Shown: one piece after another, positions 1-29,301 of the stretch | Position numbering within the stretch: the stretch's first letter is position 1 | How the letters are laid out: each line of letters starts with the position of its first letter | From: Klebsiella phage ST16-OXA48phi5.3 | Direction: 5' to 3' (one strand) | DNA: 29,301 bases | Sequence record: MK416014.1 | Notes under the pieces: generated by a model | Databases searched by the model: none | What the model saw: only the letters and a program-made list of their open reading frames with translations | What the model was told of the DNA's origin: nothing | Program-made: the position numbers and the translations under genes

Positions 1-104
1 GCGGCTTTATCCGGGCAGACGGCATCGACCTGGTGGCCAATCATCTGCAGTGCCTGAAAAGGAACCATCGTTTCGTAATCTTCGGCAAGGTGTGGGCTTT
101 GCAC
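1..104 (-). CDS. N-terminal fragment of a flanking host gene running off the window; DJ-1/PfpI/YhbO-like family. Start is ATG at 66-68 or GTG at 102-104.
   Basis: Minus-strand translation of 1-104 gives ..[35 protein letters not shown]. This matches the conserved N-terminal (D/E)-F/Y-E...P...L...GHxV motif of DJ-1/PfpI proteins as I recall them (YhbO: ITDEFEDSEFTSPADEFRKAGHEV). The frame is open to the window edge and GC is normal, unlike the adjacent AT-rich arm. No clear SD. Confidence 0.4.
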
Positions 105-109
105 ATGGT

Positions 110-300
110 TGAGATTGTTCAGACAAGAATGAATACGGTTAGATGTTTATGTATATGATTTTTTATTATTATTTTAGTTGTGCTGACAATTGTTGCGCAT
201 GGTTGTACATGATTTGATATTGTTGTTTATGTTCGTTCATGCGATATTGAGTACAGAATAAGTACATAAAATACCAAAGTGATGAGTACAGAAAACTAAC
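110..300. promoter_or_regulatory. AT-rich prophage attachment-site arm upstream of int. Direct repeats are candidate integrase arm-type sites; the int promoter is probably here.
   Basis: About 25-30% GC over 190 bp. 11-bp direct repeat TGAGTACAGAA at 248-258 and 283-293, with a third AGTACA at 261-266. TGTTTATGT at 144-152 and 225-233. Lies immediately 5' of a P4/DUF4102-type integrase. Confidence 0.45.
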
Positions 301-1482
301 ATGGCAATCAGTGACACAAAGCTTCGCTCTATCTATGGTAAACCATATTCTGGGCCTGCTGAAATTACGGATTCTGACGGGCTTGGAGTTCGCATAACCC
401 CCAAAGGCGTGATCAGCTTTCAGTTTAGGTTCCGATGGGAAGGAAAGCAGAACCGAATGGGGCTTGGGCGCTACCCAGCGCTGACGCTGCGCGATGCCCG
501 CAATATCGTTGCAGACCTGAGGGAGTCGGCAGACAAAGGCATTGACCCCCGAACGCTGGCTGGTGCAAACAAATCCAAGAGTAAGCCAACGGTAAAGGAT
601 TGCCTGGATTACTGGAAGGAAAATTACGTTGACGTAACGTTAAGGGCTAAGACGATAGCGCTTTATAAGTCAACGGTTATAAAGCACATGCGTGACGCTT
701 TTCCCGGTATTCCGGTTGAGGATATCCCAGTCCGCTTGTGGGTTGAGAGGTTTACCGAAGAGGAGAAAATCAATCCTCGCCGAGCCCGGCATTTATTGAT
801 ACAGCTCAGGTCCGCCATTGGTTGGTGTACGCGGCGACAGTTCGTTAGCACAACCGAGCTCATGCTTTTGCAGCCGAAAGACATCGGTGTTAAACCTGTG
901 ATTGGAGAGACCACACTCAGCTATAACCAGCTTGCCAAAATTTGGATGGCTATAGAAAGAAGTCGAGGGTCAACTTCTAACCGATTGCTTCATCAATTGC
1001 TAATGCTGTACGGTGCCAGGAATAGCGAACTTCGGCTGGCTATAAGGGGTGAATTTGACCGAGAGGAGGGGTTATGGGTTGTTCCGGCAGAGAAAAGCAA
1101 AACCAACAAAATTATCAGGCGCCCAATTTTCTCCGCGGCAGATGATTTGCTGAAAAAAGCTGAAATGACGTATGGGGATATACTTTTCCCGGGCGAGGAC
1201 CTGAAAAGCCCTATAACTATTTCTGGTGCAAATAAATTTCTGAGAAGAATCAAAGACTCGTTGGGGTTTGGTGAGTTTACTTCACATGATTTCCGGCGCA
1301 CCTTGGCAACCCGGCTATCCGAAGAGGGGGTTGCCCCGCACGTCATCGAAAAAATGCTGGGGCATGAGCTTGGTGGCGTGCTTTCTGTCTATAACAAGCA
1401 TGACTGGATTGCCGAACAGAAAGACGCCTACGATCTGTATGCTGAAAAGATATTCTGGCATATCAGGAAGATTTCTGGTTGA
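301..1482 (+). CDS. int: Tyrosine site-specific integrase with an N-terminal Arm-binding DUF4102-like domain.
   Basis: 393 aa. N-terminus GLGVRITPKGVISFQFRFRWEGKQNRMGLGRYPALTLRDARNIVADLRESADKGIDPR is typical of P4-type integrase arm domains. C-terminus HDFRRT..LGH...Y matches the catalytic R..HxxR..Y signature. Confidence 0.9.
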   Translation: MAISDTKLRSIYGKPYSGPAEITDSDGLGVRITPKGVISFQFRFRWEGKQNRMGLGRYPALTLRDARNIVADLRESADKGIDPRTLAGANKSKSKPTVKDCLDYWKENYVDVTLRAKTIALYKSTVIKHMRDAFPGIPVEDIPVRLWVERFTEEEKINPRRARHLLIQLRSAIGWCTRRQFVSTTELMLLQPKDIGVKPVIGETTLSYNQLAKIWMAIERSRGSTSNRLLHQLLMLYGARNSELRLAIRGEFDREEGLWVVPAEKSKTNKIIRRPIFSAADDLLKKAEMTYGDILFPGEDLKSPITISGANKFLRRIKDSLGFGEFTSHDFRRTLATRLSEEGVAPHVIEKMLGHELGGVLSVYNKHDWIAEQKDAYDLYAEKIFWHIRKISG

Positions 1483-1654
1483 CGCCCCCGTTTAAGATCC
1501 ACTCCACAATAGCAGAGCGCAGATACTGTTTAGGGTAGGTCCGGACCGGCTTGGGGAAATTATAGCGCTCGGTGTATTTCCGGATGGTCACGCGTGAAGA
1601 TACTCGGATCATCCGCATCGCCTCTTCCTCGTCAATCATTTCAATGTCTACCAT
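1463..1654 (-). CDS. xis: Excisionase / AlpA-family HTH DNA-binding protein.
   Basis: ORF 1463-1705; likely start at ATG 1654 (MVDIEM..) preceded by GAGGTGAG. MIRVSSRVTIRKYTE..FPKPVRTYPKQYLRSAIVEWIL resembles AlpA/Xis HTH proteins. Overlaps the int 3' end convergently. Confidence 0.6.
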   Translation of the reverse strand: MVDIEMIDEEEAMRMIRVSSRVTIRKYTERYNFPKPVRTYPKQYLRSAIVEWILNGGVNQKSS

Positions 1655-1664
1655 ATTACTCACC

Positions 1665-1811
1665 TCACACCACTTCCAGGCCACGACAGTGGCACCACAC
1701 TTCATACATCCGCTTAACTACTTCCCGGCTGTAGTAGCCGTGACCGTCTCGCGTTAGGTCATAGCGGCCGCCGTAGCGCAGTCTGATCCATATCTCAAAT
1801 TCTCTATTCAT
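1665..1811 (-). CDS. Hypothetical 48-aa protein; small ORF not in the supplied track.
   Basis: ATG at 1811 with GGAG 8 nt upstream; MNREFEIWIRLRYGGRYDLTRDGHGYYSREVVKRMYEVWCHCRGLEVV. Its TGA (1665-1667) sits inside the SD of xis, suggesting translational coupling. Confidence 0.35.
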   Translation of the reverse strand: MNREFEIWIRLRYGGRYDLTRDGHGYYSREVVKRMYEVWCHCRGLEVV

Positions 1812-1883
1812 GACACTAACTCCGAAACAGCCAGGCTATGGCAAACGCACAACCGACGATGCTGAACGCCGTAGGCCAGTCCA

Positions 1884-2768
1884 TCACTTCACCTCCTGCG
1901 GGGCGGCTGCAAGCATATGGGACCAAATTAACCTGCGCGTCTGGCGCATTGCACAATCAGGATCATCCCAAGCGTGGTGCTGGCATCCTGAATTATGCAG
2001 CATCATTGCTTCTGTCGGCTCCTTCGGCACCATCACGTAACCATCCGGAATTACCTGAGAGTTGCCAGCTAATTCAGCGCAGATTCTGGCAGTAGCCTTG
2101 CACCCTGAGCATTCGCACTCTGGCAGATAACCGTGATCGATTGGGCTTTGCGCCGGAGCGACGTCGTTTTGCGCCGGGCAGCAATCGGATTGCGCCGGAG
2201 AGTTTCCAGCCTGCAGCATGGCGGCGCGGCAGGCGTTTTCTGCAATATCTGCGCATTCCTCAACGATATCGCGTGCGCTTTCCGGGAACTCAGATAGGCA
2301 TGCACGTATCGCTGTCGCGGCATCCGGCACTACCGGCGCTGGCAGCGGCAACATGGCTTTGAATGCTTCGATATTAGCGTCGTATTCTGCGCGCTCTTCT
2401 GGAGCCATAGCCTCAAGTTCTGCGTGATGCTCAGCCCTGCGTTGAATAGCCTCCAGAACAAGTCTGGTTTTAACGCCTTTACCGAAGCGCATTCCCGGCT
2501 CCAGTAATACCGGGCAGGGCAACACTTCGGGATATTCCGGGGCTGGCTGCGCGGCATATACAGGCAAGGTGCAAGCCTTATTGAAATCTCTCCTTGCCAG
2601 GATATGCGGATAACCGGCATCAAAGTCTGATTTGCTGATATGCGCCACCGGCTCGCTGTCCATTGCGGCCAGCGCCATGCGGGCAAGTTCTTTGCTTTCA
2701 CCATGCTTCAGGAATCCATCTTCTGAAATTTCCTGCAGGCGCCCTCTGGTTATGGCTGTTTTGGTCAT
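1884..2768 (-). CDS. Hypothetical Cys-rich early protein; possibly Ead/Ea22-like by position next to int-xis.
   Basis: 294-aa ORF. Its start overlaps the upstream gene's stop (ATGA). Contains CxxC clusters (CECSGC, CC) and a C-terminal VPKEPTEAMM..W motif I associate with lambdoid Ea22/DUF550-type proteins (from memory, unverified). Confidence 0.6.
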   Translation of the reverse strand: MTKTAITRGRLQEISEDGFLKHGESKELARMALAAMDSEPVAHISKSDFDAGYPHILARRDFNKACTLPVYAAQPAPEYPEVLPCPVLLEPGMRFGKGVKTRLVLEAIQRRAEHHAELEAMAPEERAEYDANIEAFKAMLPLPAPVVPDAATAIRACLSEFPESARDIVEECADIAENACRAAMLQAGNSPAQSDCCPAQNDVAPAQSPIDHGYLPECECSGCKATARICAELAGNSQVIPDGYVMVPKEPTEAMMLHNSGCQHHAWDDPDCAMRQTRRLIWSHMLAAAPQEVK

Positions 2769-2989
2769 CGCTTAGCCTCCCGGATCAGATGCTTGTAAGC
2801 CCGCAGGGCGTGATGTGTCTTGCCGCTTAAAATCGTTTTCATAATGAAAAAACCGCTGCTCTGGCTTGTCATTTCAGGCGTGAGAAGCAATGCGACATCA
2901 ATCGCCCGGTTGTGCCGGCGGAACTCAAATACAGTGCTGGTGACCGTGATGACTGATACCGAACCTTGATCATTAAACTCAACCTTCAC
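2765..2989 (-). CDS. Hypothetical 75-aa protein.
   Basis: Frame of ORF 2765-3055; probable GTG start at 2989 with GGAGG 9 nt upstream, which avoids a long overlap with rha. Stop overlaps the downstream start (ATGA). Confidence 0.4.
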   Translation of the reverse strand: MKVEFNDQGSVSVITVTSTVFEFRRHNRAIDVALLLTPEMTSQSSGFFIMKTILSGKTHHALRAYKHLIREAKR

Positions 2990-3713
2990 AATGTTTTTCC
3001 TCCCATCCGATAGCCTGAAAGAGTCCCATTTTCGGGTGATACCAACGGGTCCCACGTGGTTCGGCTTCTGCCATCATTTGGCGGAATGCTTTCATAAAAG
3101 GTTCAAACTCCACGATAGCCCGCCGTGAGAGCAGGCCGTCAGGTGTCATAAACTCGTGAGTATCGGTGGGGATACGGTATGCGTTAACAAGGTTTCGGCA
3201 CTTGGCATCGGTCATGCCGCTTTTTGCGACCACCTGGCGATAACCGACATACCCGGGCCGCATATTTCCTCGCTTAATGTTTTCGACAGCTTCCGCGACG
3301 GTTTCAACCTGTTCTTCAACCTGGTAGAGGCGTCGCTCCTGCTCAACATTCAGCAGGGCCATTTCAGCGATCAGCTCTGCCTGCGATTTTGGCCGTGAGC
3401 GTTCTTCTTCCAGCTCTTTCCAGCGATCTACCAGCCTGGCGGTAAACTCGGGGCTAAGTTGCGCGACCACAATGATGCTGTCACGCTTCCCTTCTTCACC
3501 TGAGAATTTGTAAACCTCGTCATTGACGGCAAATCCTAAGTTATTGATTCTTTCGAGAACCTCAATTTGAGGAGACCGGATAACATCCTTCGAAGCCAGT
3601 GTCACAATGGTTCGTTTCACGTTGTCGTGGCGTTTCTCTACCAGCTCGGCGATCTCAAGGCTGGTCATAGATGGTTTGTTAGTGATCAAGTTATTCATCA
3701 TCATTCCCCTCAA
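2979..3713 (-). CDS. rha: Phage regulatory protein Rha (antirepressor-like) with an N-terminal Rha domain.
   Basis: 244 aa; N-terminus MTSLEIAELVEKRHDNVKRTI matches the Rha family signature (SxEIAELxGKxHxNVxRDI). Confidence 0.8.
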   Translation of the reverse strand: MRGMMMNNLITNKPSMTSLEIAELVEKRHDNVKRTIVTLASKDVIRSPQIEVLERINNLGFAVNDEVYKFSGEEGKRDSIIVVAQLSPEFTARLVDRWKELEEERSRPKSQAELIAEMALLNVEQERRLYQVEEQVETVAEAVENIKRGNMRPGYVGYRQVVAKSGMTDAKCRNLVNAYRIPTDTHEFMTPDGLLSRRAIVEFEPFMKAFRQMMAEAEPRGTRWYHPKMGLFQAIGWEEKHCEG

Positions 3714-4288
3714 TGCATAATCGGTGCTTCTGGCACACCTTCGATCTGGATGTGTTCGATAAAGCTGTCATGGAGGAGGTTAAGCCCCTCCCGGCCAAGT
3801 GCTGATAACCTGAACCCAAATTCTGCGTCAGCAATAACCATGTCCTGATACATCCGCAGCGCCAGCTGCTGGCCAACCTCTGGCCCATATTTCTCGATTG
3901 CCCCCAGCTCAATATGGTTGGCGAGTGCAAAGCGTTCAGGTCCCGGATAGGCGCTAATGGCGCCATGCTTGCTGGAATAGATAACAGCAGTATCAACACC
4001 GCCAGTATCATTCGGAACGTCGACAGTTCCGTTTTTCTCCAGCTCCTCAGTGATGAACACGGCAGCCAGTAGCCAGCGCCAGAGGATCAACTCTTTTTCG
4101 ATATTGAGCGTGATCCAGTTGCTTTCTACCGCTTCCATGATGCAGGCCAGAATTTTCATTCCATCGGCAAGGTGTTTGTCATAGCGACCGTTATCCAGCA
4201 GGCGAATAGCAGCGGAGTAGCCTATCACCCGGTTTCCAGACCGGATCCCTGTAGAGGTTGGTTCCGGGTTAAGCATGTTGTGAAGCAT
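3710..4288 (-). CDS. Hypothetical phage early protein (192 aa).
   Basis: Long ORF in the leftward operon with stop/start overlaps to its neighbours. No family recognised. Confidence 0.65.
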   Translation of the reverse strand: MLHNMLNPEPTSTGIRSGNRVIGYSAAIRLLDNGRYDKHLADGMKILACIMEAVESNWITLNIEKELILWRWLLAAVFITEELEKNGTVDVPNDTGGVDTAVIYSSKHGAISAYPGPERFALANHIELGAIEKYGPEVGQQLALRMYQDMVIADAEFGFRLSALGREGLNLLHDSFIEHIQIEGVPEAPIMH

Positions 4289-4709
4289 TGCGCACCTCTG
4301 CTGGTTTGCTGGCCTGAAGTTCTTCGCGCTCTTTCACGTAGCGGTCGTGCATGGCATCCCACTTTTCGCACCACTTCTGCATTTCTCTTTTGCGGGCGAG
4401 GATGCGACGCAGCCGGCGAACGGTGCGCTGGTGGGCGTTAAAATATTCCAGGGTGACGGCGCCACGTTGCCAGCTACTCAGTTCTGGATTCAGTGGATGA
4501 ATTACCTGCACGTCCGGATAACGCTGCTTGAAACCAGAACGCCCAAAAGCTCGGGAGGTCATGAAGAACGCCAGGTAACGAATTGCGGTATCCCGGCTGA
4601 AGCACCGCTTCATGCGTCCGTGGCGGATCGCGGCGAACAGATCACCAACTGGCGTTGGGTGCTTTTGCAACGCCAGGTCAATGGCGCTGACAGTTCTGTT
4701 GTCAATCAT
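4269..4709 (-). CDS. Hypothetical phage early protein (146 aa).
   Basis: ORF with ATGA overlap to the upstream gene. Basic C-terminal half (RRLRRILARKREMQKW). Confidence 0.6.
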   Translation of the reverse strand: MIDNRTVSAIDLALQKHPTPVGDLFAAIRHGRMKRCFSRDTAIRYLAFFMTSRAFGRSGFKQRYPDVQVIHPLNPELSSWQRGAVTLEYFNAHQRTVRRLRRILARKREMQKWCEKWDAMHDRYVKEREELQASKPAEVRNASQHA

Positions 4710-4924
4710 TTGTCTTTCTCCCGGTTATAGGTTTCATGACTCATAACTTCCCAGTTCCGGCCATCGTCTTTCGATAACAGGCGCCAGCGTGGGTTAACCT
4801 TCAGGCTGAGGTAGCCGGTGCGGCGCATTCGCCGCGGGAATATCCGCCGGCGCCGATACCGCAGCAGGACCTGCAGCGCCTGCAGGTGAACCCTCTCAGG
4901 AATTCGTATTGCTGTCAGTGCCAC
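4706..4924 (-). CDS. Hypothetical small arginine-rich protein (72 aa, GTG start).
   Basis: GTG at 4924 preceded by GAGGAGG at 5-nt spacing. Very basic (LRYRRRRIFPRRMRRTGY). Overlaps neighbours by 29 nt and 4 nt. Confidence 0.45.
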   Translation of the reverse strand: MALTAIRIPERVHLQALQVLLRYRRRRIFPRRMRRTGYLSLKVNPRWRLLSKDDGRNWEVMSHETYNREKDK

Positions 4925-5150
4925 CAGCTACCTCCTCAAGTCTCAGCTCCATTTCTCGCGCCATTTCGATAAACGTGGCCAGTGTGCAAATGTGCTCGTC
5001 GTCGAACAGCTGGTGGTCGCATATCACCCTCCCGTTCTCGATGTGCACGACTACCCGCCCGGTAAAATCAGGGTGGACATGCAGATCCACGTTCAACACG
5101 GGGCGGGGGATCAGCACACCCTGATAGAGCATTGTTTGCTGGTTATTCAT
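4896..5150 (-). CDS. Hypothetical 84-aa protein.
   Basis: ORF in the operon; its start overlaps the upstream stop by 8 nt. Confidence 0.5.
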   Translation of the reverse strand: MNNQQTMLYQGVLIPRPVLNVDLHVHPDFTGRVVVHIENGRVICDHQLFDDEHICTLATFIEMAREMELRLEEVAGGTDSNTNS

Positions 5151-5508
5151 TGCCGGACTCCGCAGTAACTGGTTTCTGCTTTTTGACGAACTCCACCAGT
5201 TCAGAAATAAGCTCGTCGATTAACTCTTTCCCGCTTTCTGTGAGGAATTCGCCGCTGCCATTAACATCAACAGAGTTGCTGTAAATTCCCTTAAGAGCTT
5301 TCACACCTTCCACATTTCCGTACTCACCGAGCGCCAGTCGCTCGAATTTCCGCAACAATCCATCAAGAAGAATCTCAGTTAATTCGATAGTACTAATCCC
5401 ACCCTTGTTAAGCTTAATGACAAGTAAGCTACTCCCAGTCTTTCGCTGGTGGCGTAACAAGGCTGCTTTTAAAATTCGGCGGCGATAGGTAGTAATTAAG
5501 TTACTCAT
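5143..5508 (-). CDS. Hypothetical 121-aa protein.
   Basis: Good SD (AAGGGGT) upstream of ATG 5508. Lower-GC block. Confidence 0.6.
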   Translation of the reverse strand: MSNLITTYRRRILKAALLRHQRKTGSSLLVIKLNKGGISTIELTEILLDGLLRKFERLALGEYGNVEGVKALKGIYSNSVDVNGSGEFLTESGKELIDELISELVEFVKKQKPVTAESGNE

Positions 5509-5733
5509 CTAATTACCCCTTCTTTTGTGTTCTTCATTTTGCTGTACAATCTTTTCCTCTTTTTCCATCCATGAATAGACCTCGCCAGCAAGGTCATATG
5601 CAAGACCTAAAACCCCATCAAGTTGATGGCAGTCAAAGTCCTTGTGATGTGTGAAAATTGTCTGCATAAGGAAGTTAGGTTGCTCAGCCTTAATGGTGAC
5701 GCACTGAATATCTTGGCGGCGCTGCATACCCAT
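5509..5733 (-). CDS. Hypothetical 74-aa protein.
   Basis: SD GGGAGG upstream of ATG 5733; immediately abuts the next gene. Confidence 0.5.
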   Translation of the reverse strand: MGMQRRQDIQCVTIKAEQPNFLMQTIFTHHKDFDCHQLDGVLGLAYDLAGEVYSWMEKEEKIVQQNEEHKRRGN

Positions 5734-5735
5734 AA

Positions 5736-5843
5736 TTACCTCCCGTAGGCTTTACGCAGATAAAGGCCTGCTATTATTTCGTGCCCGTTAGCTGCATAAA
5801 GCAGGGCGGTTTTATATGCGTTGCGGTCAATAATGAAACTCAT
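5736..5843 (-). CDS. Hypothetical 35-aa micro-ORF.
   Basis: ATG 5843 with GAGGT SD. Its stop TAA lies 2 nt before the next ATG and its last codons form that gene's SD. MSFIIDRNAYKTALLYAANGHEIIAGLYLRKAYGR. Confidence 0.3.
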   Translation of the reverse strand: MSFIIDRNAYKTALLYAANGHEIIAGLYLRKAYGR

Positions 5844-5977
5844 AACAAATACCTCGCAATATTTAGGGGGCAAGAACCCCCGGCACCCCAAGGCCGTTCT
5901 AAACTGGTTTCGTAATTAGCCTATTTTATTCTCGATAGCCTTAAGATCAGTGCAAAGTTCACGAGCATAGTCAAATA

Positions 5978-6328
5978 TCACAGCTGACATATGGCACGCG
6001 GGGTTGTCATTGTCCTCGTCAGTAAAAAAAACTCACTATAAGTTTGCGCGACTGCTTCAAGTTTTTTAGCAGTAAGAATCACATCGAATATATCATCAGT
6101 CAGATCGTTTCTGTCCGCTACAGGTATGCAGGGTTTGACTGAATTAATATGACTCTTAATATATCCGTTCATGTTATCTACGGTCTTTTGCATTGAACGA
6201 ATTAGGCTGTTTATAGAACAATCCGTTTCGTAATTCTCGTTACTTTTTTTATAGATCTCCTCCAGAAGAACAGTGTTTTCTATTATGTCTGATACAAACA
6301 CTTCAAGCATTTGGATTGGAGTTTTCAT
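5978..6328 (-). CDS. AT-rich hypothetical acidic protein (116 aa). First gene of the leftward PL-type operon, in the N position but not N-like.
   Basis: About 35% GC, against ~50% background. Directly downstream of two perfect operators. SD GAGGTG before ATG 6328. An A8/T8 tract at 6024-6031 lies near its 3' end. Confidence 0.6.
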   Translation of the reverse strand: MKTPIQMLEVFVSDIIENTVLLEEIYKKSNENYETDCSINSLIRSMQKTVDNMNGYIKSHINSVKPCIPVADRNDLTDDIFDVILTAKKLEAVAQTYSEFFLLTRTMTTPRAICQL

Positions 6329-6362
6329 TGTTCACCTCACACAAGTATTGAGCGCTTACTAA

Positions 6363-6426
6363 ATCAAGTTAAACTTGATAGTGAGAGGTTAGCTTTATGA
6401 TTTTATGCAGTCAAGTTAAACTTGAT
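6363..6426. promoter_or_regulatory. OL-type operator pair with PL; two copies of the 17-bp palindrome ATCAAGTT-N-AACTTGAT.
   Basis: ATCAAGTTAAACTTGAT at 6363-6379 is a perfect inverted repeat. gTCAAGTTAAACTTGAT at 6410-6426 matches 16/17. Centres are 47 bp apart. The same motif recurs in OR (7282-7298). Confidence 0.7.
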
Positions 6427-6462
6427 TGTTTTTTTTGGTATAGGTAGATTTAAAAGGGAGGA

Positions 6463-6481
6463 ACGGGCAAAAGCCCGTTGT
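6463..6481 (-). terminator. Candidate stem-loop 3' of cI.
   Basis: AACGGGC-aaaa-GCCCGTT hairpin 10 nt after the cI stop. The following U-tract on the minus strand is weak (tcctcccttttaaa). Confidence 0.3.
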
Positions 6482-6491
6482 CTATCAATAA

Positions 6492-7166
6492 TTAACCGAA
6501 TCTGTTAATGTTGAAAGGAACTGATGAGATAACTTTTGACTGGATGTAGAGCATATCCAAGGCATCCTTCTCGATGCTCCAAGATTGGTAATTCGAGTTG
6601 TCAGATAATACTACAATTTTGCTGCCTATTTTTTGCAGCCTCTTTACATAACATTCACCTTCAAAACAAAAAGCATAAATCCCGTCACCATCGAAGTATG
6701 TTATTGTTTTATCTAGAAATAATAAATCACCCGGTGCTATTGTTGGCGACATGCTATCACCCCTGGCATTGCCAATCTCAATGTTCTTGAAGGGTCTGTT
6801 GCCTACAACTTGACGAGCGTACTCGGGGTCTAACTCTATGGAGCGGACCACATCAATGAAGTCACTTTTCACGCTAACTCCATCACCACAACTGAATTCA
6901 ATATCTAATACTTTGAATTTAACGCTATCAGTATCTCCTTTTTGAGCGGACGCAGGGAAGGTGGCGGGTTGTCCCTCACCCAGAAACCAGGATTGTGGGT
7001 AACCACTGATTTCAGAAAGCTGGGCTAATCTCTTACCCCTTGGGACAGTGTCTCCCTTCGTCCAGTAGACAACCGTCTGCGTGCTAACCCCTAACTGACG
7101 AGCCAGCTCGGCTTTACTCCACCCTTTTTCCTTCAGAAGTTCTTGAATCATGTTTGCCGTGGCCAC
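6492..7166 (-). CDS. cI: CI-like prophage repressor: XRE-type HTH plus C-terminal S24 (LexA-like) peptidase domain.
   Basis: 224 aa. N-terminal HTH (WSKAELARQLGVSTQTVVYWTKG). C-terminal GDSMSPTI (catalytic Ser) and ..VKRL.. (Lys) define the S24 autocleavage module. GTG start 7166 with GGAGAG SD. Divergent from cro. Confidence 0.9.
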   Translation of the reverse strand: MATANMIQELLKEKGWSKAELARQLGVSTQTVVYWTKGDTVPRGKRLAQLSEISGYPQSWFLGEGQPATFPASAQKGDTDSVKFKVLDIEFSCGDGVSVKSDFIDVVRSIELDPEYARQVVGNRPFKNIEIGNARGDSMSPTIAPGDLLFLDKTITYFDGDGIYAFCFEGECYVKRLQKIGSKIVVLSDNSNYQSWSIEKDALDMLYIQSKVISSVPFNINRFG

Positions 7167-7216
7167 TGTATCTCTCCAAAAGTTTCATTAAAGCCATTAT
7201 CTAAAGCAATGCTTGA

Positions 7217-7298
7217 TCTCAAGTTTAACGCATGGTTTTACTTCTTGCATGTTAATTAAATCTTGATATAGACTCATTCAAATAAAGTTTAACTTGAT
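7217..7298. promoter_or_regulatory. OR operators with the rightward promoter PR, inside the divergent cI-cro intergenic region (PRM region).
   Basis: PR has -35 TTGCAT at 7245-7250, a 16-bp spacer and -10 TATAGA at 7267-7272. The near-perfect operator ATAAAGTTTAACTTGAT at 7282-7298 overlaps the start region. Half-sites TCAAGTTTAAC at 7217-7229 and CTTGATA at 7262-7268. Confidence 0.6.
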
Positions 7299-7306
7299 GG
7301 TGATTT

Positions 7307-7540
7307 ATGAACGAAGAGATTCGGGTGAAATTGTGTGCCATTACTTCCCAAAGAGCGATTGCTCTAGGCTTGGGAGTAACTCCCCAGGCAGTGAATCAGT
7401 GGTTTGCTAAGTCTGTAATCCCTGCTCGCTTTGTATTGAAACTTTGCGAATTTGTCGGCTGGGCCATTACCCCTCATCAGGTTCGCCCTGACTTGTATCC
7501 AAGCGAGCTTGATGGGATGCCACGAACTGCAGAGGTGTGA
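7307..7540 (+). CDS. cro: Cro-like / YdaS-type HTH regulator.
   Basis: 77 aa, divergent from cI across the operator region. Contains GLGVTPQAVNQWFAKSVIPARFVLKL, a Cro/YdaS-type HTH. Confidence 0.75.
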   Translation: MNEEIRVKLCAITSQRAIALGLGVTPQAVNQWFAKSVIPARFVLKLCEFVGWAITPHQVRPDLYPSELDGMPRTAEV

Positions 7541-7541
7541 C

Positions 7542-7661
7542 ATGTCACAACAGTCAACCGCTATGCCTGATCCGCGCTACTTCCTGAAGTTGCTGCCACG
7601 TAGCATCAGGTATGACCCAATAAGCGGGATTTTTTACCTCATTGCGAAGCGGGCAGAGTAA
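7542..7661 (+). CDS. Hypothetical 39-aa protein, tightly coupled between cro and the next gene.
   Basis: ATG 7542 lies 1 nt after the cro stop with GAGGTG upstream. Its stop is 3 nt before the next ATG. MSQQSTAMPDPRYFLKLLPRSIRYDPISGIFYLIAKRAE. Confidence 0.35.
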   Translation: MSQQSTAMPDPRYFLKLLPRSIRYDPISGIFYLIAKRAE

Positions 7662-7664
7662 GCA

Positions 7665-7949
7665 ATGCAACAGGATTTCGTCAGGGTTGAAATGCCAGCG
7701 CTTTACTGCCAGGCGGATGCTCAGTGGATACAGGAGCAGTTGTTGAGATTGCCTTCATCACTGCGCCGGAAAATAGCTCTGAAGTATTCAGAGGTTTACG
7801 AAATTGAGTTTAACGCCGAGCCCGTTTCATTCCGACAGGACAACCGAGCTCGGCATGAAGCCAATGTGAGGCTTCGCAGATTCGTGGATGCACACGGACA
7901 CGCACTGCAGGGGTATACGACCCAGCCACCCCTGGCCGGATCACGATAG
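7665..7949 (+). CDS. Hypothetical early protein (94 aa), in the cII/YdaT position.
   Basis: ORF directly downstream of cro in the rightward operon. No family recognised. Confidence 0.55.
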   Translation: MQQDFVRVEMPALYCQADAQWIQEQLLRLPSSLRRKIALKYSEVYEIEFNAEPVSFRQDNRARHEANVRLRRFVDAHGHALQGYTTQPPLAGSR

Positions 7950-8210
7950 CAATCTGAAGGCCGCCTGGCTTAAAGGTGCCTAGCGGTTGAAATCTGATTC
8001 TCGTTTGTATTTGTGTACTAGATAACTGGTACGGATTTCAAAAATAAACAAGAGGAGGGGAGGGGGAGGAGTGCCTGTGTGTTAGTGCGAAGCACTGGAA
8101 CAGGCTCTTCCAACAGACGGGTACAAGGGTTAGGTAGATCTCGATCTATAGGACGAAACCAGAAAATCCGACGTACTAGGCAATGAGTACAAAAAAATAA
8201 TGGAGAAATT

Positions 8211-8579
8211 ATGAGCGCAGAACTGAAGCAAAAATTAATTGCCCTTCTGGAAGAGCAATTCCATCAGTCGAATGACAAGGTCACTTTCGACTATGTCATG
8301 CAAAAGAAAATCAAGTCGATGGGTTACCACCTGCAGCGTAATTTCGCGATCAGCCTGAGTGGTGGTCGCAGAGGGTTCGTTGACTGCCTGGTGACCTCAC
8401 CTGACGGGCAGCGCTGCGCTATTGAGGTTGACAATAAATCTCCCCGCAAACGCTCCCTGATTAAGCTCCACCAACTACCCGAGGGGATGTCTGGGTTTGT
8501 CTTGCTCAGGGATGGTGCGCATCCGCTTCGCTATGCCGACGACGGTATCGAAGTCGTAAGGGCGACCAGGTTTAAGTAA
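8211..8579 (+). CDS. Small protein with a possible PD-(D/E)xK nuclease-fold motif (VRR-NUC-like?).
   Basis: 122 aa with GGAG SD. GFVDCLV..x13..AIEVDNK fits a D...(D/E)xK arrangement. Sits immediately upstream of the SF2 helicase, as VRR-NUC proteins commonly do. Family assignment is unverified. Confidence 0.6.
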   Translation: MSAELKQKLIALLEEQFHQSNDKVTFDYVMQKKIKSMGYHLQRNFAISLSGGRRGFVDCLVTSPDGQRCAIEVDNKSPRKRSLIKLHQLPEGMSGFVLLRDGAHPLRYADDGIEVVRATRFK

Positions 8580-8620
8580 TTCCGTATTGTACTAGATAGG
8601 TGATACGAAAGGTGATGGTG

Positions 8621-10279
8621 ATGCTGAATATCGAACCGAATTTTGCTCAGGAGCGTGCGCTTAACTCACTGCGCCGTGGGTGGAAGCAAAACCGCACATT
8701 CATGGTCTACGCGCCAACCGGAAGCGGAAAGACCGGACTGGCGGCGTTTATCACTGCCGGCCTGGTTAGTCGTGGTATGCGTGTTCTGTTTGTCGCCCCT
8801 TATACGATCCTGATTAACCAGACCGCCCAGCGCTTTACAGAATACGGGTTGCCGGAAGACCAGATTAGTTTTATTTGGCGTGATCACCCGAACTACGACC
8901 CTAATCTGCTGATCCAGATTGCGAGCGCTGACACGCTAATCAGGCGTGAATTTCCAAAAAACATCGATCTGCTTATCGTCGATGAAGCACACCTGCGTAA
9001 ACGCCGCATCATGAAAGAAATCGAACGGATCACAACGGAGAAAAAAGCGAAGGTTATCGGTTTATCTGGCACCCCGTTTGCGCCGTTCCTGGGCCATTAC
9101 TATCAACACCTGATTAAGCCCACGACGATCGGCGAATTAATCCAGCGTGGCGACCTCAGTAAGTACGAATTTTTCGCCCCAACAAAACCGGATCTTAGCG
9201 GGGTAGAAACGAAGCCATCTATGGAGTTCGGTACTGATTACGACGAGTCCCAGCTGGCGGAAATCATGTGCGGTTCTGACCTGGTGGGCGATATCGTCGA
9301 TAACTGGCTTCGTCATGGTCGTGACCTTCCTACGGTGGCGTTCTGCGTTAACAAGGCCCACGCAAACTTTGTAACCATGCAGTTTAACAAGGCGGGTATT
9401 AATGCTGAGGTCATGGTCGCAGAAACACCCCACGAAGAACGGCAGGTGATGATTCACCGCTTCGAGACTGGCGCCACAAAAATAATCGTCAGTGTTGGTG
9501 TTTTGGTAGCCGGTTTTGATAGCGATGTTCGCTGCATTATCTACGCCCGGCCGACAAAGAGTGAAATCCGCTGGCTGCAGGCGATTGGCCGCGGACTGCG
9601 AACTGCACCCGGGAAAGATGCCTGCCTGATTTTTGATCACAGTGGTACCGTGCATCGCCTCGGCTTCCCTGATGCCATTGAATACGACGAACTACCGTCT
9701 AAAAACGATGGCATGAAAGGGGCTGCAGCGCGGGCAGCCAAAGAACGCGAAGAGAAACTCCCGAAAGAATGCCCTGAATGCCACTTCATGAAACCCGCCG
9801 GCGTCTACATCTGTCCGAAATGCGGTTTTAAGCCGCTGGTCGGTGAGGACGTAGAAACCGACAGCACCCGCAACCTCAAAAAAATGAGTAAAGGCGAGAA
9901 GGTTTACACCAAAAGCGACAAACAGTCCTGGTGGAGTCAGATCAAGTTTTACCAGCGTCATCGTGCGGCGCAGGGGAAACCTGTCAGCGATGGCTGGTGT
10001 GCTCATACCTTTCAGGAGAAATTCGGCGAATGGCCCAACGGCTTAAGCGACTTTCCAATGGAGATCACACCGGAGGTCAGCAATCACATCAAACACAAAC
10101 TTATCAAATTTGCTAAACGCCGCGAACGCCTGCAGCAGATGGGGAAGAAACCTGACCAGGATCTATTTCCACCTCCGAGCGCCAGTATCAAATATGAGCC
10201 TCCTGAGGGCAGCGACGGGCAATTAATTATCGAAGCAAAACGAAAGTTTCAGGAAAACGTAAACAGAGTGAGTCAGTGA
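8621..10279 (+). CDS. Superfamily-2 DEAD/DEAH-box DNA helicase of the phage replication module.
   Basis: Walker A APTGSGKT; motif II LLIVDEAH; SAT-like SGTPF. C-terminal Cys4 ribbon CPECHF..CPKCGF. The ORF opens at 8600 (GTG); ATG 8621 has the better SD (AGGTG, 6-nt spacing), and ATG 8615 is also possible. Confidence 0.88.
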   Translation: MLNIEPNFAQERALNSLRRGWKQNRTFMVYAPTGSGKTGLAAFITAGLVSRGMRVLFVAPYTILINQTAQRFTEYGLPEDQISFIWRDHPNYDPNLLIQIASADTLIRREFPKNIDLLIVDEAHLRKRRIMKEIERITTEKKAKVIGLSGTPFAPFLGHYYQHLIKPTTIGELIQRGDLSKYEFFAPTKPDLSGVETKPSMEFGTDYDESQLAEIMCGSDLVGDIVDNWLRHGRDLPTVAFCVNKAHANFVTMQFNKAGINAEVMVAETPHEERQVMIHRFETGATKIIVSVGVLVAGFDSDVRCIIYARPTKSEIRWLQAIGRGLRTAPGKDACLIFDHSGTVHRLGFPDAIEYDELPSKNDGMKGAAARAAKEREEKLPKECPECHFMKPAGVYICPKCGFKPLVGEDVETDSTRNLKKMSKGEKVYTKSDKQSWWSQIKFYQRHRAAQGKPVSDGWCAHTFQEKFGEWPNGLSDFPMEITPEVSNHIKHKLIKFAKRRERLQQMGKKPDQDLFPPPSASIKYEPPEGSDGQLIIEAKRKFQENVNRVSQ

Positions 10280-10280
10280 T

Positions 10281-11243
10281 ATGAAAACAGCAGAAGCTGC
10301 AAAAGGCCGGTGGGCTGAAATCTTTGAATATTACGGCTTACCTCCTTTCACCGGGAAACACCATTACAAGGGCGAGTGTCCGGTATGTAAGGCGAGGGGG
10401 AAGTTCCGCGTAGATGACCGTGATGGTCAGGGTACATGGATTTGTGTATGTGGTAGCGGCGACGGCATGAAGCTGCTGACCCTGACCCAGTCAAAAAGCT
10501 TTTCCGCCATTTGCGCAGAAGTGGACCAGCTCATCGGGAATAACTATCAGCGCATCAACGTGCCTGCTAACAGTTCGGCGGCGCGGCAGCGCCAGCGAGT
10601 CATTAGTAAGTTTTCAAAGTTGCTCGATTTACGGGGTACTAGCGCGGCTGGTTACCTTCTGCAACGTGGGATAAGCCGCCTGCCGGCAGAAGGCATCCGT
10701 TTTTGTGACCGCCAACGCCATGCGGGGCGCGTTTATCAAGCGCTGTATGCCCTGGCTACCGATGACAAAGCTGAGCTTTGTTACCTGCACCAGACGCTGC
10801 TGGACGGCGACAGGAAGGCAGATATTGATAGCGCCAAACGTCTTAAGTCGCTTCAAGAGGACAGCTATCTGGATCACGCCCGCTCTGTGGCCATTCGCAT
10901 GTTTCCGGTATCAACGACGATCGGCATCGCCGAAGGTATCGAAACAGCACTCTCCTGTTATCAGGTTTATGGCGTCAATACCTGGGCGGTAATCAACAGC
11001 GGGTTTATGAAGAAATTCCGGGTACCAGCGGGTGTGAAGCATCTGATTATTTTTGCCGACATGGACAAGCACTCTGCAACTGGACATGCCGCGGCGTTCG
11101 AGTGCGCCCACGCAAACCTGCTGGCGAAAAACGACCTGGTAAAAGTCAGCATCCGCTGGCCCGATAACGGTGATTTTAACGACATGCTCATGAATGGTGA
11201 TCAGGTTCGTGAGCAGGTATTTTACAAAAAGGTGGCTGCATGA
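10281..11243 (+). CDS. DNA primase with a Zn-ribbon and a TOPRIM domain.
   Basis: N-terminal CPVCKARGKF..WICVCGSGDG zinc-ribbon like the primase-helicase Zn-binding domain. Central IAEGIETALS (TOPRIM Glu) and FADMDKH (DxD). Start overlaps the helicase stop. Confidence 0.75.
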   Translation: MKTAEAAKGRWAEIFEYYGLPPFTGKHHYKGECPVCKARGKFRVDDRDGQGTWICVCGSGDGMKLLTLTQSKSFSAICAEVDQLIGNNYQRINVPANSSAARQRQRVISKFSKLLDLRGTSAAGYLLQRGISRLPAEGIRFCDRQRHAGRVYQALYALATDDKAELCYLHQTLLDGDRKADIDSAKRLKSLQEDSYLDHARSVAIRMFPVSTTIGIAEGIETALSCYQVYGVNTWAVINSGFMKKFRVPAGVKHLIIFADMDKHSATGHAAAFECAHANLLAKNDLVKVSIRWPDNGDFNDMLMNGDQVREQVFYKKVAA

Positions 11244-12022
11244 AACTTGAAGCATCGTTAAAGCATTTTAGCCCTCAGGGCATGCATACTAGCGACGACG
11301 TGAAAAGCACATCTCCAAATCGACTGACCGGAACAGATGTTATGGCGGCCATCGGTACCACCAGCAGTCGTGCGCGCTTCGGCCTTGCCGCTTTCCTCGG
11401 AAAGGCTGGTATCAGCAAAACGGACGAACAGCTTGCAATTCAGGCGCTGGCGCAGTTTGCCATCAAAAACGCTCCTAAAAATGTCCGCAAAGCCGCTGGT
11501 GACAAGCTCGCCGCCTGCATGTTGACGCTGGCGCAATTTGCCTTTGCGGAATACTCACGTTCGGCGGCCACCAGAGCAACGTGTCAAAGCTGCAGCGGTA
11601 CCGGCTTTATTTCCCGCCATGAAGATGTAATTAAGCACCCCGGTATTTTCGATGCTGACGGTGTCGAAGTGAAGGCCCCAAAGATTAGAAATGAACTGGT
11701 GAAAAGGGTCTGTGGAGTGTGCGGAGGAAAGAAAGTGATCCATGCGCGATGCAGGTGTGGTGGTAAAGGGGAGGTGTTAGATCGCAAAGCGACCAAAGAA
11801 CTTGGCGCACCGGTTTTCAAAACATGTGAACGCTGCTCTGGTAATGGCTTCTCTGTTGTACCCTCTGCGACGGTACACCGCGCCATTCTGAAGCGTCTCC
11901 CGGATCTCCATCAGTCTTCGTGGTCACGCAACTGGAAGCCGTTCTATGAAGGGCTGGTGGATATGCTTCACAAAGGAGAGAGACAGGCAGCGGCTGAATT
12001 TGAGAAGGCGACCATTTATTGA
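11240..12022 (+). CDS. Q: Late-gene antiterminator Q, lambda-Q family.
   Basis: 260 aa, collinear with lambda Q as I recall it. LTGTDVMAAIG aligns with LSGTDVMAAMG; FGLAAFLGK with FGMAAFCGK; AQFAFAEYSRSAAT with ATFAYADYCRSAAT; CQSCSGTGF with CRDCHGTGR (zinc site); SWSRNWKPFYEGLV with TWSRTVKPLYDALV. ATGA overlap with primase. Confidence 0.8.
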   Translation: MKLEASLKHFSPQGMHTSDDVKSTSPNRLTGTDVMAAIGTTSSRARFGLAAFLGKAGISKTDEQLAIQALAQFAIKNAPKNVRKAAGDKLAACMLTLAQFAFAEYSRSAATRATCQSCSGTGFISRHEDVIKHPGIFDADGVEVKAPKIRNELVKRVCGVCGGKKVIHARCRCGGKGEVLDRKATKELGAPVFKTCERCSGNGFSVVPSATVHRAILKRLPDLHQSSWSRNWKPFYEGLVDMLHKGERQAAAEFEKATIY

Positions 12023-12062
12023 TGTGATCGAAACAGATGGCGGCAAATTTTTGCACGATAGA

Positions 12063-12100
12063 GTTGACTTTGCATAAAATTGTCCTGTATTCTTCTAATC
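12063..12100 (+). promoter_or_regulatory. Candidate PR'-like late promoter just downstream of Q (alternative A).
   Basis: TTGACT at 12063-12068 lies 40 bp after the Q stop. The following TTGCATAAAATTG resembles the TTGAATAAAATTG I recall just downstream of lambda Q. The -10 is weak (TATTCT with an 18-bp spacer). Confidence 0.3.
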
Positions 12101-12433
12101 ATGGATACGTACATCCAAATGAAACTGATTCTGAACCCTGCCAACCGGCGGGGTTTTGCTTTTCTGGGGGAAGCGATGCAGCAGCCATATTTTTTTAACC
12201 CGGGCATGACCACTCAACAGCTTGAAGACTGGCTTGGACAACAGAAAATCTATCTTGCCCACTTCAACCGTCTGATAGCAGAAAAAGCCGCTCTTGAGGA
12301 GCGGCTAAGTCAGATCTCTGCGGAGATTGGGCGAGTCGCTACTGGTAGCTTTGAAGGAATGCTGAGTTTTCCCTGGGATCCCAGTCCTCTTGTGGAAAAT
12401 CCTCAACAGGATAGTGGCCAGTCGGCAGATTGA
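12080..12433 (+). CDS. Questionable ORF (117 aa). If real, it is the first late-transcript gene.
   Basis: Normal-GC ORF, but no convincing SD. Its 3' 95 nt overlap the convergent moron gene, and it contains the moron's minus-strand terminator hairpin. The real start may be internal (MQQPYFF..). Confidence 0.25.
   Translation: MSCILLIMDTYIQMKLILNPANRRGFAFLGEAMQQPYFFNPGMTTQQLEDWLGQQKIYLAHFNRLIAEKAALEERLSQISAEIGRVATGSFEGMLSFPWDPSPLVENPQQDSGQSAD
12274..12305 (-). terminator. Intrinsic terminator for the minus-strand moron gene.
   Basis: GCCGCTC-ttgag-GAGCGGC: 7-bp GC stem at 12287-12293 / 12299-12305. On the minus strand it is followed by UUUUUC (plus-strand A5 at 12282-12286). Lies 35 nt past the stop of the 12339-12785 gene. 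Confidence 0.55.
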
Positions 12434-12785
12434 GTGACGCCAGGACAGCGGCAGCATCTTCTGACATATAACTGGGCTTTAGTTGACTGGCAATGATAAA
12501 GAGACAGTCGTTTAGCGAGAGTCTTCTAATCTCTTCAGGTTTCCACTTGGTCATTTCGAAGATAAGGTGATGAAGAGCCTTATCGTTATCAAGATAATAA
12601 TAATCCGATGAAAAATGTTTCCTGTACTCATCGAGAATACATTCAAGAGTGAATATTTGTCCTATTCGGTACCAAACCTGCCTGGCTCTGTAACTGTGTG
12701 AGTCTGCCAGTAATGTTTGGGGGAAGTTGTTATTTTGGCAAACCCGTGACTTGATTACCTGTAAAAGGTCTGAGTACTTACTCAT
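12339..12785 (-). CDS. AT-rich moron: hypothetical 148-aa cytosolic protein, antisense to the late operon.
   Basis: The track gives the ORF as 12339-12812; I call the start at ATG 12785 (MSKYSDLL.., GGTGA SD) rather than 12812, which has no SD. About 38% GC across 12440-12850. It has its own downstream terminator and a candidate extended -10 (TGATAAAAT) upstream. It sits between Q and the lysis genes, a classic moron hotspot. Confidence 0.6.
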   Translation of the reverse strand: MSKYSDLLQVIKSRVCQNNNFPQTLLADSHSYRARQVWYRIGQIFTLECILDEYRKHFSSDYYYLDNDKALHHLIFEMTKWKPEEIRRLSLNDCLFIIASQLKPSYMSEDAAAVLASLNLPTGHYPVEDFPQEDWDPRENSAFLQSYQ

Positions 12786-12897
12786 ATTTTCACCAGTTGA
12801 TGTTTTAATCATTTGCGAATCAATTTTATCAAAGAGAAAAACAAGCCGCTACACGCTGATAACATCAGGCTGGGCGATACCTCAGACAAGCAGAGTA

Positions 12898-12926
12898 TTG
12901 AAACCTGAAAGACTGAATGTTAAATT
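12898..12926 (+). promoter_or_regulatory. Candidate sigma70 promoter (alternative B for the late promoter / leader RNA).
   Basis: -35 TTGAAA at 12898-12903, a 17-bp spacer, then an extended -10 TGtTAAATT at 12918-12926. Predicted start is ~12933, ~270 nt upstream of two tandem terminators. Confidence 0.4.
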
Positions 12927-13201
12927 TCTGGCGTGGTGAATCCCCCTATGCGGAGGGGCGACCAGTCAGTTACAGAACCTGTAAATGCAGCGCGGGCCAT
13001 GCCGACTGGGGCATGCTCACCGGGAGGCACCCGGCACCACGCAATGCCACTAAGCTATTTGGTAGTGGGGTTGTCGTTTCGGCTTCTCCAGCTATGTTTA
13101 AAAGGTAGTAACGGAAAAATGAGCGCTCTCCTGGTAAATCGGTAGCTCGGACTATTAGGTGCGTCTCGATCCGGTACAGAATCAGTATTGCCTACATTTC
13201 T

Positions 13202-13228
13202 GCCCGTTCCTCTGAGCGGGCTTTTTTT
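13202..13228 (+). terminator. Rho-independent terminator (first of a tandem pair; tR'-like).
   Basis: GCCCGTTC-ctct-GAGCGGGC: 8-bp stem with one G-U pair, followed by T7 at 13222-13228. Confidence 0.7.
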
Positions 13229-13273
13229 CGCCATGAATAAGGCGCCTCGGAAAGCTGAGGTACAAATCATTTG

Positions 13274-13308
13274 AGGCTGCGCTTATGCGCGGCCTTTTCT
13301 TTTTCCCC
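13274..13308 (+). terminator. Rho-independent terminator (second of the pair), 40 nt before the lysis cassette.
   Basis: AGGCTGCGC-ttat-GCGCGGCCT: 9-bp stem followed by TTTTCTTTTT. Confidence 0.7.
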
Positions 13309-13347
13309 TCAATTCTGAGAGGACTCACAGCAATAAGAGGGGGCTAA

Positions 13348-13743
13348 ATGTCCGATCCTGTTTCTGGCACAACGGTAGCTGCTGGCGGGCTGATGGGGGC
13401 CAGTATGTTCGGCCTTGCAACTGGCATTGATTATGGCGTGGTATTTGGTGCGTTCGCTGGGGCAGTGTTCTATGTCGCTACGGCAGTAAATATCAGCCGC
13501 CTAAAGCTGGTGGGCTACTTCATAACTTCATTCATCTTCGGTGTGATTGGTGCTCCTCTGCTGGGGTCTTACTTCTCAAAGTGGACGGGGTACAGTGACA
13601 GGCCGCTTGATGCACTCGGTGCTGTAATCGTTGCAGCCATAGCCATTAAATTGCTGACGTTCGTTAACAGTCAGGATCTGGGTAGCCTGTTTGGGATTCT
13701 CTCTCGCTTACGTGGAGGAGGGACAAGCAATGGTAACAAGTGA
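13348..13743 (+). CDS. Putative holin: 131-aa membrane protein with ~4 predicted TM segments.
   Basis: SD AAGAGGGGG. Hydrophobic stretches GLMGASMFGLATGIDYGVVFGAFAGAVFYVATAV, FITSFIFGVIGAPLLG and ALGAVIVAAIAIKLL. First gene after the tandem terminators and upstream of the endolysin. Confidence 0.6.
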   Translation: MSDPVSGTTVAAGGLMGASMFGLATGIDYGVVFGAFAGAVFYVATAVNISRLKLVGYFITSFIFGVIGAPLLGSYFSKWTGYSDRPLDALGAVIVAAIAIKLLTFVNSQDLGSLFGILSRLRGGGTSNGNK

Positions 13744-14011
13744 TCCGAGCGCAATCGTCAATGCGGTGATATGCGCTGTAATTGTTGGGGCGTTGATGTT
13801 CTATCGGCGCGACGGGTCAAGACACCGCCCCATGATATCGCTGATGGCTTACTTCACTGTGCTGGTTTATGCCAGCATCCCTTTCCGTTTCCTGTTTGGC
13901 TTGTACGAGTCATCCCACTGGCTGGTGGTACTGGCAAACATTCTTATCTGCGGCGCAGTTCTCTGGTTCAGGGGGAATATAGCGCGTCTGGTTGATGCAC
14001 TGAGGCACTAA
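13730..14011 (+). CDS. Second small membrane protein (93 aa, ~3 TM), a holin/antiholin partner candidate.
   Basis: Within the 13691-14011 frame; ATG 13730 has GGAGGAGGG upstream and overlaps the previous stop. TM stretches AIVNAVICAVIVGALMF, ISLMAYFTVLVYASIPF and LVVLANILICGAVLWF. Its stop overlaps the endolysin ATG (TAATGA). Confidence 0.5.
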   Translation: MVTSDPSAIVNAVICAVIVGALMFYRRDGSRHRPMISLMAYFTVLVYASIPFRFLFGLYESSHWLVVLANILICGAVLWFRGNIARLVDALRH

Positions 14012-14640
14012 TGAATCAATCACAATTTCAAAAGGCGGCTGGCATCAGCGCCGGGTTAGCTGTGCGCTGGTTTCCGCATATTGCAGCCGCGATGAAAGAG
14101 TTTGGCATCACTGCTCCACTCGATCAGGCAATGTTCATTGCCCAGATGGGACATGAGTCCGGAGGCTTTACCCGGCTGGTGGAAAATCTGAACTATGCAG
14201 CAGATAGCCTTGTGCCTACGTTCGGTAAACACCGTATCACCGCCCAGCAGGCCGCCGCACTCGGCAGAACGGCAACGCAGCCAGCTAATCAGCGAGCAAT
14301 CGCGAATCTGGTGTATGGGGGCGAGTGGGGAAAAAAGAATCTCGGTAATCAGGTTGCCGGTGATGGCTGGAAATATCGCGGTCGCGGTCTGAAACAAGTC
14401 ACGGGCCTGAGCAACTATCGCAGCTGCGGACTGGCGCTGAAGCTTGAACTTGTCACCCAGCCTGAGCTGCTGGAGCGAGATGATTACGCAGCGCGTTCAG
14501 CAGCATGGTTTTATGTTTCCCACGGTTGCCTGCTTCATTCCGGCGACGTGGAGCGTGTAACGCTGCTTATTAACGGTGGTCGAAACGGTCTGGATAAACG
14601 CCGAGCGCTGTTTAACCTGGCTAAATCTGTACTGGTATGA
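14011..14640 (+). CDS. Endolysin, glycoside hydrolase family 19 (chitinase-class lysozyme).
   Basis: 209 aa. MFIAQMGHESGGFT..NLNY..YGGEWGKKNLGNQ..GDGWKYRGRGLKQVTG..NY matches GH19 catalytic-core motifs. Sits in lysis-cassette position. Confidence 0.85.
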   Translation: MNQSQFQKAAGISAGLAVRWFPHIAAAMKEFGITAPLDQAMFIAQMGHESGGFTRLVENLNYAADSLVPTFGKHRITAQQAAALGRTATQPANQRAIANLVYGGEWGKKNLGNQVAGDGWKYRGRGLKQVTGLSNYRSCGLALKLELVTQPELLERDDYAARSAAWFYVSHGCLLHSGDVERVTLLINGGRNGLDKRRALFNLAKSVLV

Positions 14641-14647
14641 GGTCACT

Positions 14648-14923
14648 ATGGGCATTGAAATGATTATTGGTTTGGCAACTGCTTTGCTGGCGGTTATCGC
14701 TGGCGCGTTCGGTATTGGCCACGCTCGCGGGACCAGTAAAGCTGAATCAAAGGCCGAGCAGCAGCGCAGCGAAGAGAACGCCGCTGCTACAGTCGCCGCG
14801 GCAGAACGCCGGGCTGATGCAACGAAAGGGGCCAGCGATGTTGAAGAGAGCGTTAAGCGTATGCCTGATGACGATGTTGATCGCGAGCTGCGCGAAAAGT
14901 TTACCCGCCCCGGTAGTCGTTGA
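14648..14923 (+). CDS. i-spanin (Rz-like).
   Basis: Track ORF 14576-14923; I call the start at ATG 14648 (MGIEMIIG.., GAGGT SD) rather than the upstream track start. N-terminal TM MIIGLATALLAVIAGAF, then a charged, coiled-coil-like periplasmic domain. Immediately after the endolysin. Confidence 0.6.
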   Translation: MGIEMIIGLATALLAVIAGAFGIGHARGTSKAESKAEQQRSEENAAATVAAAERRADATKGASDVEESVKRMPDDDVDRELREKFTRPGSR

Positions 14924-15068
14924 CACGGCCTGCAGCTGGGTGCGGATCATCTACCTGACTGACCACGATATAGACGTGATGGATAAACAGACGAAGCGCG
15001 ACATTCTGGCGCACAACAAATCCGTGCAGGCCAACTGCCCGCAATCAACAGACAGGGTTACACGATGA
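14838..15068 (+). CDS. o-spanin (Rz1-like lipoprotein), overlapped architecture.
   Basis: Alternative frame. It starts inside the i-spanin gene and runs 145 nt past its end. MLKRALSVCLMTMLIASCAKS carries a lipobox (LIASC) signal; the mature part is Pro-rich. Confidence 0.6.
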   Translation: MLKRALSVCLMTMLIASCAKSLPAPVVVDTACSWVRIIYLTDHDIDVMDKQTKRDILAHNKSVQANCPQSTDRVTR

Positions 15069-15158
15069 CCAAGACAAAGAATATTGAATTTCGGCTGAGC
15101 AAACTTGAGAAAGGGCCAGACAAGAAGGTTCTGGCCATCATGGAGATAAGGTCGAGAG

Positions 15159-15443
15159 CTATTGCAGGTAGCTTGCTGAAGCAGATTTCCTGCCAGGCGT
15201 TGAAAGATCGATAATGTCATTGAAGATTGCCTTGTAGGCTTTATTTAACTTCTCAACTGTTTTCGGGGTGATATCACTCGTAGGCGGCGCGTCGATACCA
15301 TCTATTAATTCTATTTCAGCAAATTTTTTCAAAACCTGAAGGACACTCTCTTTTTGTTCTTCAGGCATCGTTTGCACAATAAAAGCAACAACGTTTCTCA
15401 GCGCCAGGAGTTGAGCATGAGTTACATAGTAATGATCGATCAT
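15159..15443 (-). CDS. Hypothetical 94-aa protein in the accessory cluster.
   Basis: ORF 15159-15518; likely start at ATG 15443 (MIDHYYV..) with AGGA SD. Divergent from the next gene. Confidence 0.5.
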   Translation of the reverse strand: MIDHYYVTHAQLLALRNVVAFIVQTMPEEQKESVLQVLKKFAEIELIDGIDAPPTSDITPKTVEKLNKAYKAIFNDIIDLSTPGRKSASASYLQ

Positions 15444-15575
15444 ATTTTCATTCCTGTTCTGTTGAACTCGGCGATTTAACAGTATAGCGGAGAAATGTTG
15501 CCCGCTACTCTGTGGCAACTTTCAATCGTGATGACTGGCAATAGCGGGACTTTTTATGCCCGGAACGGAGTATCT

Positions 15576-15848
15576 ATGAAAGAACGAAAACTCGTAATTG
15601 AAATTGATGACAACGCCATTGATTCAGTAATCGAAAAGGTTCGCCTGCTCAAAGAAGAACTGAGAAGCCTCAGCCTGCCGATCAACATCTCTGACGCAGT
15701 GCCGGCAGCATTAAAGCCAGAAGAGGAAAGGAACACGCAGGATGCCCGAAGCGTATTCCTTAGCAACCTTGATGCCGAAATTATTCAGGCTTGGTCATCA
15801 TTGATAGCGCTTTTGAATACACGTCTTGACGCGACCTCCTTCGACTAG
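15576..15848 (+). CDS. Hypothetical 91-aa acidic protein.
   Basis: Track ORF 15495-15848; I call the start at ATG 15576 (MKERKLVIEIDD..) with GGAG 8 nt upstream, not the upstream track start at 15495. Its 3' end overlaps the convergent gene by 68 nt. Confidence 0.45.
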   Translation: MKERKLVIEIDDNAIDSVIEKVRLLKEELRSLSLPINISDAVPAALKPEEERNTQDARSVFLSNLDAEIIQAWSSLIALLNTRLDATSFD

Positions 15849-16041
15849 GAGCTGCTGCTGGTTTAAGGGTGTTTAGTTCATTCACGGCCTTTGTGAATTT
15901 AACCCTCACTTTACTGACGCTATCTGATGGCATCTCGCTGAAGAGGCAAGATATAGCGATAGATAGTACCTCGGTCTCACCTTTGAGTGATTCCAGCTCC
16001 TCGACGATTTTCTGGAAAAGTTTCTGATTATCAACAGACAT
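15781..16041 (-). CDS. Hypothetical 86-aa protein.
   Basis: Strong SD AAGGAG 5 nt before ATG 16041. Acidic N-terminal half and a basic tail (SRRRSRQ). Confidence 0.55.
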   Translation of the reverse strand: MSVDNQKLFQKIVEELESLKGETEVLSIAISCLFSEMPSDSVSKVRVKFTKAVNELNTLKPAAAPSRRRSRQDVYSKALSMMTKPE

Positions 16042-16172
16042 AAAAGCTCCTTATTTTGCTGTGTGGAAACTCAAAGATAAGCGAGCGTAACTTTTTGTAA
16101 CATCCTGATATTCGATCAGTGCCGCTACCGTGCGGCTTCGATAATGCTCCCCACATCGCACAGAGGTAAGAC

Positions 16173-16409
16173 ATGTCAGAGATCACCGCATCCGAGCAAA
16201 TCCGCCTGGATATCATCAAGAAAGTTAACTACGACACCGCAGCGGCCAAGCTGGCCATTGACTGGGTTGGTGATAGCAATCTGAAAGCTGAGCTATTCGC
16301 TGACTCTTTTGATCGTGTCTTCACTGAAAGTGAGATTGTCTCGAAGACCCGCAAGGCCATCCAGGAAGCGACTGAGGCGCTGGCGTTGTTTGATACCGTG
16401 ACTGAGTAG
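16173..16409 (+). CDS. Hypothetical 78-aa acidic protein.
   Basis: SD GAGGT before ATG 16173. About 16 acidic against 9 basic residues. Confidence 0.55.
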   Translation: MSEITASEQIRLDIIKKVNYDTAAAKLAIDWVGDSNLKAELFADSFDRVFTESEIVSKTRKAIQEATEALALFDTVTE

Positions 16410-16489
16410 TCCAGCTAAGGCATTACAGCAGGCATTCACTGAGTGCCTGTGATAATGTCGATGCGTTACTTAATCGAGAGGGCAAGTAA

Positions 16490-16696
16490 ATGCAATGGAC
16501 ATCAGTAAAATTTAAATTACCACAGCCAACCAAACAGGTTTCTTGGTATATCGTAAATACGGATAAAGGTGTTGGCTTTGCGGAATTCAATCCCCTAACC
16601 GGATTTAGCAATATCGTGATTATTGATAACAGCCAGTATTTTAATCTTGAAATAACTCACTGGATGCCTTTACCTTCGCCACCGTCAAGCAATTAA
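16490..16696 (+). CDS. DUF551-like small phage protein.
   Basis: 68 aa. The C-terminal HWMPLPSPP matches the W-(M/I)-PLPEPP signature I recall for DUF551 phage proteins. Confidence 0.5.
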   Translation: MQWTSVKFKLPQPTKQVSWYIVNTDKGVGFAEFNPLTGFSNIVIIDNSQYFNLEITHWMPLPSPPSSN

Positions 16697-16729
16697 AATA
16701 CCTTGCTTTCTACCGAGTCATTACTGAGC

Positions 16730-16758
16730 CACTAGCTTTCGCTGGTGGCTTTTTATTG
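16730..16758 (+). terminator. Rho-independent terminator.
   Basis: AGCCACTAGC-tttc-GCTGGTGGCT: 10-bp stem with one G-U pair, followed by TTTTT. Confidence 0.7.
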
Positions 16759-16766
16759 GAGTGAAT

Positions 16767-17057
16767 ATGGCGTCAAGTTCACCCTGGCATCATCTCTATA
16801 ACACTAAACGGTGGTACCGGCTGCGTTATCACCAGCTTCAGAAGCAACCACTCTGCGAGTTTCACCTCAGGCGAAATCAGGTGATATCCGCAACCGTTGT
16901 TGATCACATCAAACCTCACAAGGGCGATGAAACCCTCTTCCACGACCCGAACAATCTTCAGTCGCTATGCAAGCGCTGCCACGACTCGGTTAAACAACGC
17001 ATGGAGAAGGGCGGAACGGTTACCGAGTTCGACAATGAAGGCAGGGTTATCTGGTAG
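16767..17057 (+). CDS. HNH endonuclease, the terminase-associated type used by HK97-like cos phages.
   Basis: CEFH...ATVVDHIKPHKGDETLFHDPNNLQSLCKRCHDSVK is an HNH motif (His-Asn-His with Cys pairs). Adjacent to TerS. The ORF opens at GTG 16761; ATG 16767 has a GGAG SD. Confidence 0.85.
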   Translation: MASSSPWHHLYNTKRWYRLRYHQLQKQPLCEFHLRRNQVISATVVDHIKPHKGDETLFHDPNNLQSLCKRCHDSVKQRMEKGGTVTEFDNEGRVIW

Positions 17058-17069
17058 CAGGAGCACGCA

Positions 17070-17279
17070 ATGCAAGACCTGAAGATTGAATACCAGGATG
17101 GCAAGCTGGTGGAGCTGAGCATTGATGGTGTGAGCTTTCTTTCTGCATCCGCCATCTCCTTCAGTCATACAGCAAAAGAGGCGCTACCAACGATCATCCT
17201 GACAATGTCTGTCGGTGTCGGTGAGCGCCTGATGTTACACAGTCCTCCCCGTGAAAACCTGCGGATCATCGAGAAATGA
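17070..17279 (+). CDS. Hypothetical 69-aa protein between HNH and TerS.
   Basis: AGGAG SD before ATG 17070. Confidence 0.45.
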   Translation: MQDLKIEYQDGKLVELSIDGVSFLSASAISFSHTAKEALPTIILTMSVGVGERLMLHSPPRENLRIIEK

Positions 17280-17400
17280 TAGTTTTTCTCATTATCAGCC
17301 CGAGAGGGCGGGGGGAGGGGTAAAACTCTGGCGGCAATCGTAAAAAGACCGCGCCCCCAGTTTTCTTTTCAAAAACGTCCAGAAAAAAAGGAAAAAAGCG

Positions 17401-17835
17401 ATGGCACAGCGAGGCAGAAAATCTCTTGCCGCGACGACGGCTGTGTCGCTTCCGGCTCTGGCTGAAAGCAGGCTGCAGCCCTCGTTACACCTTAGCGATC
17501 CAGAGATAAACGTCTGGATCAGACTGGTTAACGATAACCCGGCCAGCTCATTTACTGAAACACATCGCGACATGATGGAAATGTACTGTCGGCATGTGGT
17601 GCAGGCGAGACTGTTAACCACTCAGATCGAGGAGTTTGAGCTGGAGTGGCTGGCTCGGGATGATGGGCTGAAGCGCTACGATAAATTGCTCACGATGCGC
17701 GAACGTGAAGTGCGTTCTGCGTCTTCACTGGCAACGCGACTGCGTATCACCCGGCAGGCGACTGCTGATCCTAAAACAGTAGGACGCGCCAACAAAAATC
17801 TGCCGCGGGAGAAAAAACCCTGGGAAATTGAATAA
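17401..17835 (+). CDS. Terminase small subunit, P27 family.
   Basis: 144 aa. Right size, position after HNH and before TerL, and conserved W..L.....FTETHRDMMEMYC helical core typical of P27-family TerS (from memory). Confidence 0.75.
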   Translation: MAQRGRKSLAATTAVSLPALAESRLQPSLHLSDPEINVWIRLVNDNPASSFTETHRDMMEMYCRHVVQARLLTTQIEEFELEWLARDDGLKRYDKLLTMREREVRSASSLATRLRITRQATADPKTVGRANKNLPREKKPWEIE

Positions 17836-17844
17836 GGCTCTTCG

Positions 17845-19377
17845 ATGGCTAAAAAAACTCTGACAAGAGCCGAGAGGAATATCCTCTGGTGCGAAAGAAA
17901 TATTTATATTCCCGAAGGTAAGTTTGTCGGCCAGCCGCTGAAAATGGCTGAGTTCATGAAGGATGACTTCAGAGCCATTTTCGACAACAAGCATGGTACA
18001 CGTCGCGCGATCATCAGTCGCGGGCGAAAAAACGCCAAAACGGTGGAAACCGCCATGCTGATGCTGCTCTACCTGGTAGGACCCGAGGCTGCACCGAACT
18101 CGCAGCTGTATTCTGCGGCACGCTCACGCGACCAGGCGGCCATTCTATTTAACCTGGCCTCGAAGATGTGCCGGATGAACCCGGTACTAATGCAGTACGT
18201 TGCGATCAAGGATTCAGCTAAAGAAATCCACTGCCCTGAGCTGGGTTCTTATTACCGCGCACTGAGTGCCGAAGCTACCACGGCCTACGGTTTCTCGCCG
18301 CGATTTGTCGCACACGACGAACTGGGCCAGGTGCGTGGGCCGCGAGACCCGCTTTATGAAGCGCTGGAAACCGCCACCGCTGCACAGGATAACCCTATTT
18401 CGATAATCATCAGCACCCAGGCGCCTGATGCGAGCGACCTGCTTAGCCTGCTGATTGATGATGGACTGACCGGAGCCGATCCCCGGACGGTGGTCCGGCT
18501 TCAGACCGCGCCGGAAGATATCGATCCTTTCTCTGTTGAGGCCATCAGGCTGGCAAACCCGGCCTTCGATGTGTTCATGAACCAGAAAGAAGTGCTGGAT
18601 ATGGCCGCCAGTGCGAAACGCCTGCCGTCTCGCCAGGCAGAGTTTGAGAACCTTGTGTTAAACCGCAGGGTTGAAGCGAAAAGCCCATTCGTTAGCCAGA
18701 GCGTATGGCATATGAACAAGGAGGAACCCGGCGAACTTGCGGGGGCTACCGTATGGGGCGGGCTCGATCTTTCCAGCGTGTCAGACCTGACCGCACTGGT
18801 GCTGAACACCACGCAGGGCGATGTGCACTGTAAATTCTGGCTACCGGAGGAAGGGCTGGCAGATAAGGCGCGTAATGATCGTGTGCCTTATGACATATGG
18901 GCGAAGCAGGGCTGGCTAAACACGACACCTGGTAAGGCTATCGAGTATGGATTTATCGCCAGGGAGCTGCGGCGCGTTTTTGATCTCTGTAACGTCAGGG
19001 CGCTGGCGTTTGACCGCTATAACATGCGCTTCCTTCGCCCGCATCTGATCGATGCTGGTTTCACAGATGTGGAGCTCGAACGATTCGTAGAGTTCGGTCA
19101 GGGGTTTGTTTCCATGTCGCCTGCGCTCAGGGAGCTGGAAGCCAAACTGCTCGGTGCGCAGCTGAAGCACGGCAATCATCCGATCCTCGAAATGTGCGCC
19201 AAAAACGCCACGGTAATCACTGACCCTGCCGGTAACCGCAAGTTTGTGAAAGGTAAGTCGAGCGGACGTATCGACGGCATGGTAGCGCTGGCGATGTCTA
19301 TTGGCGCGCAGACCAGTGACGAGGTAGAGGAGCAGGGTGACGTTAATGATTTCATTTACAACTTTTTGAGCGTGTAA
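17845..19377 (+). CDS. Terminase large subunit (ATPase plus nuclease).
   Basis: 510 aa. Position, length and the Terminase_1-like region IISRGRKNAKT (Walker A-like) ...VAHDELGQV (Walker B-like DE). Followed directly by the portal gene. Confidence 0.88.
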   Translation: MAKKTLTRAERNILWCERNIYIPEGKFVGQPLKMAEFMKDDFRAIFDNKHGTRRAIISRGRKNAKTVETAMLMLLYLVGPEAAPNSQLYSAARSRDQAAILFNLASKMCRMNPVLMQYVAIKDSAKEIHCPELGSYYRALSAEATTAYGFSPRFVAHDELGQVRGPRDPLYEALETATAAQDNPISIIISTQAPDASDLLSLLIDDGLTGADPRTVVRLQTAPEDIDPFSVEAIRLANPAFDVFMNQKEVLDMAASAKRLPSRQAEFENLVLNRRVEAKSPFVSQSVWHMNKEEPGELAGATVWGGLDLSSVSDLTALVLNTTQGDVHCKFWLPEEGLADKARNDRVPYDIWAKQGWLNTTPGKAIEYGFIARELRRVFDLCNVRALAFDRYNMRFLRPHLIDAGFTDVELERFVEFGQGFVSMSPALRELEAKLLGAQLKHGNHPILEMCAKNATVITDPAGNRKFVKGKSSGRIDGMVALAMSIGAQTSDEVEEQGDVNDFIYNFLSV

Positions 19378-19379
19378 AA

Positions 19380-20657
19380 ATGGCAGATACCGATTACAGC
19401 ATTGACCTGCGGACGCGATCGCCATTCTGGGCGCGCATGGCCTCTATCCTGACCGGCGGCCGCCTGGTGACACCCGATAAGGGCTCGCAAATGGCGGGTA
19501 CGTCAGCGCACGGTGTGGTTGGTGATTCTGTTGTGACTGATGAGCGTAATATGCAAATCAGTACGGTATGGGCCTGCATCAGGTTAATCTCCACCGTAAC
19601 AGCATCTTTACCACTCGATGTTTATCAGACCAAAAATGATCAGCGCACGAAAGTGGACAACAGTCACCCCCTTGCGAAACTGCTGAGATTCCGTCCCAAC
19701 AACTTCATGACCGCTCTTGAGTTTCGCGAAGCAATGACTATGCAGCTATGTGCCTACGGCAACGCCTATGCACATGTTGAGCGAAACGGTGTTGGTGACG
19801 TGATTAGCATGGTTCCACTGATGAGCGCCAATATGGAAGTTCGGCTCAGCGATAACGGTAAAAATATTATCTACCGCTACCGACGGGACACTGAATACGC
19901 TGACTTTTCACAGAAAGAAATTTTTCATCTCAAAGGATTTGGCTTCAATGGTCTGACTGGTCTTTCGCCGCTGGCGTTCAGTGCGAAGTCTGCTGGTGTG
20001 GCCATAGCGATGGAAGATAACCAGCGTGAATTTTTCGCCAACGGTGCGAAGTCTCCGCAGATCCTGATGACTGACGGCAAGGTGCTGACGAAAGAGCAGC
20101 GTGGGCAGCTGGAGGAAAACTTTAAGGAGATTGCTGGTGGTCCGGTCAAAAAGCGGCTTTGGATCCTTGAGAGCGGCTTCACCACGCAACCTATCGGCGT
20201 TTCGCCTCAGGATTCAGAAATTCTGGCTGCGCGTAAATTTCAGGTCGCCGAACTGGCGCGATTTTACGGCGTGCCTCCACATCTGGTCGGCGACGTGGAC
20301 AAAACCACCTCCTGGGGATCGGGGATTGAACAGCAAAACCTGGGCTTTCTCCAGTATACCCTCAAACCCTACCTTGATCGGTGGGAGTACAGCATTGAGC
20401 GCTGGCTGGTCAAAGAGTCAGAACAGGGCATCATTCACGCCGAGCATAACCTCGACGGGCTGTTGCGCGGTGATTCAACAAGCCGGGCATCATTTATGCA
20501 AATCATGGTCAATACCGGGATTCGGACCGTTAACGAGGTTCGAAGGCTCGATAACCTGCCGCCGCTGCCCGGAGGTGATGTGGCGACACGGCAGTCGCAG
20601 AACGTGCCCATTACCGATCTCGGAACAAACAAAGAGCCCCGCAATGCCGGGGCTTAA
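19380..20657 (+). CDS. Portal protein, HK97 family.
   Basis: 425 aa. Sits between TerL and the prohead protease. Length and order are typical of HK97-family portals. Confidence 0.8.
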   Translation: MADTDYSIDLRTRSPFWARMASILTGGRLVTPDKGSQMAGTSAHGVVGDSVVTDERNMQISTVWACIRLISTVTASLPLDVYQTKNDQRTKVDNSHPLAKLLRFRPNNFMTALEFREAMTMQLCAYGNAYAHVERNGVGDVISMVPLMSANMEVRLSDNGKNIIYRYRRDTEYADFSQKEIFHLKGFGFNGLTGLSPLAFSAKSAGVAIAMEDNQREFFANGAKSPQILMTDGKVLTKEQRGQLEENFKEIAGGPVKKRLWILESGFTTQPIGVSPQDSEILAARKFQVAELARFYGVPPHLVGDVDKTTSWGSGIEQQNLGFLQYTLKPYLDRWEYSIERWLVKESEQGIIHAEHNLDGLLRGDSTSRASFMQIMVNTGIRTVNEVRRLDNLPPLPGGDVATRQSQNVPITDLGTNKEPRNAGA

Positions 20658-20662
20658 TTTTT

Positions 20663-21343
20663 ATGGGGGCTATGATGCCTGACATTCAGAAGACGCTGGC
20701 TTTCGACCAGACAGAAATCAAGTTCATCGGCGACGGCAGTAAGGGAACATTTGAAGGGTATGCCTCGGTTTTTAATAACACCGACGCCGATGGCGACATT
20801 ATTTTGCCAGGTGCTTTCGCTGGTGTGATTGCTAACCAGAGTCGCAAGGTGGCCATGTTCTTTAACCACCAGACACGTGCTATCCCGGTCGGTAAATGGG
20901 ATGCCATGCATGAAGATGACAAGGGGCTATTTGTCCGTGGTCAACTTACTCCAGGGCTTAGCCTGGCCGAAGACCTGAAAGCTGCCATGCAGCATGGCAC
21001 GGTTGAAGGGATGTCTGTGGGGTTTTCCGTTGGGCCTGATGATTACACCGTTGGCACGTCAGGGCTCATCTTCAAAAACATCTCTTACCTGCGGGAAATT
21101 AGCGTCTGTACTTTCCCGGCTAACGAGCTCGCTGGCGTAACGGCCATGAAGAGCATCGACAGCATCAAATCTATTCGCGATGCGGAGGGCTGGCTGAGGG
21201 ATTCAGTCGGGCTTTCGCGTTCTGAAGCACAGGCATTTATCGCCCGTGTTAAGTCTGCAGGCCGAAGCGAGTTCGGTAGCGACGACATTGACGCGCTGGC
21301 ACAGCGCATTAACTCATTTGCCGCTAACCTGCGGACACCTTAA
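20663..21343 (+). CDS. Prohead maturation protease, HK97 (S78/U35) family.
   Basis: 226 aa. Position between portal and MCP. Conserved FEGYASVFNNTDADGDII..GAF and HQTRAIPVGKW blocks as in HK97 gp4-type proteases. Confidence 0.8.
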   Translation: MGAMMPDIQKTLAFDQTEIKFIGDGSKGTFEGYASVFNNTDADGDIILPGAFAGVIANQSRKVAMFFNHQTRAIPVGKWDAMHEDDKGLFVRGQLTPGLSLAEDLKAAMQHGTVEGMSVGFSVGPDDYTVGTSGLIFKNISYLREISVCTFPANELAGVTAMKSIDSIKSIRDAEGWLRDSVGLSRSEAQAFIARVKSAGRSEFGSDDIDALAQRINSFAANLRTP

Positions 21344-21354
21344 CGGAGTAACAC

Positions 21355-22518
21355 ATGTCTGAATTATCTGTACTGGAAAAAGCTATCGAAAACTCCCAAA
21401 AAGAAGTAAAGGAGCTTATCGAAGAACAGCGTAAATCCATCAACCAGACCGGTGAAATCAACAAGCAGCTGCAGATCGATCTGACGAAAGCACAGGAAGA
21501 ACTGAAAGCCACCGGCACCCGCCTGTTCGATCTTGAGCAGAAACTGGCCGGAAACTCTCCTGATCAGACTGCGCAGAAGTCATTTGCTCAGCGCGTATCT
21601 GAAGACCTGATGAAGGGCTGGGACGGCTCGCGTACCAAAGCGAAAGTCACCAGTTTTGATAAAGCGATTGGTTCCGGCGCAGCGTCGGCAGGCGCCCTGG
21701 TCCAGCCGCAGCAGCTGCCGGGTATTCTTATGCCGGGTCTTCGCCGTCTGACCGTGCGTGACTTGCTGGCACAGGGGCGTATCACCAGTAACGCGCTGGA
21801 ATACGTGCGCGAAAACGTGTTTACCAACGCTGCAGCACCAGTGGCAGAAGGTACCCTCAAGCCGGAAAGTAATATTACCTTCACCAAAGAAACGGCGAAC
21901 GTGAAAACTATCGCCCACTGGATCCAGGCATCGCGCCAGATCATGGATGATGCCCCGGCGCTCGAGTCTTACCTCAATTCCCGCATGATGTACGGACTGG
22001 CACTGGTGGAAGAGAACCAGATGCTGAACGGGGACGGTACCGGCGATAACCTGCAGGGGCTCAACGTAGTAGCGAATGACTACGAAACCACACTCAACGC
22101 AACCGGAGATACTGGCGCTGATGTTCTGGCACACGCCATCTATCAGGTATCGCTGAGTGAGTTCGAAGCAGACGGCATCATTCTGAACCCGGCGGACTGG
22201 CACCGTATTGCCCTGCTGAAGGACGCTAACGGCAATTACATTCTCGGTGGCCCGCAGGCGTTTGCCTCGAAATTGCTTTGGGGGCTTCCGGTGGTGTCGA
22301 CCACATCGCAGAAGGCAGGCAAATTCACCGTTGGCGCGTTTGGCCTGGCGTCGCAGGTTTGGGATCGCATGGATGCCACCATCGAGATCAGCAACCAGGA
22401 CCGCGATAACTTCGTTAAAAACATGCTGACCATCCTTTGCGAAGAGCGCCTGGCGCTGGCCCACTATCGCCCGGCAGCGATTGTGACGGGTGATATTGCT
22501 GTCAGCACTGGTGCATAA
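21355..22518 (+). CDS. Major capsid protein, HK97 fold, with an N-terminal delta/scaffolding domain.
   Basis: 387 aa. The first ~100 aa are coiled-coil-like (EKAIENSQKEVKELIEEQRK..). The rest shows HK97-MCP blocks (LLAQGRITSNALEY; GDNLQGL; ADWHRIALLKDANGNYILGGP). Confidence 0.88.
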   Translation: MSELSVLEKAIENSQKEVKELIEEQRKSINQTGEINKQLQIDLTKAQEELKATGTRLFDLEQKLAGNSPDQTAQKSFAQRVSEDLMKGWDGSRTKAKVTSFDKAIGSGAASAGALVQPQQLPGILMPGLRRLTVRDLLAQGRITSNALEYVRENVFTNAAAPVAEGTLKPESNITFTKETANVKTIAHWIQASRQIMDDAPALESYLNSRMMYGLALVEENQMLNGDGTGDNLQGLNVVANDYETTLNATGDTGADVLAHAIYQVSLSEFEADGIILNPADWHRIALLKDANGNYILGGPQAFASKLLWGLPVVSTTSQKAGKFTVGAFGLASQVWDRMDATIEISNQDRDNFVKNMLTILCEERLALAHYRPAAIVTGDIAVSTGA

Positions 22519-22526
22519 CAAAAGGG

Positions 22527-22546
22527 CGCGGCCAGCAATGGCCGCG
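22527..22546 (+). other. GC-rich stem-loop immediately 3' of the capsid gene, without a U-tract.
   Basis: CGCGGCC-agcaat-GGCCGCG, a 7-bp stem 9 nt after the MCP stop. Probably an RNA stability element or attenuator. Confidence 0.35.
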
Positions 22547-22554
22547 TAAATGAG

Positions 22555-22797
22555 ATGAAAATTAAAGCTCTCCGTATGTTTTCGCATTATCACCTGGGTA
22601 CGGTATCTCAGGGGGAAATCCGCGAGGTGCATAAAGAAATCGGCGAAGTACTGGTGAAACTGCATCTGGCCGAGGCGGTTGAGCCGGAAAAGGCAACAGA
22701 CTCTGGTTCTGCGGAGCCTGCTAAAGCCAAACCAGGGGGTAAAGGTGGAAATAAGCGAGGAACAGCTGGCGCAGATAAAGGCGCATCTGAAGGTTGA
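22555..22797 (+). CDS. Hypothetical 80-aa protein with a Lys/Gly-rich low-complexity C-terminus.
   Basis: ORF after MCP with a weak SD. Its C-terminal 17 codons overlap the connector gene in another frame. Confidence 0.35.
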   Translation: MKIKALRMFSHYHLGTVSQGEIREVHKEIGEVLVKLHLAEAVEPEKATDSGSAEPAKAKPGGKGGNKRGTAGADKGASEG

Positions 22798-23071
22798 TGG
22801 TGACGACGAAGATACGCTTATTGCTGCCTATGCTTCGGCCTCCGTCGATTATGTTGAGCGGTTCTGCGACGGTGCGCTGGTCGAAACATTAACGCCGCCA
22901 GTGGAAGGGGAAACTCAGCCCCGTGAGGTTATTTTTACTTCCGGCATCTGGGCGGCAATGCTTTTGCTGATTGGACACTGGTATGCGAACCGCGAAGCGG
23001 CAGCGCAGAACCTATCGGAAGTTCCGCTGGGCGTTGATGCGCTGCTGATTAGGCACCGGAGGTGGAACTAA
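22745..23071 (+). CDS. Head-tail connector (gp6-like) protein.
   Basis: Frame of ORF 22679-23071; probable GTG start at 22745 preceded by AGGGGG. VEISEEQLAQIKAHLKVDGDDEDTLIAAYASASVDYVERF matches the Phage_connect_1 (gp6-like) N-terminal signature. Confidence 0.65.
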   Translation: MEISEEQLAQIKAHLKVDGDDEDTLIAAYASASVDYVERFCDGALVETLTPPVEGETQPREVIFTSGIWAAMLLLIGHWYANREAAAQNLSEVPLGVDALLIRHRRWN

Positions 23072-23131
23072 TGGGCTGCTCAGGATGTGCTAAACGGCGT
23101 GAGTGGTTAAAAAAGTGGACGAAAATAGCCT

Positions 23132-23329
23132 ATGAACGAGCAACTGGTAAACGCGCTGATAGCAGCGCTGAGAGAACAAACAGCAGCACAGCGAGAGCAG
23201 ACGGAAGCGATAAACCGCCTGGCTGAGTCTAACGTCGCCCTGTCCGATGTGATTATCCAGTCGCTTGCCGGCGATCTCGAAGAGGCGCCAGAGCAGCAAA
23301 CCTATCTTAGTGGGAAACCAAGGGGGTGA
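23132..23329 (+). CDS. Hypothetical 65-aa protein.
   Basis: Its stop TGA is 1 nt before the head-closure gene ATG, suggesting coupling. Weak SD. Confidence 0.4.
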   Translation: MNEQLVNALIAALREQTAAQREQTEAINRLAESNVALSDVIIQSLAGDLEEAPEQQTYLSGKPRG

Positions 23330-23330
23330 T

Positions 23331-23663
23331 ATGCAGGCCGGAAAATTGCGTCACAGGATCACCCTGCAGGAACCCGTCAAAGAACAGAACCCGACAACGG
23401 GAGCCGTGATTAATACCTGGCGCGATGTCGCAACCCTTTGGGCCGAAGTCGCTGCTTTATCCGCACGTGAGTTTATTGCGGCCAAGGCCTCTCAGGGCGA
23501 GGTTACCACCCGGATAACGATTCGTTACCGTGAGGGCGTCACCCGGAAACATCGGATCCTGTTTCGTGGCCGCATCTACAACATTGAGGGCGTTTTACCT
23601 GACCCCCGGAGCGGCAGGGAATACCTGACACTGCCATGTTCAGAGGGGGCTAACGATGGCTGA
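23331..23663 (+). CDS. Head closure / head-tail joining protein (gp7-like).
   Basis: Start MQAGKLRHRITLQ with AAGGGGGTGA SD. The RITLQ..........W...A.V...SAREF....A....TTRITIRYR pattern is typical of Phage_H_T_join. Confidence 0.7.
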   Translation: MQAGKLRHRITLQEPVKEQNPTTGAVINTWRDVATLWAEVAALSAREFIAAKASQGEVTTRITIRYREGVTRKHRILFRGRIYNIEGVLPDPRSGREYLTLPCSEGANDG

Positions 23664-24195
23664 TGGCGTGGAAGTAAACCTGACCGGCCTCGATTCCGTC
23701 CTGGGGAAACTGGATGCCGTCTCACAGGTCACTCGCGATAAATCCGGTCGTGCAGCGCTGCGTAAAGCGGCAAACGTCATCAGGGACAGAGCGCGCAATA
23801 ATGCCGCGCGGGTTGATGATCCTCTCACCAAAGAGGCTATCTACAAAAACATTGTGGTCAGTTTCAGCAGCAAGGCATTTCGCAGAACCGGCGATCCAAC
23901 GTTTCGTGTCGGGGTGATGGGCGGCGCCAGGCAATACGCCAATACAAAGGCCAACGTCCGAAAAGGCAGGGCGGGTAAAAGTTATAACACTGCCGGAGAT
24001 AAAGGTAATCCCGGCGGGGATACCTGGTACTGGCGATTCCTGGAGTTCGGCACAGAACATGCTGCAGCGAGGCCAATAATTAGGCCTGCACTGAATGGGG
24101 TCGATGCCGATGTGATTAACGTTTTTGCTTTGGAGCTGGAAAAGTCCATCGATCGCGCTGTACGACGGGCGGCTAAAAAAGGAACTCCGGTATGA
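23656..24195 (+). CDS. HK97 gp10-family phage protein (tail-neck component).
   Basis: 179 aa. Position and the conserved block A.....A..I...AR.NA fit the gp10 family. GAGGGGG SD. Confidence 0.6.
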   Translation: MADGVEVNLTGLDSVLGKLDAVSQVTRDKSGRAALRKAANVIRDRARNNAARVDDPLTKEAIYKNIVVSFSSKAFRRTGDPTFRVGVMGGARQYANTKANVRKGRAGKSYNTAGDKGNPGGDTWYWRFLEFGTEHAAARPIIRPALNGVDADVINVFALELEKSIDRAVRRAAKKGTPV

Positions 24196-24557
24196 TTGCT
24201 CCAATATTTGCAGTTTGCGCAGCCAGCCAGGCAGTCAGGGATTTGTTAGGTTCTACTCCCGTGCGGCTTTATCCGTTCGGTATGCAGGACGACAATATCG
24301 TTTATCCCTACGCAGTCTGGCAAAACGTAGGTGGCTTCCCTGAAAATTATCTAAACCAGCGGCCAGATGCAGATCACTATTCTCTGCAGGTTGATGTCTA
24401 TGGTGATACTGACACCGATGTGATCGCCGTTGCCCGCGCTTTGCGTGACGCAATAGAGGGCAAGGCCTATATCACCCGATGGGGTGAACAAAGCCGCGAC
24501 CCTGAAACAATGCGATACCGCTATTCCTTCGATGTTGACTGGATAACGACCAGATAA
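24192..24557 (+). CDS. Tail terminator / tail completion protein (DUF3168-like, gpU position).
   Basis: 121 aa immediately upstream of the major tail gene. Overlaps the previous stop (ATGA). Confidence 0.6.
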
Positions 24558-24574
24558 CCAACAACCCCAAACTG

Positions 24575-24599
24575 ACCCGCCTTGTGCGGGTTTTCTTTT
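24575..24599 (+). terminator. Rho-independent terminator.
   Basis: ACCCGC-cttgt-GCGGGT followed by TTTTCTTTT. Confidence 0.65.
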
Positions 24600-24612
24600 A
24601 TGGAGACAAAAC

Positions 24613-25104
24613 ATGTCTGTATTAACGCAAGGCACGCAGTTTTTTGTGCTCAAGTCTGGCGTGGTCAGCGAGGTTGAATGCATCACCAGTTTCAACCCCG
24701 GCGGGAACCCTGCCGATCAGATTGAAGATACCTGTCTGAGTGAACGGGATTCCAGAACCTACAAAAAGGGGCTTAAAACGCCTGCGGCCGCAACCGTCGG
24801 GCTTAACGCTGATCCGACGAACGCCAGCCACATTATGTTGCATGGCCTCGCTGAAGCGAATGACCAGACGCCGTTAACTTTTGCGGTTGGCTGGTCAGAT
24901 GGAACCAGTGTCCCGACAGCCGCCGCTCCTGGCGCTGAGGATGCTGTTGATGGCCTGGTGCTGCCATCGGATCGCACCTGGTTCATTTTCCAGGGTTACG
25001 TTTCTGACTTCCCGTTTGATTTTCAGGGTAACGCTGTTGTGACGACCTCCGCCACGATCCAGCGGTCTGGCTCTTCCGTATGGGTGCCGAAGGCCGCAGC
25101 GTAA
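24613..25104 (+). CDS. Major tail (tube) protein.
   Basis: 163 aa between the tail terminator and the G/GT chaperone. Bracketed by strong terminators. GGAGA SD. Conserved FF.LKSG......I.S....G motif. Confidence 0.75.
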
Positions 25105-25111
25105 TTAATAT

Positions 25112-25136
25112 GCCCGGTTATCCGGGCTTTTCTTTT
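25112..25136 (+). terminator. Rho-independent terminator after the major tail gene.
   Basis: GCCCGG-ttat-CCGGGC followed by TTTTCTTTT. Confidence 0.7.
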
Positions 25137-25147
25137 CAGGAGCTGAA

Positions 25148-25501
25148 ATGCAACTTACCCTCGATACGTTAAAAGAAACCGGTGCGTTTACCGGGCGTCC
25201 CGTGGAAAAAGAAATTAAGTGGAAAGGCCGTGACGGGAAAGAGCATATCGCAACCGTCTATGTGCGCCCGATGGGCTACCACACCACTAAAGCTGAACTG
25301 CTGGCGTATAACGGGAAATCGGACCCGATTGCTGAGCGCATTGCGGCGCATATTTGCGATCAGGACGGCGCCCCAGTGTTTACTGCGGCTGACATTCTTG
25401 GGACTGCTACCCCGGATCGTGGGGCGCTGGACGGTCCGATTGTTATGGCCCTCCTGGCTGCAATTCATGATGTAAACGAACTGGGAAAGACTACGAGCTA
25501 A
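25148..25501 (+). CDS. Tail assembly chaperone G.
   Basis: 117 aa with AGGAG SD. Precedes the tape measure gene and has a downstream -1 frame extension. Confidence 0.75.
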   Translation: MQLTLDTLKETGAFTGRPVEKEIKWKGRDGKEHIATVYVRPMGYHTTKAELLAYNGKSDPIAERIAAHICDQDGAPVFTAADILGTATPDRGALDGPIVMALLAAIHDVNELGKTTS

Positions 25502-25797
25502 CCGGCGAGGATGAATTCTGGTGCGAACTGGTGATGAACGGCATCGGAGGCCGCACCATCGCAGAGGCTCAGGAACGGATGAGCCGTAGGGAATTTCTGG
25601 TTTGGCTCAAGTACCGTGAGAAGTACGGACCGCTCAATATCATGATGCGTACCGAGTGGGGGGCTTCGCTGGTGGCTTCTGTCCTTGCGAACATCAATAA
25701 GGCAAAGAACACGCCGCCGTTCAAGGTAAGTGACTTTGCACCGCATATCAACGAAGCGCCATTATCTCTGGAAGAGGCCATGAAATCCTGGGACTAA
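25148..25797 (+). CDS. GT fusion tail assembly chaperone, produced by a -1 frameshift at 25483-25489.
   Basis: G frame up to 25489, then the -1 frame (..GKDYELTGEDEFWCELVMNGIGGRT...KSWD*) to 25797. The T-like extension ends 575 nt before the TMP start. Confidence 0.65.
25483..25489 (+). other. Programmed -1 ribosomal frameshift slippery heptamer G GGA AAG.
   Basis: The heptamer is in the zero frame of G, 4 codons before the G stop. The -1 frame is open from 25471 to 25797. Same heptamer as lambda G/GT. Confidence 0.7.
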
Positions 25798-25862
25798 TTA
25801 TTGTTTTTGCCTTTAAAAAAATCCTGCTACCCTTTTGGTAACTATTATCACGAGGGAATGAT

Positions 25863-26330
25863 ATGAAGAGTTCAGGGCAGTTGTTATCGCTGGCAGGTAT
25901 AATTCTCGCGGTGTACTCATTGTTCTTTATGGATGTGAGTGTTGAGGTTGGCGATGGTACAAGAGTTAATAATATTGGGCTAATGGCTCAACAGCAAAAC
26001 TATTTATTAGTTGCGGTTGTTCTTTTTCTTGCTGGTATCTTTATTTCATTCTCAGGGAGAAAGAAGTCATTACAAGAGGTAGATTTCACTAAAATAGAAT
26101 CTTTCTCATCAGATGACTTTGTTTCTTTGAAAGATGGTGAACCATGTCTTAATATCTTGGCTGTAGACAATCTTGCAATGATGTTTTTAAAAAAACATGG
26201 TTCAAGTAGTGTTAATGATATCCTTTTTATGAATATGCCTTTAATCGATAGGTTAGAACAAGGTCTCCCTGAACCACTAAGGAAAGATTTTAAATCTACC
26301 CTTAAAAGGAGGTTAAAGGACAATTGTTAA
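25863..26330 (+). CDS. AT-rich moron: 155-aa inner-membrane protein (2 TM) with a C-terminal soluble domain.
   Basis: About 33% GC against ~52% in the flanks. GAGGGA SD. TM1 LLSLAGIILAVYSLFFM and TM2 NYLLVAVVLFLAGIFISF. Followed directly by its own terminator. Inserted between GT and the TMP. Confidence 0.65.
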   Translation: MKSSGQLLSLAGIILAVYSLFFMDVSVEVGDGTRVNNIGLMAQQQNYLLVAVVLFLAGIFISFSGRKKSLQEVDFTKIESFSSDDFVSLKDGEPCLNILAVDNLAMMFLKKHGSSSVNDILFMNMPLIDRLEQGLPEPLRKDFKSTLKRRLKDNC

Positions 26331-26336
26331 AATAAC

Positions 26337-26360
26337 GCCCGCTAAAAGCGGGCTTTTTTT
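26337..26360 (+). terminator. Rho-independent terminator ending the moron.
   Basis: GCCCGC-taaaa-GCGGGC followed by T7. Confidence 0.7.
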
Positions 26361-26374
26361 CACTTGGAGAATTT

Positions 26375-28822
26375 ATGGCTGGCAAGTCACTGGGAACTCT
26401 GACTATCGACTTGGTTGCAAAAGTTGGTGGATTTGTTTCAGGGATGGATAAAGCTGAGCGTGCATCAGCCAAGTGGAGCAAGCAGGTACAAGATGATGTG
26501 GCAAAATCCAGTGCTGCACTAGCAGGTATAGGGGCAGCAGCTATTGCAGCTGGGCTGGCTGTTGGTGCATCCGGATTTCAATTACTGAAATCCACATCCA
26601 GGCAAATAGCAGAAACTGACCGCTGGGCTAAATCATTACAATTATCTACCCAGGAACTTCTTGCTTGGCAGTTTGCAGCTGAAAAGGCTGGTGTCTCCGG
26701 TGACCAAATGGCTGATATCTTCAAGGATATTGGTGATAAGATTGGTGACGCGGTATTAAATAAATCAGGTGAAGCTGTTGATGCGCTCAACGCTCTTGGA
26801 TTATCTGCGGAAAAACTATCAAAAGTCAGTCCAGATAAACAATTGCTCGCTATCGGTGAATCTTTGGAGAAAATTAGTACTAATGCCGAGAAGACCACCA
26901 TTCTTGAAAGTTTGGGTAACGACCTTTCAAAATTACTTCCTTTGTTTGATAACAACAACCAAAAACTCAAACAGTTTATTGACCTTGCTAAAGATTATGG
27001 TGTTGCTCCTGATCCATCCTCTATTGATGATTTAGTAAAGGTTAATCAACTTTTTGAAGATATGGAGGCTCAGGTTGCAGGGCTCAAAATTGAGATTGCA
27101 GCCGGTTTGGCAAAAGTTGATCTAACTCCTTTGCAGGGCTCACTTGATAAGCTTCATGACGTCCTGACTGACCCCTTGGTTCTTCAAGGAATTTCTGATC
27201 TTGTATCGGAAGTCGCTCAACTTGCTGGATGGCTTGTAAAAGCAGCTGCAGGTGCGGGCCAACTAGCAGCCAGCACAGGAAACCGTTTTGCGGCACTTAG
27301 TGGCAAGATCGACCTAACAAATATAGACCAAGTTAATGAACGTATTGAATACCTGCAAAAAATTCTTGAAGGAAAAAAAGGTTTTTACTCTCAAAGTGAG
27401 TCTATGTTTGGTTGGATTACAGGGGTAGATGACAGCGCGAAAGCACTAAATGATGAACTGCTATCTCTTATAGAAACAAGAGATAAATTTTCTAAAGCTA
27501 GTAAATCGGTGCTGCCCCTTCAGGTAGCCACTGTGGGAACGGACAACCCATTTTCTTTACCTCCTGGTGGTACGAACGGAAAACCTGTTAAAACACCAAC
27601 AAGTAAAACAGAAAATGCTTTTAACAGTAGATTGCTTGATCTACAAAAACAAGCTGCCCTTATTGAAACTACTGGTAAAAAAACAGCTGAGGTTACCGAG
27701 CTCGAAAAAATAAATTTTGATATTACCAGTGGCAATCTTAAAAAATTGTCAGAAGCTCAAAAAGAACAGCTTCGCACTGCTGCAAAAGCCCTGGATTCTA
27801 AAAAGGAAGAGCTTAGGCTTAATCAGGAAAATGCCCGGGTTGCGGAATATGTTTCCGGCTTAGAAAGGCAGAATAAGTTAGTGCAGCAAGGATTTGATAA
27901 TGAAATTGTTGGCCGTTATTCTGGTGGTCGTGAGCGATCACGCATGCAGGATAATAATGATATACAGCAGGATTTTGCATATCAACAGGATGATCTTTTA
28001 AACCAGCTCCAATCTGGAGATATAGACCAAAGTCTTTACGATAAAAAGAAAGAAGCATTACAGAATTCTCTTGATGAGAGGCTTAAAATACAGGAGGAAT
28101 ATTACAAGAAGCAGGATGAGTTACAAAATGATGGTGCTGCTGGTTTTATATCAGGGCTAGCAACGCAAATAGAAGCATCAATGGATTTATACACCAACAT
28201 GCAGCAGGTTGGTGCACAGGCATTTAGCAGCTTAACGGATATGATTATTGACTGGGCAGAAACCGGAAAGTTAAATGTTAAAGATTTTGCTTCGACATTT
28301 CTGCAATCTGTTGGTAGCACACTTCTTTCTTACGCTGCTGCCCAAGTTGCAATGGCGGGTTTGCAGGCCTTTACAGCAATGATCGGCGTGCCATTTGTTG
28401 GACCCGAAATAGCAGGACCGGCAGCAATAGCCGCAACTGCGGCTGCTGGAGTACTGGCGATAGGTGTTGGTACAGCCCTTCAGGGCCAGGCTCACGACGG
28501 TATCGACTCTGTGCCCGAAACTGGAACCTGGCTCCTGCAGAAAGGTGAACGCGTTACGACTGCTAAAACCAGCGCCAAACTTGATGCCACTCTGGATCGA
28601 GTAGCAAACCAGTCAACAGGGGGCGGCGCGATTTATTCGCCCACAATCAATATCCCCATCAATGGTAACCCTTCCGATGCAACTTTGGCGCTGGTCCGTA
28701 AAGCTGCAGATGAGGGGGCAGAAAGGGGATACCGGAAGGCGGTTAATTCAGTCGCAAGCGGTCAGGGTGATTTGCATAAGGCCTTGATGGGGAAAACTAC
28801 CTCGGGGAGGAAAATTAGCTAA
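26375..28822 (+). CDS. Tail tape measure protein.
   Basis: 815 aa. Long Ala/Gln/Leu-rich coiled-coil protein with N-terminal and internal hydrophobic Gly/Ala stretches (AALAGIGAAAIAAGLAVGA; PAAIAATAAAGVLAIGVG). Downstream of G/GT. GGAG SD. Confidence 0.88.
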   Translation: MAGKSLGTLTIDLVAKVGGFVSGMDKAERASAKWSKQVQDDVAKSSAALAGIGAAAIAAGLAVGASGFQLLKSTSRQIAETDRWAKSLQLSTQELLAWQFAAEKAGVSGDQMADIFKDIGDKIGDAVLNKSGEAVDALNALGLSAEKLSKVSPDKQLLAIGESLEKISTNAEKTTILESLGNDLSKLLPLFDNNNQKLKQFIDLAKDYGVAPDPSSIDDLVKVNQLFEDMEAQVAGLKIEIAAGLAKVDLTPLQGSLDKLHDVLTDPLVLQGISDLVSEVAQLAGWLVKAAAGAGQLAASTGNRFAALSGKIDLTNIDQVNERIEYLQKILEGKKGFYSQSESMFGWITGVDDSAKALNDELLSLIETRDKFSKASKSVLPLQVATVGTDNPFSLPPGGTNGKPVKTPTSKTENAFNSRLLDLQKQAALIETTGKKTAEVTELEKINFDITSGNLKKLSEAQKEQLRTAAKALDSKKEELRLNQENARVAEYVSGLERQNKLVQQGFDNEIVGRYSGGRERSRMQDNNDIQQDFAYQQDDLLNQLQSGDIDQSLYDKKKEALQNSLDERLKIQEEYYKKQDELQNDGAAGFISGLATQIEASMDLYTNMQQVGAQAFSSLTDMIIDWAETGKLNVKDFASTFLQSVGSTLLSYAAAQVAMAGLQAFTAMIGVPFVGPEIAGPAAIAATAAAGVLAIGVGTALQGQAHDGIDSVPETGTWLLQKGERVTTAKTSAKLDATLDRVANQSTGGGAIYSPTINIPINGNPSDATLALVRKAADEGAERGYRKAVNSVASGQGDLHKALMGKTTSGRKIS

Positions 28823-29301
28823 TGGCTATCACCACAACGCTTTATTACCCCTCCGCTTACCTGCCTGGACCGCTTAAAGAGAGTTTTGGTTTAACTCCTG
28901 TATCTCCTCTGAAACGGACTCAGATGGTAACTGGCCGGGCACGACAGCGGCGTGCCTACACCTCGACACCAACCCAAACAGATCTGGCCTGGATTTTTTC
29001 TGACGCCCAGGCGCAGGCTTTTGAGGCGTGGTTTCGGGATGAGTTATCAGATGGGGCGGCGTGGTTCAACATACCGTTATTAACGCCTGTAGGGCTGAAA
29101 AATTACGTGTGTCGTTTCACGGATATTTATAAAGGCCCCACGCCAGAAGGCGGATTTTACTGGAGATATACCGCGCCAGTAGAACTCTGGGAGCGCCCAT
29201 TGCCGCCGTCTGGATGGGGGCATTACCCGGAATGGATCGTCGGCAGCTCACTGCTGGATATTGCGCTGAATAAGGAGTGGCCGAAGCATGACGCAGATTA
29301 A
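28822..29301 (+). CDS. Post-TMP protein (159 aa), in the gpM/distal-tail position; function unassigned.
   Basis: Its start overlaps the TMP stop (TAATGG). Complete ORF ending in TAA at the window edge. No family recognised. Confidence 0.5.
   Translation: MAITTTLYYPSAYLPGPLKESFGLTPVSPLKRTQMVTGRARQRRAYTSTPTQTDLAWIFSDAQAQAFEAWFRDELSDGAAWFNIPLLTPVGLKNYVCRFTDIYKGPTPEGGFYWRYTAPVELWERPLPPSGWGHYPEWIVGSSLLDIALNKEWPKHDAD

Follow-up and report, generated by a model that had tools for sequence, protein, structure and literature searches.

A probable accessory gene for an inner-membrane protein between the tail chaperone and tape-measure genes of Klebsiella phage ST16-OXA48phi5.3, and its possible functions

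[quoted passage not shown] Does this gene belong to the tail or is it cargo carried at the junction and, if the latter, what might its product do? Morons at the chaperone/tape-measure junction are textbook features of phage genomes, and the existence of one here is unsurprising. We therefore asked how firmly the cassette can be assigned to this class, to which protein family its product belongs, and which of several possible functions the evidence favors. The analysis covered a stretch of 29,301 nucleotides (sequence record MK416014.1), referred to below as the window.

The chaperone/tape-measure junction is a cargo slot

The window holds a lambdoid prophage with an integrase gene (301-1482), a CI-like repressor gene (6492-7166, minus strand), a gene for a Q-like late antiterminator (11240-12022, + strand; phrog_127, E=2.9e-101) and a full lysis cassette encoding holins, endolysin and spanin (13348-15068), followed by the head and tail genes. 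Within the tail operon, the tail tube gene (24613-25104; PF16460) is separated from the gene of the G chaperone (25148-25501; PF16459) by a gap containing a terminator-like hairpin (25112-25136, + strand), the position of which matches an annotated HK97 terminator. Next comes the T frame of the G/G-T tail assembly chaperone (25531-25797, + strand; PF06223 Phage_tail_T, E=1.3e-8; phrog_337), which ends with a TAA stop codon at 25795-25797 and forms the left border of the slot. The right border is an HK022-type tail tape-measure gene (26375-28822, + strand; phrog_2854, E=4e-278; PF09718), whose product is 68.5% identical to HK022 gp16 over its N-terminal 289 aa. The gene under study, designated ORF155, lies between the two (25863-26330, + strand, including the stop codon), starts with ATG and encodes 155 aa.

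Homologs of ORF155 form 45 clusters in a large protein database. Almost without exception these have a length of 155 aa and stem from Klebsiella or Enterobacter, and their identity to ORF155 goes down to 41%; the 90% cluster of ORF155 alone has 809 member sequences. Synonymous divergence between the orthologs is saturated (dS >1), while dN/dS is 0.06-0.22, which identifies ORF155 as a real gene under strong purifying selection. An overlapping antisense ORF of 107 aa (26000-26323) was set aside in view of this selection on the sense frame. At 12 independent ortholog loci (41-98% identity) the gene always lies between T and the tape-measure gene. The divergence of ORF155 (41-52%) resembles that of the neighboring G (45-60%) and tape-measure (48-58%) proteins.

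The same junction is empty in HK022, where 19 bp separate the T stop codon from the tape-measure ATG. The cassette limits proposed earlier, 25798-26362, coincide with the indel relative to this empty junction, and the accessory cassette can be drawn from the T stop codon to the Shine-Dalgarno site of the tape-measure gene (25798-26364, + strand). The contents of the slot were surveyed in 80 IMG/VR contigs, chosen for the greatest similarity at the tape-measure N-terminus. Approximately 46 of these carry a member of the ORF155 family, while 27 have an empty slot next to a tape-measure N-terminus that is 89-92% identical. The remaining contigs (∼11/80) contain other AT-rich cassettes that end in terminators of their own; among these are lipoprotein genes of 227 and 115 aa, small AT-rich ORFs and an exonuclease-like ORF paired with a membrane protein. 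Isolated phages show the same variety: KPP5665-2 and KpF5 carry a 123-aa lipoprotein gene in the slot and vB_EcoS-733R5 a gene for a 125-aa protein with a signal peptide, each with 39-40% GC and its own terminator. At ∼98% identity, matches to the cassette itself were limited to 3 of 5426 E. coli genomes and 5 Klebsiella phages. The chaperone/tape-measure junction is thus a cargo slot for AT-rich envelope proteins.

These comparisons bear directly on whether ORF155 is a virion structural or tail-assembly component. The one observation in favor of such a role is the position of the gene inside the tail operon. Against it stand the same tail module with an empty junction in HK022 and the 27 contigs, the unrelated cargos that occupy the site elsewhere, family members at other locations, including near cI, and the nature of the product, an integral membrane protein. 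The earlier note had named homologs that are invariably structural as the finding that would count against a moron, and this is not what was found. From the empty slots and the alternative cargos it follows that ORF155 is dispensable cargo and not part of the tail; a structural role is effectively excluded.

Base composition and transcription signals of the cassette

The GC content of ORF155 is 35.3% (GC3 0.31), with a minimum of 32% in a 200-nt window, compared to 50-56% in the upstream tail genes and 51-57% in flanking windows. The drop in GC reported in the earlier note was therefore reproduced on the upstream side, but there is no return to 52% downstream, where the AT-rich tract extends into the tape-measure gene (38-45% GC over 26675-28175; GC3 0.34). 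In every case examined, the orthologs of ORF155 have 34-37% GC among neighbors of 50-59%, while relatives at other genomic sites can reach 55%, so the protein sequence does not force AT-richness. Low GC as a mark of recent acquisition was rejected, since orthologs of 41-78% identity are found at the same junction and are equally AT-rich. The low GC content is instead maintained, and on this reading of the sequences the cassette is an old resident rather than a recent arrival.

Directly downstream of ORF155 lies an intrinsic terminator (26337-26360, + strand), composed of a stem-loop at 26337-26353 (GCCCGC-TAAAA-GCGGGC) followed by T7. Its folding energy is -13.4 kcal/mol (z = -3.45 relative to shuffled sequences). 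All 10 orthologs have the structure, with pairing in 100% of cells, and three of its six pairs show compensatory changes; the observed score was reached by none of 500 shuffles. The strong terminator noticed in the initial reading is thus borne out by covariation, and the same holds at the level of conservation for the Shine-Dalgarno site, GAGGGA, read directly from the sequence at 25852-25857 (+ strand), in which G.GGG is kept in the orthologs.

The case for a promoter is less clear-cut. The earlier note had suggested looking for a sigma-70 promoter in 25798-25862; a two-hexamer scan of this interval yielded none, but the interval does contain a conserved sequence that matches an extended -10 element. 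This candidate, TGCTACCCT (25825-25833, + strand), has TG at -15/-14, T at -12, A at -11 and T at -7. It forms part of a block, CCTGCTAC..TTTT, that has not changed in any of the 9 orthologs that could be aligned, despite a dS above 1. The block reads TG-n-T-A-n-n-n-T, and its invariant positions are those important in an extended -10 sigma-70 promoter; the 65-nt spacer upstream of ORF155 is expected to contain the pattern TGNTANNNT only 0.05 times. The -10 hexamer itself, TACCCT, is weak, and its variable inner positions drift towards the consensus in some orthologs (TACTAT, TACCAT). The -35 region would fall in a T-rich block, GTTTTTGCC (25803-25811, + strand), with the columns G.TTTT..C conserved in 9 orthologs. 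As read directly from the sequence, this region is weak at best as a -35 element, with a 3-4/6 match to TTGACA at a spacing of 15-16 bp. As a candidate promoter of ORF155, TGCTACCCT would give a transcription start near 25840 and a 23-nt leader that includes the Shine-Dalgarno site.

Two other interpretations of the upstream region were discarded. The sequence TATTAT (25843-25848) was rejected as a -10 element, as it is not conserved in the orthologs and the resulting start would fall inside the Shine-Dalgarno site. An RNA element as the explanation of the conserved block was dropped as well: an Rfam search of 25400-26800 returned nothing significant, and the leader RNA folds no better than shuffled sequences (z = -0.89).

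In the established lambda/HK97 model, Q-modified late transcription passes terminators. ORF155 is oriented like the tail operon and is preceded in the window by the gene of a Q-like antiterminator, which is expected to read through such signals; ORF155 is stably linked to this tape-measure lineage down to 41% identity, and the adjoining tape-measure gene is AT-rich as well. These features would suit a lytic-cycle accessory protein made together with the late operon, which might block wasteful injection by progeny phages into cells that are already infected or lysing, tune the timing of lysis, or help the phage's own tape-measure protein at the membrane. Such a role is nevertheless quite unlikely in our estimation, given that HK022 and many relatives do without ORF155, that a full lysis cassette is already present in the window, and that a terminator and a conserved promoter-like block of its own would be needless for a gene that is only co-transcribed with the late operon.

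The definition of a moron used here is reportedly that of the HK97/HK022 comparison by Juhala, Hendrix and colleagues. With respect to this definition, (i) the cassette occupies a place that is filled in some phages and empty in closely similar ones (HK022 and 27/80 contigs), (ii) its composition deviates from that of the upstream genes (35% versus 50-56% GC), the downstream tape-measure gene being AT-rich too, and (iii) it has its own terminator at 26337-26360. The definition further includes a promoter of the moron itself, for which the extended -10 match is the candidate here, and expression from the repressed prophage. The claim that a moron-type cassette occupies a known hotspot in the tail operon agrees with the location of HK97 gene 15 at exactly the same junction and with the empty or differently filled sites in sister phages. 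Taken together, ORF155 is very probably an accessory moron that encodes an inner-membrane protein.

The ORF155 protein and its family

The AlphaFold model of ORF155 has an overall pLDDT of 81.8 and consists of three parts. The N-terminal membrane module (aa 1-64; 25863-26054, + strand; phrog_8032, E=4e-18 over aa 1-69) is composed of TM1, a periplasmic beta-hairpin loop and TM2, and is modeled with a pLDDT of 84-92 (helix 2-22, strands 26-29 and 33-36, helix 38-64). Hydropathy and the two modeled helices both back the two TM helices that were originally predicted. A basic linker follows (aa 65-82; 26055-26108, + strand), which is of low confidence (pLDDT 59-60, and <50 at residues 67-69) and marks the site of a zinc ribbon in relatives. 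The C-terminal domain (aa 83-155; 26109-26327, + strand) is modeled as a beta-hairpin followed by four helices and carries the family motif LP..LR..F, in which P and F are invariant or nearly so. Because K2 precedes TM1 and RKK follows TM2, both termini are predicted to be cytoplasmic and the hairpin periplasmic. The cytoplasmic part would then comprise 86 aa, predicted to be helical, and the most conserved part of ORF155 is the hairpin region, FFMDVSV..GDGTRVNNIGLMAQQQN.

Searches of ORF155 against Pfam, NCBIfam and PADLOC found no family above the cut-off; the best matches below it were ATP1G1 (15.3 bits versus a cut-off of 26.9) and Phage_holin_3_6 (14.6 versus 28.4). Given the latter score and a position outside the lysis cassette of the window, ORF155 does not qualify as a holin. 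No nuclease or other enzyme fold was found in the C-domain, none of the known Sie, Cor, Imm or Abi proteins proved homologous to ORF155, and neither structural nor family matches pointed to a mechanism. The cytoplasmic domain had been described as having no recognisable family. This is correct for Pfam, NCBIfam and PADLOC, but the domain is homologous to the C-domain of proteins with a zinc ribbon that belong to the phrog_8032 family.

The wider family comprises no fewer than 470 clusters, which carry the annotation 'zinc ribbon domain-containing protein' and none of which has a functional name, and a literature search for any characterisation of it found nothing relevant. Its members combine the 2-TM module, a zinc ribbon (CxxC...CxxC; PF13248) placed after TM2, and a helical C-domain. 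ORF155 contains the loop motif of the module, D[VT]SV...RVNNIGLM..QN, whose invariant residues are common to the family, and its C-domain profile matches members from Serratia (41 bits), Escherichia (30 bits), Leclercia and Xenorhabdus; a joint alignment of the C-domains yields a confident structure model. It has neither a PF13248 match nor a CxxC pair, and its alignment with the zinc-ribbon relatives shows a gap of ∼30 columns at the ribbon position. By these sequence comparisons, ORF155 is a ribbon-less member of this uncharacterised family.

The closest comparison is with phrog_8032 cargo such as gp43 of Cronobacter phage phiES15 and QPB12517 of Providencia phage PSTCR8lys. These proteins share with ORF155 a homologous 2-TM module (45-51% identity) and a homologous C-terminal helical domain (profile matches of up to 41 bits), and they too are encoded in the tail operons of siphophages, by cassettes that consist of a single gene and its own terminator. 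In contrast to them, ORF155 is without the ∼30-residue CxxC...CxxC zinc ribbon between TM2 and the C-domain, and its subfamily is fixed at one junction and consistently AT-rich.

Enterobacterial zinc-ribbon versions are single genes in prophages, usually followed by a terminator of their own. Their positions vary: (i) before the tape-measure gene of an unrelated tail module (L020, ST11-VIM1phi8.2), (ii) after the tape-measure gene (phiES15, L024), (iii) between M and L (PSTCR8lys), (iv) between K and I (L025), (v) beside a Doc toxin moron (L019), and (vi) near cI (PseuP_222). These varied positions are the signature of mobile cargo that favors tail operons. In E. coli genomes the zinc-ribbon version is essentially absent (1/5426, as a partial match). 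The CCTGCTAC block was not found upstream of zinc-ribbon relatives at other genomic positions, and is therefore specific to the ORF155 subfamily.

The membrane module has a much wider distribution than the complete protein. On its own it is represented by 2,503 clusters at 50% identity from many phyla, and no Pfam model covers it; DUF3185 (PF11381), a family of small 2-TM proteins, matches 5 of 117 sampled module representatives, with E as low as 1.8e-5, but not ORF155 itself. The module is most often fused to a zinc ribbon (46 of the 117 sampled), occasionally to SHOCT, SH3, PDZ, ankyrin, SPOR, FGE-sulfatase or pilin-like domains, and sometimes it constitutes the whole protein (57-95 aa). It also occurs in contexts that do not look like phage, in many phyla.

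A layout in which an effector is joined to a sensor is common to many defence proteins, and the module architecture of the family resembles it. ORF155 might accordingly be a single-gene abortive infection system, in which the 2-TM module oligomerises and depolarises the inner membrane while the variable cytoplasmic part, that is, the zinc ribbon and/or the C-domain, senses a phage product. Several features fit this possibility: the N-terminal membrane module is conserved while the C-terminal domains attached to it vary, evolution is 2-3 times faster in the C-domain than in the module (dN/dS 0.11-0.22 versus 0.06-0.09), some family members consist of the module alone, and weak holin-like matches were obtained for ORF155 itself and for 2 of the 117 module representatives. 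The holin matches, however, lie far below the cut-off, there is no PADLOC match, and a constitutive pore former would be costly. We regard abortive infection as unlikely.

Possible functions of ORF155

The archetypal moron is HK97 gene 15, the first to be described, which lies between the tail chaperone and tape-measure genes (PMC3594210). Its product is expressed from the prophage and inserts into the inner membrane, where it prevents genome entry, an effect that depends on the tail (PMC3594210). The ORF155 cassette has the identical position and the same order of terminator, G/GT, moron, terminator and tape-measure gene; it is similarly AT-rich and small, encodes an inner-membrane protein and is absent from HK022. 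The proteins themselves are different. ORF155 shows no sequence similarity to gp15 (BLASTP E=8.9) and does not belong to the gp15/YebO family; gp15 has 62 aa and one TM helix, whereas ORF155 has 155 aa, two TM helices, a periplasmic hairpin and a folded cytoplasmic domain. In addition, gp15 acts on HK97-type tails, whereas ORF155 resides in an HK022-type tail module. Phages with tail tube and tape-measure proteins of the HK022 type are not stopped by gp15 (PMC10883804), and the HK022-type tail found here would therefore need a different excluder.

Other exclusion systems are more distant. SieA of P22 is a prophage inner-membrane protein of ∼160 aa with a conserved cytoplasmic motif, which blocks DNA transfer across the inner membrane (PMC10883804). 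ORF155 resembles it in being prophage-encoded, of similar size and located in the inner membrane. It differs in having two TM helices rather than three predicted ones and no FxRYPxEAxxFNK motif; moreover, SieA acts on podovirus ejection proteins and its gene lies outside the tail operon. SNIPE, a membrane-anchored defence nuclease with a cytoplasmic domain, works where siphophages inject their genomes and is found in association with tape-measure proteins (PMC13190303). By this description ORF155 shares with SNIPE a membrane anchor and a cytoplasmic domain, but its C-domain is without a nuclease fold. The exclusion lipoproteins of the Cor, Llp and Ltp type are also envelope-targeted products of prophage morons, and lipoprotein cassettes occupy the same slot in sister phages; unlike them, ORF155 is an integral protein of the inner membrane, with neither a signal peptide nor a lipobox.

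Since morons encode diverse fitness factors (PMC3594210), ORF155 could also be a lysogenic-conversion factor outside phage defence, one that alters envelope physiology, stress tolerance or host interaction, in the manner of lambda Bor and Lom. The alternative cargos of the slot, lipoproteins and secreted proteins without a known role, would agree with this, as would the occurrence of the module in non-phage contexts in fusion with SPOR, PDZ, SH3, FGE-sulfatase and pilin-like domains. On the other hand, the enterobacterial family strongly prefers tail operons, especially sites next to tape-measure genes, and HK97 gp15, the protein encoded at exactly the same position, functions in exclusion. 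Conversion of this kind is, in our view, rather improbable.

Judged from position, localisation and analogy, an anti-phage role of some kind is probable for ORF155, and the reading that we favor is a specific one, a block of phage genome entry, to which we assign a probability of roughly 45%. It would operate as follows. In the lysogen, ORF155 would be transcribed from its own weak extended -10 promoter and transcription would stop at its own terminator; during lytic growth, Q-modified late transcription would read through the cassette terminator. Located in the inner membrane, the protein would stop superinfecting siphophages from delivering their genomes across it, leaving outer-membrane receptors untouched, as in the analogy with HK97 gp15. 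The periplasmic hairpin, which is nearly invariant across phyla, more likely has a constant job for that reason, for example self-assembly or binding of a universal envelope component, and target specificity would come from the faster-evolving cytoplasmic domain.

The entry-block reading draws on the dispensability of the cassette at a cargo slot, the precedent of HK97 gp15 at the same junction, the autonomous signals of the cassette, the mobility of the family, the membrane topology of the protein, selection, and the lambdoid context. Four observations speak against it. The most conserved element is a periplasmic loop, which is not expected of an arms-race surface facing variable tape-measure proteins. 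Retention at a single junction down to 41% identity would also fit a role in the phage's own tail or injection biology. The weakness of the TACCCT hexamer and the poor -35 region count against expression in the lysogen as proposed. Finally, the membrane module is not intrinsically an anti-phage device, because it is found in many phyla in contexts that do not look like phage.

A broader version of this proposal can be formulated, although it is speculative and we think it more doubtful than not by a wide measure. The 'RVNNIGLM' 2-TM module family, with its ribbon-bearing and ribbon-less prophage versions, might represent new, widespread, single-gene inner-membrane blockers of phage entry, in which the hairpin engages a universal component of siphophage DNA entry and interchangeable cytoplasmic domains set the specificity; ORF155 would then be the version suited to phages with HK022-type tape-measure proteins, against which HK97 gp15 is powerless.

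Where the cassette lies and what kind of gene it carries are as expected for a moron. It is a clean experimental lead by virtue of the family link, the conservation of its regulatory signals and the controls that empty slots provide. ORF155 links an orphan Klebsiella prophage gene to a large uncharacterised family of membrane proteins that recurs beside the tail genes of temperate siphophages. The slot in sister phages offers a menu of other envelope proteins, and near-identical tail modules with an empty slot provide a ready natural control. Should ORF155 indeed prevent genome entry, a new protein family would join the very few inner-membrane exclusion factors listed for Gram-negative bacteria, and the finding would bear on the choice of therapeutic phages against lysogenic Klebsiella.

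The two-transmembrane module and further family members

The loop region of ORF155, the 155-aa moron product, contains the 2-TM module motif D[VT]SV...RVNNIGLM..QN (window positions 25932-26000), and loci L016-L037 also carry the module. The module, for which Pfam has no model, has 2,503 cluster representatives and was found in Proteobacteria, Verrucomicrobia, Bacteroidetes, Acidobacteria, Cyanobacteria, Armatimonadota and one CPR genome. Its fusion partners are widely differing domains, and in some proteins it stands alone.

The member carried by Klebsiella phage ST11-VIM1phi8.2 (locus L003, 4001-4557) is annotated as two adjacent ORFs, of 122 and 60 aa; this copy may be frameshifted or split. 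A further diverged subfamily, comprising contig L114 and four similar contigs, occupies the same slot, from -559 to -43 counted from the tape-measure ATG. These genes, with 39% GC, encode proteins of 165-171 aa that contain the same 2-TM module; either the N-terminus is extended or the start codon is ambiguous.

Other cargos and terminators of the slot

Unrelated AT-rich cargos are present in the same slot of sister phages, at positions 1566-1937 of locus L013 and 1575-1952 of L014, and upstream of the tape-measure gene in L084, L092 and L125. Their products are either lipoproteins with an LLGGC, LLSGC or LALAGC lipobox or a signal-peptide protein, and every one of these cargos has its own terminator. 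One related viral contig (L121) carries a two-gene cargo at roughly -1260 to -60 relative to the tape-measure ATG (position 2501). In the first gene, an ORF of 247 aa, a DnaQ-like exonuclease motif (VVLDTETTG) is accompanied by a hydrophobic C-terminal segment. The product of the second, 151 aa long, has a TM helix at its N-terminus. The two genes each have a GC content of 38-40% and share a single terminator; the pair may represent a two-gene defence cassette.

The terminator stem CCCGC(T)...(A)GCGGG found in the window (26337-26353) recurs 3' of unrelated slot cargos, including gene 15 of HK97, and was located in L046 (1399-1423), L013, L014, L084 and L125. This recurrence reflects either a common right-hand recombination boundary or convergence on one terminator form. 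The gap from the tail tube gene to G also holds a hairpin that resembles a terminator (GCCCGG-TTAT-CCGGGC and then a T-run, 25112-25136), and at the equivalent position HK97 has an annotated putative terminator. The tail operon therefore contains two internal terminators, both of which require read-through during late transcription.

Base composition of ORF155 and the tape-measure gene

The GC3 value is ~0.30 in ORF155 (25863-26330) and in each of its orthologs in L006, L007, L009 and L038-L045, with flanking genes at 0.5-0.7, even though synonymous sites between the orthologs are saturated. Homologs in other phages have 55% GC. Possible explanations for the maintained AT-richness of ORF155 are H-NS-dependent regulation and promoter or expression constraints.

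The middle of the tape-measure gene (26675-28300) is also AT-rich (38-45% GC), with a GC3 of 0.34 compared to 0.45-0.50 in orthologous tape-measure genes of other loci. As the gene adjoins the moron, the low-GC tract comprises both the moron and the larger part of the tape-measure gene. This extent suggests that the segment has a mosaic history.
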